In this document: one piece after another, positions 1 through 56,781 of the stretch | Position numbering within the stretch: the stretch's first letter is position 1 | Layout: each line of letters begins with the position of its first letter | Source of the DNA: Candidatus Kaiserbacteria bacterium RIFOXYD1_FULL_47_14 | GTDB taxonomy: Bacteria > Patescibacteriota > Minisyncoccia > Phycocordibacterales > Phycocordibacteraceae | Direction of reading: 5' to 3' | Length of the DNA stretch: 56,781 nt | Assembly (NCBI GenBank): GCA_001781915.1 | Contig: MFMU01000003.1 | Coordinates: 1,188 to 57,968 of the forward strand | The notes under the pieces: model-generated | Seen by the model: only the letters and a program-made list of their open reading frames with translations | The model's database searches: none | Told to the model about the DNA's origin: nothing | Made by a program: the position numbers and the translations under genes

Positions 1-103
1 CATCCTTTTTAATTAACCTATTTGCAAATACGCCACGACCATACTTAGATGTTTTCCTGACTTCGAGGCGTGGATCTATCCATGAAAAACCGCGTTTATT
101 CAT
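1..103 (-). CDS. SET-domain-like protein, N-terminal fragment (continues beyond window)
   Basis: Minus-strand ATG at 101-103. Translation MNKRGFSWIDPRLEVRKTSKYGRGVFANRLIKKD resembles the N-termini of bacterial SET-domain proteins (VRKS..GRGVFA). Only 34 aa are visible. Confidence 0.35.
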   Translation of the reverse strand, partial: MNKRGFSWIDPRLEVRKTSKYGRGVFANRLIKKD

Positions 104-124
104 ACATATATAATACTACAATAA

Positions 125-176
125 GCATAGACATTTACCTGCATTCATACCGCTGATTTTACCACAAACCGGTATT
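125..176. repeat. ~52-bp motif, copy A (shared with 5055..5109)
   Basis: gcataga...tcataccgctgatttta(c/t)cac... has a 17-nt identical core (tcataccgctgatttta) with 5055..5109. It lies next to an HExxH gene in both loci. Confidence 0.6.
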
Positions 177-843
177 AATAATCCTTTGGGCTAGTGAGGT
201 CGTTGAACGCGTCGTATGTTGGTTCAAATCCGTATACCTCTTTGAACAAATCATCAAACTTACCCTTTGTCATGTTTCCACTGGTTTCTTTAATTTTTTG
301 TAGAAGCTCAAGAATTTTCTCCTTGCCGAAGGCGTCGATGAGGACTTTTATTGCAAAAGCGGATTCATCATAAACTTCGGCGCCATCTTTATTGAAAAAC
401 TCAAGGAAGGAAGAAAAGGATTTTGGTTTCTCTTTAAACTGAATATCTCCAGAGACATAACCACTTAACCCTTCATTCAGCCATATGGGAGTACGCACGC
501 CATTTGTACTCGAGTTGAAGAATAGATGACAAAGTTCATGTGCGAGAAGTGCATTATATTCATCGATGGAATATTCCCTCGCAGATTCTGTCTTCATCTT
601 TTCCCTTGAAAGAAGAAATACTTTGCGGCGATCAGACCATCCAACTACCCACGGTTCAGTTTTTTCATTTCGCAGACAATCTATCGTTGTGCGATCTTCA
701 ACAACAAAAACAGAAGGAAGATTATGAATCCAACCGATATTAAAGAAGTTATTGAGTCGCTCCATTGCCGCTTTATATGATTCTTCCAACTCACCTTCAA
801 TTAGCTTGAGAGTTAAGTTAAATAGGTAGGACATAAAATACAT
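175..843 (-). CDS. HExxH zinc-metallopeptidase-like protein (candidate leader peptidase)
   Basis: 222-aa ORF with LAHELCHLFF followed by WLNEGLSGY (gluzincin-like HExxH...E). No signal peptide. TGATATAAT extended -10 just upstream (minus strand, ~850-860). Confidence 0.6.
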   Translation of the reverse strand: MYFMSYLFNLTLKLIEGELEESYKAAMERLNNFFNIGWIHNLPSVFVVEDRTTIDCLRNEKTEPWVVGWSDRRKVFLLSREKMKTESAREYSIDEYNALLAHELCHLFFNSSTNGVRTPIWLNEGLSGYVSGDIQFKEKPKSFSSFLEFFNKDGAEVYDESAFAIKVLIDAFGKEKILELLQKIKETSGNMTKGKFDDLFKEVYGFEPTYDAFNDLTSPKDY

Positions 844-871
844 AAGACATTATATCAAGATTTATAAAAAA

Positions 872-903
872 AGCCCGATGATTAAGATAATAATCACCGG
901 GCT
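872..903 (-). terminator. intrinsic terminator after precursor peptide 1
   Basis: Minus strand AGCCCGGTGATTA-ttatct-TAATCATCGGGCT (13-bp stem, one mismatch) followed by TTTTTTTAT. Confidence 0.6.
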
Positions 904-919
904 CGCACAACAGTCATCT

Positions 920-1084
920 TTAGGTGCTATGACAATGACAGTTGCAACTCGTACCGTCGCAGTTTTGGCACGATTCGCAGTCGCATTGGTCACTCACCAT
1001 GTTTCTATCCTGGTCATGGTAGTGTAGCGACAGGAAACCGTTGCCGGAACCTGACTTCTTTACAGGTGCTTTGTTAGGATCCAA
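920..1084 (-). CDS. Cys-rich RiPP precursor candidate 1 (54 aa from TTG; ORF track gives 920..1117)
   Basis: C-terminus CDCESCQNCDGTSCNCHCHST. AAGGAGGTGA lies 5 nt upstream of TTG(1084), inside the last codons of the rSAM gene. The leader motif NGFLSL matches DGFVSF of peptide 2. Confidence 0.6.
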   Translation of the reverse strand: MDPNKAPVKKSGSGNGFLSLHYHDQDRNMVSDQCDCESCQNCDGTSCNCHCHST

Positions 1085-2429
1085 TTTCTTCACCTCCTTC
1101 CTCCTGTGTGATGGCACCGCCCCTCTTGATTAGAGCCGTGCAGAATCCTTCAACATCCTCAATACCACTCCAATCTATCCTTGGATCATGTGGAACATAT
1201 GTGCATTCCTGATGGAATTGCTCAAGAACACTCAGTCCGGCATGATCAAGGAAGAAACTACCGATACGACCGTTGGTTTCAAGAACAGTGACCGATGCCC
1301 CAAAAGATTCTTTCCGTATCCGATATTTCCTCAACCTGAAGCGATTTCCGTTTCTTTCCTCGCTCAATGGTTTTGTTTGGCTCACTTTCATTTTATGAAT
1401 TCTCATTGCTGCCTCAACACCACCTGCCGTCATGTAAGGATCGGCAGCAGAAAGATCGCCATCGGAATGCATTTTTGATTCCATTCGACAGCCGCCACCG
1501 CACATACTTACCATTTTACAGCTACTGCAAAACTGCGGTACATAGGCGGTGCGTCTCCAATCATCCATGCGTTGCCACACATCGATGATGCTCTCAACTA
1601 AGAGATTTCCATACTGGATATCAAGATGAGAACATGGGCGAACATCTCCGCCACTAGATATTGTACAGGTTGTTACCCCAGCTGGACACCGACGAGATTC
1701 CAGGTCTGAAGCGCCGTCTACGCTCGCCAATGTGCACAATGGATACGGTTCCAGATGCCCACACTTTAGACCAGTTTCTTTGCTCACTGCAACCAATTCA
1801 GTCATGTACTGAATGAACTGCTTTTTAGTGAGAGACATATCAGAAAAGTCAGAGCAATTACCGGGACACCCTACCTTCGTCGCATTGAAGCTTTTCATTC
1901 CGAGAGAAACAACGAGCATAGCAGTGTCCTTGATAACATTCAGATTCATCTGCGATACGACCATGTTTGCGGAAACTCGAATTCCCGCATCTTGCGCAAT
2001 CCCAATACCTGCGAGTGTTCTTTTGAATGCCCCTTTTCGCTGAGCGATAGCATCGTGAACCTCAGCGTTTGGGCCCATCACAGATGTCAGCACACTGTTG
2101 ATGCCGAGATTCTTCAAGGTCATTGCCTTCTGCTTGGTGAGTGTTACAAGATTTGAATTGAGATACGGTTTTATCCCCGACTCATTCGCAAGCTCCAGAC
2201 ACGCAACAAGCACATTGAAGTTTAATAACGGTTCACCACCAGTGAATGTTATTTCGTGAACACCCGCATCTGCAATCATGTGCATGATTTTCCGTCCGTT
2301 TGCCAATGTGAGTGGCACTTCTGTTTTTGATGAAGCGCGCCAGTAGTTGTAACAATGCAGACATTTGTTATTGCATGCAGTTGTCACCTCAAGCTGGCAA
2401 TTAAGCGGTCCTGATAGCGTTCTGTACAT
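1074..2429 (-). CDS. radical SAM/SPASM-domain peptide-modifying enzyme, copy 1
   Basis: N-terminal CNNKCLHC (CxxxCxxC). C-terminal SPASM-type cysteines (CPAGVTTC, RPCSHL, CSSCKMVSMCGGGC). ~100-aa C-terminal extension. Confidence 0.9.
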   Translation of the reverse strand: MYRTLSGPLNCQLEVTTACNNKCLHCYNYWRASSKTEVPLTLANGRKIMHMIADAGVHEITFTGGEPLLNFNVLVACLELANESGIKPYLNSNLVTLTKQKAMTLKNLGINSVLTSVMGPNAEVHDAIAQRKGAFKRTLAGIGIAQDAGIRVSANMVVSQMNLNVIKDTAMLVVSLGMKSFNATKVGCPGNCSDFSDMSLTKKQFIQYMTELVAVSKETGLKCGHLEPYPLCTLASVDGASDLESRRCPAGVTTCTISSGGDVRPCSHLDIQYGNLLVESIIDVWQRMDDWRRTAYVPQFCSSCKMVSMCGGGCRMESKMHSDGDLSAADPYMTAGGVEAAMRIHKMKVSQTKPLSEERNGNRFRLRKYRIRKESFGASVTVLETNGRIGSFFLDHAGLSVLEQFHQECTYVPHDPRIDWSGIEDVEGFCTALIKRGGAITQEEGGEEIGS

Positions 2430-2593
2430 TTCACACCATCCTTTCTATTAGACATTAAAAGATCAAGATATTCGACTCCGAATACCGCCCGTGTGCACTA
2501 TGGCACATCGATGCGAAAAACGCAAATATTTATATCAAAATATATTTCTTTGTTTTGCGTGGATAGGAGTCAAAAAAATAGAAATTATAAAAA

Positions 2594-2615
2594 GCGCCAC
2601 CCTTTCGAGTAGCGC
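2594..2615 (-). terminator. terminator retained from the truncated membrane-protein paralog
   Basis: Minus strand GCGCTAC-tcgaaagg-GTGGCGC + TTTTTAT. The sequence is identical at 7734..7755. Confidence 0.5.
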
Positions 2616-2616
2616 T

Positions 2617-2705
2617 TTATTTCATCAACCAAACCGCCCATTTGTATCCTTGAAACCCAGCCCAGTAAATCCCTAGCCAAACTACTATGCTTATTAGGAC
2701 GGACA
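2617..2705 (-). pseudogene. 3' remnant of a paralog of membrane protein 7757..8284, truncated by IS insertion
   Basis: Nucleotide homology to 7757..7844 (encoding ...WLGIYWAGFQGYKWAVW.MK*) stops abruptly at 2705, where the IS3 terminal TGGACCCC begins. Confidence 0.6.
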
Positions 2706-2763
2706 TGGACCCCAAAATTTGCATACCAACCTTGTATGATTAACCGCGCTAACATACAAGCAT

Positions 2764-3018
2764 ATGAAAAAGCACCGTACCGCTCCCGATGTGAAGGAGC
2801 AGATTATCAACCGCATTAAAAACGATGGCATTTCTGTTGTTGATGCAGCCAAGGACCATGGCATCTCCGAGAACACCATCTATGGCTGGATTGCCAAGAA
2901 GACCGATGGACAGCCGACTCTCTCAGAGATCATCAAACTGAAGCGAGAGAACGCACAGTTGTTTCAGTTGGTCGGCGAGATGACGCTCAAGCTGTCTGAC
3001 ACCCAAAAAAAGAAGTGA
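2764..3018 (+). CDS. IS3-family transposase OrfA (HTH + leucine-zipper-like)
   Basis: 84 aa. HTH segment ISVVDAAKDHGISENTIYGW. Ends at the slippery run. Confidence 0.85.
   Translation: MKKHRTAPDVKEQIINRIKNDGISVVDAAKDHGISENTIYGWIAKKTDGQPTLSEIIKLKRENAQLFQLVGEMTLKLSDTQKKK
3006..3012 (+). promoter_or_regulatory. programmed -1 frameshift heptamer A AAA AAG
   Basis: A_AAA_AAG lies in the orfA frame immediately before the orfA stop, and orfB is open in the -1 frame. This is the canonical IS3 arrangement. Confidence 0.6.
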
Positions 3019-3839
3019 GAGAAGAAACGGCTGTCACCAAAACACTCCTCACCCAAAAGCTCGGTATCTCGCTCCGTTCACTCTGGTACAAACCGAAGAA
3101 GCCAGACAGGGACTGGAAACTCAAATGTCGCATCGAGGAGGTGTTGCGAGAACATCCGTCATACGGATCTCGGAGAATCGCTCTGCATCTGAAAATGAAT
3201 CGGAAGCCGATCAAGCGAGTGATGAACCTGTTCGGCATCAAGGCGTATCGGAGACGAGGCCAGAAGTGGAAGAAAACCAAGAATATCAAGGTGATTTATC
3301 CGAATCTGCTCATGACGGAATGTCCACTGTATGAGAATCACATCTGGGTATCCGACTTCACCCGCCTGCCGTTTCAGGGCAAGGTGGTGTATGTCGCAAC
3401 GGTTGAGGATTTGTTCACTAGAAAGATTGTCGGTCTCTCGGTGTATACCAACCATGCGGTTGGTCTGGTGTTGTCGGCATTCATGAATGCCATTCATGAC
3501 CATGCTCGACCAGTCATCTTCCATTCTGACAACGGCAGTGAATACAATGCCAAGGTATTCATTGAAGCACTCGAGACCGTTGGCGTTATGATCTCTCGCT
3601 CAGCTCCAGGATGCCCGTGGGAGAATGGGTATCAAGAGAGCTTCTATGACAAATTCAAAGTGGATCTTGGTGATCCTGCTAGATTCAAAACGCTCGGCGA
3701 ACTCGTGCTCGCCATCTATCAGACAATCTGGCAGTACAACCACACTAGAATCCACTCGGCATTGAAAATACCGCCTGTGCAATTTGCGCTTCAGGCGGCA
3801 CAGATATATCATTTAGCTAACAAGGAAGGCGTGCAATGA
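3015..3839 (+). CDS. IS3-family transposase OrfB (DDE/rve integrase core)
   Basis: WVSDFT...HSDNGSEY...PWENGYQESF, the typical DDE spacing of rve-type transposases. Confidence 0.85.
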   Translation: MREETAVTKTLLTQKLGISLRSLWYKPKKPDRDWKLKCRIEEVLREHPSYGSRRIALHLKMNRKPIKRVMNLFGIKAYRRRGQKWKKTKNIKVIYPNLLMTECPLYENHIWVSDFTRLPFQGKVVYVATVEDLFTRKIVGLSVYTNHAVGLVLSAFMNAIHDHARPVIFHSDNGSEYNAKVFIEALETVGVMISRSAPGCPWENGYQESFYDKFKVDLGDPARFKTLGELVLAIYQTIWQYNHTRIHSALKIPPVQFALQAAQIYHLANKEGVQ

Positions 3840-3854
3840 AATGGGTCCACGCGC

Positions 3855-4872
3855 ATTCCGTACTCAGTTAGGACACTCGTTAATATGCGATCATGCACAT
3901 CAAAGGAGATCTGACGCGCGCCGAGCGTCTTGAAATCGGCATTTTGTTGTTGGAGAAGGGGTATTCGGGGCGTTCAGTCGCTCGCGCTCTCAATCGCAGC
4001 CCGAACACCATCTCATATGAGATACGGAAGAACAGTACGCTCGGTGCGTATGATCCGCTGAAAGCAGACGCTAAAGCGCGGGTGCGCAAGCACTATCGAA
4101 AATTAGAGTGGTCCAAAATTGAAGCTGATCCAGATCTGAAAAAGTTTGTGGTCAGAAAGCTCAAGAAACACTGGAATCCTGACGAGATAGCCGGATACCT
4201 GAAGCGCACGAAGGCACCGGCGTATGTATCTAAAACTGCCATATACATCTGGTTGTGCACTTCACGCGTGGAAAGATACTGCGAACTCTTGTATTCAAAA
4301 CGAAAACGAGTGAAGAAACAAAAACCAAAAATTAAGAAGACCTTAATCCCAAACCGCATTGGTATTGCAGAGCGTTTCGCAGGTGCCGACAACCGTACGA
4401 GAGGCGGACACTGGGAACGAGATACCATCACCGGGCGCAGAGGAACGACTTGCGGACTTGCCACGGCACAAGAAAGAAAGAGCCGCCTTGTTGTGGCATG
4501 CAAGGTGGAGAGTATGCGATCGATCGAACATCTGGCGGCAGACCGAACGATGTTCGAGGATATGAAAACGCTCTCGGTATCGCGTGACAATGGTATTGAG
4601 AATCGAGAACACGAAGCGCTTGGTATTCCGTCTTTCTTCTGCGATCCATACTCGTCCTGGCAGAAAGGCGGCATCGAAAATGCGAACAAGATGTTGCGTC
4701 GGTACTTCCCGAAAGGCACTGACTTCAGCGAAGTGTCGCAAGGCGAAGTTGATCGGGCTGTTCGCTTGATTAACGAAAAGCCGAGGAGAATCCTCGGCTA
4801 TCGTTCCTCGCTTGCAGAAGCAATGCGATTGGATATTATTAAAAAATCGAGTGTCCTAATTCTGGGGTGAAT
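3855..4872 (+). mobile_element. IS30-family insertion sequence (borders approximate)
   Basis: Perfect 12-bp IR core TTAGGACACTCG (3868..3879) / CGAGTGTCCTAA (4848..4859), with weaker flanking matches. It lies only ~5 bp from the IS3 right end. Confidence 0.7.
3893..4870 (+). CDS. IS30-family transposase
   Basis: N-terminal HTH (RAERLEIGILLEKGYSGRSVARALNRSPNTISYEIRKN). DDE core (WERDTI...SRDNGIEN...SWQKGGIENANKMLRRYFPKG). Confidence 0.85.
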   Translation: MHIKGDLTRAERLEIGILLLEKGYSGRSVARALNRSPNTISYEIRKNSTLGAYDPLKADAKARVRKHYRKLEWSKIEADPDLKKFVVRKLKKHWNPDEIAGYLKRTKAPAYVSKTAIYIWLCTSRVERYCELLYSKRKRVKKQKPKIKKTLIPNRIGIAERFAGADNRTRGGHWERDTITGRRGTTCGLATAQERKSRLVVACKVESMRSIEHLAADRTMFEDMKTLSVSRDNGIENREHEALGIPSFFCDPYSSWQKGGIENANKMLRRYFPKGTDFSEVSQGEVDRAVRLINEKPRRILGYRSSLAEAMRLDIIKKSSVLILG

Positions 4873-5054
4873 TTAGCATTCTTCCGAAGAAGATATCGTA
4901 CTGTATGTGCATGGAAATGCAAGGCGTTGTTGAGTTAACAATATTCAAGAGTGATTACTTCGCCACTCCCTCAATGGCTTTTGGATAATAAATTCATCGG
5001 AAAAAAGGTCAACATTATGAATCGGGCTTGGTTTTACAGAAGCTAAAACTGTGA

Positions 5055-5109
5055 GCATAGATAGTTCCCTACTCTCATACCGCTGATTTTATCACAGAAA
5101 CTGGTGATT
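5055..5109. repeat. ~52-bp motif, copy B (shared with 125..176)
   Basis: Same core tcataccgctgatttta as 125..176. Sits 27 nt upstream of the HExxH gene 5136..6020. Confidence 0.6.
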
Positions 5110-5135
5110 GTGTTATAGTAAGAGACACGGAAGTT

Positions 5136-6020
5136 ATGTATATACCTGATATAAATCTAAAAATTGACTTGGACAAAGAGAGCGATATGTTCGTGAAATT
5201 TCTACACCACGAGAAATTTACGCAGAATAGAGATTCTATTTTACATTGCTATCCCGACTTAAGAATATTGCTAGAAACAGACAATACTGACGAGAGTAAA
5301 ACTATTCGCGCATTTCTTGAAAAAAAATACTCTGAATATAATACCGTTATAAAATCAATAATATCCGATTCCGAAGAAAAGATAGACAAATATGGGAAAA
5401 TTATTTTGGAACAATTATCTTCACTAATGGATTATACTTGGCCGAAGGAACATTCTGGATATTTAGTTATACCTACTATTCTTCCATTTTCCCCGTTTAA
5501 TGAAAACACTCTATATTTTTCAATGGCGAGAAAAATCAAAATGAGCGACAAAAAAGAAGATTTGAATCATGGATTCTTGCCTGTTCTTGCTCACGAAATT
5601 TCCCATTTTATGTTAAGGGATATTTTGGAGCAGGACGGAAAAATAAAATACAGTGATTATGGGTGGACTACTAAACATTTTTTACAGGAAATCCTAGCCC
5701 CTATTCTGATGAACCAAAAGCCACTCAAGAAGATTCTTGACATTGAAGATTATCTAGGGAATCCATATCTAAAACACTTGAATGTTGAAAAGGATTCTGT
5801 TTCAGAAAATATCGTCAATCATTATAATAGGATGTATGCATCCATGAAGTATGACGGCAAAAGATCGTTTGCAGAAATCATAAAAATAATAGCAGGTGAA
5901 TTAGAGAGTGTCAGCACCACGCTAGATGAGAAATTTAAGATGTGGAATACCTATGGGCACAATATTTCCTCAAATGACCTTCTTCTTCAAAAATACAAAA
6001 CTCCTATTCCTATAAAGTAA
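5136..6020 (+). CDS. HExxH-motif protein 2 (putative metallopeptidase)
   Basis: 294-aa AT-rich ORF with LPVLAHEISHFML. Converges on precursor 2. No other family recognised. Confidence 0.5.
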   Translation: MYIPDINLKIDLDKESDMFVKFLHHEKFTQNRDSILHCYPDLRILLETDNTDESKTIRAFLEKKYSEYNTVIKSIISDSEEKIDKYGKIILEQLSSLMDYTWPKEHSGYLVIPTILPFSPFNENTLYFSMARKIKMSDKKEDLNHGFLPVLAHEISHFMLRDILEQDGKIKYSDYGWTTKHFLQEILAPILMNQKPLKKILDIEDYLGNPYLKHLNVEKDSVSENIVNHYNRMYASMKYDGKRSFAEIIKIIAGELESVSTTLDEKFKMWNTYGHNISSNDLLLQKYKTPIPIK

Positions 6021-6021
6021 A

Positions 6022-6045
6022 AGCGCCACGATGAATTGTGGCGCT
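6022..6045. terminator. bidirectional terminator between 5136..6020 and precursor 2
   Basis: AGCGCCAC-gatgaatt-GTGGCGCT. T-tract on the minus strand (TTTTACTTTAT). Confidence 0.55.
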
Positions 6046-6063
6046 CGGCGACGGATATGGTAG

Positions 6064-6201
6064 TCAATTGTTATCGCATTCTTCGCAATTGACATTGCAG
6101 TCATGACAACTGTTATCGCATTCTGATGCAGCGACAAAAGTCCCTGTCTGACTCGCTTCCGCCTGTACGAAGGAAACAAAACCATCATTCGATTTTTGCA
6201 T
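6064..6201 (-). CDS. Cys-rich RiPP precursor candidate 2 (45 aa, not in ORF track)
   Basis: My translation: MQKSNDGFVSFVQAEASQTGTFVAASECDNSCHDCNVNCEECDNN*. AAAGGGGGTGAT Shine-Dalgarno lies 4 nt before the ATG. Sits 43 nt downstream of the rSAM-2 stop, with a terminator after it. Confidence 0.65.
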   Translation of the reverse strand: MQKSNDGFVSFVQAEASQTGTFVAASECDNSCHDCNVNCEECDNN

Positions 6202-6244
6202 AATATCACCCCCTTTCTAGAGAAGAAGTTTAGCATGCAGTTCG

Positions 6245-7546
6245 CTATTTCGCAATAGCGATTCCTCGTCGAACAATACCATCGACAAAACTGTCTGAGT
6301 CAATGGTGCCCCATTGAATCCGTTTGTCTCCTGGTGAATATCGAATTCCTACTTCGAGTTGCTTTAAGAGTTCGAAACCAGCATCGTTCAAGAATGCCCG
6401 AGATTTCCCTGCGAGGACTGTAATCCCGAAAGGTTCACGCCGGTAGCGATAAGATTTTATTTCAAAATCTTTTATCGGTTTTTTGCTAGGCATTTTTTCG
6501 CGGTGCTTTTGAAGCGAAGAGAAACTTCTTTCAGCATCTTCGGGCGAGCTGTAAGGATCCGCACTGGAAAGATCTCCATTGCGCATTTTCGCTTCCATAC
6601 GACAACCACCGCCACACACTTGTGAAAGTGTACAACTCTTACAGATTACTGGTAGAAAAGCTCCATTTCTCCAAGTTTCCATGCGAACCCAGATCTTTTT
6701 CAGGTCTTCCATGAACAAGTTCCCGTATGACTCATCGAGATGAGAACAGGGTCTGACTTCACCGTCACTGGCGATAGTCATCGTGGTCACACCGGCATAG
6801 CATCTCCTGCCAATAAACGAATAGTGATAATCCAGATCACCAATTCCACACAGCGGATATCCCTCAAGGGCATCAATTGCAAGATCGAATTCTTCACCGC
6901 TTTCTCGTAAATCTCGTAGATATTGCCGGAATTCACTTTTGGACAGAGAAAATTGTGAAAAATCGGAGCAATTTCCTGGACATCCAGCCTTAGTGGCTGA
7001 AAACATCTTTACGCCAATAGAGGATACAATTCTTGCTGTTTCCTTGATATTGGAAAGATTCATTTTCGAAACCACCATATTAACTGCGACGCGAATTCCT
7101 TCCTCCTGAGCTATCTGACTGTTTTCCACGACTTTCTTGAATGATCCTTTTGATTGAGCAATCTTGTCGTGTATCTCCGGCAAGGAACCCATTAATGAAG
7201 TCAGGATTTGTTTTACCCCTAGGGAACGCAGTTCACGAGCACGAGTTCTGGTTAATAGAACCAGATTTGAGTTCAGGGAGACACCCAAATTCGCATTTTG
7301 TGCCTCCTTGAGGCAATGGAGTAGAGCATCGTACTTTATCAATGGTTCGCCACCAGTGATTATGATGTCGAACACCTTTGCATCAGCCATCTTCTCTACA
7401 ATTTCGCTAACAGTGGATTTATTGAGGGAAGTGTTGACTCGCTTGAGATCCTTTCGCCAAAAATTGTAACAGTGAGAACAATTATGGTTACAGGAAGTCG
7501 TGAGTTCTACTTGATAGTTTATTGGCGCCGAAAGCGTTTGATACAT
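6245..7546 (-). CDS. radical SAM/SPASM-domain peptide-modifying enzyme, copy 2
   Basis: CNHNCSHC (CxxxCxxC). SPASM cysteines (CYAGVTTM..RPCSHL..CKSCTLSQVCGGGC). Roughly half the residues are identical to copy 1 by eye. Confidence 0.9.
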   Translation of the reverse strand: MYQTLSAPINYQVELTTSCNHNCSHCYNFWRKDLKRVNTSLNKSTVSEIVEKMADAKVFDIIITGGEPLIKYDALLHCLKEAQNANLGVSLNSNLVLLTRTRARELRSLGVKQILTSLMGSLPEIHDKIAQSKGSFKKVVENSQIAQEEGIRVAVNMVVSKMNLSNIKETARIVSSIGVKMFSATKAGCPGNCSDFSQFSLSKSEFRQYLRDLRESGEEFDLAIDALEGYPLCGIGDLDYHYSFIGRRCYAGVTTMTIASDGEVRPCSHLDESYGNLFMEDLKKIWVRMETWRNGAFLPVICKSCTLSQVCGGGCRMEAKMRNGDLSSADPYSSPEDAERSFSSLQKHREKMPSKKPIKDFEIKSYRYRREPFGITVLAGKSRAFLNDAGFELLKQLEVGIRYSPGDKRIQWGTIDSDSFVDGIVRRGIAIAK

Positions 7547-7733
7547 GATACACCTCCTTTCCTATTTGACATTAAAAGATCAAGATATTCGACTTTGAAT
7601 ACCTCCAAGTGGGATTATGGCACATCAATACAAAGAATACAAGTTCTAGCGCAGTACGCCCAACTTGTTTATATCGAAATATATTTCTTCGTTTTGCGCG
7701 GATAGGAATCCCAAAAAATAGAAATTATAAAAA

Positions 7734-7755
7734 GCGCCACCCTTTCGAGTAGCGC
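7734..7755 (-). terminator. intrinsic terminator of 7757..8284
   Basis: Same hairpin plus T-tract as 2594..2615. Confidence 0.5.
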
Positions 7756-7756
7756 T

Positions 7757-8284
7757 TTATTTCATCATCCAAACCGCCCATTTATATCCCTGGAACCCAG
7801 CCCAGTAAATCCCGAGCCAAACTACCATGCTTATCAGGACTGACGGCAAGGTAATCCGGAGGAATGTTACCAGGTATCCTTCTTCTTTCTTACGAATGAG
7901 CAGTGTTACATAATCCGGATCGATGTAGAACCAGCTACCAATCCAGAAGATGAGTCGCTTGCTCATAAGAATTCGCCGTACCAACCGCTTGAACCACTGA
8001 TTTTTCAGAAGCACTGCATGTTCAAGTTGGCGGAATCCTTCTATTCCAATTGGATCCCACCCTTTCTTGATAGCTATATCATTACCAAGAACGACGAGGA
8101 TACAAGCGGCCAGATAGATTGGTGTAACAATGACAAACGCTTTTGTAATGCCATTGATTCCATGTTCTGGGTCCATTGTCAAGAACCAGATAATGAGAGC
8201 ATCGACAAAACGAGTCAAAATAGTAATAACTCTCTCCGAAAGAATGGCGTGTAGGAGAGAGGTGCTCGGCGCACGCTTTTCCAC
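7757..8284 (-). CDS. multi-pass membrane protein, unknown family
   Basis: 175 aa with several hydrophobic segments (ITILTRFVDALIIWFL, FVIVTPIYLAACILVVL, VLISMVVWLGIYWAGF). Lies upstream of rSAM-2 on the same strand. Confidence 0.6.
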   Translation of the reverse strand: MEKRAPSTSLLHAILSERVITILTRFVDALIIWFLTMDPEHGINGITKAFVIVTPIYLAACILVVLGNDIAIKKGWDPIGIEGFRQLEHAVLLKNQWFKRLVRRILMSKRLIFWIGSWFYIDPDYVTLLIRKKEEGYLVTFLRITLPSVLISMVVWLGIYWAGFQGYKWAVWMMK

Positions 8285-8417
8285 GAGGAAACCCTCCTAT
8301 AAACTGTGTTTACAAGGACACTTCTAAACCTAGAATTAACTAGGAGTTGAAAGAACTTTTAACCCGTTTACTATGCTAGCATATTGATGACAGTATGTCA
8401 ATACTCCAGTACAAGGT

Positions 8418-9506
8418 CTAATTACTGGCCCAAATGAAGGAATTTTTCTCTCCGAAGCTCGGTACGAGTACATCGTTTCTGTTGAAGTTCCCGAATATTT
8501 TTTTGAACTTATTCTCGATTATTTTCGCGGCGTCTATATATTTCGGGATTACGGCAGCAGCTCCTGCCTGCGCACTTATCCACCCATTCGGTTTTAATAT
8601 CTCCTTTGACAATCTGAAAATCTCTTCATAAAACTCGCCCATCTTGTTTTTAGCTCCTCGACTACCCATCGGATTATCGGTCAAATCGGAAATAATCCCA
8701 TCCACCTTTTCTCCATTTTTATTTGCATACATCTTTAGATAATTCATAGCATCTCCTATATTGAGAGTTACATTTGGATGAGAGAATACTTTTTGATTTA
8801 GATATTTTTTTGCGAAAAATACTACCTCGGCATCGAGATCAATTATGGTGATTTTCAAATCTGGATTTATTTTCAGCGCCATTTCTGCCACATATCCATC
8901 TCCCCCGCCGAGTATGATGATATTTCTGTCTGTTGGTTTGAGCGGAGCTAGAATTGCTTTGTCATATCGTTCATGATCAAATTCGGAAGTTTGTACTAAT
9001 CCGTCTATAACCAAGCTTTTCCCGAACTTCTTTAGGTCTGCGACAACAATATCTTGAAAAGCAGAATGTATCTCTGCCAATTTTTTTATGACTCTAGTTC
9101 GACTCGTCTCCCCTGTTCTATATATAGGGGATTCTAGATACTCTAGAATATTATATCCGCGTTTAATTTTCTGAATTTGCTTTTTTGTGGACTCAACCGC
9201 TTTCACCAGAAAGTCAGCAGCTTTAAGTGTATTCTCATCATCTGAACAACTGAAAACATCGCAAGCGACATAATTATATTCAGGCCAACTATGAATTGAT
9301 ATGTGAGAAGTTGAAAGAAGTAAAAATCCTGTTATGCCCTGCGGTTTAAATTCATGGAAATGAGTGTGGAGTATCTCCATACTGGCGGCTTGAGCCGCTC
9401 CGATTAAAGTATCATTCCAAAACTTTTTTGAGTTTATCTGATGAGGATCGCAACCTGACAAATCAATTAAAATATGCAATCCTTTTGTCTTTCTTAAATG
9501 ACTCAT
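8418..9506 (-). CDS. fusion of S-adenosylmethionine decarboxylase (SpeH/SpeD-type, pyruvoyl) and spermidine synthase (SpeE-like)
   Basis: N-terminal HEFKPQGITGFLLLSTSHISIHSWPE..CDVFSC matches the small bacterial AdoMetDC processing region. C-terminal IILGGGDGYVAEMALK, IIDLDAEVV and ISDLTD match the aminopropyltransferase fold. Confidence 0.8.
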   Translation of the reverse strand: MSHLRKTKGLHILIDLSGCDPHQINSKKFWNDTLIGAAQAASMEILHTHFHEFKPQGITGFLLLSTSHISIHSWPEYNYVACDVFSCSDDENTLKAADFLVKAVESTKKQIQKIKRGYNILEYLESPIYRTGETSRTRVIKKLAEIHSAFQDIVVADLKKFGKSLVIDGLVQTSEFDHERYDKAILAPLKPTDRNIIILGGGDGYVAEMALKINPDLKITIIDLDAEVVFFAKKYLNQKVFSHPNVTLNIGDAMNYLKMYANKNGEKVDGIISDLTDNPMGSRGAKNKMGEFYEEIFRLSKEILKPNGWISAQAGAAAVIPKYIDAAKIIENKFKKIFGNFNRNDVLVPSFGEKNSFIWASN

Positions 9507-9931
9507 AAAATGGGCTTGGTGCTGGTAGCTATTGGTTTTATTACTTCTACTTGAAAATCTTTAGGATTTGTACAGGACTCATTATCTTGTATCGTATCTT
9601 CTGAACAAAATATAATTTTGCATCCTTTTTCATCAGAGTTGCAAATGAGCGGTTTGCATTCTTCTAGAGCTCCGTTACAAACTGAGATGTTAGAGGCCTT
9701 TTTTATTATTTTTGCATAATAATCTGTTCCGCATTCCCCCGCATCGCAGGATACAAAACAACTTTCCGTCTGAGGGTCGCATTCAGTAGTGCTATTTACG
9801 ATAAAATCACGCTCTATAAAAAAGACCTGATAGTCCCAATATGCCGCAACAGCAAAGATACCTATAAAACCAAAAATAAGATATTTAGATTTCTTGTCCA
9901 TATGCATATTATAACCTATTTGTGAAGACAC
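9503..9931 (-). CDS. membrane-anchored Cys-rich protein, unknown function
   Basis: N-terminal TM (YLIFGFIGIFAVAAYW) followed by ~13 Cys. Its stop overlaps the start of 8418..9506 (ATGA). The true start may be an internal Met. Confidence 0.5.
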   Translation of the reverse strand: MSSQIGYNMHMDKKSKYLIFGFIGIFAVAAYWDYQVFFIERDFIVNSTTECDPQTESCFVSCDAGECGTDYYAKIIKKASNISVCNGALEECKPLICNSDEKGCKIIFCSEDTIQDNESCTNPKDFQVEVIKPIATSTKPIL

Positions 9932-10044
9932 TAACTTAAACTAAGTTTTGATCCTGTATTCGACCCTTCATACCACCTGTATCTACTATAGCACACCTCT
10001 CCAAAAATTGCAAGCCCTACGCGAAATGCCTTTGGGTTTGATTC

Positions 10045-10120
10045 TGGAGCCGTCGGACAGGATTGAACTGTCGACCTCGTGCTTACCATGCACGTGCTCT
10101 ACCAACTGAGCTACAACGGC
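10045..10120 (-). tRNA. tRNA-Thr (anticodon GGT), CCA encoded
   Basis: The reverse complement GCCGTTGTAGCTCAGTTGGTAGAGCACGTGCATGGTAAGCACGAGGTCGACAGTTCAATCCTGTCCGACGGCTCCA folds as a cloverleaf. Anticodon loop is A-T-GGT-A-A. Confidence 0.9.
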
Positions 10121-10171
10121 AATTTCTTATCGCACTTCTGCATACTAGCGAACTTTCTCCTTTCTTTCAAT

Positions 10172-10504
10172 TTACGAATACAACAAAATACCGACGACAA
10201 CGACACTGTTAAAGAGAATCATAAACGCATTTGCGAATAATATATGGATGTCTTTATGGAGTAAGCCATATATCGTCCACAGTATGTTGAGCAGAATAAA
10301 GAGAGACCAAGTAAGCAGCGAGAGGCCTGCGCTATTTTTTGTTGTATAGATTTCCAGAATCTGCGGCAGGAGTACGATCGGAGCGAAGATGCCGACGCCA
10401 TACATAAGATAATCAAAATAGCGCTTCCAGATGCCAACAGCAGGAAAGGGCTCGAGACCTTTCATAATACGCGCACGCTTGCGCAGATGATGAAAACCAA
10501 GCAT
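10172..10504 (-). CDS. PQ-loop / SemiSWEET-like 3-TM transporter
   Basis: 110 aa with three hydrophobic helices and a PQ motif (VLLPQILEIYTTKNSAGLSLLTW). Confidence 0.6.
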   Translation of the reverse strand: MLGFHHLRKRARIMKGLEPFPAVGIWKRYFDYLMYGVGIFAPIVLLPQILEIYTTKNSAGLSLLTWSLFILLNILWTIYGLLHKDIHILFANAFMILFNSVVVVGILLYS

Positions 10505-10518
10505 GCTATAGTTATAGC

Positions 10519-10872
10519 ATGGAAGGTCTCACTAATTATGAAAATGAGGAGCGTCCGTGGGGAAAATTCGAACGCTTTACGCTGAATGAACAGACGACGG
10601 TAAAAATAATGACGCTTACTGCCGGCGAAGAATTAAGTTTGCAGACCCACGAGCATCGCGACGAATTCGGGCGCGTTCTTAAGGGTTTCGGCACAGTCAG
10701 CATCGGAGATAAGGAAACTGAAGTGCGCGATGGCGACGCGTTTTTCATTCCACGGAATACTGCGCATCGCGCGATCGCTGATTCCGCAGGGCTCGTCTAT
10801 CTCGAAATAGCATTCGGCGACTTTGACGAAAATGACATAACGCGTCTCGAGGATAAGTACGAGCGCGTGTAA
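10519..10872 (+). CDS. cupin-domain protein (mannose-6-phosphate isomerase type II-like)
   Basis: RPWGKFERF...LSLQTHEHRDEFGRVLKG...FIPRNTAHR, the cupin His/Glu metal motifs. Confidence 0.7.
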   Translation: MEGLTNYENEERPWGKFERFTLNEQTTVKIMTLTAGEELSLQTHEHRDEFGRVLKGFGTVSIGDKETEVRDGDAFFIPRNTAHRAIADSAGLVYLEIAFGDFDENDITRLEDKYERV

Positions 10873-10896
10873 GAAATAAATAGGAAATAAAAAAAC

Positions 10897-10918
10897 CCCG
10901 CGCTTATGAAAGCGCGGG
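10897..10918. terminator. bidirectional terminator
   Basis: CCCGCGCTT-atga-AAGCGCGGG with an A-run before it, between convergent genes. Confidence 0.7.
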
Positions 10919-10942
10919 ATCATCGAAAAGAGGACAGAAAAT

Positions 10943-11443
10943 TCAGACCTCGCGAACGGCGAGAAAATCTGTGAAAACAGCCCATTCGCGTTCCCATGAT
11001 GAGATGCCGAGATTCCAGAAGGAAACGCATTCGCCCATACAGGGAACAAAGCGTTCCCATCCGATAACGGCGATCGACCCGAGGCTGACCACACAGCGTT
11101 TGCTGTGGCATCCTTCCGGTTTGAAAGTTCCGAGAGCGAACATATGCTCGACCTCGGCAGGTCGCCACGGCACTCCCCCATTCACACGCTCAATTCCTTT
11201 GAGCGCTATGGTTGACGACATTGGGAAACGCCATTTAAAATACCTACCCTCGAAACAAATGATCCCGTTCCTTCCCTTTCTGTTGATCGGGAAATGTTCC
11301 TCCGTAATACGCTCGTTCTGAAACAGAACATACTGACTGGAGGATTTCATCATCTCGAACGACTTACTGTAGTCGACCGAGAAATGGAAAATTTCGGGAG
11401 CAGCAACTTTCCTGACCTGCGGCATTTCCGTTGTCTCTCTCAT
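10943..11443 (-). CDS. hypothetical protein
   Basis: The 166-aa ORF is the only one here that does not overlap the cupin gene. No recognised motif. Confidence 0.45.
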   Translation of the reverse strand: MRETTEMPQVRKVAAPEIFHFSVDYSKSFEMMKSSSQYVLFQNERITEEHFPINRKGRNGIICFEGRYFKWRFPMSSTIALKGIERVNGGVPWRPAEVEHMFALGTFKPEGCHSKRCVVSLGSIAVIGWERFVPCMGECVSFWNLGISSWEREWAVFTDFLAVREV

Positions 11444-11550
11444 CCGAGACCTCTCTTCTTTTGTTTTTTCAATAACCGCACATAACTTTTATGCGCGGGG
11501 TACAAATTTTCTGATTTCTATCATACACGACACACTTTATTTGTCAAATG

Positions 11551-11625
11551 CGCGGTCGATGGGATTTGAACCCACGTTCTTCGCCGTGACAGGGCGACGC
11601 TTTTGACCAGCTAAGCTACGACCGC
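11551..11625 (-). tRNA. tRNA-Asp (anticodon GTC)
   Basis: GCGGTCGTAGCTTAGCTGGTCAAAAGCGTCGCCCTGTCACGGCGAAGAACGTGGGTTCAAATCCCATCGACCGCG. Anticodon loop C-T-GTC-A-C. No CCA encoded. Confidence 0.9.
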
Positions 11626-12296
11626 ATTTTCGCAAATTCTCTAAATCTCTTCCTCTTCTTTTCAAGAAAAAGACCTTCGGGAACAGGAACCTTATGATTA
11701 TACATAAAATCACCAAGTTTCAAAGAATTATTGACGCTGTAGGTGAGACGATAATAGTTCCCTTTTCCTTTTGAGAGAACTCCTTTGTGTATATTAAACA
11801 TCTCCAATTGTTCTCGTATCGCACTTAAAAATTCATAAGAACATGAGGTGAATACCGTTCGAATGGTGAACAATCTTGATTTTCTATCTTTGTGCACATA
11901 CCCGAGCCAAACATTCCCATCTCCATCAAAATAACCCCTTACAAAATGCGAAAAATACTTTTTTGGAACATGAGGAATTACAAGACTCTTCGTTTTATTG
12001 GGCGTAAATCCTAAGTGGAGAAGATCATTGCACATTTCTTTGCTTCCTATTTGCAAACGATACATTGTTTGTTCATTTATTTTTCTTCTGCTCCTCACAC
12101 TTATTTTGTGCTCGGACTGGATAGCTTTTTTGATTCCTTCAAGAATATTTTTATCCGTTATTTGAATGTTCCAAAAATGGGCGCCTCTTTTATTGAGAGT
12201 CATATACCCATCTGCTGCAAAAAATCCAAGAATATAGGCCATTTCAGAAGTCCATTTCTTGAAGAAATCTTTATTTATCGCGCGATACATCGGCAT
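11616..12296 (-). CDS. LAGLIDADG homing endonuclease (two-motif, free-standing)
   Basis: Two LAGLIDADG motifs: YILGFFAADGY and FVRGYFDGDGNV. Its last 10 nt overlap the 5' end of tRNA-Asp. Confidence 0.85.
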   Translation of the reverse strand: MPMYRAINKDFFKKWTSEMAYILGFFAADGYMTLNKRGAHFWNIQITDKNILEGIKKAIQSEHKISVRSRRKINEQTMYRLQIGSKEMCNDLLHLGFTPNKTKSLVIPHVPKKYFSHFVRGYFDGDGNVWLGYVHKDRKSRLFTIRTVFTSCSYEFLSAIREQLEMFNIHKGVLSKGKGNYYRLTYSVNNSLKLGDFMYNHKVPVPEGLFLEKKRKRFREFAKMRS

Positions 12297-12372
12297 ACTA
12301 ATAGTATACCTCGTGACAGTGCATTATATTAACCAACTTATACACAGAAAAAAGTTGGAAGAAAGTGAGTTG

Positions 12373-12446
12373 TGCTGGCGGAAGGACTTGCACCTTCGAC
12401 CTTGGGTTTATGAGTCCCATGCTCTAACTACCTGAGCTACGCCAGC
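12373..12446 (-). tRNA. tRNA with CAT anticodon (Met, or Ile2 if lysidinylated); atypical T-loop
   Basis: GCTGGCGTAGCTCAGGTAGTTAGAGCATGGGACTCATAAACCCAAGGTCGAAGGTGCAAGTCCTTCCGCCAGCA. G1-C72, so it is not an initiator. The T-loop reads TGCAAGT (G at position 55). Confidence 0.75.
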
Positions 12447-12449
12447 AGT

Positions 12450-12478
12450 GCCCTTCGAAGCTTTACGCGAAGTAGGGC
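12450..12478 (-). repeat. conserved hairpin immediately 5' of tRNA-CAT (paralog at 27464..27492)
   Basis: Minus strand GCCCTACTTCGCGTAAAGCTTCGAAGGGC. Near-identical to GCCCTTCTGCGCGTAAAGCTTCGAAGGGC, which lies 3 nt upstream of tRNA-Leu(TAG). Confidence 0.7.
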
Positions 12479-12504
12479 AATACAAAAACACTACCACAAA
12501 CGCG

Positions 12505-14289
12505 CTAATTCGTGCGAATAAATCCGCCTGCCTGAATCTCCCAGAGTTTCTTATAGAGATTGCTCTCGTGCGCGAGCAGTTCCTCGTGCGTACCCGAGAG
12601 AACGACCGAACCCTTCTCCATCACAATGAGTCGGTCCATATGCATCACCGTCGAGAGACGGTGTGCAATAGCGATGACCGTCTTCCCTTCCATAAGTCGC
12701 GCGAGCGATTCCTGGATGAATTGTTCAGATTCAGAATCAAGCGAGGAGGTCGCTTCGTCCAAGACGAGTATCGGTGCATCTTTTAGAATGGCGCGCGCAA
12801 TCGCCACCCTCTGGCGTTCGCCACCCGAGAGCTTCACTCCGCGTTCGCCGACCATTGTAGAGAATCCCTCTGGATACTTACTGATGAATTCATAGCAGTG
12901 CGCCTGTTTCGCCGCTTCGATAACTTCTTCATCAGTCGCATCGTTCTTGCCGTAACGGATATTATCGAGGAGCGAACGATGGAAGAGCATCGGCTCTTGC
13001 GAGACGAATGCAATCGAAGCACGCAAGCTCTCCTGGGTTACTTGAGCGATATTCTGACCGTCAATCGTAATGGCGCCTCCAGTAACATCATAAAGACGGA
13101 GCAAGAGCTTCGCTATGGTCGTCTTTCCTGCTCCTGAAGAGCCGATGAGCGCCACTTTCTCGTGCGGTGCGACCGCGAGCGTGAAGTTATTGAGAACTGC
13201 TTGGCTGTCGTGATATTCGAATCGTACATTCTCGAAAATAATCGCGCCTTCGGTTACGCGAAGTTTTTTTGCATCTGGCGCGTCTTGAATCGCCTGCGGT
13301 AATTCGAGAATATCGAGCATCTCGGTCGCATCGGCAAAGGCGTCATAGAGCTGGCGCATATTACGGCCGATGCCCCAAATGCGGTCCATAAGGCCGAGAA
13401 TATAGACCTGAATAAGCACGAAATCACCAACCGTCACGAGACCGCGTTGCCAGAGCAGTACCGCGCCAGCGAGAAGCGCCAGTTCTATACCAAGAGCAAA
13501 AAGCCCTTGTACGCCATAGATCCATATTTCAACATCCCATACGCGCCGCGTTGCATCGTACCAACGAGTGATTGTTTCTTTAAATCGAGAATTCTCATAT
13601 TGAACGGCAGCGAAGGTGGTTATCGCTGAATGATTCAGCACGGTATCAGAAAGATATCCGGTTACATTGCTGTCTTCTTCGGTACGCGTTGCGCGCAATG
13701 GCTGAAGCGCATGCATCATCCTGAATTGCAGATAGACAAACGCCACCGTCCATACGAGAAGTCCTGCACCGAGCAGTATGCTGCGCGTCGACAAAACGCC
13801 GATAATACCGATGGCGAAGAGGAATGCTGAAAAGAAATTGAAAAGAATGTTATCAAACACCTGTTCAAAGGAGCGCGCGTAGCGCGTCACACGGCGCGTG
13901 AGCGTGCCGGTAAAATTGGAAATGAAAAATTCGTGTGCGTGGCCGAGCAGATAGGTAAAAGCATTCTGATACAGATCAGTCATCACTCTTGATTCAAGCC
14001 GAAGCACGCCGAACATCATGACTCGACGGCCAATCCAAGCCACGAAATGTATCACCGCATACATCGCGAGAACAAAAAAGAGCGCCTGCACGACAACAGA
14101 AGTTGGCGTGCCTCCCGAAAGAATATTGATGAACTGACGCAAGTAGAGCGGCGAAATAACTCCCGCCACTTCAATAAGTATTCCTGCGGCAATTGAACTG
14201 CCCAAGAGCCATGGATACGCGAAAGCCGCCGTGCCATACGCACGGAGCACCGGTAACACCCGCGTTGGTTTCTTCTGAATCGGAGGCAT
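12505..14289 (-). CDS. ABC transporter, fused permease/ATPase (MsbA-like exporter)
   Basis: Six-TM N-terminal half. Walker A GSSGAGKTT, signature LSGGERQR, Walker B ILVLDEATS. Confidence 0.9.
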   Translation of the reverse strand: MPPIQKKPTRVLPVLRAYGTAAFAYPWLLGSSIAAGILIEVAGVISPLYLRQFINILSGGTPTSVVVQALFFVLAMYAVIHFVAWIGRRVMMFGVLRLESRVMTDLYQNAFTYLLGHAHEFFISNFTGTLTRRVTRYARSFEQVFDNILFNFFSAFLFAIGIIGVLSTRSILLGAGLLVWTVAFVYLQFRMMHALQPLRATRTEEDSNVTGYLSDTVLNHSAITTFAAVQYENSRFKETITRWYDATRRVWDVEIWIYGVQGLFALGIELALLAGAVLLWQRGLVTVGDFVLIQVYILGLMDRIWGIGRNMRQLYDAFADATEMLDILELPQAIQDAPDAKKLRVTEGAIIFENVRFEYHDSQAVLNNFTLAVAPHEKVALIGSSGAGKTTIAKLLLRLYDVTGGAITIDGQNIAQVTQESLRASIAFVSQEPMLFHRSLLDNIRYGKNDATDEEVIEAAKQAHCYEFISKYPEGFSTMVGERGVKLSGGERQRVAIARAILKDAPILVLDEATSSLDSESEQFIQESLARLMEGKTVIAIAHRLSTVMHMDRLIVMEKGSVVLSGTHEELLAHESNLYKKLWEIQAGGFIRTN

Positions 14290-14307
14290 GCGAATTATTA
14301 TACCACT

Positions 14308-14619
14308 TTATGCTGTCTGCGACAATTGGAGAATACTATTAAAATCGTCATCTTTCGAGGTTTTGTTTTTCCTCTCAAAACCGCACGCGACACAGCGATG
14401 GAGGATGGTATATTCCCCGCCGTCGAATTCAACGCCGACTGGTTCCATCGCGCCGCCGCAGACGGCGGCGCGATCGCCCGGATTCACATCAACATGCTTG
14501 CTCCAGAGGCATTTCGGGCAATGGTTAGTGTAGCCATTCCCCAGCACGAAGAACCCGCACCGCTCGCAGGTAAAGTCCTCGCTCGTTCTTTGGAATTTCT
14601 TTGTCGGGGCCATATCCAC
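14308..14619 (-). CDS. RNHCP-domain zinc-ribbon protein
   Basis: FTCERCG...YTNHCPKCLWSKHVD...CGG.MEP...HRCVACG matches the RNHCP-domain pattern as I recall it. Confidence 0.6.
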   Translation of the reverse strand: MDMAPTKKFQRTSEDFTCERCGFFVLGNGYTNHCPKCLWSKHVDVNPGDRAAVCGGAMEPVGVEFDGGEYTILHRCVACGFERKNKTSKDDDFNSILQLSQTA

Positions 14620-14674
14620 AGTGTCTCATTATGTTGACTTTCTAGTCATGGGGGTATAAGATTCATCTGTATTT

Positions 14675-15208
14675 CTATCGAAGAGTACCTCCGTGGGTTC
14701 CGTCCCTCGGCGGTGCTTTTCTTTTATACTCAAGCTTTGTTCGCAAATTGTCCATAAAACGGATCTTCTCCCGTGATGTTTGTCGCAAAAGGAACGAGCA
14801 ATTTTCGTAATCTGGACTCAACACTGTTTCTAGTTTTCCACTGTTATAGAGATGCTGTGCCAGGGAATAGAAATCCCCATCGCTTGAAACGATAATTGCG
14901 CGGTCGTATTCACTTATTTCAAGAACGGCGCGTAGAACGAGATCGGCATCAACATTCCCTTTTATCTTGCCATCACCATCAGGAATCACTGACTTGAAGA
15001 CGAGAACAAATCCTGCTTCTTGCAGGTTGTCGTATAATTTCTGGTTCAACGGCGAGAAGCCGATAAACATATATGCCTTTTGAACGCCATACTTCTCCGC
15101 GAGATAGACGCGGAATTTCCTGTAGTCCAACTTCCAACCCAGCTTCTGGATGCCGAGATTTAGGTTTTGACTGTCTATAAACGCGTAATTATTTTCTTTC
15201 TTTTTCAT
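14675..15208 (-). CDS. NYN-domain (LabA/DUF88-like) protein
   Basis: AFIDSQNL...NVDADLVL...IVSSDGDF, the acidic residues typical of NYN/PIN-like nucleases. Confidence 0.65.
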   Translation of the reverse strand: MKKKENNYAFIDSQNLNLGIQKLGWKLDYRKFRVYLAEKYGVQKAYMFIGFSPLNQKLYDNLQEAGFVLVFKSVIPDGDGKIKGNVDADLVLRAVLEISEYDRAIIVSSDGDFYSLAQHLYNSGKLETVLSPDYENCSFLLRQTSREKIRFMDNLRTKLEYKRKAPPRDGTHGGTLR

Positions 15209-15300
15209 ACTTTTTCATACTTTCTTCGATGTCTATTCTACCTTAAAATCTTCATTGAATTTTTTGTTGAGGCCATCTCTTTAGCTAGTATACAAAACAA

Positions 15301-15349
15301 CCCCGCACACTGAAGTGCGGGGCGTTCCGTAAGATGACATCTTACGGAA
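15301..15349 (-). terminator. twin hairpins downstream of 15355..15696
   Basis: TTCCGTAAGATG-a-CATCTTACGGAA (12-bp arms), then CCCCGCAC-actgaa-GTGCGGGG followed on the minus strand by TTGTTTTGT. Confidence 0.6.
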
Positions 15350-15354
15350 AATAA

Positions 15355-15696
15355 TTAGCTGCAATAAACAGCACCCAGAGTACCGACCTTCCCGCCATGC
15401 GCGGGATAAGCTTCAATGTGCCAGCCGTCGCAATCAGCGTACCGGGTCGCCTGCACGATCCAGCGGAAACCCTCTTTGTCGGGAATAACCTGGGAAACTC
15501 GCATTCTGAAAGCTTCTGTTCGCCATGTGCGGGCAAGCAATTGAAAAAAGTTACCGAGTTCGAGTTCAACTCTTGGTTCACCTTCTCCGATTTCATCGAA
15601 AAAGTTCTTTTTGAAAAAGTCACCCAGATACTCGATGGGTACATCGAACTTTTCCTTAAGGAACAGCAAGAACTTTTTCTCTTGTTCTTTGTTCAT
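15355..15696 (-). CDS. hypothetical protein
   Basis: 113-aa ORF with a terminator downstream. No recognised motif. Confidence 0.5.
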   Translation of the reverse strand: MNKEQEKKFLLFLKEKFDVPIEYLGDFFKKNFFDEIGEGEPRVELELGNFFQLLARTWRTEAFRMRVSQVIPDKEGFRWIVQATRYADCDGWHIEAYPAHGGKVGTLGAVYCS

Positions 15697-15803
15697 GACT
15701 GACTTCCTTCAAATTAAAGATCATGTTAGACAGTTTTCTTTTTCTAATATACCAAATGATACTGTCCTGTCAACCGCTGAAATTTCTTTGATATACTGAA
15801 TCT

Positions 15804-17189
15804 ATGGTACATAGCATACAGAATTTTGAGGCGCTTGCTTGCCCCGAGCCAGTCGATGGGGCGGAGAATGACTTGCGGCGGGATGCGCTCGAGATAGCCG
15901 AGGCAGGATATGCAGCAATAAATGTCGGCTCTGCTATCGAAAGAAAAATGAGTATTAAAAATGATGTCTTGCAGATTATGGACGGAACTTCTAAGGCGAC
16001 GCCTCAGACGAAAACCTACCACCTTGCGGGGCGGCGTGTATTTTTTGTCGGCATCGGCAAGTGCGCTCTGACGGCGGCAAGCGCGATAGAAAAACTCTTC
16101 GGCGATACGCTCACCGGCGGAATTGCCTTCGATGTCTCTGCCGAATTTTTGAGAAAGTCAGACATCCACCGCAACGGTGGATGTCTGACTTCCTCTTCAA
16201 AAATCGAGGTCTTCATCGGCACCCATCCTCTGCCGAGCGAAGTAAACGAACAGGCAACGAAGCGCATTATCGAATTTCTTTCTGATTGTCGCGAAGATGA
16301 TTTAGTCATCTTTCTTATTTCGGGCGGCGGTTCTACCCTACTCTGCTCGCCCGAAGCACCGATGACCCCTGCCGACGAGAGTGCACTTTTTAAAGAACTC
16401 ACCGCGCACGGAGCGACGATACAAGACATTAATACGGTGCGAAAGCATATCTCCAGCGCGCGCGGCGGCGGCCTTGCGCGCGCGGCCTATCCCGCTGAAA
16501 TTCTCTCACTCATTGTGTCTGATGTACCCGGAAACGATATCGCTTTCATTTCTTCCGGCCCAACCGTGCAGGATTCGTCAACGATTACTGATGCAAAAGA
16601 AGTTCTCGCACGCTATAACATCACTATCTCAAACATCACATTCATAGAAACGCCGAAAGAAGAAAAGTATTTTGAACGAGTAACCAACCTGCTCTTTCTT
16701 ACGAGTAAAGATGCGCTCGATGCAATGAAAGATGAGGCGGCGAAACGCGGATATGAAACCGAAATAGTGGACGATCATTTTTCTGGCGAAGCCAGAGAAG
16801 TTGGCCGCGCCGTTGTAGAAAAATTGCATGATGCATCACAAAAAACCGCATTGCTTTACGCCGGCGAAAGCACGGTAACCTTGAGGGAGGTCAGACCTCC
16901 CTCACAGGCAGGCGGACGCAATCAAGAAATAGCGCTTGCCTCGCTCGAAACCATTCTTGACGACGAAATTATTCTGCCCTTCGCTTCTGATGGCCACGAT
17001 AATACTGATTATGCCGGAGCAATTGGCGACAGTATCTCGCGAGCGCACGCGAGCGAGCACAATCTTTCAATCGCCGAATATATTGTTGCGCATCGTTCGT
17101 ATGAATTCTTTTCCATAACCGGCGACGCACTCAGCACTGGCTATACTGGATCAAACATATCTGACCTTATCATCGCGCTTAAAAAATAA
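15804..17189 (+). CDS. glycerate 2-kinase (MOFRL/DUF4147 family, GckA/TtuD-like)
   Basis: LISGGGSTLL, VSDVPGNDIAFISSGPT and GGRNQEIALA are motifs of MOFRL glycerate kinases. Confidence 0.8.
   Translation: MVHSIQNFEALACPEPVDGAENDLRRDALEIAEAGYAAINVGSAIERKMSIKNDVLQIMDGTSKATPQTKTYHLAGRRVFFVGIGKCALTAASAIEKLFGDTLTGGIAFDVSAEFLRKSDIHRNGGCLTSSSKIEVFIGTHPLPSEVNEQATKRIIEFLSDCREDDLVIFLISGGGSTLLCSPEAPMTPADESALFKELTAHGATIQDINTVRKHISSARGGGLARAAYPAEILSLIVSDVPGNDIAFISSGPTVQDSSTITDAKEVLARYNITISNITFIETPKEEKYFERVTNLLFLTSKDALDAMKDEAAKRGYETEIVDDHFSGEAREVGRAVVEKLHDASQKTALLYAGESTVTLREVRPPSQAGGRNQEIALASLETILDDEIILPFASDGHDNTDYAGAIGDSISRAHASEHNLSIAEYIVAHRSYEFFSITGDALSTGYTGSNISDLIIALKK
16155..16191. repeat. perfect 17-bp-arm palindrome with CAA loop inside the glycerate kinase CDS
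   Basis: AAGTCAGACATCCACCG-CAA-CGGTGGATGTCTGACTT. Encodes ..RKSDIHRNGGCLTS.. Confidence 0.9.
16882..16904. repeat. 11-bp-arm palindrome inside the glycerate kinase CDS
   Basis: TGAGGGAGGTC-a-GACCTCCCTCA. Encodes LREVRPPS just before the conserved GGRNQE. Confidence 0.85.
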
Positions 17190-17197
17190 TTTATTTT

Positions 17198-19585
17198 ATG
17201 AAAAACACGCACATACTTTGGATGAATAAAATCGGTATGGAAGATGTCCCTCAAGTCGGCGGAAAAAATGCCGCACTTGGAGAACTCATCCGTTCGGTGG
17301 TGCCGAAGGGCGTGCGCGTTCCGAAGGGTTTCTGCGTTACTGCTGACGCGTATTATTATTTTCTCAAACAGACCGGTCTCGATAATTTCATTGCAAAAAC
17401 GCTTGCTGGTCTCAACACTAAAAATTTCAAAGAACTATCGCGGTGCGGGAAGCTGGTGCGCGACGCCATACGCTCAACGCCACTTCCTGCAGATCTTGAA
17501 AAAGAAATTGCCATATCATACGCGCAGATGGAAAAAGAATATGGGAAGAATGTCGATGTGGCTGTGCGTTCGAGCGCGACCGCCGAGGATTTGCCGGGCG
17601 CGTCATTCGCCGGCGAGCATGAGACCTATCTGAATATTCGCGGAGCGGAGGATGTGGTGCGAGCCACTGTCTGGGCAATGTCTTCACTCTTTACCGACCG
17701 AGCTATTTCCTATCGTACTGACAAGGGCTTCGCGAACACAAAAGTAGCGCTCTCGGTTGGCGTACAGAAAATGGTTCGCTCTGACCTCGGCGCTTCTGGC
17801 GTTATGTTTACGGTGGATACTGAAAGCGGCTTCCGCGACCTTGTGCTTATCAACGCGGTGTGGGGCCTCGGCGAACTTATTGTGCAGGGTCATGTGACGC
17901 CTGACGAATATCTAGTGATGAAATCAAAACTCGGTAAAGCGAAGAATCCGATTATCGGCAAAACGCTGGGTGTGAAAAATAAAAAGATGCTCTACGCACA
18001 AAGAAAAACCGGCGTCATACAAACGAAGATTGTGGACACAAGCACGGCAGAACAGAATACCTTCGTCCTTTCTGAATCAGAAATCGATGAGCTCGCCCGC
18101 TGGGGAACGCTTATAGAAGAACATTACAGCAAACGCGCCGGGAAATGGACGCCGATGGATATGGAATGGGCGCGCGATGGAAAAACGAACGAACTCTACA
18201 TCGTGCAGGCGCGGCCCGAGACAGTACAGGCCGAACGGGATTTCTCGAAACTCATTGAATATACAGTGAGCGGTCAAGGAAAGGCACTGGCGCAAGGCAT
18301 TTCGGTCGGTTCGAAGGTCGCCGTCGGCACGACACGCGTTATTCTAGATCCAAAACAAATAAAACAATTTAAAAAGGGAGAGATACTCGTCACGACGATG
18401 ACCGACCCTGATTGGGAACCGATTATGAAGATGGCGTCGGCTATCGTTACCGACCGCGGCGGGCGCACGAGCCATGCCGCCATCGTCTCGCGAGAGCTCG
18501 GCCTTCCGGCAATCGTGGGCGCAGGCAACGCGACGCGCGTATTGAAGACGGGAATTATCGTCACAGTCGACACGACCGGCAGTGTAGGTATGATTACTGC
18601 TGGAAAAGCGAAAGTAACGACGCGCGAACATGATATCGGCACTCTGCCGGATACGAAGACGAAAATTATGGTGAATATCGCGTCGCCGGATATCGCTTTC
18701 GAGGACTCATTCTTGCCCGTGCAGGGCGTCGGGCTCGCGCGAGAAGAATTTATCATCGCTTCCAATATTGGCATTCATCCGCTCGCCATTCTTAATTTCA
18801 AAAAGCTCTCCCCGAAGTTGCGCACCGCTATTTCAAAGAAAATCACCGGATGGAAAAATCCGATTGACTTCTATGTCGACAATCTCGCGTACGGCATCGC
18901 AAAAATCGGCGCGGCATTTAGCCCGCGACCTGTCATCGTTCGGTTCTCTGATTTTAAGACCAATGAATACTCTACACTGCTCGGCGGCGAAGCGTACGAA
19001 CCGAAAGAAGAGAATCCGATGCTCGGCTGGCGCGGCGCCTCTCGTTATTATGATCCGAAATTCAAAGATGCGTTCGTACTGGAATGTCGCGCACTTGTGA
19101 AAGTGCGCGAGGAAATGGGTCTTTCCAATGTGATTCCTATGATTCCCTTCTGTCGCACAACTGTAGAAGCGGAGCAGGTACTCGGTATTATGAAGAAGAA
19201 CGGTATCAAGAAGCCGATCTATATGATGTGCGAGATTCCTTCAAACATTATTCTCGCCGAAGAATTTCTTGATCTCTTTGACGGCATGTCCATCGGCAGC
19301 AATGATCTCACTCAGCTCACACTCGGACTCGACCGCGATTCTGGCATCGTGACGCATATAGGGAATGAGAATGATGAATCGGTACGCGCGCTGATTAGTA
19401 TGATTATTCGTAAATGCGCGGCACGCGGAAAGTATCTCGGCATATGCGGACAAGGACCATCCGACCTCCCTGACTTCGCTGAGTTCTTGGTGAAAGAAGG
19501 CATTCCAAGTATGTCGCTCAATCCTGACTCGGTAGTGAAGACACTGGAACAAGTCGCAGAGATTGAAGAAAAACTCGCACAATAA
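17198..19585 (+). CDS. ppsA: phosphoenolpyruvate synthase (pyruvate, water dikinase)
   Basis: 795 aa. Phosphohistidine swivel motif GGRTSHAAIVSRELGLPAIVG. PEP-utilising C-terminal domain. Confidence 0.9.
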   Translation: MKNTHILWMNKIGMEDVPQVGGKNAALGELIRSVVPKGVRVPKGFCVTADAYYYFLKQTGLDNFIAKTLAGLNTKNFKELSRCGKLVRDAIRSTPLPADLEKEIAISYAQMEKEYGKNVDVAVRSSATAEDLPGASFAGEHETYLNIRGAEDVVRATVWAMSSLFTDRAISYRTDKGFANTKVALSVGVQKMVRSDLGASGVMFTVDTESGFRDLVLINAVWGLGELIVQGHVTPDEYLVMKSKLGKAKNPIIGKTLGVKNKKMLYAQRKTGVIQTKIVDTSTAEQNTFVLSESEIDELARWGTLIEEHYSKRAGKWTPMDMEWARDGKTNELYIVQARPETVQAERDFSKLIEYTVSGQGKALAQGISVGSKVAVGTTRVILDPKQIKQFKKGEILVTTMTDPDWEPIMKMASAIVTDRGGRTSHAAIVSRELGLPAIVGAGNATRVLKTGIIVTVDTTGSVGMITAGKAKVTTREHDIGTLPDTKTKIMVNIASPDIAFEDSFLPVQGVGLAREEFIIASNIGIHPLAILNFKKLSPKLRTAISKKITGWKNPIDFYVDNLAYGIAKIGAAFSPRPVIVRFSDFKTNEYSTLLGGEAYEPKEENPMLGWRGASRYYDPKFKDAFVLECRALVKVREEMGLSNVIPMIPFCRTTVEAEQVLGIMKKNGIKKPIYMMCEIPSNIILAEEFLDLFDGMSIGSNDLTQLTLGLDRDSGIVTHIGNENDESVRALISMIIRKCAARGKYLGICGQGPSDLPDFAEFLVKEGIPSMSLNPDSVVKTLEQVAEIEEKLAQ

Positions 19586-19587
19586 AT

Positions 19588-20859
19588 ATGCACATTGACC
19601 GCATTGAAGCCAAATCGATTCTCGACACGCGCGGGCGGCCGACGATAGAGACGACACTCTTTTCTGGAACGCTTGAAGCAACAGCGTCGGTACCTTCGGG
19701 GAAAAGCACCGGGAAACACGAAGCACTCGAGCTGCGCGACGCTGATGACAGCGTCGCGCAAGCCATAAAGAATGTAAATGGAGAAATTGCGACGGCGATT
19801 ACCGAGCGTGATTTCAATTCGCTCGATGAGCTTGATAATTTCTTGATCTCGCTCGACGGCACGCCGAATAAATCACGACTCGGTGCGAACGCGATTCTCT
19901 CGGTCTCGATTGCCGCGATGCGGCTTTCTGCACTGCAAGAAAATATGCCACTCTGGCAAGCAATCGCGAAGCGTGCAGGAACTACTCCTTCGACTCCTCG
20001 GCTTTTTGTTAATGTCATGAACGGCGGCGCGCACGCTGGCTTTCCCTCAAACAAGTTCGGAACAGGTAAACTTCCCTTCCAAGAATATCTCTTGGTTGTT
20101 GAAGGAAAAACGAGTGAGACATTCCCTATCGCACAAGAACTATTCGCGAAACTCGGCGAACTTCTGTGGAAGCCAGGCGTCCACAACAATTGTGGACGCC
20201 TGGCTTCCACAACATCGATGGGCGATGAAGGCGGTTATGCGCCGACCTTCGACACGCTCGAAAAACCATTCGAGCTTCTCGCCGAACTCGTTAAAGAATT
20301 CCCGAATACTTCAATCGCGATTGATGCGGCAGCGAGTGAGCTATTCCATGACGGCGTGTACCAGCTCCTCGGGAAATCGTATTCTCCCGACGAGCTCGCG
20401 GCAATTTATCGTGAGCTTGTCGAACGATTTTCTCTTCATAGCATTGAAGACCCGTTTGCCGAGAATGCAGGAACTGATTTTGCAAAGCTTACGGCCACAT
20501 TGAACAGCCCCTCGACTCCGCTCGGGGCAACGACACTAGTCGTTGGCGACGATTTAACTGTCACCAATCCCGCACGCATTATTGAAGCAGCAAAAAATAA
20601 AGAAATAAATGCAGTGCTAATTAAACCGAATCAAATCGGCACGGTCAAAGAAGCGCTCGAAGCAGTGAGAGAAACCTATAACGCCGGATGGGAGGTTGTC
20701 GCCTCGCATCGTTCGGGAGAGACGAGCGATACCTTCATCGCGGACTTCGCGTACGGTATCGGCGCACATGGTTTGAAAGCTGGTGGCTTCGCTCAGCCCG
20801 AGCGTCTTGTGAAATACGAGCGATTACTCGCCATAGAACACGAAGCAGAAACAAGATAA
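19588..20859 (+). CDS. eno: enolase, carrying a 15-codon palindromic insertion
   Basis: ILDTRGRPTIE, MGDEGGYAP, IKPNQIGT and SHRSGET motifs. Confidence 0.95.
   Translation: MHIDRIEAKSILDTRGRPTIETTLFSGTLEATASVPSGKSTGKHEALELRDADDSVAQAIKNVNGEIATAITERDFNSLDELDNFLISLDGTPNKSRLGANAILSVSIAAMRLSALQENMPLWQAIAKRAGTTPSTPRLFVNVMNGGAHAGFPSNKFGTGKLPFQEYLLVVEGKTSETFPIAQELFAKLGELLWKPGVHNNCGRLASTTSMGDEGGYAPTFDTLEKPFELLAELVKEFPNTSIAIDAAASELFHDGVYQLLGKSYSPDELAAIYRELVERFSLHSIEDPFAENAGTDFAKLTATLNSPSTPLGATTLVVGDDLTVTNPARIIEAAKNKEINAVLIKPNQIGTVKEALEAVRETYNAGWEVVASHRSGETSDTFIADFAYGIGAHGLKAGGFAQPERLVKYERLLAIEHEAETR
20166..20210. repeat. perfect 21-bp-arm palindrome with CAA loop (45 nt) in-frame in enolase
   Basis: GTGGAAGCCAGGCGTCCACAA-CAA-TTGTGGACGCCTGGCTTCCAC. 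The arms contain TGTGGACGCCTGGC, which is identical to the REP flanking 42741..43451. Confidence 0.95.
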
Positions 20860-20868
20860 TATAGAGAT

Positions 20869-21870
20869 ATGAAAATACATTATTTTTCGGGCGAGGCGTG
20901 GGAAGAGGAATTCGTGCGCACAAAACTTCCAAATGAAGAAATTATTTTCCACGAGGGTTCTATTGCTGCGTCTCCCGATTTTACTGACCCCGATGCGACT
21001 GTTCTTTGCCCATTTATAGAATCGCACATCGGCGAAGCCGAGCTCGCGCGATTCCCTGCACTGAAATTCATCGCGACTCGTTCGACTGGATTCGATCACA
21101 TCGATCTCGCAGCGACAAAAGCGCACAACATCATTGTTTCGAATGTTCCTTTTTATGGAGAGAACACCGTCGCCGAGTTTGCTTTCGGACTGCTTCTCGC
21201 GCTCTCGCGCCGCATTATCGAAGCTGATGAAAGTGTCCGCCAAGGTCTCTTTTCACCCGTAGGGTTTCGTGGATTCGATCTCGCCGACAAGACCATCGGC
21301 GTTGTCGGCACCGGACACATCGGCGCACACATTATCCGTATGGCAAATGGTTTTGGTATGAAAGTCATCGGATTCGACGCGTATCCGAACACCGAACTCG
21401 CTCAGAAACTTGGATTCTCGTATGTCTCTCTCGAAGAATTGCTCGCTTCGTCTGACATCGTCACCATTCATGTCCCGTACAACAAAGACACCCACCACCT
21501 CATCAATAAAGAAAATATCGGAAATTTGAAAAAAGGTGCGTATCTTATTAACACCGCGCGCGGCGCGATCGTCGAGACCGAAGCGCTTATTGAAGCGCTG
21601 AAAAGCGGCATTCTCGCCGGCGCAGGACTCGATGTACTCGAAGAAGAAGGAGATATGGCGGATGAAATCGCACTTCTCACTAATCCGCATCCGAAGGAAG
21701 CAGAATTAAAAATCGCGCTCGAGAATCATTATCTTATCGATCATCCGCGCGTCATCGTCACGCCACATCTCGCATTCAACACAACAGAAGCCGTCGAACG
21801 CATCCTCGACACCACCATCGAAAACATCCGCGCCTTCTCTGCCGGCTCGCCCACCAACCTCGTCTCCTAA
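20869..21870 (+). CDS. D-isomer-specific 2-hydroxyacid dehydrogenase (glycerate/lactate dehydrogenase-like)
   Basis: NAD fold GVVGTGHIGAHIIRMANGFGMKVIGFD. Catalytic region INTARG...TPHLAF. Confidence 0.85.
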   Translation: MKIHYFSGEAWEEEFVRTKLPNEEIIFHEGSIAASPDFTDPDATVLCPFIESHIGEAELARFPALKFIATRSTGFDHIDLAATKAHNIIVSNVPFYGENTVAEFAFGLLLALSRRIIEADESVRQGLFSPVGFRGFDLADKTIGVVGTGHIGAHIIRMANGFGMKVIGFDAYPNTELAQKLGFSYVSLEELLASSDIVTIHVPYNKDTHHLINKENIGNLKKGAYLINTARGAIVETEALIEALKSGILAGAGLDVLEEEGDMADEIALLTNPHPKEAELKIALENHYLIDHPRVIVTPHLAFNTTEAVERILDTTIENIRAFSAGSPTNLVS

Positions 21871-21962
21871 ATATTTGACAACAAAACAGAGCCATGTATA
21901 CTAGCGACAGATAATAGATCCTTGGCAGTAGTGGATAATCTAAGGTCGGAAAGGAGACGGTT

Positions 21963-22721
21963 ATGAACAAGGAATTTTCTTTTTCTGTGATTAGAAAAGC
22001 ATTGCTGACTTCTGATTTTGTCATAGCCGCCAGAATGTATGGTTCGTGGCTCTATGATGAAATGTCGGTAGACTGTGATATCGCTGTCTTGATTCCCAGT
22101 GTTTCAGGGTTGGTAGACAGCAATACCTATAGGCTTTTGTTGATTTTGCGAGATTATCTGGTCGCGGAAACTGGTAATGACATTGATCTTGTTCCTCACA
22201 CCACGGATGAACTGGACGATGTGCGTTCTCCTTTGTGGTATCCGCGTTATAACCCTTCCTTAGTTTCGGGGAAAGTGGTCAAGGGAGAATTTGCAATATC
22301 TCCTATAACAAAGAGTGAGCAGAAATTTTCGTTTGCTGATCTGACGGCCTATGTTATTCACGACAATAGAACAATTTGCAGACGACAATTAGTTCGCTCC
22401 TTGCAGGGGGAAAGCGGAAGAATTTTTGTCAGCAAGTCATTGCATGGCGCGGGGAATGCTTTGACATTCCATGCCTGTCAAAAAAAGACAGAATATTTAT
22501 GCTCGCCTTCTGACATCAATCAGAGCTTCGAAATATTGGACAGTGTGTATGGTGTTGATTCCAATCCTGCTCGCGCCTTTCTTCAAAGCTGTAAATACTC
22601 ATTCGACTTTGAAAAGGGTCTTCTTTTGATGTCTTGGTACGAAAGTCTTGTTGCGATGGTCTTTGACAAGGCGAATACTCACTTATACCAGATGACTTGT
22701 CGCAGATTGCAACTTTCTTGA
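21963..22721 (+). CDS. nucleotidyltransferase-fold protein (Pol-beta/KNTase-like) with helical C-terminal domain
   Basis: MYGSWLYDEMSVDCDIAVLI fits the GS...DxD minimal NTase motif. Confidence 0.5.
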   Translation: MNKEFSFSVIRKALLTSDFVIAARMYGSWLYDEMSVDCDIAVLIPSVSGLVDSNTYRLLLILRDYLVAETGNDIDLVPHTTDELDDVRSPLWYPRYNPSLVSGKVVKGEFAISPITKSEQKFSFADLTAYVIHDNRTICRRQLVRSLQGESGRIFVSKSLHGAGNALTFHACQKKTEYLCSPSDINQSFEILDSVYGVDSNPARAFLQSCKYSFDFEKGLLLMSWYESLVAMVFDKANTHLYQMTCRRLQLS

Positions 22722-22729
22722 TATTTCTT

Positions 22730-22765
22730 GTCCCCGCTGTTATTTTAATAGCGGGGACATTTTTT
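22730..22765 (+). terminator. intrinsic terminator
   Basis: GTCCCCGCT-gttattttaat-AGCGGGGAC + TTTTTT. Confidence 0.75.
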
Positions 22766-22786
22766 GAGAATTTATTAAATTAAATT

Positions 22787-23641
22787 ATGCCTTTAATTGA
22801 TCTGCATTTACATTCATATTATTCCGATGGAGAAGATGGACCAAATAAGTTGTTACGCTTAGCTATCGAAAAAAAAATATCCATTTTTTCTATAACGGAT
22901 CATAACTTTATAGTACCAAAAGATGAAAAGTTTTTCAAAGAGGCCGAACTGAATGGAATAAAATTTGTACAAGGGATCGAAATATCATCTTTTGATGATA
23001 AAACAAAATCGTCTTTTCATATTTTAGGATATTCTAAAAATTTTGATACTTATAAAATGAATGCCGAACTTAAAAAAACAGTTGCAGGTTATAATGATCG
23101 GGCTAAAAAGATTATTCAAAAGTTGAATAAAAAATATCCAGGTCTGAATCTTAATTTTTACGATCTAAAAAAGAAAAATCCAGAAATTTATGTTAGTCGA
23201 AATACTATAGCAATTGAATTAAAAAGATTTCTTAAATCAGATGCTACAATCAAGGAACTATCAAAAGAAGTATTCGTCGAGGAAAAATCGGGCTGGATGC
23301 TTTCTCCAGAAGAAGCGATTCATTTAATCGTTCGTTTGGGAGGTACCCCTGTGTTAGCACATTCTGGTAGACTTTTTTCAAAAGATAAAAAAAAATTCGC
23401 GTCTATTCTAAGAAAATTTAAAGAGTATGGTTTACGAGGAATTGAAGTACGCTGTCCTAAACATTCAAAAGAAGAGATGTCAGGTCTTCTGAATTTGAGC
23501 CGCGAGTTTAAATTATTAGTAACCGCCGGTAGTGATTGGCATGGTCAAAATCGCTCATACTGTAAAATGCCAGGATTAAGGTGCCCTAAACGAGAATTAA
23601 TAACGATAATAGATACTTTTGTACAAAAAAATAACCGCTAA
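22787..23641 (+). CDS. PHP-domain phosphoesterase
   Basis: IDLHLHSYYSDGE...SITDHN...LAHSG, the PHP metal-binding histidines. AT-rich gene. Confidence 0.75.
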   Translation: MPLIDLHLHSYYSDGEDGPNKLLRLAIEKKISIFSITDHNFIVPKDEKFFKEAELNGIKFVQGIEISSFDDKTKSSFHILGYSKNFDTYKMNAELKKTVAGYNDRAKKIIQKLNKKYPGLNLNFYDLKKKNPEIYVSRNTIAIELKRFLKSDATIKELSKEVFVEEKSGWMLSPEEAIHLIVRLGGTPVLAHSGRLFSKDKKKFASILRKFKEYGLRGIEVRCPKHSKEEMSGLLNLSREFKLLVTAGSDWHGQNRSYCKMPGLRCPKRELITIIDTFVQKNNR

Positions 23642-23662
23642 CCTAATTGCTTAGTTAGCGGT
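23634..23662. terminator. bidirectional hairpin between the PHP gene and murA
   Basis: ACCGCTAAC-ctaattgctta-GTTAGCGGT. Confidence 0.5.
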
Positions 23663-23672
23663 CATAGTATTT

Positions 23673-24977
23673 TCATTGTTCCTCGATTTTTGCCCCCAAC
23701 AATTTGAGTTTCTCTACAACCTTGGCATACCCTCTTTCAAGATATTTGATGCCACTGATCTCACTCTCGCCGTTCGCGATAAGTGCGGCTACTACATAAG
23801 CAAATCCTGCTCGCAAATCAGGTATTTGCATCTTCCTACCGGAAAGAATTGTCAGTCCATGTACTATACAACTGTGTTGATAACCTCTACCAAGAAAGCG
23901 ACACGACTTACTGCCGAGACAGTCTTTTGATAGAGATATGTTTGCTCCCATATCTCTTAGCATCTGTGTATACCCAAACCTATTCTCGTATACCGTTTCG
24001 TGGATTACAGACACCCCTTCGGATTGAGTTAACAGACTTACCAACATTGGCTGCCAGTCGGTAGAAAACCCAGGGAAGACATCCGTTTCTACATGGACGC
24101 AAGATAGGTGGGATTTAGATCTGAAAAATGTAATTCCCTGTTCTCCGACATCGAATCCTCCACCCACCTTTCTCACTACATTGAGCAGGGAAATCATGTC
24201 GCTCTGTCTCGCGTTCTGTATTTCCAGATGTCCATTTGTAACGATGGCAGCAATGGCGAAGGACGCTGCTTCTATCCTGTCAGGGATAATGTTATGGTTT
24301 GCCCCGGCGAGCTTTTCAACACCTTCAATAATAATCTTTCTGTCGGTATCAATGTGAACCAATGCTCCCATTTTTTGAAGAAGAAGGATCGTGTCGATGA
24401 TTTCCGGCTCAACAGCAGCGTTTTTGATCACAGTAGTTCCCGTTGCGAGAACTGCAGTTAGCAGTATATTCTCTGTTGCACCGACACTAGGATAAGGTAA
24501 CTCTATTACACATCCCTGAATTCTTGAAGACTTTGCATGATAACCATCCTCATTTTCTGTTATCTCGGCACCGAATGCTCTCAAGGCATTTACATGAAAA
24601 TCAACTGGGCGTGAACCTATGTTACACCCGCCGGCCATGGGAACGAATGCTTCCTGTGCTCTGTAGAGAAGTGGGCCGATGACTAGAATAGGAATTCTGT
24701 TTGTTCCAGAATACTCGCTCTTAATTGCGATGTTTTTTATCTCCTTGGTTTGGACCAGAAGTGAATCCTCTCCTAACCATGTAGATTCCATCCCTAATTC
24801 TGATAGCATTTCCAGCACAGAAAATACTTCTTGATTTTTAGGAACATTATGCAGAGTACACGGTTCGTCAGTGAGGAGAGATGCTACCAATTGTTTAGTA
24901 ACTGCGTTTTTTGCACCATCAAGTCTCACTACTCCTGACAGAGGTCTTCCTCCGTTAATGAGGTATTTCGTTGGCAT
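23673..24977 (-). CDS. murA: UDP-N-acetylglucosamine 1-carboxyvinyltransferase
   Basis: 434 aa. INGGRPLSGVVRLDGAKNA N-terminus and overall EPSP-synthase-like repeat pattern. Confidence 0.9.
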   Translation of the reverse strand: MPTKYLINGGRPLSGVVRLDGAKNAVTKQLVASLLTDEPCTLHNVPKNQEVFSVLEMLSELGMESTWLGEDSLLVQTKEIKNIAIKSEYSGTNRIPILVIGPLLYRAQEAFVPMAGGCNIGSRPVDFHVNALRAFGAEITENEDGYHAKSSRIQGCVIELPYPSVGATENILLTAVLATGTTVIKNAAVEPEIIDTILLLQKMGALVHIDTDRKIIIEGVEKLAGANHNIIPDRIEAASFAIAAIVTNGHLEIQNARQSDMISLLNVVRKVGGGFDVGEQGITFFRSKSHLSCVHVETDVFPGFSTDWQPMLVSLLTQSEGVSVIHETVYENRFGYTQMLRDMGANISLSKDCLGSKSCRFLGRGYQHSCIVHGLTILSGRKMQIPDLRAGFAYVVAALIANGESEISGIKYLERGYAKVVEKLKLLGAKIEEQ

Positions 24978-25117
24978 TTGTTTGATTCTCCTTTCATTGG
25001 GTCATTTTCAAGGTTCAAAAGTCTAAAAAATAGAATAACATAACATCATAAATATCGCAAATTTATATTTTCTGAAAAATTGCAATTAATGTAATCTTGT
25101 GATGAAATAGAGATACT

Positions 25118-26584
25118 ATGGCGCGGGAATCACGACCGCCCATCATCGCGGTGATGGGCCATATAGATCACGGCAAGTCGTCGCTCTTGGACTACATTCG
25201 GAAATCGAATGTTGTCGCGGGCGAGGCAGGCGGAATTACACAGCATGTTTCTGCGTATATCGCGTTGCATAATGACCGCCCAGTCACCTTTCTTGATACG
25301 CCCGGCCACGAGGCCTTCGAGGCGATCCGCGCGCGCGGCGCAGCCGCCGCGGATATCGCCATTCTCGTTGTTGCGGCAGATGAAGGTGTGATGCCGCAGA
25401 CCACCGAGGCGCTCACAGCGATTAAAGATGCTGGCATCCCATTTGTTATTGCGATTACAAAGATAGACAAAAATAACGCAAACATCGAAAGAACGAAGAC
25501 CTCGCTCCTCGAACATGAAATCTTCCTCGAAGATATGGGCGGCGACATTTCCTATATGCCCGTGTCGTCGAAGACCGGCGAGGGAGTGTCCGAACTTCTT
25601 GATCTAGTATTACTCACCGCAGATCTCGCTGAGATTACTGCCGACCATTCGGCGAGTGCGACCGGCTTCGTCCTCGAATCAACACAAGATCCAAAGCGTG
25701 GTTCTTCTGCCACCCTTATCGTGAAGGACGGCACGCTCACGCTCGATGGATTCGTCGTCGCAGGCGACGCGTATGCTCCTATACGATTCATCGAGGATTT
25801 CCGCGGGAAGAGAGTCGAGCGCGCACTGCCATCAGAGCCGGCGCGCATCTCGGGATTCTCTTCCCTCCCGCCTTCTGGGGCGCTTTTCAGTATTGTAAAA
25901 AATAAAAAAGAAGCAGAGGTGCTCGCTATAGAACATAAAGCATTCTCTTGTGCGTCAGAAACTATCGCGACAGCTGAAGGCATTACCGAACTTCCGCTCG
26001 TCGTGAAGGCGGATGTCGCCGGCTCGGTTGACGCCGTCATTCATGAACTCGCTAAGATTACCCACGAACGCGCTGCGGTGCGTATCGTTTCTTCGGGCGT
26101 TGGTAGCGTATCAGAAAGCGATATTAAAACCGCCCACGCATCGCACGGCACTATCATCTCGTTTAATGTCGGGACTGATGCTATCGCTCGCGAACTTGCC
26201 GACCGCGATGCAGTCAGCATTCTATCTTTCTCGATTATCTACGAACTATCGGCGAAAGTAAAAGAACTCCTCGAAAAATGTGTGCCTGCTCTCGCAATCG
26301 AAAAAGAACTTGGCCGTGCGAAGGTATTGAAAACCTTTTCTTCAGACGCGAAGAAACAGGTTCTCGGTTTGCGCTATATGTCGGGAATTCTCACTGTCGG
26401 AAATCAAATAAAGATACTTCGACACGACACCCAGATAGCGTGCGGTTCTATAACTAATCTTCAGCAGGCGCGCGCCGATGTAAAAGAAATAAAAGTTGAA
26501 GGCGATTTCGGCGCTGAAGTTGAAGCAAAAGAAAACGCAACCTATGGCGATGAGCTCGTCGCATTCATCGTGACCGAAGTATGA
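25118..26584 (+). CDS. infB: translation initiation factor IF-2 (short form that starts at the G domain)
   Basis: RPPIIAVMGHIDHGKSSLLD, DTPGHEAF and TKID GTPase motifs. Followed by rbfA. Confidence 0.9.
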   Translation: MARESRPPIIAVMGHIDHGKSSLLDYIRKSNVVAGEAGGITQHVSAYIALHNDRPVTFLDTPGHEAFEAIRARGAAAADIAILVVAADEGVMPQTTEALTAIKDAGIPFVIAITKIDKNNANIERTKTSLLEHEIFLEDMGGDISYMPVSSKTGEGVSELLDLVLLTADLAEITADHSASATGFVLESTQDPKRGSSATLIVKDGTLTLDGFVVAGDAYAPIRFIEDFRGKRVERALPSEPARISGFSSLPPSGALFSIVKNKKEAEVLAIEHKAFSCASETIATAEGITELPLVVKADVAGSVDAVIHELAKITHERAAVRIVSSGVGSVSESDIKTAHASHGTIISFNVGTDAIARELADRDAVSILSFSIIYELSAKVKELLEKCVPALAIEKELGRAKVLKTFSSDAKKQVLGLRYMSGILTVGNQIKILRHDTQIACGSITNLQQARADVKEIKVEGDFGAEVEAKENATYGDELVAFIVTEV

Positions 26585-26937
26585 TACCTCCTACTCGAAA
26601 GCCGGAACTGCGCAAACAAAGCAATCGTGCCGCCGAGATTGTCGCGCATGAAGCGGCGCAATTCATCGCACGCGAAGCAAGCAACGAATCACTTATCACC
26701 GTCATCCGCGCACAAAGCGTCGCCCACGGAGATCGTATGATGGTTTTCGTCAGCGTCTTCCCGGTCGAGAAAACGCGCGCCGCGCTCGCCTTCCTCGAGC
26801 ACCAGCGCGAAGCATTCTCGGATTATTTAAAAGTGCATGCGCGCCTTCGCCTTCCGCGCATCGACTTCCTTCCTGACAACGGCGAAGAGAGCGGCCAATT
26901 AGTAAACGAACTATCGAGAGGCCAGGGCGGGAATTGA
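26581..26937 (+). CDS. rbfA: ribosome-binding factor A
   Basis: Small basic protein overlapping the infB stop (ATGA). RbfA-like N-terminal segment. Its 3' end overlaps the antisense tRNA-Cys by 19 nt. Confidence 0.65.
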   Translation: MIPPTRKPELRKQSNRAAEIVAHEAAQFIAREASNESLITVIRAQSVAHGDRMMVFVSVFPVEKTRAALAFLEHQREAFSDYLKVHARLRLPRIDFLPDNGEESGQLVNELSRGQGGN

Positions 26938-26990
26938 ACCCGCGCATAGCGCTTTTGCAGAGCGCCGTGTTACCACTTCACCACCTGGCC
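26919..26990 (-). tRNA. tRNA-Cys (anticodon GCA)
   Basis: GGCCAGGTGGTGAAGTGGTAACACGGCGCTCTGCAAAAGCGCTATGCGCGGGTTCAATTCCCGCCCTGGCCT. Discriminator U. Confidence 0.85.
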
Positions 26991-27032
26991 CATAGTTAGA
27001 GAATAACAGAAATGTTACTATCATCAAAAGAT

Positions 27033-27122
27033 GCCGAGGTGGCGGAATAGGTAGACGCACAGGACTTAAAATCCTGAGAGGGCCTAAAAACCTTCATGTG
27101 GGTTCGATTCCCACCCTCGGTA
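27033..27122 (+). tRNA. tRNA-Leu (anticodon TAA), long variable arm
   Basis: GCCGAGGTGGCGGAATAGGTAGACGCACAGGACTTAAAATCCTG...GTGGGTTCGATTCCCACCCTCGGTA. Confidence 0.9.
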
Positions 27123-27130
27123 CTAGAAAA

Positions 27131-27257
27131 ATTTGTGGTCACAAATAATTCACTTGCCGTCGCAAGTGAATTTTCGCGACCCCGGCTCGCGGTTTTGCCT
27201 GCTGGCAAAACATCGCTGCGCCTCGCACAAGTAAAGAAACAGCATACTCTGTTTCTT
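27131..27257. other. hairpin-dense spacer between convergent tRNA genes
   Basis: Consecutive perfect stems: ATTTGT/ACAAAT, AATTCACTTGC/GCAAGTGAATT, CGCGA/TCGCG, GTTTTGCC/GGCAAAAC, AAGAAACAG/CTGTTTCTT. Confidence 0.7.
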
Positions 27258-27262
27258 TCATG

Positions 27263-27335
27263 TGCGCCCAGCAGGGCTCGGACCTGCGACCTTATCCTTA
27301 AGAGGGATCTGCTCTACCAACTGAGCTATGGGCGC
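27263..27335 (-). tRNA. tRNA-Lys (anticodon CTT); atypical T-loop
   Basis: GCGCCCATAGCTCAGTTGGTAGAGCAGATCCCTCTTAAGGATAAGGTCGCAGGTCCGAGCCCTGCTGGGCGCA. The T-loop reads TCCGAGC (C at position 55). Confidence 0.75.
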
Positions 27336-27463
27336 TGAAGCGAGGATAAACAAATGTGAGTCCTATTACATTTGTTTACTCCGAGTGAAGCGCTCATATC
27401 GAGTCATCGAAGATATGGGCGCCTAAAGAAAAATATAGCAGAACATAGTATGATTTGAAAGTC

Positions 27464-27492
27464 GCCCTTCTGCGCGTAAAGCTTCGAAGGGC
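27464..27492 (+). repeat. conserved hairpin immediately 5' of tRNA-Leu(TAG) (paralog of 12450..12478)
   Basis: GCCCTTCTGCGCGTAAAGCTTCGAAGGGC, 3 nt upstream of the tRNA 5' end. Confidence 0.7.
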
Positions 27493-27495
27493 ACG

Positions 27496-27577
27496 GCTGG
27501 GATGGCGAAATTGGTAGACGCACGAGCCCTAGGAGCTCGCGGGGCAACCCATGGAGGTTCGAGTCCTCTTCCCAGCA
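27496..27577 (+). tRNA. tRNA-Leu (anticodon TAG), long variable arm
   Basis: GCTGGGATGGCGAAATTGGTAGACGCACGAGCCCTAGGAGCTCG...GGAGGTTCGAGTCCTCTTCCCAGCA. The anticodon loop reads CCTAGGA (C at position 33). Confidence 0.8.
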
Positions 27578-27689
27578 CATCTTGACTTTATTATCGTTTC
27601 GTGCATTATAGGCACTAGATAAATAGGTGTTTGAAATCGTCAATAAATCAATCGAAACGCGCGAAAGCGCATAAAAAAGGAGCAAGGAA

Positions 27690-28793
27690 ATGGTAAAAAA
27701 ACCGTCTTTCTGGAAATTGGGGGCTGCTGTCTTTGGGATTCTTCTGGTTGTGATTGTGTTCTTGAACTTATTCACGGACTCAGTCGATATCTTCGGAGAG
27801 AAGCATGGTTTGGGAACGATAATGCTCTGCACTCTCTTGCTCTACACAGCGGCGAGTTTGCGCATTGTCGGTCCGAAAGAGCTGGGGTGTGTTCTGATCT
27901 TCGGCAGACCACTGAAGAATGTTTCTTCTGGTCTGGCCATTGTTCCGCTATGGATCTGCACACTGGTAACCGAAACGCGGCTCGTCATACAGGACGAACT
28001 TCCCGCGGAACCGGAAAAAATCTACCGTGGTAGCGAGGGGGATACTGAGGGTAGTACCGTGCCGCCGGAATTGCAAGCGCTCGGTATGAGACCGCCAATC
28101 AGGGTTACTTTCGCCGGTAGAAATGAGGCAAAAAATACAGCTCTTGGTCTGAACATCGATAAAGATGATCCATACGATAATCGCATGACCGAAGAAGTCG
28201 TGCCGGTGATTCGTTGGAAAATTGGTGACTTCAAAACTTTCTTGACAGTTATCGGTTCAGTCGATGAAGCAAGGAAACAGATGGAGGACACCTGCGTGAA
28301 GATGTTCACCGAAGAACTAACAAAGGTAAGCCCAGCAGTTGCTCTCCTCCGCATCAGCGAGTACAGCACCATTCTCCAGAATGCAATCGAAAAACTGGTG
28401 CGTGGCGACAATATCAATCCTGGTTGGGGTATTCATCTTGAGAGCGCCCAAATCAAGGCGATCAGATTTTCAAAGACGCTCAATGTCGCAGTTCAGAATG
28501 TTGTGGTACAAGAACGCCAAAAGAAAGCAAAAATCCTTGAAGGCCAAGGTCTCGGCGGGAGAGAACAAGCAATAATTGATGGTCGCACTGCGGGTCTACA
28601 AAAAATGATGACTGACCTGAAAGTGGAAGGTGAAGTTGTCCTTGGCGCTGAAACTGCTCGCGCTATTGCGGGAGAAGGCGACAAATCAAGTCAACGGACG
28701 ATCATTGCTGGTTCTGGCGGTTTCTCCGATCTGATCGGTGCGGCCGTAGCCATTGGTGAAAGTTTGAAAGCTAAAAAAGGAGGCGAGAAATGA
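27690..28793 (+). CDS. SPFH/Band-7 (stomatin/prohibitin-like) domain protein, module 1
   Basis: N-terminal TM, then RIVGPKELGCVLIFGRPL..GLAIVPLWI, typical of the start of the SPFH domain. Coiled-coil-like C-terminal half. Confidence 0.7.
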   Translation: MVKKPSFWKLGAAVFGILLVVIVFLNLFTDSVDIFGEKHGLGTIMLCTLLLYTAASLRIVGPKELGCVLIFGRPLKNVSSGLAIVPLWICTLVTETRLVIQDELPAEPEKIYRGSEGDTEGSTVPPELQALGMRPPIRVTFAGRNEAKNTALGLNIDKDDPYDNRMTEEVVPVIRWKIGDFKTFLTVIGSVDEARKQMEDTCVKMFTEELTKVSPAVALLRISEYSTILQNAIEKLVRGDNINPGWGIHLESAQIKAIRFSKTLNVAVQNVVVQERQKKAKILEGQGLGGREQAIIDGRTAGLQKMMTDLKVEGEVVLGAETARAIAGEGDKSSQRTIIAGSGGFSDLIGAAVAIGESLKAKKGGEK

Positions 28794-29524
28794 TCTTGTC
28801 ATGCATTTTTCTTGCCTTTCTAGTTGGCATCATTGTTTGGCGGATCATTCTGCCAAACATGAATCTCGCGCCAAAAGTCAAAGCTGGCAACGGAGTTTCT
28901 TCACCAACTGGTTCAACACTTCGTTCGATTATGGAAATAACGAAGGGAAATCTGTGGACCATTTTGTTTGCCATCGCCGCAGCGATTGTACTCTTCTTCG
29001 GTGTCTTCGGTTCTGCGCTAAAGACACCGAGCTTCTCAGAAGTTGGGGGCCTAGGCCATGCTAAATGGCTCTGGATCCTTATCCTCTGGGGGCTCGGTTA
29101 TGGGCTCATCGCGTTCAATACTAAAGGAACGGCAGCGAAAACGCTGCAGAACATTCTGACGACTGTGGCAATTTCGCTCTTGGTGCTTGGATTGTTCACG
29201 AGCCAATGTTCTGGCCCGCGCACGGTTCCCCCTCCCCCGCAAGCGAATACAACTACTATTCCGCTCGCGTATGAATCACGATTGTCCTGGCAATTGATTT
29301 TGCCGCCTGGCGGAAAATCGGAACTCATTCGAGTTTCGCCTGACATGCGCCTTACGGTAAATGGGCGTGGAGCCGACCTTCATACCGTCTACGAGGATGG
29401 CCACGAAAGTGTCATCCCCGTGGAATCAAATGGTTCAAACCCTGCGGGAAAGAAAGTCGGTTCCTATGTAACAAACCGGCTGCAGAAAACAAATGTCGTT
29501 TACTGCAGCATTACCCCAAATTGA
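28790..29524 (+). CDS. multi-TM protein with C-terminal beta-rich domain (partner of SPFH, module 1)
   Basis: ATGA overlap with the upstream gene. ~4 TM segments. Paralog of 30621..31337. Confidence 0.6.
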   Translation: MILSCIFLAFLVGIIVWRIILPNMNLAPKVKAGNGVSSPTGSTLRSIMEITKGNLWTILFAIAAAIVLFFGVFGSALKTPSFSEVGGLGHAKWLWILILWGLGYGLIAFNTKGTAAKTLQNILTTVAISLLVLGLFTSQCSGPRTVPPPPQANTTTIPLAYESRLSWQLILPPGGKSELIRVSPDMRLTVNGRGADLHTVYEDGHESVIPVESNGSNPAGKKVGSYVTNRLQKTNVVYCSITPN

Positions 29525-29548
29525 AGTTCTTTCTGTACAAAAAAGAAA

Positions 29549-29580
29549 AAGACCGCCCGGTTTACTTGGCGGTCTTTTTA
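29549..29580 (+). terminator. intrinsic terminator
   Basis: AAGACCGCC-cggtttactt-GGCGGTCTT + TTTTA. Confidence 0.75.
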
Positions 29581-29665
29581 TTTGACTTTTCTATAGTCTC
29601 CTGTACTGTCTCTACTAGAAAACAGTTCTTTCAATCAGACAGAAACTCAAAAAAGGAGAAGTGAA

Positions 29666-30619
29666 ATGAAAAAGATGTCACCAGAGATTGCTCGCATTAT
29701 TGGGATTGTTTCCGCAGTTGCACCACTACTGATTATTTCCGTGATTGGATGGATGCTCGGTTCATTTTTGGCAGGTTTCTATGCCAGTGCTGTGTGGATC
29801 GGTGTCTATCTCGCATGGAACATCGGCATCATCGGGCAACAGGACTGGCAAGTCATCGAACGCTTCGGGCAATTCTACGAAGTGAAACTTCATGGATTTC
29901 GGCTCTATTGTATGCTCGGTCTTGTCGACAAAATAAAAGCAAGAGGCAATCTTCTCGAACGCAAAAGAGCGCTCTTCGAAGGTCTCTCGACGAACAATAA
30001 ACCGAAAGAAATCGACTTCACCAATGGGTCGGCGCCGATCGAGGCCTATATGTGGTATAAGAACGGTCGCCCGAACGCGAACAACGACGAAGAAGTGAAG
30101 GAGGATATCATTGCCTACACTTACACGAACAAGGACCCAGAAGTTCGGGCTGTTCAGATCACCGAAGATCGGCTTCGACCGAAATTCCAAGAGATGGATA
30201 TCGACACGGCTTCAAAAATGCGCGCAGTCATCGTCAACGGAGCGAAAGACGATATCGCGAGAGAGTTAAAACCGTATGGTCTGTATTTCTCTAAAGAACC
30301 GCCGATTGTCATCACTGACATCGGACTTACCGAAGATGCGAAGAAATTCCGGCAGGAACGGTTTCGCGGTCAAACAACAGCGGACGAAATCGCGAACGAA
30401 GCCGATGGATATCGCAGAGCAGTTGAAGCGATTATGCGACGCAAGAATCCTGACGGAACAGAAACCGAGGTATGCGACTTCGAAACCGCGGCAAGAATTT
30501 GGCGAGAACAACAGACCCGAAAGATGTTCGAGAAAACAAGGTCGAATATCACCGTCATTGCTGAGTCCGCAACAGGCGTCGTCAAGACATTCGACATCAA
30601 TACGAAGAAAGGAGAATGA
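29666..30619 (+). CDS. SPFH/Band-7 domain protein, module 2
   Basis: AAAGGAGAAG SD. TM helices, then QQDWQVIERFGQFYEVKLHGFRLY (SPFH start). Confidence 0.65.
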   Translation: MKKMSPEIARIIGIVSAVAPLLIISVIGWMLGSFLAGFYASAVWIGVYLAWNIGIIGQQDWQVIERFGQFYEVKLHGFRLYCMLGLVDKIKARGNLLERKRALFEGLSTNNKPKEIDFTNGSAPIEAYMWYKNGRPNANNDEEVKEDIIAYTYTNKDPEVRAVQITEDRLRPKFQEMDIDTASKMRAVIVNGAKDDIARELKPYGLYFSKEPPIVITDIGLTEDAKKFRQERFRGQTTADEIANEADGYRRAVEAIMRRKNPDGTETEVCDFETAARIWREQQTRKMFEKTRSNITVIAESATGVVKTFDINTKKGE

Positions 30620-30620
30620 A

Positions 30621-31337
30621 ATGCCCTTCATCTATGCAGTACTCATACTTCTCGCGGCCTTCTTTCTCATCATCGGCATCCGTATCTTTAACAGCACGAA
30701 GTTTGTAGGAACAGATGCTGGCATCGGAAAGATAATTTCATCGTTCACTCTGAAAGGAGTGTTCACGGTACTGTTCATCATCTCTGGCATAACGATCTTT
30801 TTCTGGAAACTCTATACTCCGGGACTGCAATCTTCACAAGTTGGAAGTTGGAGCTGGAACCGCTGGCCATGGATCCTCGTCTTATGGGGAATCGGATACG
30901 GACTCATCGCATTCAACGCGAAGACACTGGGGAAAGCGACTGGAACGCTGCAGAACATTCTGACGACTGTGGCAATTTCGCTCTTGGTGCTTGGATTGTT
31001 CACGAGCCAATGTTCTGGCCCGCGCACGGTTCCTGCCACACAAGCGAACACTACGAGCACAACTATTCCGCTCGCGAGTGCTCCGATTGCCGAATGGCCG
31101 ACATTGACCATACCGGCAGCTGGAAAGTTAGAACTCATTGCACCACCGCACGGAATGCATGTTATGGTATACGGGCATAATGCCAACTTGCATACTGTGT
31201 ACGCAGATGGGCATGAAAGCGTAATCCCTATTGAATCTGACGGATCAAATCCCGATGGTCCAGTAGTCAAAGAATATCTGACGAACAGGGTGAATGAGAT
31301 AAATATTGTCTCAGTCGCTTACTCAACAAAAAAATGA
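30621..31337 (+). CDS. multi-TM protein, partner of SPFH module 2 (start reassigned from 30276)
   Basis: ATG at 30621 lies 1 nt after the SPFH stop, preceded by AAAGGAGAA. Product MPFIYAVLILLAAFF... is a paralog of 28790..29524. Confidence 0.65.
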   Translation: MPFIYAVLILLAAFFLIIGIRIFNSTKFVGTDAGIGKIISSFTLKGVFTVLFIISGITIFFWKLYTPGLQSSQVGSWSWNRWPWILVLWGIGYGLIAFNAKTLGKATGTLQNILTTVAISLLVLGLFTSQCSGPRTVPATQANTTSTTIPLASAPIAEWPTLTIPAAGKLELIAPPHGMHVMVYGHNANLHTVYADGHESVIPIESDGSNPDGPVVKEYLTNRVNEINIVSVAYSTKK

Positions 31338-31360
31338 AGTTCTTTTTGTTCTTAAAGTAA

Positions 31361-31392
31361 AAGACCGCCTAGTAAACTAGGAGGTCTTTTTT
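31361..31392 (+). terminator. intrinsic terminator
   Basis: AAGACCGCCTAG-taaa-CTAGGAGGTCTT + TTTT. Confidence 0.7.
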
Positions 31393-31405
31393 CTTTTTCT
31401 ATTCC

Positions 31406-31681
31406 CTATGATGGCGACAATATCTTCTGGATTGTCCCTAAATCGAACGCGCCCATTGCGACATTAATGATGCCGTATGCGCCGAAGATGATGACAAGAC
31501 CTATAAGACCCCAGAAGATTGCCATGCGGCCTTCCTCGCGTTTTGTTTTATCCCCTGCATTTGCAACAAACTCAAATACGCCCCATAGAAACACGACGAA
31601 TGCTACCGCAGACAAAAGCAAGATCAATGGATTGATAATCTGCGCGGTAACCTTTGCAACGAATGAGTAGAGAGCGGGCAT
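31406..31681 (-). CDS. TrbC/VirB2-like two-TM small protein (T4SS-pilin-like), paralog 1
   Basis: Helix, charged loop (GDKTKREEGR), then WGLIGLVIIFGAYGIINV. Confidence 0.6.
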   Translation of the reverse strand: MPALYSFVAKVTAQIINPLILLLSAVAFVVFLWGVFEFVANAGDKTKREEGRMAIFWGLIGLVIIFGAYGIINVAMGAFDLGTIQKILSPS

Positions 31682-31697
31682 TACTGATTACTAAGCG

Positions 31698-32066
31698 TTA
31701 TATGGTCTTTGCTGCCGGTGGAGTAACGGTGGCGTTGTTGAAGCTGACGGTGCCCGTAAGGACATTCACCAGACCCCAGACCGATACCATCACGAAGAAG
31801 CCGATAAGACCCCAGAGCATAAGGTTCTTGCTTTTTTCTTTCACCTCTTCATTATTGGCGCCAATGATAAAGGTCTCGAATGCGCCGTAGATGAAGACGA
31901 TGAATGCGAGAGAGAAGATAACCGGAACGATAATGTTGTTAATAGTATTGATAATGAACGAGCCGGCATCAGAAATATTATTGACCGAAGTAGCGGCAGC
32001 GAGAGAAACAAGCGGTAAAGCGAACACAGCAAGTGCTAAAGAAGTTTGGATAAAAGTTTTTTTCAT
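31698..32066 (-). CDS. T4SS-pilin-like protein, paralog 2
   Basis: Signal peptide (ALPLVSLAAA). FIVFIYGAFETF-(NNEEVKEKSK)-LMLWGLIGFFVMVSVWGLVNV. Confidence 0.65.
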   Translation of the reverse strand: MKKTFIQTSLALAVFALPLVSLAAATSVNNISDAGSFIINTINNIIVPVIFSLAFIVFIYGAFETFIIGANNEEVKEKSKNLMLWGLIGFFVMVSVWGLVNVLTGTVSFNNATVTPPAAKTI

Positions 32067-32157
32067 AGGGCAAATAAGCGATTAATGTAGTAATTGTAGC
32101 TTTTCTGTCGCGATGGTCAATGCGCTTTTAAGCAGCGTGTGGATAATCTTGCCAAAG

Positions 32158-32631
32158 CTACCAATTAGCTTTACAAACCCCAGTGAGGTGACCACCCCCT
32201 AGTCCGTAACAAACACCAGAATTACACTGAGAGAGTTCCGTGCATTCGGCACCATTAGGCAAGTTTGTAAGTCCGGAAGCACCCGGTCGAGTAATGGAGG
32301 TGCTGCTGAAGCCAATCGTACCAGTCAGGACATTCACGAGTCCCCAGACCGATGCCATCACGAAGAAACCGATAAGACCCCAAAGCATAAGATTCTTGCC
32401 TTTTGTCTTCACCTCGTCCGAAGTAGCTCCAACGATGAAGGTCTCGAATGCGCCGTAGACGAAGACGATGAACGCAACCGCGAAGAGAATCGGAACGACG
32501 AGATTGTTAATAATACCGATAATGAATGAGCCGGCATCAAAAACATTACCGATCGTGGTGGCAGCAAAAGAAACCAGCGGCAGGGCGAGTGCAGCGAGCG
32601 TTAAAGAAGTAAGAGCAAGGGTCTTTTTCAT
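32158..32631 (-). CDS. T4SS-pilin-like protein, paralog 3, with Cys-rich C-terminal tail (start reassigned to MKKTLAL)
   Basis: The core is ~90% identical at nucleotide level to paralog 2, including the 5' leader. Tail is CTELSQCNSGVCYGLGGGHLTGVCKANW. Confidence 0.65.
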   Translation of the reverse strand: MKKTLALTSLTLAALALPLVSFAATTIGNVFDAGSFIIGIINNLVVPILFAVAFIVFVYGAFETFIVGATSDEVKTKGKNLMLWGLIGFFVMASVWGLVNVLTGTIGFSSTSITRPGASGLTNLPNGAECTELSQCNSGVCYGLGGGHLTGVCKANW

Positions 32632-32722
32632 AAGGCAAATAAACGAATAATGTGGTAATTGTATTCCTTCTGCTGTATCGGTCAATACCCTTCTAGAAGG
32701 CGTGTGGATAGTCCTTTCATAA

Positions 32723-33505
32723 TCAATTAATCTGGACGCACTTACCTCCGTCGGTGTTGTCTGTGCAATAAGAATTGCATGTGTACTCAGCTAACTTAGA
32801 TGGATTATTGGCACTGTAATAATCAGATGCCTTGTAATCGCCACCATAAGATCCTGAACCTTCTTGGCAAACCCAGATATCGCCAGCACTACCATTATCT
32901 ACAACGCAAAAACCAGTCGCCGAACATTTGAGGACATCAGAATCGCAATGCTTACCCCAATTTAAAAAGGAAGCTGGACAACACTTGGCCCCTACTGAGT
33001 CACATGATGTATCAGGTTTTGCCGCGTCGCCAGTACCACCCACGCCACTACTGTCATTGTCAGTATTGCCACCAACATTGCCACCCGACATAGGAGATGG
33101 TCCTGAACTACCTCCCCCCCTGCCGATGGTTGGAGGCGTCGGCGCATTCGCGGCGCCAAGGCCGAGCGTACTCGTAAATATACTGACAATTCCCCAGATG
33201 GAAAAGATGATAACAAGGCCAATGATGCCGTAGAGCGCGAATGTCTTCCCTTTTTCGCGTTCTGTTTCATTATCGGCATCTCGAATGAAATATTTATAAA
33301 TGCCCCAGAGAAAGGTGGCGAATGCAAGCGCAATGAGCAAGGGAACGAGATACGAGTTGATGATATCGCTAATGCTCGTGTAGTAGCCCTCAATATATTT
33401 CGTGTCGATGCCAGTCGGAAAAACCTCAGCCGCGAATACCAAAAGCGGCGCGCTGAAAGATGCAAAAAGAACGAGAGGTGTGGCGAGGCGAAAGATTTTT
33501 TTCAT
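32723..33505 (-). CDS. T4SS-pilin-like protein, paralog 4, with Gly/Ser linker and large Cys-rich C-terminal domain
   Basis: Core FLWGIYKYF-(DADNETEREKGK)-FALYGIIGLVIIFSIWGIV. This is followed by GGGSSGPS...GG and then ~12 Cys. Confidence 0.65.
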   Translation of the reverse strand: MKKIFRLATPLVLFASFSAPLLVFAAEVFPTGIDTKYIEGYYTSISDIINSYLVPLLIALAFATFLWGIYKYFIRDADNETEREKGKTFALYGIIGLVIIFSIWGIVSIFTSTLGLGAANAPTPPTIGRGGGSSGPSPMSGGNVGGNTDNDSSGVGGTGDAAKPDTSCDSVGAKCCPASFLNWGKHCDSDVLKCSATGFCVVDNGSAGDIWVCQEGSGSYGGDYKASDYYSANNPSKLAEYTCNSYCTDNTDGGKCVQIN

Positions 33506-33514
33506 AATATTTTA

Positions 33515-33970
33515 TTAGTCAGTTGGGTATGACACTGGCGAATACGGTGCAGAATAGCCCCAGAGGTCAAGGGTGTTCACGACAATATTCACCAGCCCCC
33601 AGACCGAAATCATAACCGCAAACCCTATAAGCCCCCAGAGCATAAGCTGGTGACCCTTGGTCACTGCTCCCTCATCGCCTTTCGAGAAGATATATGCTTG
33701 AGCTATGCCGTATAAGAAGACAATAAAAGCAACAGCGAAGAGTACCGGCACCAAGACGCCGTTGATGAGATAGATGACATACATACCCAAGCACTCGATG
33801 TATGTATATCCATCTTGTAAACAAGCGCCAAAAGTGCCCCCAGAATCACCCGAACCAAAGTTGACTAATACTTTTATTGCGGCGTCGGCAGACGCAAAAG
33901 CAGGCGTGAGAAATGCGACGAGAGCGAGAGCGGTGCGAGTGATTGATTTCATATACGGTAAGTATGACAC
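33515..33970 (-). CDS. T4SS-pilin-like protein, paralog 5 (start uncertain: GTG 33970 or ATG 33952)
   Basis: Signal peptide (FLTPAFASADA). FIVFLYGIAQAYIF-(SKGDEGAVTKGH)-LMLWGLIGFAVMISVWGLVNI. Confidence 0.6.
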   Translation of the reverse strand: MSYLPYMKSITRTALALVAFLTPAFASADAAIKVLVNFGSGDSGGTFGACLQDGYTYIECLGMYVIYLINGVLVPVLFAVAFIVFLYGIAQAYIFSKGDEGAVTKGHQLMLWGLIGFAVMISVWGLVNIVVNTLDLWGYSAPYSPVSYPTD

Positions 33971-33971
33971 A

Positions 33972-34244
33972 TCACGCGGCGGGCGCGATGCCGAGCGTGG
34001 ATAACAATAAGTTTACGAACCCCCAGATCGAGAAGTATACGACCATGCCGAGAATGCCCCAGAAGATAAAATCACGGCCTTCTTTCAGTTTCTCTGTGTC
34101 CCCCTCGTTATTGATGAAGAAGTACTTCACAACGCCCCAGATGAAAACAAGAAATATAAGCGAACCGATGAGCGGTACGACAACGGTGTTGATAACACCG
34201 ATGATGCCTTCGGAACCACTGCCGACAAATTGGGCGAATGTCAT
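33972..34244 (-). CDS. T4SS-pilin-like protein, paralog 6 (start reassigned to MTFAQF)
   Basis: GGAGGA SD lies 5 nt before the ATG at 34244, 1 nt after the stop of paralog 7. Core FLVFIWGVVKYF-(NNEGDTEKLKEGR)-FIFWGILGMVVYFSIWGFVNL. Confidence 0.6.
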   Translation of the reverse strand: MTFAQFVGSGSEGIIGVINTVVVPLIGSLIFLVFIWGVVKYFFINNEGDTEKLKEGRDFIFWGILGMVVYFSIWGFVNLLLSTLGIAPAA

Positions 34245-34245
34245 A

Positions 34246-34635
34246 TCATCCTCCAGTAGAGAGCGCCGCCACAGTCGCTTGAATGCCGAGCGATATTGCC
34301 TGCGCGCCAAGCAGTATTAATGCTCCGACGACGGTCCAGAGGAGCGCATCTTTCGCTTTAGTAATTTCACCCGGCACGCCACGCGCAACGACGAAGAGAT
34401 ACCCGACATAAATGAGCATAAATATAACAACGATTGAGCCGATATAGACGACGAATTGCAGAATACTGGCGAGGAATGCAGATAGGCAATTGCCGTCGCC
34501 ACTACTGCAATCAACGCCCTTGAGCGGATTGATGAGAAAGATAGGGTCTGAAGAAGGAGTATCACTTGCTGCGAACACTATACCAGCAGGCAGACAAGCG
34601 AAGATAAAAAACAAAACGATGACGAGATAACGCAT
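34246..34635 (-). CDS. T4SS-pilin-like protein, paralog 7 (most divergent)
   Basis: Signal peptide. IFMLIYVGYLFVV-(ARGVPGEITKAKD)-LLWTVVGALILLGAQAI. Confidence 0.55.
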   Translation of the reverse strand: MRYLVIVLFFIFACLPAGIVFAASDTPSSDPIFLINPLKGVDCSSGDGNCLSAFLASILQFVVYIGSIVVIFMLIYVGYLFVVARGVPGEITKAKDALLWTVVGALILLGAQAISLGIQATVAALSTGG

Positions 34636-34662
34636 ATTATTTATGGTGAGCTTGTCGAATCA

Positions 34663-35961
34663 TTATTGCAAGAGCGCGGTCAAAGAACGCTCGGCAGAAA
34701 CGAGCGCAACAGAAAGCGATGAGCGACCGCTTATCACATCAGTAATCATACCCGAAAAGACAGCATCAGTATCGGCAGGCGTTGGGGATAGCCATCCTTT
34801 AGAATAGAGCGCCTCGGCATACGCGACCGCGGAAGCCGAGTCGGCTGGTACTGTCGCGAGTTCGTTTAAGACCACAGGTGCGAGCCCCGTCGCAGATACT
34901 GCGGCATTTTGTTCAGCCACATTCGTGAGAAGCACAGCGGTCTGATAGGCGCCCGATGAGTTATTCGCTCCGCGCGGAATCATAAATGCGTAGACGAGGC
35001 CGAAGGCGCTCTTTATAGTTGCGGTAGCTGGCTGTGGCAGAGGAGTAACGCTGAAGTTCAGATTCGGATTTGCCGTTTTGAAGAATTTTGCTTCAGAAGC
35101 GTAGCCAAGATAGAGCGCGAGGTCGCCATTCTGGAACATCTGCTGTGAATCCTGCAACGATGCGTTCCATGTATACGAGACCTTCGAAGGGTCGGCGAAT
35201 TGCGTATAGAAGCCGAGCACTGACTCCCCCGATGGCACTCCGCTAGAAGTATTTGTACCGAGATTAGCAGTGAGCGTCCCGACGGAAGAATGCGAGGAAA
35301 TCGGAACGCCTGCTTGTATAAAGAGCGCAGAGAGGATTCCTCGCGCATTATGCACATTGTCATAAGTACCGAGTGCGATAAGACCGCGCGTGATCTGTCG
35401 CGATGGCGAAAGGATTGCTACGCTCGGCACAAGACCCATCAAGGCCTCCCATGTAGTTGGCGGTTTCGCGATACCGCTCGAAGCGAGGATGGCGCGATTC
35501 GAGAAGAGGACGAGCGGATCAACAAGAAACGGTATTCCGTAATAGCCGCTAGGAGCAGCAAAAATACTCGCTTCTTCAATAAAGGTGTTCGCAAAGGCGG
35601 ATGTCGAAAGCGATCCTGACGGTATCGGAGCGATGAACTTCGCAATTGAACGCAGTTCCTCTTGCGAAGCGAGAACGAGATCAGGAGCGAAGCCGGTAGC
35701 TATCGCAGAAGCGAGATCGCTCGCAAGCGTCGCGGAGTTCTTTCGCACATACGAAACATTCTTGAGAAGCGGTTCGGATTGTGCTGCAGCAGTTAAGGCG
35801 GACTGCATCTCTTCTGTCGGCAAGATGCCCCAAATAACAACTGTACCGACAGCATTCCTGCTGTTTCCGCTATTAGAATAGGTTGCGAAGACGAAAAGAC
35901 CGACAAGAGCCGCAAAAATGAACACGCCGAACAAAATACCTTGGAATAAAGAAATTTTCAT
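34663..35961 (-). CDS. membrane-anchored extracellular solute-binding-protein-like protein
   Basis: N-terminal TM anchor. VVIWGILP...GFAPDLVLASQEEL resembles family-1 ABC solute-binding proteins. Assignment is tentative. Confidence 0.45.
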   Translation of the reverse strand: MKISLFQGILFGVFIFAALVGLFVFATYSNSGNSRNAVGTVVIWGILPTEEMQSALTAAAQSEPLLKNVSYVRKNSATLASDLASAIATGFAPDLVLASQEELRSIAKFIAPIPSGSLSTSAFANTFIEEASIFAAPSGYYGIPFLVDPLVLFSNRAILASSGIAKPPTTWEALMGLVPSVAILSPSRQITRGLIALGTYDNVHNARGILSALFIQAGVPISSHSSVGTLTANLGTNTSSGVPSGESVLGFYTQFADPSKVSYTWNASLQDSQQMFQNGDLALYLGYASEAKFFKTANPNLNFSVTPLPQPATATIKSAFGLVYAFMIPRGANNSSGAYQTAVLLTNVAEQNAAVSATGLAPVVLNELATVPADSASAVAYAEALYSKGWLSPTPADTDAVFSGMITDVISGRSSLSVALVSAERSLTALLQ

Positions 35962-35963
35962 AA

Positions 35964-36500
35964 TTATGGTGCAGTAAAAATAATGCCGTAATGATGCGGT
36001 CCAGCACGGAATGATTTCACTTTATGGAATCCGCCATTGATAAAGAGCTCCTCGGCGCTATGCTCGGTCACAACTTGTTCTGGCGCAGGACCCATACCGC
36101 CGTAACTGCCTGCCCAATCGATAACCATCAGCTTGCCGCCCAATTTCAGCACGCGCCGTATCTCTCCGATAAGCCCATCGCGATTCTCGATTTGGAAAAG
36201 CACATTGGCGAGGATGGCCGCGTCTAGCGAAGCATCGCGCAAATGCGTACCACCCAATTTCTCAATGTCGCCCCAGACCGTATCAATAATACTGTGATGC
36301 GAGAAATGCGTGTTGAGTTTCAAATGTTTGAGGATGTTTTCCTGCACATCAATCGCATATACCTTTCCGTCATAGCCGACGATAGCCGCTGCCGCGCGCG
36401 CATAATGACCAGAGCCCGCGCCGAAATCGCCGACTTTCATTCCCTCGCGCAGACCCAAATGCAGCACATTCTCTCTTGGAGAACTGAAAGAAGCATTCAT
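35964..36500 (-). CDS. class I SAM-dependent methyltransferase (start reassigned from 36548)
   Basis: VGDFGAGSGHYA (motif I), VYAIDVQ, GGKLMVIDW. The longer ORF would read through a GC-rich palindrome. Confidence 0.7.
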   Translation of the reverse strand: MNASFSSPRENVLHLGLREGMKVGDFGAGSGHYARAAAAIVGYDGKVYAIDVQENILKHLKLNTHFSHHSIIDTVWGDIEKLGGTHLRDASLDAAILANVLFQIENRDGLIGEIRRVLKLGGKLMVIDWAGSYGGMGPAPEQVVTEHSAEELFINGGFHKVKSFRAGPHHYGIIFTAP

Positions 36501-36516
36501 ACCTATAAAATACCAT

Positions 36517-36539
36517 GCGCGGCCCGCTGCGGGCCGCGC
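36517..36539. repeat. GC-rich 11-bp-arm palindrome
   Basis: GCGCGGCCCGC-t-GCGGGCCGCGC, followed by the tandem decamer ATCAACACCC x2 (36541..36560). Confidence 0.8.
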
Positions 36540-36594
36540 AATCAACACCCATCAACACCCTTATAAAAATACCTTGATCTCCTATACCCACAAC

Positions 36595-36615
36595 TGTGGA
36601 CACTAAGTGTCTACA
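36595..36615. repeat. REP-like 21-nt palindrome, upstream flank of RAYT-like gene 1
   Basis: TGTGGACACT-a-AGTGTCTACA. Confidence 0.85.
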
Positions 36616-36641
36616 AGATTAGTTGGAGCTATAATAATTAT

Positions 36642-37334
36642 ATGGGGTACCGCGAAACAGGACTCGGCGCATATGTGCATGTTTGTAATCGCGGAGTAAA
36701 GAAGATGCCTATTTATCGTCACGAGACTGATTTGCGGCGTTTACATTCCCTCTTGTTCTATCTTAATCATAAAGAACCGATGCCGGATAATTGGACTAGA
36801 GATATTGAGGGAGGACTTAGTTCTCTGTCTTGGCCATCGTCATGGCAACCGCGCGAACCGATAGTGTCGATTCTTGCTTTTACACTTATGCCGAATCATT
36901 TTCATCTTTTTCTAAAAGAAATTACTGAAGGAGGGATCGCAAAATTCATGCATCGCGTTTCAATGGCGTATTCAAAGTTTATTAATCAAAAATACGGCGA
37001 AAGCGGACGTCTCTTTGAGGGTACATATAAATCACGAATTATTGAAGAAGAAACGGATTTCAAAAATCTTGCGGCGTATATTATGGTTAAAAATACTTTT
37101 GAATTATATCCTGGAGGATTAATGACCGCCTGCAGAGAATTTGAACCGGCATACGCGAGTGCGTTACATTATCCGTTTACCAGCTTAAAAGATTATGAAC
37201 ACTCTGAACACATATCGCCTATTTTAGACCGCGAACTTCTTGGTGAGCTCTTTGACAATTCTCACTCTTTTAAGAGTTTTGCTCAGGAATGTATGCTCCA
37301 TCGACTTGACGAACTCACCGAGCATCATTTGTAG
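36642..37334 (+). CDS. IS200/RAYT-like HUH (Y1) transposase, copy 1
   Basis: HUH motif LMPNHFHLFL. Tyr-helix AAYIMVKN. Flanked by inverted palindromes. Confidence 0.7.
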   Translation: MGYRETGLGAYVHVCNRGVKKMPIYRHETDLRRLHSLLFYLNHKEPMPDNWTRDIEGGLSSLSWPSSWQPREPIVSILAFTLMPNHFHLFLKEITEGGIAKFMHRVSMAYSKFINQKYGESGRLFEGTYKSRIIEEETDFKNLAAYIMVKNTFELYPGGLMTACREFEPAYASALHYPFTSLKDYEHSEHISPILDRELLGELFDNSHSFKSFAQECMLHRLDELTEHHL

Positions 37335-37350
37335 ACACTAAGTGTCCACA
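37330..37350. repeat. REP-like 21-nt palindrome, downstream flank of RAYT-like gene 1 (contains the stop codon)
   Basis: TGTAGACACT-a-AGTGTCCACA. Reverse complement of 36595..36615 except for the central base. Confidence 0.85.
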
Positions 37351-37541
37351 ATACTACAATAGGAAAATAAAAAAACCGCGAGGAATTAGGTTTTGTCTCT
37401 AGAGCTAGCGTTTCTGCTACTCCCAACCCAACACATCTCGCGGTTAACCGATATCAGCGTCCGCCAAGGTCTTTTCTCCAAATAATTTCCTTGGTAAGAG
37501 TTAGGGGTGGTCAATTCCCAACTCTGATAGAAACCAGAGTA

Positions 37542-40028
37542 TCACAGCGCCACCAGCGATGCAATAGAGTCGCCCTCACGCATTTTCATAATGCGGACGC
37601 CCTGCGTCGCGCGGGAAAGGAGTGAAATCTCGGCAGCTGAAGTGCGAATCACCTGCCCTTTTTTAGAAACGACGACAATTTCTTCTTCTTTTAAATCGCC
37701 CACGATAACGCGCGCGCCGATAATCTCGCCGGTCTTCGGCGTTACCTCTGCGGTCTTGATGCCAGAGCCGCCGCGGCCCTGTACTTTATATTCAGAAATC
37801 TTAGTGCGCTTGCCGTACCCCTTGCTCATAATGACGAGAAGCGAGGCATCACGGACCGCGGCGGAAATCACTTCAGCAGAGACGACTCTGTCGCCTTTCT
37901 TTACCGCCATACCGCGCACCCCGCCGGCAGTGCGGCCCATCTCGCGCACTTCTTCTGCTTCAAATCGAATCGACTGTCCTTTCGCAGTCACGATAGAGAC
38001 CGTATCGCCCTCGCCAGAGTGATGCGCGGAAACAAGTTTGTCGCCTTTCTTTAGATTAATCGCGATGATGCCTGAACGGCGAACATCAGAGAATGAACGC
38101 GCCGCTACACGCTTAACCGAGCCCTCTTCAGTTACGAAAACAATCGACGAAGCATCGAGCGCTGCGCCCTTCGGCACCGGCAAAATGGAAGTCACCTTCT
38201 CATCGCCTGCGAGCGCGAGGAAGTTCATTATGCTCTTACCTTTCGTGGCACGACGACCTTCAGGAATTTCATACATCTTGAGCTGATATGCTTTGCCGAA
38301 ATCAGTGAAGAAAAGCAAATCGTTGTGTGCATTCGTCACGAGGAAATGCGTCACAATGTCTTCTTCCTTCGTAGCGATGTCCACCACGCCAACGCCGCCA
38401 CGCTTCTGGCTCTTGTATTCGTTCGGATTCGTCCGCTTCACATACCCGCCTTGAGTTAAGAGAAGCATCGATTCTTCATCGGGCACAAGATCTTCAACAG
38501 AAATATTCTGTACGCCACCCTTCACGACGCGCGTACGGCGGTCATCGCCGTATTTCTCGGCAAGTTCACTGAGCTCTTGTTTTACCACAGCGAGAATCTT
38601 CGCCAGTGACGAAAGAATATCTTTCAATTTTTTTATAATCGCCTGTACTTCAGCGAGTTCGTCTTCAAGCTTTTTGCGTTCGAGGCCGGCGAGCTTCGAA
38701 AGACGCATCTCGAGAATCGCCGCCGACTGCAATACCGAAAAGCTAAACTTCTTCTGGAGCGCGAGCGATGCTGAAGGAATGTCCGCTGCCTTCTTGATTA
38801 TCGCGATAACCTCATCAATATGATCGAGTGCTTTGCAGAGACCGAAGAGAATATGCTCGCGCGCCTCTGCTTGTCGCAGATCATATTCGGTACGACGCTT
38901 CACGACTTCCTGACGGTGCTTCACAAAATGCCCGAGCATACCGACGAGCGAGAGCATCTCCGGCACACCGTCCACGAGTGCGAGCATATTATAGTGGAAG
39001 GTGCTTTCGAGCTCTGTATGTTTGTACAATGCGTTCAAGACCGCTTGTGGATGTGCTGTACTCTTCAACTCCACGACCACACGAATGTCCGAAGTTGATT
39101 CATCGCGCAAGTCGCGAATGCCTTCTAGTTTCTTCTCTTGTACCAAGTCTGCGATGCGCGCAATAAGCTCGCTTTTATTCACGCGATATGGAATCGAAGT
39201 AATGATGATGCTCGAGTCCTTCTTCCCATCGTCAATAATCTCCGCTTCACCGCGCACCACCACCGGTCCCTTCCCTGAGCCATAAGCATGCTTAATATCC
39301 GCATTATTAAAAGCGACACCCCCAAGCGGAAAATCAGGACCTTTTACGAATTGGAGCAAGTCATCAGTAGTCGCATCAGGATTCTCGATGAGATGAATGG
39401 TGGCAGCGACTACTTCGCGGAGATTGTGCGGCGGAATGTTAGTAGCCATGCCTACGGCGATGCCTAGCGTGCCATTGAGGAGAAGATTGGGCAATGCAGA
39501 CGGAAGTACATGCGGCTCCTCGCGCGTTGCATCATAGTTCGGATTCCATCTGACGGTCTCCTTCTCGAGATCTAAGAGAAGCGCTTCGCCAATGCGCGAC
39601 ATCTTCGCTTCGGTATAACGCATCGCGGCCGGCGAATCGCCGTCGATAGAACCAAAGTTGCCCTGCCCCAACACGAGCGGGTAGCGATAAGAAAATGTCT
39701 GCGCCATTTTAGCCATCGAGTCATACACTGCGACATCGCCATGCGGGTGATATTTACCAAGTACTTCGCCGACTACCGTTGCGCTCTTACGAAACTTCCC
39801 GCCGGGCATAAGCCCCATATCCTTCATCGCATAAAGAATGCGTCGATGTACCGGTTTCAATCCGTCGCGCACATCGGGCAAAGCGCGGGCGGTGATAACC
39901 GTCATCGCATAGTCGATGTAAGATTGTCGCATCTCGGCGACAATCGGCTGATCGATGACATTCGCGGCTCCGCCAGCTGGCGGATATGCCGCCGCGTCAT
40001 CTCCTTTTTCCTGCTTACCGCGCGCCAT
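37542..40028 (-). CDS. gyrA: DNA gyrase subunit A
   Basis: 828 aa. [29 protein letters not shown], the active-site Tyr region ([10 protein letters not shown]) and C-terminal beta-pinwheel repeats. Confidence 0.95.
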
Positions 40029-40061
40029 AATTGAAAATTTAAAAGTTTAAATATTTAAATA

Positions 40062-40418
40062 TCAGAACGGTATCGTCGTCTGTTCTGCCTTCCTCACTGG
40101 ACGCGTTGAAGACGCAGTGTCGACAATTTCGATGTGCGCCGACGCATTTTTATTCTGAAGCGCTGCAGCGGCGCCAGCAATCCCGCTACTAGCGGAATCA
40201 TAACCGCTCCCGCCACTAGTGGTCTCAATACCTCCTTGTACACCTGCATCTGCAAACGAGGTTCCGCGAACCGCGAAGGATCCTGTCGCAAGAGAGCCCG
40301 CAAACCACACAAAAGCGATGAGTGCGCTCACGCCCGCAGCGCTCGCGAAAGCAATGCGCTTCCGAATATGGTGCGGTTTCTGTTTTGCGTTTTCGATATG
40401 TTCAAAGATGGTTCTCAT
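40062..40418 (-). CDS. hypothetical membrane-anchored protein
   Basis: 118 aa. One TM (AAGVSALIAFVWFAGSLA). Gly/Ser/Ala-rich remainder. Confidence 0.45.
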   Translation of the reverse strand: MRTIFEHIENAKQKPHHIRKRIAFASAAGVSALIAFVWFAGSLATGSFAVRGTSFADAGVQGGIETTSGGSGYDSASSGIAGAAAALQNKNASAHIEIVDTASSTRPVRKAEQTTIPF

Positions 40419-40423
40419 ATCTG

Positions 40424-41104
40424 TTAAGGCGTTAATACCAGTATACTCCCATCGCGACCGATAAGATCTTTCTTCTTTAAGGTGAGTTTGTCTACTTTCT
40501 CGCTACCGTTCCCTGCTTCTTTCAAGAATGCTTCAAGCGCTTTTGACTGTCCGATACCACTCCAATGCATCGGTATGATAATCTTCGGCTCGAGCGAGAC
40601 CGCGAGCTCGTGCGCCTTTGCAGGAGAGAGAACGCCATCGTCCCCAATCGGCACGAAGAGCACATCTATTTCATCGATATTCTCTCGCGCTTCTTTCGAT
40701 AATTCTGCATCAGAAAGTGCTCCAAGATGTACGAGCGTCATATCTTCAAGTTCGACACTATATATTGTATTGACAAAACTTGGGGGTGAAACCCCCAAGT
40801 GATCTTTCGTAAGACCATAGTTGCTCTTAGAAAGGAATCCTTGGATAACAACGCCGGCGCGCTCGTATTCGCCGGGACCGGTAATAGCAAACGGTTTTTT
40901 GCCTGGCCTGAGTTTATTCGAAGGGTCGCCATACGCCACTTCTTCTACGCCATTCATATCCGGATGATCACGCGAAACGAGTGCAATATCCGCACCGAAG
41001 CGCACGGCGGGCATTGCCGACTTCTTGCTAATAGGGTCGAAAACAAGCGTTAAATCACCGAAAGTAATCTTGAAACATTGCCCGCCGTGATGCGTGATAA
41101 CCAT
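40424..41104 (-). CDS. MBL-fold metallo-hydrolase (UlaG/Lactamase_B_3-like)
   Basis: MVITHHGGQCFKI..LVFDP...SRDHPDMNG...IIPMHW. Confidence 0.65.
   Translation of the reverse strand: MVITHHGGQCFKITFGDLTLVFDPISKKSAMPAVRFGADIALVSRDHPDMNGVEEVAYGDPSNKLRPGKKPFAITGPGEYERAGVVIQGFLSKSNYGLTKDHLGVSPPSFVNTIYSVELEDMTLVHLGALSDAELSKEARENIDEIDVLFVPIGDDGVLSPAKAHELAVSLEPKIIIPMHWSGIGQSKALEAFLKEAGNGSEKVDKLTLKKKDLIGRDGSILVLTP
40778..40800. repeat. 10-bp-arm palindrome inside the MBL-fold CDS
   Basis: ACTTGGGGGT-gaa-ACCCCCAAGT. Shares GGTGAAACCCCCAAG with the trxB palindrome. Confidence 0.85.
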
Positions 41105-41164
41105 AGGTATATTCTAGCATAAAACGCGCCCGCGCGCTGGCTATTGCAAATAAAACTGACCTCT

Positions 41165-41372
41165 GATATATTCATAGGCAGACCATCTGTTCTCATTGAG
41201 GAAGGGTGCTCAAAACACAACGCGTAACATGCGCGCCAAACTGGTAAATGAGCTCACCCCTCAATCAAGAACCGATGTCTGATAGATCTTCGGCGTAATC
41301 GGGGAAGGAATTCATCCTCGACAACCGCTCACGCGCAAAAGGCCCGCCGAAAGGAGGGCCTTCGTTTTTTTA
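41165..41372 (+). ncRNA. candidate structured small RNA ending in an intrinsic terminator (family unknown)
   Basis: No ORF. Long-range pairing ATTGAGG..GGTGCTCA / TGAGCTCACC..CCTCAAT and CAGACCATCTGTTCT / AGAACCGATGTCTG around a GCGCG apical hairpin. Terminator at 41339..41371. Confidence 0.3.
41339..41371 (+). terminator. intrinsic terminator
   Basis: AAGGCCC-gccgaaagga-GGGCCTT, then cg + TTTTTTT. Confidence 0.75.
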
Positions 41373-41514
41373 TATACTATGCTATAGTCCACTCGTTGCG
41401 TGCAGAGAACTAGATGTTGGCTAACACTGTATTAAAGGTTCGACCTTTGGCCCAAATTTCTTAAGGTCGAACCTTAACAGCACCATCTTCGAAAATCCGC
41501 ACCGCTTTATATAT

Positions 41515-42630
41515 ATGTCTGAAGGTAAGAAGTCCGTTCCGTTGCCGACCATTCATCTCGCTGAAAGCCACCCGATGGCCAGTTTTATTGATGCTATCCC
41601 GATGCCGCCTATAACAAGCGACCTCGTTGAAGGCACTATTATTGCGATTAGCCGTGGTCGTGTGTATGTCGATTTGCCGCCCTTTGGCACCGGCATTATT
41701 TACGGACGCGAATACCTCAACGCCGCTGATGTATTGCGCAAAGCGAACCCGGGCGACACGATTAGTGCAAAGGTCATTGATCCAGCTGGTCGTGATGGGT
41801 ATATAGAGCTTTCTCTTAAAGAGGCGCGCCAGGCAGCTATCTGGGGCGAGGCCGAAACCGCTATCCTCTCGCAGACGCCCTACTCGCTCATTGTTGAAGA
41901 AGCGAACAAAGGCGGACTTATTCTCTCATGGCAAGGTATTCAGGGATTCCTTCCTGCATCACAGCTCGCGAAGGAACATTATCCTCGCGTACCAGAAGGC
42001 GATAAAGACAAGATCCTCGGCGAACTGATACAATTGGTTGGCCACCCACTTTCCGTACGCATCATCACTGCCGATGCAAAAGAAGGAAAACTTATCTTCT
42101 CAGAACGCACTGAAAACGAGGATGAGGAGAAAGCATCGATTATCGACAAATACCAAGTAGGCGATATCGCTGATGGCGAAGTAACGGGTGTTGTTGATTT
42201 CGGCGTCTTCGTGAAGCTCGAACAAGGTCTCGAAGGTCTCGCACACATCAGCGAACTCGATTGGGGTCTCGTCGAGAATCCTCACACGCTCTTCGCGGTC
42301 GGCGACGCGGTGAAGGTCAAGATAATTGAAATCAAAGACGGAAAGATTTCTCTCTCTATTAAGGCATTGAAGGAAAATCCGTGGCACACTGCTGCTGATC
42401 GCTACAAGAAGGATATGGTAGTGCCGGGCGTTGTTATTAAATACAACAAACACGGCGCGCTCGCTTCTATTGAAGAAGGGGTTGCCGGATTGGTGCATGT
42501 GAGCGAATTCGAATCGCCGGCAGCACTGCGCGAGACGCTTGAACTTGGGAAAACCTATCCCTTCACGATTGCTCTATTCGAACCAAAAGAACAGCGCATG
42601 ACACTGACTTACACGGCGAAGAAAAAATAA
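41515..42630 (+). CDS. rpsA: 30S ribosomal protein S1 (four S1 domains)
   Basis: Repeated S1/OB motifs (G.V..I....V.VDL..G..G..H.SE), e.g. GEVTGVVDFGVFVKLEQGLEGLAHISEL. Confidence 0.85.
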   Translation: MSEGKKSVPLPTIHLAESHPMASFIDAIPMPPITSDLVEGTIIAISRGRVYVDLPPFGTGIIYGREYLNAADVLRKANPGDTISAKVIDPAGRDGYIELSLKEARQAAIWGEAETAILSQTPYSLIVEEANKGGLILSWQGIQGFLPASQLAKEHYPRVPEGDKDKILGELIQLVGHPLSVRIITADAKEGKLIFSERTENEDEEKASIIDKYQVGDIADGEVTGVVDFGVFVKLEQGLEGLAHISELDWGLVENPHTLFAVGDAVKVKIIEIKDGKISLSIKALKENPWHTAADRYKKDMVVPGVVIKYNKHGALASIEEGVAGLVHVSEFESPAALRETLELGKTYPFTIALFEPKEQRMTLTYTAKKK

Positions 42631-42693
42631 AAGAACAATCGGAGGCCTGATTTCTTTGTACCGCACTTGTATCTGTTTGTCTGCACTAAAATC

Positions 42694-42714
42694 TGTGGAC
42701 GCCTGGCGTCCACA
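42694..42714. repeat. REP-like 21-nt palindrome, upstream flank of RAYT-like gene 2
   Basis: TGTGGACGCC-t-GGCGTCCACA. Confidence 0.9.
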
Positions 42715-42740
42715 AAGCGAAGCAATGTTAGGATGAAAAT

Positions 42741-43451
42741 ATGCGAAAAGAGGAATTTGCAACTGGTTCATATGTACATATAGTGAAGCGTGGAATACGC
42801 GGGTTGCCGATTGTTCGTGACGAAATTGACCGATTTCGGTTTTTGCTCATGCTCGCCCATTTCAATGATCAATTCATGTCTCTGAATTGGTATCGTGATT
42901 TAAAAGATGAGAATTTGCATAATTCTCTGCTGCGTCCGTCACACTGGCCGGCGCAAGAACGCCTTGTAAACATTATTGCGTTTTGTCTTGTTGAAAATCA
43001 TTTCCATTTAATTCTACAGGAACTTGCTGAAGGCAACATTGCTCGATTTATGCATCGACTTGGTACTGGAATGGCTAAACGGTTCAATGAACGATACGGC
43101 GAGCATGGTGCGTTATTTCAGGGACCTTATCGTGCAATAACAATTGACGACGACCGTTATTTTCGTTATGTAAGTGCCTATGTGCAAGTAAAAAATGCCA
43201 TTGATATGTATCCCGGCGGAAAGGATATCATTAAAAATGATTTTAATCGCACATACAATTGGATATGTTCTTATCCGTACTCAAGTATTGGGGACTATAC
43301 TGGCGATTTCAATAGAACGATTGTAGATACAACATTTCTTTCCTCATTGTTTACACCTGGCGAATATCGAGAATTTGCAAAAGATGTAATTCTCGGACGC
43401 TATCAACCTGACGACATAGACAAGAAACATCAATCAAAATTCTTTGATTAA
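42741..43451 (+). CDS. IS200/RAYT-like HUH (Y1) transposase, copy 2
   Basis: HUH motif LVENHFHLIL. Tyr-helix SAYVQVKN. Paralog of 36642..37334 (shared ..ARFMHR....K.FN..YGE.G.LF.G.Y.. and MYPGG). Confidence 0.7.
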   Translation: MRKEEFATGSYVHIVKRGIRGLPIVRDEIDRFRFLLMLAHFNDQFMSLNWYRDLKDENLHNSLLRPSHWPAQERLVNIIAFCLVENHFHLILQELAEGNIARFMHRLGTGMAKRFNERYGEHGALFQGPYRAITIDDDRYFRYVSAYVQVKNAIDMYPGGKDIIKNDFNRTYNWICSYPYSSIGDYTGDFNRTIVDTTFLSSLFTPGEYREFAKDVILGRYQPDDIDKKHQSKFFD

Positions 43452-43454
43452 TCC

Positions 43455-43475
43455 TGTGGACGCCAGGCGTCCACA
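43455..43475. repeat. REP-like 21-nt palindrome, downstream flank of RAYT-like gene 2
   Basis: TGTGGACGCC-a-GGCGTCCACA, the exact reverse complement of 42694..42714. Confidence 0.9.
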
Positions 43476-43487
43476 ATTATGATTACA

Positions 43488-44084
43488 TTATTTTGTGTTC
43501 GCAAACTGCGTGGCAAATTCGATACCTTCTACAATGAAAAGGCGCGCGGATTCGACAGCTTTTTTTAGAACTTTTTTAAAAGCGACTTCTTCGCTCGGTT
43601 TCCATTTACCAATAACGAGTTTAATAACTCTTTCTTCACCGATTACTTTCTTCGCTTGATTCTTCTTCCCTATTGCCGAGATGCCGACACGCAAACGCGC
43701 GAAATCCTTCGTTTTTATCGCGCGCATAATGCTCTCCACGCCTTTGTGTCCGCCACTCCCGCGGCCGAATACTATTTTTATAGTACCGAGCGGTAAGTCC
43801 AAGTCATCATGAATAACGAGAAGACCTTTTGCCGCCTTCGACGATTTTACAAACGCACTGACGGCCCTGCCGGAGTTATTCATCATCGTCTCTGGAAGAA
43901 CGAGAGTTACATTTTCCTTTCCTATCGCGCCCTTGCTCACGAGTGCATTGCTTGTTTTATTAAAAACAAACTCATCAAGGCCTTCTTGTTTCGCGAGAAG
44001 CTCGACCACATTCCTGCCAGCATTATGCCGCGTCTTTTCATACTCTTTCAACGGATTCCCCAACCCAACAATAACGAGTGCCAT
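43488..44084 (-). CDS. pth: peptidyl-tRNA hydrolase (start reassigned to MALVIVGLGNP)
   Basis: VGLGNP..Y..TRHNAG N-terminal signature and HDDLDLPLG. Confidence 0.85.
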   Translation of the reverse strand: MALVIVGLGNPLKEYEKTRHNAGRNVVELLAKQEGLDEFVFNKTSNALVSKGAIGKENVTLVLPETMMNNSGRAVSAFVKSSKAAKGLLVIHDDLDLPLGTIKIVFGRGSGGHKGVESIMRAIKTKDFARLRVGISAIGKKNQAKKVIGEERVIKLVIGKWKPSEEVAFKKVLKKAVESARLFIVEGIEFATQFANTK

Positions 44085-44131
44085 ACGCGTATGATAGCAG
44101 AAAACTTGCATCGCGAAAACGCGCGCGTACA

Positions 44132-44728
44132 ATGCACGATATGAAAGATATTGGAAAAGGTTTTCTGAAAGATCTTTTCACGCTCGCGCTCCTTATTGTT
44201 CTCGTGGTCATCCCGATTCGCGTTTTTATTATCTCGCCGTTTGTTGTTGATGGAGAATCGATGCATCCGACATTCGAAAATCTCGATTACCTTATTGTCG
44301 ACGAACTTCTATATCGTTTCAGCGCACCCGCACGCGGTGATGTGATTGTCTTCCGTTATCCGGACAATCCTTCTATCTTCTACATTAAACGCATTATCGG
44401 TCTTCCTGGCGAAACCATCTCCATTAATCATGGTGCGATTACCGTTACAACTACCGCTGGGGAAAATCTCACGCTTACTGAACCATACATAGTGAACGAA
44501 GACGCAACTTACACTAAGAATGTGTCTCTCAACCCAGAAGAATATTTCGTTATGGGCGACAACCGCCCAAAAAGTTCCGATTCGCGCGTCTGGGGTCCTT
44601 TGCCTAAAAAAGACATTATTGGCCGTGTTGATCTGCGGCTTCTGCCGATTTCTCATGGCGGTTTATTCCCAGGTATCGCAACTTATTCGTCAGCAACCTC
44701 AAGTCAAACGACGCCTACAGCACTATGA
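44132..44728 (+). CDS. lepB: signal peptidase I (start uncertain: 44078 or 44132)
   Basis: GESMHPTF (catalytic Ser), GDVIVF, YIKRIIGLPGE (catalytic Lys), GDNRPKSSDSR. Confidence 0.85.
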   Translation: MHDMKDIGKGFLKDLFTLALLIVLVVIPIRVFIISPFVVDGESMHPTFENLDYLIVDELLYRFSAPARGDVIVFRYPDNPSIFYIKRIIGLPGETISINHGAITVTTTAGENLTLTEPYIVNEDATYTKNVSLNPEEYFVMGDNRPKSSDSRVWGPLPKKDIIGRVDLRLLPISHGGLFPGIATYSSATSSQTTPTAL

Positions 44729-45897
44729 TGCGCGGAACCATTCCGGCAGAAGAACTTTTCACGAAATCGTATGCCATAGGCCAGTATTACGGCTTTACGC
44801 CATTATCAACGCTTACTGCTCGGAAACGCGGTACGGCCCGCCAGCCGGCAGATGTAAAATCAAATGTACAAACAGTGTTCAACAATCTCGTACACGACCC
44901 TGTTGCTGATACGGTCATACACTTCTTGAAGCAGTGCCAGAACATCGAATGCGCGCCGACTCCGCAGCAGCCGCTATTTATCTGGCACACCAATATGGCG
45001 CCGGGCCGCCCTGCACAGAAAAAAGTAACCCTGCAATTCCACGCATTTGGTACTGATCGCGCTATTGCAGACACAGTCGTCATTCGTGCAATTCTCGCGC
45101 TCTCTCACGATCTCTTCCATGAAGATCCGATTGTTCGTGTTAATTCTATGGGCGATAAAGAAACTCGCGCGCGCTACGCGCGCGAACTCGGCGTCTTTTT
45201 CAAAAAACGCGCGAACATACTCCCTGAAGAATGTCTGAACTGTGCCAGACGCGATGTACTCGAAGCCGCTGAATTCGCTCTCGCGAACGGATGTGCAGAT
45301 GATTTGCCCGCGCCAACCGAGCATCTCTCGGACGCAAGCCGAAAGCGTTTTGAAGATCTTCTTGAATATCTCGAAATGACAGAAACGCCCTACGAACTTG
45401 CGCGCCATCTTATCAATCGCGGACCGGTCTGGGGCGATATTTGTTTTGAGTTTATAGCCGGCGGACAGCGCGTCGCCTGGGGTTCGCGTTATAGCGACCT
45501 CACGCGCCACTTCTTTCCTAGTGCGCCTTTCAGCGCAACTGGCGCCATGCTTCAGATAGGAAGTGAAGGAGCAATAGTGAATCCTGTTCGGCCAAGGAAA
45601 GCAACTAATACACGACCGCGATTCTCTTTCGTCCATATTGGTAATGAGGCGAAACGGCTCTCGATACGCCTCGCCGAGGATTTCAAACGAGCTCGCATTT
45701 CTCTCACACAGGATATCGGTATAGAATCACTCACCGAACAGCTCCATCTCGCCGAGCGGCGAGAGAGTCCGTATCTCCTTATTATGGGACGCAAAGAAGC
45801 GCTTGAGGGTTCGGCAATTCTGCGCAATCGCCAAACGCAAGAAGAAACCGTCCTCCCGCTCATCGGTCTTATTGATCGCCTCAAAACATTCGTATAG
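44725..45897 (+). CDS. histidyl-tRNA synthetase-like protein with degenerate catalytic motifs (HisS/HisZ family)
   Basis: HisRS-like landmarks: YYGFTPLST, QFHAFGTD, RGPVWGDICFEF, GSRYSDL, and a C-terminal anticodon-binding-like YLLIMGRKEALEGSAILRNRQTQEE. The motif-2 fRYE and RGLDYY consensus residues are not conserved. Confidence 0.55.
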   Translation: MMRGTIPAEELFTKSYAIGQYYGFTPLSTLTARKRGTARQPADVKSNVQTVFNNLVHDPVADTVIHFLKQCQNIECAPTPQQPLFIWHTNMAPGRPAQKKVTLQFHAFGTDRAIADTVVIRAILALSHDLFHEDPIVRVNSMGDKETRARYARELGVFFKKRANILPEECLNCARRDVLEAAEFALANGCADDLPAPTEHLSDASRKRFEDLLEYLEMTETPYELARHLINRGPVWGDICFEFIAGGQRVAWGSRYSDLTRHFFPSAPFSATGAMLQIGSEGAIVNPVRPRKATNTRPRFSFVHIGNEAKRLSIRLAEDFKRARISLTQDIGIESLTEQLHLAERRESPYLLIMGRKEALEGSAILRNRQTQEETVLPLIGLIDRLKTFV

Positions 45898-45933
45898 ACA
45901 ACTATAACCTCAATGTGCTAGAGTTCTTCTACT

Positions 45934-46203
45934 ATGACAGCCGGAACACGAGTTGAAGTCCAAGTCGGAAAGAACGAAAGTTCGACCGCGCTTATTCGCC
46001 GTTTTACGCGCCGCGCGCAGGGGCTCGGACTCGTACGCGAAATACGCGACAACCGCTACTGGCATCGCACGAAGTCGAAGAATGTCGGCCACAAGCGCGC
46101 GCTCATTAATAAGGTTCGCCGCGAGAATTACAACGAGCTCGTAAAGCTTGGGAAGATTGATCCGGCAGCGAAGAAGACGCGCGGGAAGGGCGGCAAGAAA
46201 TAA
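45934..46203 (+). CDS. rpsU: 30S ribosomal protein S21
   Basis: Small, very basic. ALIRRFTRRAQGLGLVREIRDNRYWHRTKS resembles S21. Confidence 0.75.
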   Translation: MTAGTRVEVQVGKNESSTALIRRFTRRAQGLGLVREIRDNRYWHRTKSKNVGHKRALINKVRRENYNELVKLGKIDPAAKKTRGKGGKK

Positions 46204-46664
46204 TGAGTGTCGACATAAAGAACAACACGCGGCGCCGTCTGACGGCGCCGCGAAACGCATTTTCAATACTCGCGAAAGAAGTGCTTCCCCAGTGGGACAT
46301 CTCGCTCGTTTTTGTCGGACCAAAAAAAGCAAAAACACTCAACGAAACATTACGCAACAAGACATACATTCCGAATGTTCTTTCGTATGCAGTTGGCGAC
46401 AAAAACGGCGAAATTTTTATTTGTCTCCACGAAGCCGCGAAACAAGCTCCTGCTTACAATTTGAACCTTACATCTTACACCTTGCTTTTATTTATCCACG
46501 GTTTATTACATCTCAAAGGGTGGGCACATGGTGTTAAGATGGAGAGATGCGAACAAAAACTGTTGGCGCGATTTGTTTGTTCTTATGTCGCGACGAGTAG
46601 CAACCGGAATCGATATCGGCACCTACCAGATAAAAATGGTCGTGGTCGAGGAACTCACAGATAA
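46203..46664 (+). CDS. ybeY: rRNA maturation endoribonuclease YbeY
   Basis: Zinc motif HGLLHLKGWAH. TAATG overlap with rpsU. The 3' tail overlaps ftsA. Confidence 0.75.
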   Translation: MSVDIKNNTRRRLTAPRNAFSILAKEVLPQWDISLVFVGPKKAKTLNETLRNKTYIPNVLSYAVGDKNGEIFICLHEAAKQAPAYNLNLTSYTLLLFIHGLLHLKGWAHGVKMERCEQKLLARFVCSYVATSSNRNRYRHLPDKNGRGRGTHR

Positions 46665-47745
46665 ACGCAGCGGTGCGCGGCAATTGCATATTATTGGTAC
46701 CGGTCTTGCTGAATCAAAGGGCTTGCGGCACGGGTATATCGTCAATAAAGAAGAGGTTTCCATTTGCATTGCAAAAGCGAAGCAGCAAGCAGAGGCGTCT
46801 GCTCGTTTACCGATACGATCCGGATTCCTCGCTATCGGCGGTATCTCGCTCGACGAGGCGCACGCGACCGGCTCGGCGATTATCTCGCGCGCCGACCAAG
46901 AGATAACAGCGCTTGATATTGAGAAAGCTGGAAAGGCGGCGCGCGAAGCGGCGGCGCCTGGTTTTCTTAATCGACATGTGCTCCACAGCATCCCGCTTGA
47001 ATATCGCGTTGATAATACCAAAGTGCTCGGCGATCCGCTCGGTATGAAAGGTGTTCGGCTTGAAGTTGATTATCTTTTCGTTACCTGTCTCGCCCAACAC
47101 GAAGATGCGCTCGCAAAAGCAGTCGAAGACACCAACATTGAAATCATTGACCAAATGGCTTCCCCACTCGCTGGTTCTTATGTCCTCCTTGAGGGCGATC
47201 AAAAGATGAAAGGATGTGTGCTCGCGAATATCGGCTCGGAGACCGTCTCTATCGTTGTTTACGACGAAGGCATTCCCGTATCAGTAAAAGTATTTCCTAT
47301 GGGGTCTGGGCACATTACCGATGATATCGCACTTGGATTCCGTATCTCGCTTGAAGAGGCCGAGCGCGTTAAGCTCGGACGATTGTCAGGACAAATGTAT
47401 CCGCGTAAAAAAGTTGATGACATTATTGCGAGCCGTCTCGCTACGATGTTCGCGCTCATCGATAAACATCTGAAATCGCTCAACCGTCGTGGCCCATTAC
47501 CGGCCGGCATTATTATTTCGGGCGGCGGTGCGGGCATTGGTTCTATCAGCGATATTGCGAAGGGCTCGTTGAAACTGCCTGCGCGCCTCGCCGAGTTCCG
47601 CATTTCTATTGATACAAAAATCCGCGATGCAACATGGGCGGTTGCGTACGGACTCGCACTCTGGGGACTCACAGGCGACACGATTGCCCCGAAAAAAAGT
47701 ATCGCCGCGACATTCGTGAAGTTTTTTCGCCAATTCTTGCCTTGA
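46585..47745 (+). CDS. ftsA: cell division protein FtsA (start reassigned to MSRRVATGIDIG)
   Basis: Actin-fold phosphate-1 motif GIDIGTYQIKMVVVE. GGGAGIGSI near the C-terminus. Confidence 0.85.
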   Translation: MSRRVATGIDIGTYQIKMVVVEELTDKRSGARQLHIIGTGLAESKGLRHGYIVNKEEVSICIAKAKQQAEASARLPIRSGFLAIGGISLDEAHATGSAIISRADQEITALDIEKAGKAAREAAAPGFLNRHVLHSIPLEYRVDNTKVLGDPLGMKGVRLEVDYLFVTCLAQHEDALAKAVEDTNIEIIDQMASPLAGSYVLLEGDQKMKGCVLANIGSETVSIVVYDEGIPVSVKVFPMGSGHITDDIALGFRISLEEAERVKLGRLSGQMYPRKKVDDIIASRLATMFALIDKHLKSLNRRGPLPAGIIISGGGAGIGSISDIAKGSLKLPARLAEFRISIDTKIRDATWAVAYGLALWGLTGDTIAPKKSIAATFVKFFRQFLP

Positions 47746-47849
47746 ACGGTTCAAATACCGACACATGAGCCGTTTAGTAGCTAAATGGCGAATGTCTCTA
47801 TTTCCCGCCATTCTCACAAAATGTGGAATTTATGAGGTAGAATACACGC

Positions 47850-48701
47850 ATGAACCCCTACAAGGATTTTAAGGAAAGATTTAAATTACTGGCGAGTAAA
47901 CATCGACATCTAGTAGTGAATACCTTGTCTAATATCTTTACGATGAGACTAATCGGCAATAAAACTCATGGTGATTTGGCAGAAATAGGCATTGCTGAAT
48001 TTATTAATCAGTTTATGTATGACTTTAAAAGCATACATGTCGGGAAAGATCTCTTCAGAGCGAAAGAACACGAAGAGGATATTGTGATTATTAACGAGGT
48101 CACGAAGTCAGAATTTCCAGTGAGCTTAAAAGCCTATGGAGATGGACCTTTACAACTTTCTACAGATAGCGACCAAAAAATGTTCCCCTACCTTGAAAAA
48201 CAAGGGAAAAATATCACAAGCAAAAAGAAGATGGCAGAAATTTTTGCATCGTCAGCATTTTCTGAATTTAACAACATAAATGTTATGCCGCTTATTTACA
48301 ATGAGAAAAAGAAACAATGCAACATAATGATTTTTGATCACGAGAAAACAATTAAACAAACTGCACGGATTTTGTATATCGGAAATGGAGAAAGTTTCGG
48401 AGGTAAGAAGACTGGCAAATCCAGAATGCACCCAATTTTCATGTTTTTGGATGATAAAAACAACTATATTTGTGAAGTTCGTTATGGTGGAGCATCAGCA
48501 AACGCCCTTCAAAGAGGACTCTGGACACACACAAGAAATGCGATTTCATTTTTTGACAGTCTGACAAATGGTTGGATCGATTATTCTCATAATCACACTT
48601 TAGTAAAGTTATTCAGTCTTGCGTTGAACAGCACTGAAGAGGGTCATAAAGAAGCAAATATAATTTTGCAAAAAGATATCGATAGGTTGAAAAAATTATA
48701 A
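47850..48701 (+). CDS. putative type II restriction endonuclease (partner of adjacent methyltransferase)
   Basis: AT-rich 283-aa ORF ending 1 nt before the MTase start. No family recognised. The call rests on context only. Confidence 0.4.
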   Translation: MNPYKDFKERFKLLASKHRHLVVNTLSNIFTMRLIGNKTHGDLAEIGIAEFINQFMYDFKSIHVGKDLFRAKEHEEDIVIINEVTKSEFPVSLKAYGDGPLQLSTDSDQKMFPYLEKQGKNITSKKKMAEIFASSAFSEFNNINVMPLIYNEKKKQCNIMIFDHEKTIKQTARILYIGNGESFGGKKTGKSRMHPIFMFLDDKNNYICEVRYGGASANALQRGLWTHTRNAISFFDSLTNGWIDYSHNHTLVKLFSLALNSTEEGHKEANIILQKDIDRLKKL

Positions 48702-48702
48702 C

Positions 48703-49887
48703 ATGCAGAAGACACTATTCAATGAAAAAGATTTTTCTGATGTAAAAACTCAAGGCATTAAATATGCTGGCTCCAAACTCAAAATAATTCCTTATATTTT
48801 AGAAAGCATTAAAGATCTAGAAATCAAAACGATACTAGACGGATTTAGCGGTTCAACCAGAGTAAGCCAAGCTTTTGCTCAAGCTGGTTACAATGTTGTC
48901 TCTAACGATATTTCCCATTGGTCTGAAGTATGCGCAAAGTGTTTCTTGTTGCATAATAAAGATAAAAAATACTATCAAGATATAATTAATGATCTTAACT
49001 ACCTCAAGGGTCACGATGGATGGTTTACAACTCATTATGGAGGAAACGAGGTGATGGATGAAAAAAGACCATTCCAGATTAAAAATACAAGAAAGCTGGA
49101 CGCAATAAGAGATCGAATTGAGGAATTGAAACTAAATGATATCGATAAATCCGTTATTTTGACGAGCTTGCTTTTTGCACTAGACGCAGTAGATAGCACA
49201 CTAGGACATTTTGTATCATACCTTTCCGAATGGTCTAATCGATCTTACAACAATCTTTTTCTAAAGCTCCCTGAGCTTAAAGAAACAATCGGCAACCATA
49301 AAGTATTCAGAAAAGATATTTTTAAGGTCATCGAGAATAACTCTTTTGATCTTGCTTATTTTGACCCTCCTTATGGCTCCAATAACGAAAAAATGCCGCC
49401 AAGTAGAGTTAGATATTCGTCCTATTATCATATATGGACATCAGTAATTAAGCACGATAAACCAGCACTTTTTGGTAAAGTGAACAGAAGAGAAGATACT
49501 AGAGATTTAGTTTCAGCTTCCATATTTGAGGAGTTCAGAAAAAATAATGATGGAAATTTTATTGCTATGGAAGCAATTAGAACGCTTATTAAAAATACCA
49601 AAGCAAAATACATATTGCTTTCTTATAGTTCCGGAGGAAGGGCAACAAAAAAAGAGCTTGAGACAATCCTTAATGAAACTGGGAAAATTCTAAAAATAAT
49701 TGAAATAGATTATAAGAAAAACATTATGGCTAGTATGTGTTGGACAAATGAGTGGTTAAATTCAAATGATGCACACAAAGAATATCTTTTCTTGATGGAA
49801 AAACTTCCTCAAAGTAATGTCTTTTTCATAGAAAGCACTCTGCAAGGAGAGTTTATTAATAAAGCACTACCAATTCTTACTTCATGA
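48703..49887 (+). CDS. N6-adenine DNA methyltransferase (D12/Dam-like class)
   Basis: N-terminal IKYAGSKLKIIPYI (the xxGxK AdoMet-region motif of D12 MTases) and catalytic FDPPYGS. Confidence 0.75.
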   Translation: MQKTLFNEKDFSDVKTQGIKYAGSKLKIIPYILESIKDLEIKTILDGFSGSTRVSQAFAQAGYNVVSNDISHWSEVCAKCFLLHNKDKKYYQDIINDLNYLKGHDGWFTTHYGGNEVMDEKRPFQIKNTRKLDAIRDRIEELKLNDIDKSVILTSLLFALDAVDSTLGHFVSYLSEWSNRSYNNLFLKLPELKETIGNHKVFRKDIFKVIENNSFDLAYFDPPYGSNNEKMPPSRVRYSSYYHIWTSVIKHDKPALFGKVNRREDTRDLVSASIFEEFRKNNDGNFIAMEAIRTLIKNTKAKYILLSYSSGGRATKKELETILNETGKILKIIEIDYKKNIMASMCWTNEWLNSNDAHKEYLFLMEKLPQSNVFFIESTLQGEFINKALPILTS

Positions 49888-50007
49888 GTGACTTTTTGTT
49901 TTAGCAAGGCATTGAGTAACAGTTTGTATCCTTAGATTGTCAATATTTGCATCTAACCTGCTTCTGTTATCATAGCTGAAGTTCACTATTTATATCTTCT
50001 ATATTTT

Positions 50008-51270
50008 ATGTCAAAACGCATTGAACCAGAGATTGAGACATTCGCACGAATTCGCGTAGTCGGCGTGGGCGGCTCTGGGAAAAATGCGGTCAATCACATG
50101 ATTGATTCTAAGGTCCGCGGCGTTGAGTTCATCGCCGTTAACTCCGATGCGCAGGACCTCCATCGCTCGCTCGCCAAGAGGAAGATACACATCGGCAAGA
50201 ATCTCACGCGCGGACTCGGTACCGGTATGAATCCCGAACTCGGCAGGCGCGCCGCAGAAGAAACACGACAGGAGATTCAAGAAGCTCTCTCTGGAAGCGA
50301 TATGGTGTTCATCACCTGCGGTATGGGCGGAGGAACCGGCACAGGAGCCGCCGGCGTCATCGCGAAGATAGCGAAAGAAGTCGGCGCGCTCGTTATCGCC
50401 GTCGTAACAAAACCATTTTCTTTTGAAGGAGCACAACGAAAAGATATCGCAGAGAATGGCCTCGCCGAATTGAAAAAAGAAGTCGATGCCTACATCGTCA
50501 TTCCGAATGACAAACTACTCGCTATTGTTGATAAAAACACTTCGGCAAAGAACGCTTTCGCTCTCTGCGATGAAATCTTGCGCCAAGCAGTCGAAGGCGT
50601 TTCCGATATCATTACGACACCTGGCGATATCAATACCGATTTCAATGATATTAAAGCGATTATGGAAGGCGCCGGCCCAGCACTTATGGGTATCGGCATC
50701 GCTGATGGTGATGACCGAGCGCGAGAGGCGGCTAATCAGGCAGTCAATTCCCCACTTCTTGATGTCTCGATCAGTGGTGCTAAAGGCATTCTCTTCGTCG
50801 TTGCTGGTTCTGACGATCTCGGCATTATGGAGGTGCAGGAGGCCGCGAAGGTCATTAGCGAATCCGTCGACAAGAGCGCGAAGATTATCTTCGGTATTAT
50901 GCATGACGATAAGCTTAAAAAAGGACAAATTCGTATTATTGTCATAGCGACCGGCTTCCCTGAGAGCCCCGCGAGTGTGTCGCATTCCGCACTCGAACGC
51001 TCGCTTTTCTCACTACCTGCAGAACGGCACGAAGAAGAACGCGGCCGCATTTATCATGAAATCCTAAAACGCGAAGAAAAAAAAGATGGAAAGATGGAAA
51101 ATACGCAAAAAAAAGCTGACCTTGATCTTAGCGAATCCGTCATAGATGGAAAGGATAATGAGCCAATCGTGACTGCATTGCCCCATAAACACGAAGATAT
51201 TCCAATTGTTCCTGAAGACGATAATGCATGGGGTGCAATTCCCTCATTCTTGCGCAGACACAAGAAATAA
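50008..51270 (+). CDS. ftsZ: cell division protein FtsZ
   Basis: GVGGSGKNAVNHM, tubulin signature GMGGGTGTGAAGVIA and a C-terminal conserved tail (IPSFLRR). Confidence 0.95.
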   Translation: MSKRIEPEIETFARIRVVGVGGSGKNAVNHMIDSKVRGVEFIAVNSDAQDLHRSLAKRKIHIGKNLTRGLGTGMNPELGRRAAEETRQEIQEALSGSDMVFITCGMGGGTGTGAAGVIAKIAKEVGALVIAVVTKPFSFEGAQRKDIAENGLAELKKEVDAYIVIPNDKLLAIVDKNTSAKNAFALCDEILRQAVEGVSDIITTPGDINTDFNDIKAIMEGAGPALMGIGIADGDDRAREAANQAVNSPLLDVSISGAKGILFVVAGSDDLGIMEVQEAAKVISESVDKSAKIIFGIMHDDKLKKGQIRIIVIATGFPESPASVSHSALERSLFSLPAERHEEERGRIYHEILKREEKKDGKMENTQKKADLDLSESVIDGKDNEPIVTALPHKHEDIPIVPEDDNAWGAIPSFLRRHKK

Positions 51271-51288
51271 AGTGATAAGATAGAGGTT

Positions 51289-52233
51289 ATGAATGACCTC
51301 ATTATTATTGGCGGCGGGCCTGCGGGTATCGCTGCGGGCGTGTATGCAGCGCGGAAACATCTGAAGACGATTCTTATCTCGGGAGAGATTGGCGGACAAT
51401 CGATTGTATCAGATGATATAGAAAATTGGATCGGCACGCCGAAAGTGAGCGGTGCTGACCTCGCGAAATCGCTACGCGCGCATCTTGATGCAGTGAAATG
51501 CGATATCGTAAAGTTAGCGCTTGGCGAGCGAGTTGTCTCGCTAGAATCACTTGGCGGTGAAACCCACAAGTTGCTTGGGGGTTTCACCGCCAAAACGAAA
51601 TCGGGGAAAGACTTCTCTGCGAAAGCTATACTCATCGCCTCGGGCGCGCGCCGCCGGAAGCTTGATGTCCCCGGTGCCGATAAGTTTGAAAATAAAGGCG
51701 TAACCTACTGCGCTTCCTGCGATGGTCTTCTCTTCGCAGACAAAGATGTCGCGGTCATCGGAGGCGGTAATGCCGGCTTCGAGACCGCGCTCCAGCTCCT
51801 CGCCTATGCAAAGTCAGTAACGCTTATCCATCGACATCAGGAGTTTAAGGCCGATCCTGTCTCTGTTGAAAAAGCTCTCGCCCACTCGGCTATGAGCGTG
51901 ATTCGGAATGCCGAACCGGTTGAAGTGATGGGCAAACAATTTGTGACTGGTCTGAAATATAAAGATGTCATTTCAGAAGAAGTGAAAGAACTCGCGGTCT
52001 CTGGCATCTTCGTCGAAGCGGGCGTGATGCCGAACACTGATTTTGCCGAAGGACTTGTCGAGTTCGATTCGGTGAAGCGCGTAAAGACCGACCCGCGCAC
52101 CCAGCGCACGAGCGTCGAGGGCATCTGGGCAGCTGGCGACTGCACCGACGAACTCTACCATCAGAACAACATCGCCGCCGGCGACGGCGTTAAAGCGGCA
52201 GAAGATATCTATCTTTGGATAAAGAAACACTAA
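51289..52233 (+). CDS. trxB: thioredoxin-disulfide reductase carrying a palindromic insertion
   Basis: IIIGGGPAGIAAGVYAAR, redox CASCDG, GGGNAGFETA and AAGDCTD. Confidence 0.9.
   Translation: MNDLIIIGGGPAGIAAGVYAARKHLKTILISGEIGGQSIVSDDIENWIGTPKVSGADLAKSLRAHLDAVKCDIVKLALGERVVSLESLGGETHKLLGGFTAKTKSGKDFSAKAILIASGARRRKLDVPGADKFENKGVTYCASCDGLLFADKDVAVIGGGNAGFETALQLLAYAKSVTLIHRHQEFKADPVSVEKALAHSAMSVIRNAEPVEVMGKQFVTGLKYKDVISEEVKELAVSGIFVEAGVMPNTDFAEGLVEFDSVKRVKTDPRTQRTSVEGIWAAGDCTDELYHQNNIAAGDGVKAAEDIYLWIKKH
51550..51593. repeat. 44-nt palindrome in-frame region of trxB
   Basis: TTGGCGGTGAAACCC-aCAAG-ttg-CTTGg-GGGTTTCACCGCCAA. Encodes LGGETHKLLGGFTAK. Confidence 0.9.
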
Positions 52234-52298
52234 AAGTGACAAATGTGACACAAGAATGAGATACTCGTGTATCGCTTTATTACAGATCAATTAATTTT

Positions 52299-53513
52299 TT
52301 ATCCAAACATCAGAAATTCTGGTTTGAATATAAGCAAAATCCCAATCATTAACATTACGAGTCCGCCAATAAGTCGTGCAATTCTTGCATATTTGGTCGT
52401 GATTCCTGTCATTTCTAATGTAATCATAGCAACAAAGAAGACAAACAAATCATCTAGCATGAAGAAGAAAATATATATCGCTATATAAAGGTAATACTGC
52501 AAACCATTCATTTGGTTCAACGATAAAACTTGCGTATATATCGCTGGTAATCCAGCAGAACAAATAAGTTCAACTAAATTAACGACAAAAGCTAAAACAA
52601 TTATTCCTCCAATTGCAAGCCATAAACTATTCTGTTGAACTATCAACCTAATCTTTTCGAAAGTTTTTTGTCTTTTCTCGTCACCGACCACTTTACATCC
52701 ACTAATTTTGTTAAATAAAAATTCTTTTATGCTGTAGCCACCACCTAAAAGAGCTAAGATGCCAATTGATATTCTGAACCAGATAACAAATCCTAAAAAT
52801 AATATCAAGTTGAGCCAAGCTGCCATAAATAGGAAGTAAACGGAAGCCGAAGCAGTAATGAATATTGTCCCCAAAATCCACATTCTTTTCCTATTGTTCA
52901 TTCCCAATAACAAACTAATTAAAAATAAAAGCGTCCACATCGCACATGGATTAAATCCGTCTAATAGACCCATGACTATAGTCAGTATAGGTAACGAAAA
53001 ACTTACAGCATCAATTTCACCAATGATAGGCAGTTTTATTATTTTTTCTGTAAAAACATTTCCAGTATTTTCATTTTTTAATTCTTGTACGATTTCTTTT
53101 TCTTTAATCCCAACAATAGAAGCGATTGGATCCGAACATTTATGAATGGAACATTCAGCAACTTTTTGTTTAATTTCTTTTGAAGTAATTCCATCAGCAT
53201 AACCAACAAAATGGTGACCGCCTATAATTAAAAACGGCACACCATCCACGCCAACTCCTAATTCGTTCGATACTTGTTGTAAAAGAAGAATATTATTTCT
53301 ATTATTATAAATTTCATACTCATAAATTTCTAAATTCGAATATTCACTTTTTAAGTCATTAAACAGGAATTGTCTTTCTTGGGCACAATGTGGACAGCCG
53401 TCACCATAAAAAAGATATGCATTGACTGGAAGATTGCCAGCAGAAACTGTTTGGGGCAATAAAATTAAACAAAATAAAGAAGCTATAATTATATTTTTGG
53501 CAGTTAATTTCAT
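52299..53513 (-). CDS. secreted thioredoxin-fold domain fused to a DsbD/CcdA-like membrane domain
   Basis: Signal peptide. YGDGCPHCAQE (CxxC). Membrane part has GLLDGFNPCAMWTLLFL. Confidence 0.65.
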   Translation of the reverse strand: MKLTAKNIIIASLFCLILLPQTVSAGNLPVNAYLFYGDGCPHCAQERQFLFNDLKSEYSNLEIYEYEIYNNRNNILLLQQVSNELGVGVDGVPFLIIGGHHFVGYADGITSKEIKQKVAECSIHKCSDPIASIVGIKEKEIVQELKNENTGNVFTEKIIKLPIIGEIDAVSFSLPILTIVMGLLDGFNPCAMWTLLFLISLLLGMNNRKRMWILGTIFITASASVYFLFMAAWLNLILFLGFVIWFRISIGILALLGGGYSIKEFLFNKISGCKVVGDEKRQKTFEKIRLIVQQNSLWLAIGGIIVLAFVVNLVELICSAGLPAIYTQVLSLNQMNGLQYYLYIAIYIFFFMLDDLFVFFVAMITLEMTGITTKYARIARLIGGLVMLMIGILLIFKPEFLMFG

Positions 53514-53516
53514 AAA

Positions 53517-53792
53517 TTATGATTCTTTGTTTTGACTAATGATTTCAATCAATTTGTTTTTCTCTATTTCCCCATTTAACCGCAAAAACTCATTTCCATT
53601 CTTGTCTAAAAAGATAAAAACAGGTAAGACATTAGCAATGTGATATTTATCCACGAATTCTTTATCCTGATCAAAGTCATAATATTCTGTCTGAAGCCAT
53701 GGATTTTCTGTTTCTATTTCTTGCCACCTCGGTTTCATAATGAGACATCCCGGACACCAGATTGCACCAAATTTTAGTACTTTCATAGTCAA
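53517..53792 (-). CDS. thioredoxin
   Basis: FGAIWCPGCLIMKP (WCPGC active site). 91 aa. Confidence 0.8.
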   Translation of the reverse strand: MTMKVLKFGAIWCPGCLIMKPRWQEIETENPWLQTEYYDFDQDKEFVDKYHIANVLPVFIFLDKNGNEFLRLNGEIEKNKLIEIISQNKES

Positions 53793-53812
53793 TGATTATA
53801 TTAATAATAAGA

Positions 53813-54088
53813 TTACTCGTTAATTTTTATCGCTTTCCCTTCCACAAGGGCCACCGCTATTTTCTTATATGCAGAAGTCAAAATGCGTTGGAATGTGCTT
53901 TGCGATGTTTTCATTTTGAGTGCGGCTTCGGTTTGTTCCAACCCTTGAACATTTTTGAGACGAATTGCTTCCATCTCTTCAAGGGATAACTCAACCTCTT
54001 TAAGAAAGCGCAGCGGTATGCCTTGAGGTTTGAAATACCTTGCTGTGTGATTAAAACCTATTCGTCTGCATAATTTTGGTCGTGGCAT
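53813..54088 (-). CDS. DUF134 (UPF0251) DNA-binding protein
   Basis: MPRPK.CRRI....ARYFKPQGIP....EV.L.LEEMEAIRL...GL.Q.EAA..M..SQSTFQRIL..A.KKIA.ALV.GKAI.I, the canonical DUF134 pattern. Confidence 0.75.
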   Translation of the reverse strand: MPRPKLCRRIGFNHTARYFKPQGIPLRFLKEVELSLEEMEAIRLKNVQGLEQTEAALKMKTSQSTFQRILTSAYKKIAVALVEGKAIKINE

Positions 54089-54159
54089 TTTTGTATTACT
54101 AAGTATACCAATACAAACGAAGCCACCTTTCAGATAGCATCGTTTGCTTTTATGAAACC

Positions 54160-54333
54160 TTACTTCTCTAGAGACGCTATTTCCTCTTCAATCATTTTTT
54201 TATCTTCTTTGAGAAGCGTCAATCTTTCTTCTTTGGACATCCCCTGTCTTTGATACAGGAAAGGGCATCTGCCCATTCCTCTTCCAGTTCTTGGTCCTAA
54301 TCCCATAGGGCCTGTTCCATCCAGTCGTGGCAT
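54160..54333 (-). CDS. DUF5320-like small protein (57 aa, not in ORF track)
   Basis: My translation: MPRLDGTGPMGLGPRTGRGMGRCPFLYQRQGMSKEERLTLLKEDKKMIEEEIASLEK*. The MPR.DGTGP.G.GP.TGRG..C start plus a coiled-coil tail matches DUF5320 as I recall it. Confidence 0.55.
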   Translation of the reverse strand: MPRLDGTGPMGLGPRTGRGMGRCPFLYQRQGMSKEERLTLLKEDKKMIEEEIASLEK

Positions 54334-54579
54334 ATAATTTCAATGGTTAAGTTCTGATAATATCGACCTTATTACGAGTATATACCCATAACTAATATTA
54401 TGCAAATTGGCGGTGTTTGTTGGACAAAGTTCGAAACTATTTCGAGCAAAATCCAAACGATTAAAACTAATAAAAAGGACTCGGCAGGGCGAAACAATTT
54501 GTCTGGGGGAATGGATTCGCCCTGCCTCGGCTGATTTCCCGCCCGCAGGAGGGGTCTGGGGAGGAATGCGGGCGGGTTT

Positions 54580-54611
54580 CGGACTGGGGGTTTTCGGAAA
54601 TTCGGCGGCTA
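54580..54611. repeat. left copy of a perfect inverted repeat of at least 32 bp
   Basis: CGGACTGGGGGTTTTCGGAAATTCGGCGGCTA is the reverse complement of 56750..56781. Confidence 0.95.
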
Positions 54612-55202
54612 TTACAATAATGATTCTATCTCGGACTTCATCTGATTAAAAATCTTGATATGTCCTTTAGTGTTCGGATGAAGTCCGTCAATAAGGTCGT
54701 CGTTTCCAACGACGCTTTCCATTGGGATGAATTTCAGCTTGTTGTCCTCGCAAAATTTCTTTATTGCATTATCTAGTCGTTTAATGTTTTCGTTGGTATA
54801 GGATTTATCGGGTTTCCACGGACAAGGAGTAGTTTTTGATTCATCCACTTTTGTTAAACCAACAAAAACAACTTTGTCGGTAAACTTCTCGGCGATAGAA
54901 AAAAGTTTTGCGAGATTTTGCTGAAATTCATCAAGCGAAACGCGCAAGCCGTTTGTAGAGTGGATAAATTGAGCGTCATTGATTCCGATAGCGAAAATTA
55001 TCAAATTCGGCTCGCGCGATTTCGCTTCAACTTCGATTCTGTTGAGTAAGTCGGCTGTGGTATCTCCGGAAATACCAAGATTGTAAACGTCTGTGTCATT
55101 ATCTTTTTCCTCAAAATAATTTCGTAGACGAGTAGCCCAGCCACCTTGCTCTGGATCGTATGCACCCCAAGTTATGCTGTCGCCAAAAATTAAAATATTC
55201 AT
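54612..55202 (-). CDS. SGNH/GDSL hydrolase
   Basis: ILIFGDSITWG (block I), GINDA and DGLHPN (block V). Confidence 0.8.
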   Translation of the reverse strand: MNILIFGDSITWGAYDPEQGGWATRLRNYFEEKDNDTDVYNLGISGDTTADLLNRIEVEAKSREPNLIIFAIGINDAQFIHSTNGLRVSLDEFQQNLAKLFSIAEKFTDKVVFVGLTKVDESKTTPCPWKPDKSYTNENIKRLDNAIKKFCEDNKLKFIPMESVVGNDDLIDGLHPNTKGHIKIFNQMKSEIESLL

Positions 55203-55205
55203 AAA

Positions 55206-55595
55206 TTATCTTTCCCAAATTTTATCATCGGGGGCAAAATCGACCTGATATTCGGGTATGCCAAGCGAAATGCCATAGCGTTTCGCTTCATCGTATTGTT
55301 CTTTACTTTTTCGGTCTATGTAAAAAACTTTGTCGCGGAAAATGATGTAATGATGAGTGTCGTTTTTGAAATCGGCATACCAGTTATGCTTGGAATCTAG
55401 TGCCTTACTGATTTTTTCCGCGACACCAGTAACTTGATTTTCTGGAATTTCAACAGTGTGAAGAGTCCATTGTTTTATCCACGGAGTTTTATGTTCTTCC
55501 ACAACTTCCTCAACTTTCGTCTCCAAAATTTTGACATCTTTGAGAATGTCTTTGTTCTCTAAACTTTCTTCAATGATTACGCCTTGATAGTTCAT
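55206..55595 (-). CDS. hypothetical protein
   Basis: 129-aa AT-rich ORF, tightly packed in the operon. Confidence 0.5.
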   Translation of the reverse strand: MNYQGVIIEESLENKDILKDVKILETKVEEVVEEHKTPWIKQWTLHTVEIPENQVTGVAEKISKALDSKHNWYADFKNDTHHYIIFRDKVFYIDRKSKEQYDEAKRYGISLGIPEYQVDFAPDDKIWER

Positions 55596-55599
55596 AATT

Positions 55600-56127
55600 T
55601 TATTGCTTAACTCTTACTTTTTCCGTCATTGCTCTCGTGCTTATATAAGCAAGAGCATCACAATCTGGGTCAGATAGCTCAATCATATCTAAATCAGGGC
55701 GATCAAATATTTTCGCTCCATTGATTTGCGAACCACTTTGCAAAGATTTTTTAAGCTCAATATATTTTTCGTCATCGAGAACAAAATCAACATCACCAAC
55801 TTGCGCTCTATATTGGTCTGGTCTGCGAATGTAAAGATATGTGTATGTAGTTTCCGGAACATCTTCGTGAGCAGGAATAGTTATGGGATTATGGAGACGA
55901 AAATATTTTTGATTAAAATTATCAGATTGCTCTGTTAATTCTTCACGCAATTTTGTGAGTAATATGTATTCCTCATCATAATGACAAAATATTCCCATAT
56001 TTCCTGCAACTGGAAGATATTTTCCAAATGCTTTTTTACACAATTCAAAACAAGCAAAGTGCGTATGCTTTATTGCTTCTAGTAATTCTTTCTCATTTTT
56101 TATTGGGCTGAATCTGTATAATTTCAT
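55600..56127 (-). CDS. hypothetical protein
   Basis: 175-aa AT-rich ORF, tightly packed in the operon. Confidence 0.5.
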   Translation of the reverse strand: MKLYRFSPIKNEKELLEAIKHTHFACFELCKKAFGKYLPVAGNMGIFCHYDEEYILLTKLREELTEQSDNFNQKYFRLHNPITIPAHEDVPETTYTYLYIRRPDQYRAQVGDVDFVLDDEKYIELKKSLQSGSQINGAKIFDRPDLDMIELSDPDCDALAYISTRAMTEKVRVKQ

Positions 56128-56148
56128 ATTTTTATACTAAACAAAAAA

Positions 56149-56454
56149 CTAACCTTTTTGTCCTTTAAGAATTATCTTTCCATCAAAAGCTCCTCTCTCT
56201 TCAGATTTTTTCTTCCGTAATTCTTCCACATTTACATAATCAGGTAATTTTTTTAATGCTTCAATTACTTCTATTACATCAGCTAATTCTTCTGGACTAC
56301 CTGCTTCGGAAAATTCCCTTGTTTCTTCTTCAAGCTTTTTAATCAACTCCACCTTATATTCTTCTGGTGTGGCAACCCTCTTTTCATAAGAAACCCCTTG
56401 TTTGTCCAAAATATCTGGGATTTTGTCTCTAACTAATTTGTTGTAATTTTCCAT
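56149..56454 (-). CDS. MazG-like nucleoside triphosphate pyrophosphohydrolase (small all-alpha NTP-PPase)
   Basis: KLVRDKIPDI...KLEEETREF...EELADVIEVIEAL, an EExxE-type acidic motif. Confidence 0.65.
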   Translation of the reverse strand: MENYNKLVRDKIPDILDKQGVSYEKRVATPEEYKVELIKKLEEETREFSEAGSPEELADVIEVIEALKKLPDYVNVEELRKKKSEERGAFDGKIILKGQKG

Positions 56455-56458
56455 AAAT

Positions 56459-56671
56459 TTATTTTATCAAATTATCAATACTTATTCCCAATCCCACAGC
56501 AATCTTGGTAACGGTTTGGATTGACGGTTTCGTTATCACATTTGATTCAATCTTGGTCAGTGTTGTATAGGGAATATCGCACTTTCTCGCAAGCGCGTCC
56601 TGTGTCAGTCCTTGCTTTGCTCGAAAGACTTTTATTTTATCCCCAATTTGTTTATTTTGTTTGCTTTCCAT
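56459..56671 (-). CDS. XRE-family helix-turn-helix regulator
   Basis: IKVFRAKQGLTQDALARKCDIPYTTLTKIESN, a classic HTH_3 pattern. Confidence 0.8.
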   Translation of the reverse strand: MESKQNKQIGDKIKVFRAKQGLTQDALARKCDIPYTTLTKIESNVITKPSIQTVTKIAVGLGISIDNLIK

Positions 56672-56749
56672 AGTATGATAGTATAAGTATGAGCGTTGAA
56701 ACTAACCCTCACAACTATACTAACATGAATTTAATTTTTTCTCAATTTG

Positions 56750-56781
56750 TAGCCGCCGAATTTCCGAAAACCCCCAGTCCG
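56750..56781. repeat. right copy of the inverted repeat of at least 32 bp (cut by window end)
   Basis: TAGCCGCCGAATTTCCGAAAACCCCCAGTCCG. The match runs to the last base of the window. Confidence 0.95.

Follow-up and report, generated by a model that had tools for sequence, protein, structure and literature searches.

An operon for an orphan solute-binding-like protein and seven T4SS-pilin-family proteins in a Candidatus Kaiserbacteria genome

The window analyzed, a stretch of 56,781 nucleotides of contig MFMU01000003.1 of the ultra-small Candidatus Kaiserbacteria bacterium RIFOXYD1_FULL_47_14, contains one operon that encodes, in this order, a methyltransferase, a membrane-anchored orphan solute-binding-like protein and seven proteins of the family PF18895 (T4SS_pilin). 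The seven are six ancient, non-interchangeable subunit types and one later duplicate of type 5. Arrays of 2–11 VirB2-like pilin genes have already been published for Patescibacteria (PMC10633639, PMC12102498, PMC12857230). The present array is a further example of this feature, known since 2023, and the membership of its genes in the pilin arrays known from Patescibacteria is nearly certain. The operon comprises the following features, listed in the direction of transcription:

35964–36500, minus strand: class I SAM-dependent methyltransferase, first gene of the operon (PF08241, E 5.8e-15)
34663–35961, minus strand: solute-binding-like protein of the sugar type SBP_bac_8/SBP_bac_1 with an N-terminal membrane anchor (PF13416, E 2.5e-19)
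34246–34635, minus strand: g7, slot 1, pilin-like, 129 aa (PF18895, 32.9 bits; PF04956, 22.4 bits, E 1.5e-4)
33972–34244, minus strand: g6, slot 2, 90 aa, without signal peptide or tail (PF18895, 33.1 bits)
33515–33952, minus strand: g5, slot 3, 145 aa, signal peptide and short Pro-rich tail (PF18895, 23.1 bits, under the cut-off of 26.6)
32723–33505, minus strand: g4, slot 4, 260 aa (PF18895, 42.1 bits)
32658–32685, minus strand: promoter-like TTGACC-N16-TACAAT upstream of g3 (10/12 consensus matches)
32158–32631, minus strand: g3, 157 aa, additional slot-5 copy specific to this species (68% amino acid identity to g2)
32093–32120, minus strand: promoter-like TTGACC-N16-TACAAT upstream of g2, twin of the g3 site
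31698–32066, minus strand: g2, slot 5, 122 aa (PF18895, 37.6 bits)
31406–31681, minus strand: g1, slot 6, final gene, 91 aa, without signal peptide (PF18895, 34.2 bits)
31368–31381, no strand assigned: terminator-like hairpin CCTAGTTTACTAGG with T runs on both strands

All seven consecutive ORFs at 31406–34635 are genuine pilin-family genes, in agreement with the preliminary description, which had been made from the sequence alone. The mechanical ORF list over-extends three of their starts, which are more likely ATG 32631 (g3), ATG 33952 (g5) and ATG 34244 (g6), the last lying only 1 nt past the g7 stop; likewise, the methyltransferase probably starts at ATG 36500, its ORF running on to GTG 36548. 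The two upstream genes had been correctly recognized as a solute-binding-like protein and a methyltransferase, but they are not incidental neighbours: both are conserved parts of the operon. The pilin genes follow the solute-binding-like gene in 20/20 relatives, 28/29 additional loci of the class and 16/20 loci from other classes. All 19 loci of relatives that extend far enough (the 20th, L010, ends short) have the methyltransferase 5' of the solute-binding-like gene, as do 29/29 additional class loci but only 1/20 from other classes; the complete order of methyltransferase, solute-binding-like gene and pilin array is present in 28 of these 29 class loci. The hairpin CCTAGTTTACTAGG is terminator-like and appears to close both the operon and a convergent gene. 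The promoter-like sites ahead of g2 and g3 tie for the highest score in the region, and the motif ahead of slot 5 is kept in 10 of 13 genomes of the genus. Judged by its sequence, slot 5 thus has a separate conserved promoter-like site.

PF18895 (gathering cut-off 26.6 bits) matches all seven proteins with E values from 9e-11 to 8e-5, which excludes chance matches. Six are above the cut-off with 32.9–42.1 bits, and the exception, g5, reached 24.7 bits in the genome-wide scan. The earlier assignment to the T4SS pilins was therefore right. Among array members from 21 genomes, 125/125 match PF18895 at E <= 0.01, 24 also match PF04956 (TrbC), and any other family is matched by five at most. All ten slot-1 orthologs tested match PF04956 (E 7e-8 to 7e-5); two reach its gathering cut-off of 27.9 bits (33.0 and 27.9 bits), and the remaining ones score 23.5–27.8 bits. 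No protein of the window reaches this cut-off, the best being g7, which is the closest of the seven to TrbC/VirB2. By the published definition, an array consists of at least two tandem PF18895/PF04956 genes in VirB4-encoding Patescibacteria, and seven stand in tandem here; close homologues carry the name Candidatus Kaiserbacteria.

An alignment confirmed the previously proposed common architecture in all seven proteins: a two-helix hairpin in which helix 1 ends with F(I/L)(Y/W)G and is followed by a charged loop and by helix 2 with the motif (L/F)WG(L/I)(I/L)G...S(V/I)WG(L/I)VN. Cleavable-looking signal peptides are present in five of the seven and absent from g1 and g6. The g7 protein combines its signal peptide with a Cys pair in the N-terminal segment. 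In g4, signal peptide and hairpin are followed by a Gly/Ser linker and then by a tail of 141 aa, which contains 10 Cys and for which Pfam returned no match above threshold. Long Cys-rich tails of this kind occur in only 3/10 slot-4 orthologs. The 46-aa tail of g3 bears the motif C-x5-C-x4-C-x10-C, which recurs on contig C14, in both a VirB6-like protein and its neighbour. Knottin-type families were considered for the Cys-rich g3 and g4 tails and for a 933-aa protein on C14 but rejected, because Pfam gave only sub-threshold matches, to Antifungal_pept with the g3 tail and to Toxin_12 with the 933-aa protein.

The AlphaFold2 model of g2 is a helical hairpin with helices at residues 2–25 (signal peptide), 31–68 and 73–110, and its mean pLDDT is 82–92 per 10-residue block over residues 41–100. 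A Foldseek search of the PDB with this model gave nothing at E <= 0.001 and no pilin in the top 50, simple hairpins being hard for Foldseek. Comparison of the family profile with the single R388 TrwL sequence (hhalign) yielded a probability of 0.8% and no alignment, and a profile search of the PDB with the 125 pilin domains produced chance hits only. The array proteins resemble TrbC/VirB2 pilins such as TrwL in having a signal peptide (except g1 and g6) and a pair of hydrophobic helices with a short charged loop, and the slot-1 paralog aligns to the PF04956 profile at positions of about 34–98. Unlike TrwL, they belong to a monoderm host, and some carry large Cys-rich C-terminal modules.

TrbC/VirB2 pilins are processed by signal peptidase, in some systems also cyclised, and polymerise to an extracellular pilus. 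In Gram-negative T4SS, TrbC/VirB2 is mostly encoded by a single gene beside virB3/virB4. The present array has no such position, and profile searches of its whole contig for VirB4, VirB6 and VirD4 gave no match, which extends an absence already noted for the window. Elsewhere in the genome, contig C17 encodes a PrgI/VirB3-like protein (PF12666, 39.7 bits), VirB4 (PF19044, 84.6 bits; NF045971, 372 bits, cut-off 325) and one more pilin-like protein within the virB4 cluster. VirB4 is split, a 231-aa ORF upstream matching the VirB4 N-terminus/TrsD. It is of the monoderm type and was detected by PF12846, PF19044 and NF045971, and the genome has no match to the N-terminal domain PF03135; its identity to VirB4 of five relatives (genus, order, class) is 66–91%. 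The candidate for TrbL/VirB6 is an 829-aa protein on C14. Since its match in the genome scan is weak (E 1.3e-3) and the full-length protein has no Pfam or NCBIfam match, the label VirB6-like is tentative. VirD4 or another coupling protein was not found in the genome. The genome search suggested in the preliminary description thus yielded VirB4 and a weak VirB6-like candidate, both on other contigs, but no VirD4, and the objection that no secretion ATPase or channel accompanies the pilins fails because VirB4 and a candidate channel are encoded. In four relatives with the array and virB4 on one contig, the two are ~80–360 kb apart. Given this distance from virB4, only family membership connects the array with the T4SS.

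Quinonero-Coronel et al. 2025 (PMC12102498) reported 441 arrays of 2–11 genes in 383 assemblies, within a survey range of 20 genes from virB4 and most commonly in Microgenomatia and Saccharimonadia. The array described here is similar in its tandem PF18895/PF04956 genes, in the monoderm-type VirB4, TrsD and PrgI encoded in the genome, in the low identity of the paralogs, and in that no coupling protein or relaxase was seen beside the VirB4 cluster, the relaxase without a dedicated search. Unlike the commonest of those arrays, it belongs to Paceibacteria (Kaiserbacteria) and is distant from virB4. The same survey mentions neither a solute-binding-like partner nor a fixed order of slots. In Candidatus Southlakia epibionticum ML1, an equivalent series of six pilin genes, SEML1_0014–0019, is essential (Wang et al. 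2023, PMC10633639). It also consists of tandem diverged PF18895 proteins (six, of ~130 aa, two also matching PF04956), and both genomes have a T4SS without a recognisable coupling protein. In Southlakia, however, the array is part of the T4SS cluster, where it is transcribed divergently from a VirB6-like gene and has no solute-binding gene nearby. In Paceibacteria enrichments, T4SS pilins rank with the most highly expressed unknown genes (PMC10936435).

The solute-binding-like protein that heads the array is an orphan. The genome, which is 94% complete, contains no other SBP_bac_8 match, and a cognate permease or ATPase was not found in it, the sole BPD_transp_1 permease being of another type. 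The latter is encoded on contig C13 together with an ATPase and, by inspection only, is of the nitrate/sulfonate type. The nearest solved structures of the solute-binding-like protein are sugar-binding proteins (E 5e-6), and it is present in 187/201 genomes of the class and 122/151 genomes of the phylum. Its association with pilin arrays was found in no paper.

This association, together with the missing cognate permease and the distance to virB4, could indicate that a T4SS-independent membrane complex, a receptor or an uptake channel, is made up of the solute-binding-like protein and the hairpins, which would never form a filament. The lack of a structural match to solved pilins in Foldseek points the same way, as do weak matches (E about 1e-3) of slot-1 proteins to DctQ, the small subunits of binding-protein-dependent transporters. 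The DctQ-type matches, however, are under the cut-off and could be explained by hydrophobic composition alone, and no transporter family matches more than three members against 24 for TrbC/VirB2. Moreover, the family sits in the T4SS cluster of Southlakia epibionticum with no neighbouring solute-binding gene, and an additional member adjoins VirB4 in the source genome itself. A T4SS-independent complex is therefore unlikely in our estimation.

The phylogeny of the array defines the subunit types. In 13 genomes of the genus, six orthologous slots are present in a fixed order, and the source genome adds one copy of slot 5. Slots 1 and 6 form clades comprising 13/13 genomes (support 0.94 and 0.984), slot 2 a clade of 12 genomes (0.986) and slot 4 a clade with support 0.94; slot 3 is represented by nested, weakly supported clades (12 tips from 11 genomes, 0.81; 13 tips from 12 genomes, 0.41). 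The slot 6 clade reaches other families of the order at 0.977, and slots 1 and 6 can both be recognised across the order. Identity within slots is 54–77%, resembling that of the solute-binding-like protein (62%) and the methyltransferase (72%), and median dN/dS across slots is 0.11–0.25, which corresponds to purifying selection. Slot 5 is the most conserved paralog (domain identity 77% and dN/dS 0.11 in the genus), and g2 has more than 1100 homologues, the best 120 listed being 67–81% identical; it is a candidate major subunit. The g3 gene is sister to g2 (support 0.89). The two had been described as ~90% identical products of a recent duplication, but measurement gives 68% protein identity (119 aa) and 77% DNA identity (434 nt, leader included). 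The value of 68% exceeds the reported paralog maximum of 54% (PMC12102498), and the duplication is not very recent because dS is 0.48 (dN 0.17).

The fixed slots bear on the idea, advanced in the preliminary description and also speculated in PMC12102498, that the array is a set of interchangeable pilin variants diversifying the surface for different hosts or for escape from recognition. Paralogs other than g2/g3 are indeed only 19–45% identical to each other, C-terminal tails vary between species in slots 3–5, where Cys-rich modules come and go, and g3 is a species-specific duplicate with a new tail. Against this, the six slots are orthologous and ordered, are as conserved as the neighbouring operon genes and evolve under purifying selection, variation being confined to the slot 3–5 tails, and the array contains neither pseudogenes nor silent cassettes. 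Such a repertoire is thus quite improbable. The T4SS of Bartonella and Anaplasma have tandem virB2 paralogs held to be variable surface antigens; the present array likewise has several adjacent pilin paralogs, but in fixed slots on which purifying selection acts. The possibility that these proteins share nothing but hydrophobicity with pilins and are small membrane proteins of another kind (holins or toxin-like peptides, for example) can be practically dismissed: the two-helix hairpin is a simple fold for which Foldseek found no specific relative, but Pfam consistently returned PF18895 and TrbC, the PHROGs search gave no holin match, and the gene set is chromosomal and conserved over much of the phylum.

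On balance, we lean towards a heteromeric pilus or stalk-like structure built by a T4SS from the six subunit types. The pilin-family proteins would insert into the membrane with the charged loop inside and both ends outside, and the chromosomal monoderm-type T4SS would extract them and assemble the surface structure. Slot 5 may be the abundant major subunit, and the remaining slots may be low-copy initiator, adaptor or tip subunits, while in slots 3–5 the Cys-rich modules that occur sporadically at the C terminus could serve as outward-facing contact domains. At the cell surface, the solute-binding-like protein would cooperate with this structure, either by receiving a ligand or by taking part in assembly. 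To our knowledge, a pilus of the PF18895-type family has never been observed in a Patescibacterium.

Patescibacteria make up a large part of uncultured bacterial diversity and apparently live on other cells. Their T4SS with the pilin series is essential in the sole species tested. The locus described here represents no new kind of system, and its value is corroboration rather than discovery. It does sharpen the question of function: instead of a variable repertoire, the pilins make up a fixed set of six subunit types, one of which has the look of a major subunit. A more far-reaching and quite improbable proposal is that the six pilin types work as one apparatus with the orphan solute-binding-like protein, which would capture a host-derived molecule, likely a sugar or glycan, and the pilin tube built by the T4SS would serve as its conduit, or the binding protein would gate assembly upon host contact. 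If true, this would be a binding-protein-dependent route of uptake or sensing that replaces ABC permeases in these reduced bacteria, and the co-transcribed methyltransferase might modify one component of the apparatus. An orphan sugar-type binding protein heads the set in much of the phylum and, being soluble and expressible, offers a handle on the ligand and hence on the function.

The studied genome (G000) has a size of 628 kb (23 contigs, 94% complete), and the close homologs of the proteins encoded in the window, located on contig C3, carry the names Candidatus Kaiserbacteria or Paceibacterota. Seven open reading frames (ORFs), g1–g7, all on the minus strand, were found between 31406 and 34635; their likely bounds were set from direct reading of the strand.

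Features of the array locus, in transcription order
35964–36500, minus strand: SAM methyltransferase gene
34663–35961, minus strand: solute-binding-like protein gene
34246–34635, minus strand: g7, first gene of the array
33972–34244, minus strand: g6, second
33515–33952, minus strand: g5, third
32723–33505, minus strand: g4, fourth
32158–32631, minus strand: g3, fifth
31698–32066, minus strand: g2, sixth
31406–31681, minus strand: g1, seventh and last
31368–31381: hairpin with T runs, past g1

The genes upstream of the array are separated from it and from each other by gaps of 27 and 2 nt, respectively, and the solute-binding-like protein (432 aa) has a membrane helix at its N-terminus. A 25-nt GC-rich palindrome (TGCGCGGCCCGCAGCGGGCCGCGCA, 36516–36540), which looks like a REP-type hairpin, lies in the stretch by which the methyltransferase ORF extends 5' of ATG 36500, and suggests that this codon is the gene start. 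It adjoins an IS200/Y1-type transposase-like gene (36642–37334; PF01797, E 6.7e-8). Convergent with the operon end, the plus strand at 28790–31337 encodes an SPFH/Band-7-like protein (PF01145, E 2e-4, under the cut-off) between two paralogous multi-helix membrane proteins, with membrane protein homologs at the equivalent place in several relatives.

All seven array proteins matched PF18895 (T4SS_pilin) in Pfam, six of them over the cut-off and g5 below it (23.1 bits vs 26.6), confirming the pilin family assignment made in the preliminary description; the sequence motifs noted there were also seen in the alignment of the array proteins. In NCBIfam, a mycoplasma ICE pilin-like family was matched below threshold. 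PHROGs returned no holin match. The AlphaFold2 model of g2, built with 42 aligned sequences, has a helix for the signal peptide, followed by helices 31–68 and 73–110 in a hairpin (mean pLDDT 74; 10-residue block means 82–92 across residues 41–100). PF04956 (TrbC/VirB2) was matched by all 10 tested orthologs of g7, two of which reached the cut-off, and by 24 of 125 array members; every other family matched at most five. The family as a whole showed no structural or profile link to solved or canonical VirB2, and its relation to VirB2 is based on the Pfam family, the TrbC matches of the g7 orthologs, and published structure-based annotation.

This kind of feature is already known from published arrays. 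Southlakia epibionticum has a series of predicted pilins within an essential T4SS cluster (Wang et al. 2023, PMC10633639), where the PF18895 proteins SEML1_0014–0019 were scored essential (supplement of the same paper), and 441 arrays of 2–11 pilin genes were reported in 383 assemblies, with a mean identity of 25% and a maximum of 54% (Quinonero-Coronel et al. 2025, PMC12102498). Host-range versatility was offered there as speculation. In Paceibacteria enrichments, T4SS pilins ranked among the unknown genes with the highest expression (PMC10936435). According to a 2025 review (PMC12857230), a pilus is still unproven. The array analyzed here is a genuine, well-conserved member of these Patescibacteria VirB2-like pilin arrays, and its proteins may form a filament.

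A T4SS core cluster is located near yidC/rnpA on another contig (C17:21559–28290). It encodes, in order, a PrgI/VirB3-like protein (PF12666, 39.7 bits), an ORF of 231 aa whose product matches monoderm VirB4 (N-terminal part) and TrsD, a 607-aa VirB4 (PF19044, 84.6 bits; NF045971 CD1110 family, 372 bits, cut-off 325), proteins of 159 and 329 aa, a pilin-like protein of 297 aa whose C-terminal domain contains Cys, and a protein of 395 aa. The VirB4 ATPase is thus split between two ORFs. Next to ksgA on C14 (6773–12066) are the genes for a polytopic protein of 829 aa, which matches TrbL/VirB6 weakly (E 1.3e-3), and for its secreted neighbour of 933 aa; the position of the former agrees with the published chromosomal context. 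The pilin reading therefore withstands the objection that the genome might lack any secretion ATPase or channel gene. A VirD4-type coupling protein was not found in the genome. In the four relatives in which VirB4 and the array share a contig, they are ~360 kb (G017), 246 kb (G019), 81 kb (G048), and 88 kb (G108) apart. On contig C6 (12445–13452), a gene product of 335 aa joins an N-terminal hairpin, PF18895-like (25.3 bits), to a ~200-aa C-terminal domain; the latter contains SHQNGYKVDL, which we take to resemble the motif by which M15-type cell-wall peptidases bind zinc, with no Pfam match in support.

The solute-binding-like gene is the only SBP_bac_8 gene of the genome, and among solved structures its product is closest to sugar-binding proteins. 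The genome's sole ABC permease of the BPD_transp_1 type (C13:8307–9795), paired with an ATPase and with no adjacent binding-protein gene, looks by inspection, rather than by profile, like a nitrate/sulfonate type. Therefore, the solute-binding-like protein appears to be an orphan. Of the 201 genomes sampled from the class, 187 had a matching gene, nearly always a single one, and across the phylum it was present in 122 of 151 genomes. The order methyltransferase, solute-binding gene, pilin-like genes was found at 28 of 29 loci of other genera, the last ending at a contig end. In other classes, the solute-binding gene was directly followed by 2–6 pilin-like genes on the same strand at 16 of 20 loci, with the methyltransferase alongside at only one. 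The S. epibionticum array has no such neighbour. This partner is not mentioned in the main text of PMC10633639 or PMC12102498, and a full-text literature search also gave no result. Both upstream genes may act in the same system as the array.

PF18895 matches were found in 30 of 31 relatives, and arrays were compared from 20 (12 of the same genus, 8 of other families of the order). All 20 had the solute-binding-like gene followed by 4–8 pilin-like genes, with the methyltransferase upstream at all 19 loci extending far enough. The tree of 125 hairpin domains contained six within-genus clades, each corresponding to one array position: slot 1 (g7; 13 genus genomes, support 0.94), slot 2 (g6; 12, 0.986), slot 3 (g5; 11, 0.81), slot 4 (g4; 10, 0.94), slot 5 (g3 and g2; 13, 0.96), and slot 6 (g1; 13, 0.984). 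Slots 1 and 6 could also be traced in other families, with support of 0.987 and 0.977, respectively. Since g3 and g2 are sisters (0.89), slot 5 was duplicated species-specifically; their identity, first put at ~90%, was measured as 68% for protein and 77% for DNA including the leader (dN 0.17, dS 0.48), and the remaining paralog pairs are 19%–45% identical.

Slots 2 and 6 lack both signal peptide and tail, and slots 3–5 have short Pro-rich C-terminal tails with sporadic Cys-rich modules, found for slot 4 in three genomes including G000, for slot 3 in three others, and for slot 5 in g3 only. If the array proteins have both termini on the outer side of the membrane, these modules would sit outside the cell, matching their disulfide-type composition. 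The short g3 motif C-x5-C-x4-C-x10-C also occurs in both C14 proteins, a faint hint of a link to the T4SS.

Domain identity within slots was 54%–77%; for comparison, the solute-binding-like protein had 62% and the methyltransferase 72%. Median dN/dS was 0.11–0.25, with the minimum in slot 5. The region's two best promoter-like sites, TTGACC-N16-TACAAT, precede g3 and g2, and 10 of the 13 genomes of the genus have this site ahead of slot 5. Given this site and the highest conservation, slot 5 is a candidate major subunit. The initial proposal that the array diversifies a surface structure does not agree with clades tied to array position and low dN/dS: its subunits form a fixed, non-redundant set and not a shuffling repertoire.

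Follow-up and report, generated by a model that had tools for sequence, protein, structure and literature searches.

A probable REP/RAYT system with in-frame REP copies in a Candidatus Kaiserbacteria genome

The 57-kb stretch of DNA analyzed here (the window) comes from Candidatus Kaiserbacteria RIFOXYD1_FULL_47_14, a CPR bacterium, and probably carries a REPtron: a vertically inherited, domesticated RAYT-like Y1 HUH transposase with its cognate REPs and a small REPIN-like population. The REP/RAYT interpretation of the locus as a whole is largely supported, and the direct evidence comprises the fold and motifs of the protein, its flanks, the covariation of REP and protein, intragenic doublets, and presence or absence as well as flavour switching at orthologous sites. 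An earlier note made from the sequence alone had supposed a CPR-like host, which the source of the DNA confirmed. Candidatus Kaiserbacteria is a tiny groundwater bacterium. REP/RAYT systems offer the best example of a 'domesticated' transposase that is inherited vertically and is accompanied by a population of non-autonomous elements. To our knowledge, these systems have been studied nearly only in proteobacteria and cyanobacteria, whose intergenic space is roomy. The window is ~87% coding and ~13% non-coding.

The earlier note had also referred to REP/RAYT systems as described in proteobacteria, which is correct but understates their range. RAYT/TnpA-REP families, double-foot REPs and in-frame intragenic REPs are known across many phyla (PMC6006769; PMC3733652; PMC5581495), and CPR homologs of the protein studied here were annotated by JGI as 'REP element-mobilizing transposase RayT'. 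Literature searches for RAYT, REP or protein-coding palindromes in CPR, Patescibacteria or Parcubacteria gave no relevant paper. The present locus is probably a known kind of system in a lineage and a genomic setting from which it is not known to have been reported.

The Y1 HUH transposase-like gene (RAYT-A, 236 aa) is located at 42741..43451 on the forward strand and was identified by Pfam, alignment and Foldseek. The two motifs claimed from the sequence were both located in the protein. The HUH residues are H87 and H89 in NHFHL (motif stretch NHFHLIL), and the catalytic-type Tyr is Y147, within AYVQVKN. H87, H89, Y147, K151 and N152 were invariant across the family alignment of 23 sequences. 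Of the profile searches proposed in the earlier note, that with Pfam Y1_Tnp (PF01797) was positive (34.2 bits, cut-off 23), while the curated NCBIfam RAYT equivalog NF047646, the sole NCBIfam match, stayed below its cut-off (26.1 bits against 80). IS200 family models in NCBIfam gave no match at E <= 1. The Y1_Tnp model is common to RAYTs and IS200-type transposases.

A phmmer search of RAYT-A against the PDB returned no relevant match and the family profile gave a marginal one (ISDra2 TnpA, E = 0.055), therefore structure prediction and Foldseek were required. The AF2 model (pLDDT 76, pTM 0.79) matched best to 4ER8_A (E = 7e-5, probability 1.0), which is the E. coli RAYT in complex with a REP hairpin, at ~11% identity in the structural alignment. 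The next matches were the TnpAs of IS608, ISDra2 and IS200, and the margin between RAYT and IS200-type TnpA was slight. The model supports the assignment of RAYT-A as a Y1 HUH enzyme with a predicted fold nearest to that of the E. coli RAYT. In RAYT-A, ~30 extra residues separate the first helix from the second strand. The family displayed an HUH-to-Tyr distance of 58-60 aa and a conserved C-terminal extension, which is ~85 aa long in RAYT-A.

RAYT-A is bracketed by two 21-nt palindromes (REP-A), both found where the earlier note had placed them. The upstream REP-A, TGTGGACGCCTGGCGTCCACA, is located at 42694..42714, 26 nt 5' of the ATG, and has the layout of a 'double-foot' palindrome, TGTGGACGCC-T-GGCGTCCACA. 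The downstream REP-A, TGTGGACGCCAGGCGTCCACA, is located at 43455..43475, 3 nt past the TAA, in the gap towards which RAYT-A and Pth converge. Taken as its reverse complement, the second was verified to match the first exactly, and as read the two differ in the central base alone (T versus A). The hairpin potential claimed for each 21-mer was likewise recovered, with a fold of -10.2 kcal/mol and a z of about -5.7 as single-stranded DNA. Allowing up to three mismatches, the REP-A pattern matched four times in the window compared with 0 in 100 dinucleotide shuffles. REP-A is free of stop codons in all six frames, which was considered as a sign of selection and rejected. The property does not hold for REP-B and other flavours and is not improbable in a 21-mer, so it is taken as a compatible feature of REP-A.

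The description of the transposase as single-copy had to be abandoned, because the window encodes a second paralog, RAYT-B (230 aa, 36642..37334, forward strand), ~6 kb from RAYT-A and 38% identical to it, with the HUH in PNHFHLFL and the Tyr in AAYIMVKN. RAYT-B lies between two copies of a REP flavour of its own. The upstream REP-B, TGTGGACACTAAGTGTCTACA (36595..36615), is located exactly 26 nt 5' of the ATG, and the downstream REP-B, TGTAGACACTAAGTGTCCACA (37330..37350), overlaps the TAG stop (37332-37334). Two paralogs, each with its own REP, are consistent with the rule that a REP family has a single RAYT. The synteny MTase-RAYT-GyrA was retained in two lineages, L044 among them, and the RAYT-B ortholog of L044 displayed a compensated REP, TGTGGACACCGGGTGTCTACA, likewise 26 nt 5' of the ATG.

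A total of 11 loci were examined, the two of the window (winA and winB) and nine from other Kaiserbacteria/Paceibacteria (L038, L007, L008, L039, L040, L009, L041, L010 and L044). All of them had a double-foot palindrome of ~21-23 nt 20-27 nt before the ATG, and a second palindrome between just over the stop codon and 31 nt past it. The commonest upstream spacing was 26 nt, found exactly in six loci including both window paralogs. The claim of a gene flanked by its cognate hairpins is thereby extended to both paralogs and nine further loci. The feet of the flanking REPs were GTGG, GTAG or GAGG. The inverted orientation of the flanks was found in winA (by the central base), L007 and L039, and direct flanks were found in L038, L008 and L041, so that inversion as the defining feature, as the earlier note had it, is not supported. 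The orientation hangs on one or two bases because the repeats are near-perfect palindromes.

The REP cores varied by protein lineage with palindromy retained, and at least eight flavours were present across the 11 loci. In the aligned REPs, 97% of the cells were paired and double (compensatory) changes were detected in six of 11 stem pairs. None of 500 shuffles reached the observed value, and slid controls paired at <= 48%. These sequence comparisons support a covariation of the REP with its putative cognate RAYT protein in all 11 loci.

Palindromic covariation is also expected from a symmetric double-stranded binding site. A TAnnAT hexamer 6 nt before the ATG recurs in all five loci that were read by eye, out of the 11 (the two of the window, L007, L008 and L044). 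The 3' foot of the REP was considered as a -35 promoter element and rejected, as the scan supported it for REP-B only (TCTACA, 17 nt, AATAAT).

The 780-bp palindrome-gene-palindrome unit could alternatively be an autonomous IS200-like insertion sequence, with the palindromes as its end hairpins and the intragenic doublets as miniature derivatives. The unit is near IS200 in size, its protein has the same fold as IS200/IS608 TnpA, and the window contains two diverged copies 6 kb apart. RAYT genes with their flanks were found at other genomic positions in L008, L039, L040, L041 and L010, and the S1-Pth junction of L044 lacks RAYT and contains a clean bidirectional terminator instead. However, near-identical duplicates were not seen in the window or the related loci, the two paralogs are only 38% identical, and most homolog clusters were found on few contigs. 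The S1-RAYT-Pth synteny was retained in four lineages, and the identities among RAYT orthologs (81, 73 and 62%) were of the same order as those of the neighbouring housekeeping genes Pth (80, 76 and 76%) and LepB (74%). The same palindrome is present at both ends, in place of distinct LE and RE imperfect hairpins in the same orientation. The 236-aa protein, with its conserved extra regions, is longer than the matching solved TnpA chains (125-152 residues), and the IS200 models of NCBIfam did not recognize it. An autonomous insertion sequence is thus an unlikely explanation of the locus.

Apart from the flanks, five elements were found in the window and all five lie inside ORFs, so they are not extragenic repeats. 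Derived elements inside coding genes had been anticipated in the earlier note, and they were found in the enolase, glycerate kinase and thioredoxin-reductase-like genes. The only non-flanking REP-A site is a REPIN-like doublet in frame in the enolase gene (20165..20211, forward strand), which accounts for the other two REP-A matches (20165-20185 and 20191-20211, one mismatch each). Its two inverted asymmetric units are 5 nt apart, and each has one mismatch in its own hairpin, although the doublet as a whole is a perfect hairpin with a 22-bp stem (-29.6 kcal/mol, z = -12.2, single-stranded DNA). A palindrome restricted to the gene flanks, which the earlier note had set against its own reading, is therefore not what is observed. 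The doublet encodes WKPGVHNNCGRLAST, an insertion that is apparently translated and was modelled as a low-confidence loop.

The glycerate kinase gene contains two elements, both in frame on the forward strand. A 45-nt REPIN-like doublet, GAGAAAGTCAGACATCCAC-CGCAAC-GGTGGATGTCTGACTTCCTC (16151..16195), encodes LRKSDIHRNGGCLTSS and differs in flavour from REP-A. A single 23-nt REP, TGAGGGAGGTCAGACCTCCCTCA (16882..16904), has a compensated variant in the L042 ortholog and is missing from the L043 ortholog. A third palindrome family (CTTGGGGGTGAAACCCCCAAG type) is represented by a 43-nt doublet in frame in a thioredoxin-reductase/AhpF-like gene (51551..51593, forward strand), present in L007 and absent from L009, where the protein is 7 aa shorter. 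The same family includes a single perfect palindrome, ACTTGGGGGTGAAACCCCCAAGT (40778..40800, reverse strand), inside a Lactamase_B_3 ORF (40424..41104). A cognate RAYT for the flavours at 16151, 16882, 40778 and 51551 was not found in the window. The window doublets are 43-47 nt long with 3-6-nt spacers, and their long hairpin is perfect although the single units carry mismatches, which is the REPIN signature (PMC3116915). A scan of the window at Rfam gathering thresholds detected seven tRNAs only and no known RNA family at the palindromes.

A metagenome scan for the REP yielded 24 stretches with many doublets among them, and more than 15 distinct REP sites were found on related metagenomic contigs. 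Further doublets were present in L011, L017, L023, L029, L031, L034, L037, L010, L042 and L043. By Pfam, the genes hosting metagenomic REPs encode CysRS, PolA, GAPDH, KsgA, transketolase, GH130 and MiaA (at least seven sites). In a collection of contigs from other genomes, the 21-mer was found at one site of a CPR-like MAG (the doublet of L011) and in two more matches, from Chloroflexia and Solirubrobacterales, likely by chance. Each 20-kb related locus had 0-2 extra cognate copies, and the REP copy number looks low from these scans.

The occupied sites differed between relatives. Among 106 enolase orthologs, 84 were without the insert and 12 had linkers of 13-23 residues in at least five flavours. 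At the DNA level, the enolase site is occupied by REP-A in the window and by another REP in L042, and it is empty in L043. At the glycerate-kinase site, L042 has the flavour of the window and L043 a core of the A type. By comparison with orthologs and PDB homologs, the in-frame palindromes of the enolase, glycerate kinase and TrxB-like genes are insertions that other orthologs lack, a property shared with the Rickettsia palindromic elements (RPE).

It might also be argued that the palindromes chiefly serve the host in regulation or structure, as terminators, as hairpins that stabilise mRNA or as symmetric operators bound by a dimeric protein. The HUH protein would then have been co-opted for something else than their mobilisation, and the intragenic copies would be old and fixed, kept by selection on the hairpin or the peptide. 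The constant 26-nt distance to the ATG in six loci, both paralogs included, the position of the downstream REP between convergent genes, which is usual for terminators, and the low copy number are in agreement with such a role, and covariation cannot tell a hairpin from a symmetric double-stranded site. A consensus scan also gave a terminator-like call at both REP-A sites. However, REP-A as a terminator was rejected, as the tails are weak, no convincing T-run follows the REPs, and the same sequences occur within genes, in frame in at least eight unrelated enzymes where a terminator or an operator would make no sense. The sites are polymorphic among close relatives (filled, empty or of another flavour), the long hairpin is preserved in doublets and not in each unit, and the REP sequence follows the lineage of the adjoining HUH protein, all of which makes host elements an unlikely account.

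For the REP/RAYT system favoured here, a mechanism can be modelled on E. coli TnpA-REP and IS608 TnpA, by analogy with which the RAYT may bind, cleave and mobilise REPs and regulate its own expression. The RAYT would bind single-stranded DNA at the folded 21-nt hairpin and its GT[G/A]G foot. Cleavage would proceed via Tyr147, with the metal coordinated by His87 and His89, and rejoining of the DNA would leave REP doublets copied, moved or overwritten. Since the non-coding share of this genome is just ~13%, the surviving copies would mostly be in-frame landings in housekeeping enzymes, at surface loops that tolerate them, and would be read through as 7-16 extra residues. The fixed REP-to-ATG spacing (20-27 nt, mostly 26) suggests that the upstream REP may also act in expression control of the RAYT gene.

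We propose more tentatively, and with considerable doubt, that in CPR of the Kaiserbacteria type the REPIN-RAYT system is kept chiefly in coding sequence, its short doublets residing in fixed in-frame loop 'slots' of core enzymes. Conversion or re-insertion would repeatedly replace their cores by the cognate hairpin of the resident RAYT. If so, orthologous slots would display different REP flavours in sister lineages, the HUH enzyme would drive the concerted evolution of translated hairpins, and lineage-specific variation in protein length would be created in ultra-small genomes.

A conserved, co-varying CPR REPtron would indicate that even an extremely reduced genome can keep the system, as palindromes within genes that are read through. 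It would provide a concrete source for many small lineage-specific insertions in CPR core proteins. Protein-coding palindromes of the Rickettsia type would also be tied to a candidate enzyme that can be identified. Both the fixed 26-nt spacing and the change of flavour between orthologous sites give testable access to RAYT action.

Among the nearest known systems is E. coli TnpA-REP with its REP/BIME sequences, together with the concept of the 'REPtron' (Ton-Hoang 2012; Messing 2012; both as cited in PMC6006769). Like E. coli TnpA-REP (4ER8), RAYT-A has a Y1 HUH fold with HUH and Tyr motifs, and its gene lies between cognate REP hairpins whose foot is GT[AG]G. In the loci covered, there also appears to be one gene per REP family, with syntenic, housekeeping-like behaviour. 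It differs in its low identity (~11% in structural alignment), its score under the NCBIfam equivalog cut-off, its length of 236 aa, the ~30-aa insertion and the conserved ~85-aa C-terminal extension. Unlike E. coli REP/BIME, the present REPs are short palindromes of the 'double-foot' type, near-perfect, apparently in tens of copies at most as opposed to hundreds, and the dispersed ones are mostly intragenic. With IS200/IS608 TnpA the protein shares fold and catalytic motifs, and presumably the hairpin-recognising chemistry of single-stranded DNA transposition. It departs from IS200/IS605 in the absence of multicopy near-identical elements from the window and the related loci, the identical palindrome at both ends, the conserved synteny and the longer protein.

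In the survey of complete genomes by Quentin et al. (2018, PMC6006769), from which CPR genomes were left out, TnpA-Y1 subclass 2.4 is associated with 'double foot' REPs (5' GT[AG]G ... C[TC]AC 3'). The double-foot geometry, the frame-preserving REP insertions and the scattered distribution among phyla are shared with this subclass. By its published description, however, the HuH-Y distance of subclass 2.4 is long and varies (median 88 aa), and a C-terminal core extension is absent, compared with 58-60 aa and a conserved C-terminal extension here. Its in-frame REP insertions lie within the tnpA gene itself (PMC6006769), and no REP insertion was seen within RAYT-A or RAYT-B.

The Pseudomonas REPIN-RAYT systems (PMC3116915; PMC5581495) resemble the present one in their inverted REP doublets with a long hairpin as the apparent replicative unit, the maintenance of that hairpin by compensatory changes, a separate REPIN family for each RAYT, and, probably, vertical inheritance. 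The doublets found here are shorter (43-47 nt with 3-6-nt spacers, against 71 or 110 bp between the conserved ends of SBW25 REPINs), intragenic instead of extragenic, and apparently form much smaller populations. The frequencies of flanking 16-mers are 12-14 in RAYT Groups 1 and 4 and 57-140 in Groups 2 and 3 (PMC5581495); the frequency here would resemble that of Groups 1 and 4, not 2 and 3.

The in-frame palindromes in conserved genes of a small reduced genome are reminiscent of the Rickettsia RPE and of the intragenic GTAG/CGTC REPs (Ogata 2002; PMC3733652), which likewise add residues to loops, have dimers that encode ~15-30 aa and include DNA polymerase I among their hosts. Intragenic copies, a minority in those systems, make up most of the dispersed copies found here. 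Unlike RPE, the palindromes of the present CPR host adjoin a cognate transposase gene that has the same palindrome on either side.

An ORF of 236 aa (RAYT-A, 42741..43451, + strand) carrying the HUH (NHFHLIL) and Tyr (AYVQVKN) motifs was found at the RAYT-like gene proposed in the earlier note; the source, Candidatus Kaiserbacteria bacterium RIFOXYD1_FULL_47_14, is of groundwater origin. Both proposed palindromes were also present: TGTGGACGCCTGGCGTCCACA at 42694-42714, with the ATG 26 nt further on, and its exact reverse complement TGTGGACGCCAGGCGTCCACA at 43455-43475, 3 nt past the stop. As ssDNA, each of these 21-mers (REP-A) folded with -10.2 kcal/mol (z ~ -5.7). With up to three mismatches allowed, REP-A matched four times in the window and never in 100 dinucleotide shuffles, and the remaining two matches (20165-20185 and 20191-20211) lay inside the enolase ORF 19588..20859, where a copy had been reported.

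RAYT-A scored above the threshold of Pfam Y1_Tnp (34.2 bits vs. 23). The RAYT-specific check fell short: the sole NCBIfam match, equivalog NF047646, reached 26 of the required 80 bits, placing RAYT-A outside the curated RAYT equivalog by that test. A search among 5.8 billion proteins detected 258 homologs, nearly all of ~236 aa, whose named hosts were Kaiserbacteria, Taylorbacteria, Parcubacteria or Paceibacterota, and some were already labelled 'REP element-mobilizing transposase RayT' by JGI. Among 1.84 billion representatives, the family profile matched 228 clusters of 50% identity at E <= 1e-30, rising to 6301 at E <= 1e-10. Residues H87, H89, Y147, K151 and N152 were invariant in a 23-sequence family alignment. 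A direct sequence search of PDB with RAYT-A gave no useful match, while the family profile matched ISDra2 TnpA marginally with the HUH aligned. The AF2 model of RAYT-A (pLDDT 76, pTM 0.79) was structurally closest to E. coli RAYT with a REP hairpin (4ER8_A, E = 7e-5), followed by the IS608, ISDra2 and IS200 transposases.

A hairpin scan (stem of at least 10 bp, at most one mismatch, loop of at most 7) returned 46 hairpins in the window vs. 6-10 in shuffled sequence. The excess was general, with strong hairpins beyond the REP families. A second palindrome pair (36595-37350) was detected ~6 kb upstream of RAYT-A, bracketing a paralog (RAYT-B, 36642..37334, + strand, 230 aa) with HUH and Tyr present and 38% identity to RAYT-A. 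Where the earlier note spoke of a single-copy transposase, the window has two paralogs. The upstream REP-B (TGTGGACACTAAGTGTCTACA, 36595-36615) was separated from the ATG by exactly 26 nt, as in RAYT-A, and the downstream one (TGTAGACACTAAGTGTCCACA, 37330-37350) overlapped the TAG stop. RAYT-A and RAYT-B are hypothetical proteins at NCBI (OGG93976.1 and OGG93973.1) and 'Transposase IS200-like domain-containing' in UniRef.

Eight RAYT-A orthologs and one RAYT-B ortholog were compared in relatives. All of these loci had an upstream palindrome of 21-23 nt, with a gap to the ATG of 20-27 nt (26 nt in six loci), and a downstream one at a position ranging from overlap with the stop to 31 nt past it. 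The inverted orientation proposed for the flanks held in some loci, while in others they were direct. The sequence varied by lineage: GTGGACATCTGACATCCAC in loci L007 and L008, GAGGAAGTCAGACTTCCTC in L039, GAGGGACGTTAAACGTCCCTC in L009, GTGGATATCGGATATCCAC in L041, GTAGAAGTCAGACTCCTAC in L010 and GTGGACACCGGGTGTCTAC in L044, the RAYT-B ortholog. In an alignment of 14 REP variants 97% of cells were paired, with both-side changes in 6 of 11 pairs, a degree of covariation reached by none of 500 shuffles (slid controls paired at <=48%); such covariation alone fits a hairpin and a symmetric duplex site alike and cannot by itself separate them.

A TAnnAT hexamer (TAGGAT, TATAAT, TAAGAT or TAGTAT) was observed 6 nt before the ATG in all five loci inspected among the 11, namely RAYT-A, RAYT-B, L007, L008 and L044; in the window it occupies 42729-42734 and 36630-36635, 12-7 nt before each RAYT start. 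Together with the REP end at 20-27 nt (mostly 26) before the ATG in the 11 loci, this hints that the RAYT transcript may be leaderless, its promoter overlapping the REP. That the palindromes are mainly regulatory is less likely than a REP/RAYT system.

The order S1, RAYT-A, Pth was common to the window, L038, L007 and L009, and RAYT identities (81, 73 and 62%) were comparable to those of the neighbours Pth (80, 76 and 76%) and LepB (74%). RAYT-B kept its position between a methyltransferase and GyrA in L044. In synteny and divergence the RAYT genes thus appear to behave like housekeeping genes, and an autonomous IS200-like element is a less likely description of the unit; in five other lineages the RAYT gene was located at a different place. 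In L044, which has RAYT-B without RAYT-A, the S1-Pth junction was empty, and its 47-nt spacer (15841-15887), a canonical bidirectional intrinsic terminator of A-run, GC hairpin and T-run, serves as an 'empty site' for the RAYT-A unit.

The enolase element is a pair of asymmetric REP-A units in inverted orientation with a 5-nt spacer. Taken alone, each unit folds into a hairpin with one mismatch, and the pair makes a perfect 22-bp stem (-29.6 kcal/mol, z = -12); mismatched units in a perfect long hairpin are the REPIN signature (PMC3116915). The unit GTGGACGCCTGGCTTCCAC was identical to the REP flanking the 81%-identical RAYT in L038. The doublet is in-frame, coding for WKPGVHNNCGRLAST, and falls in a low-confidence loop after helix 175-194 of the AF2 enolase model. 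Among 106 related enolases, 84 had no insert at this point and 12 had linkers of 13-23 residues, of at least five flavours (REP sequence variants). At the DNA level three states were found: TGTGGAAGCCAGGCGTCCACA-ACAAT-TGTGGACGCCTGGCTTCCACA in the window, TGAGGAAGTCTGACTTCCTCA-GCAAC-TGCGGAAGTCTGACTTCCTCA at the identical position in the relative L042, and no insert in the relative L043. The length of Kaiserbacteria enolases (alignment A1) varies between 390 and 440 aa owing to five or more other variable insert sites. Several of these inserts could be recognised as palindromes in the peptide sequence (KEFFES...ALEKFF; QGSTL...QGRTL), and the window's additional segments, FPSNKFGT (residues 152-159, low pLDDT) and LNSPSTP, were not obviously palindromic.

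The glycerate kinase ORF (15804..17189) contains an in-frame 45-nt doublet (16151-16195) and an in-frame 23-nt singlet (16882-16904), both of other REP flavours; at its insert sites in L042 and L043 the palindromes were compensated variants, had a different core or were missing. The doublet site reads GAG[A/G]AAGTCAGACATCCAC-CGCAAC-GGTGGATGTCTGACTTCCTC in the window and L042, and GAGGACGCCAGGCGTCCAC-AGCAGC-TGTGGACGCCTGGCGTCCTC in L043. Per unit the cores differed at 6 of 21 positions, four of them forming two compensated stem pairs, while coding DNA beside the switched sites looked by eye much less diverged in the alignments. This suggests that the flavour was switched by replacement, conversion or repeated targeting, and not by drift. 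Downstream of IF-2 in L042, the relative with the other enolase REP flavour, are genes for a phage-type integrase and Prim-Pol (14295-18212), apparently an integrated mobile element, which the synteny of the window does not include.

A third palindrome family (CTTGGGGGTGAAACCCCCAAG, without a GT[AG]G foot) occurred as a 43-nt doublet (51551-51593) in a TrxB/AhpF-like gene, present in L007 and absent in L009, and as a singlet (40778-40800) in a Lactamase_B_3 ORF; no transposase associated with it was found within the window. The proposal of derived elements within genes was thus borne out by in-frame palindromes in all four genes. A metagenome scan for REP-A yielded 24 stretches, many of them doublets, and the spanning ORFs confirmed by Pfam encoded CysRS, DNA polymerase A, GAPDH, KsgA, transketolase, GH130 and MiaA. 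The dispersed REP copies occur as doublets, for the most part inside genes; the coding share of the window is ~87%.

Palindromes of another style, GC-rich and perfect or nearly so (CGCGCCGCCGCAGACGGCGGCGCG, TGCGCGGCCCGCTGCGGGCCGCGCA and CGCGGCGCCGTCTGACGGCGCCGCG at 14445-14476, 36516-36540 and 46228-46252), may represent either terminators or an additional repeat family; a sequence like CGCGCCGCCGCAGACGGCGGCGCG lies upstream of the glycerate kinase ortholog in L043. Hairpins (27145-27174, 27347-27378) were also interspersed in a four-tRNA cluster on both strands (26919-27577), where a 31-nt imperfect inverted repeat (27327-27357/27368-27398) overlaps one tRNA end. Three more tRNAs are located at 10048, 11551 and 12373.

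The best reading of the system is a REPtron, in which a domesticated RAYT-like HUH enzyme is accompanied by its cognate 'double-foot' REPs and by a small population of REPIN-like elements that would survive mainly as read-through insertions. By analogy with E. coli RAYT and IS608, the enzyme would bind, cleave and mobilise the REPs. The observation of the earlier note was real and its REP/RAYT interpretation largely right. A literature search for RAYT, REP or protein-coding palindromes in CPR bacteria found no linking paper. Published work on other phyla covers REPtrons, GT[AG]G feet, double-foot REPs and REP insertions that keep the frame (PMC6006769), Rickettsia RPEs and intragenic REPs (PMC3733652), and housekeeping-like RAYT behaviour (PMC5581495). 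The kind of system is already known; however, the variant differs in its protein subfamily, which lies below the curated RAYT model threshold and combines a HUH-to-Tyr distance of ~60 aa and a conserved C-terminal extension with REP association; in addition, its doublets are very compact, its copies are predominantly intragenic and orthologous sites show flavour switching.
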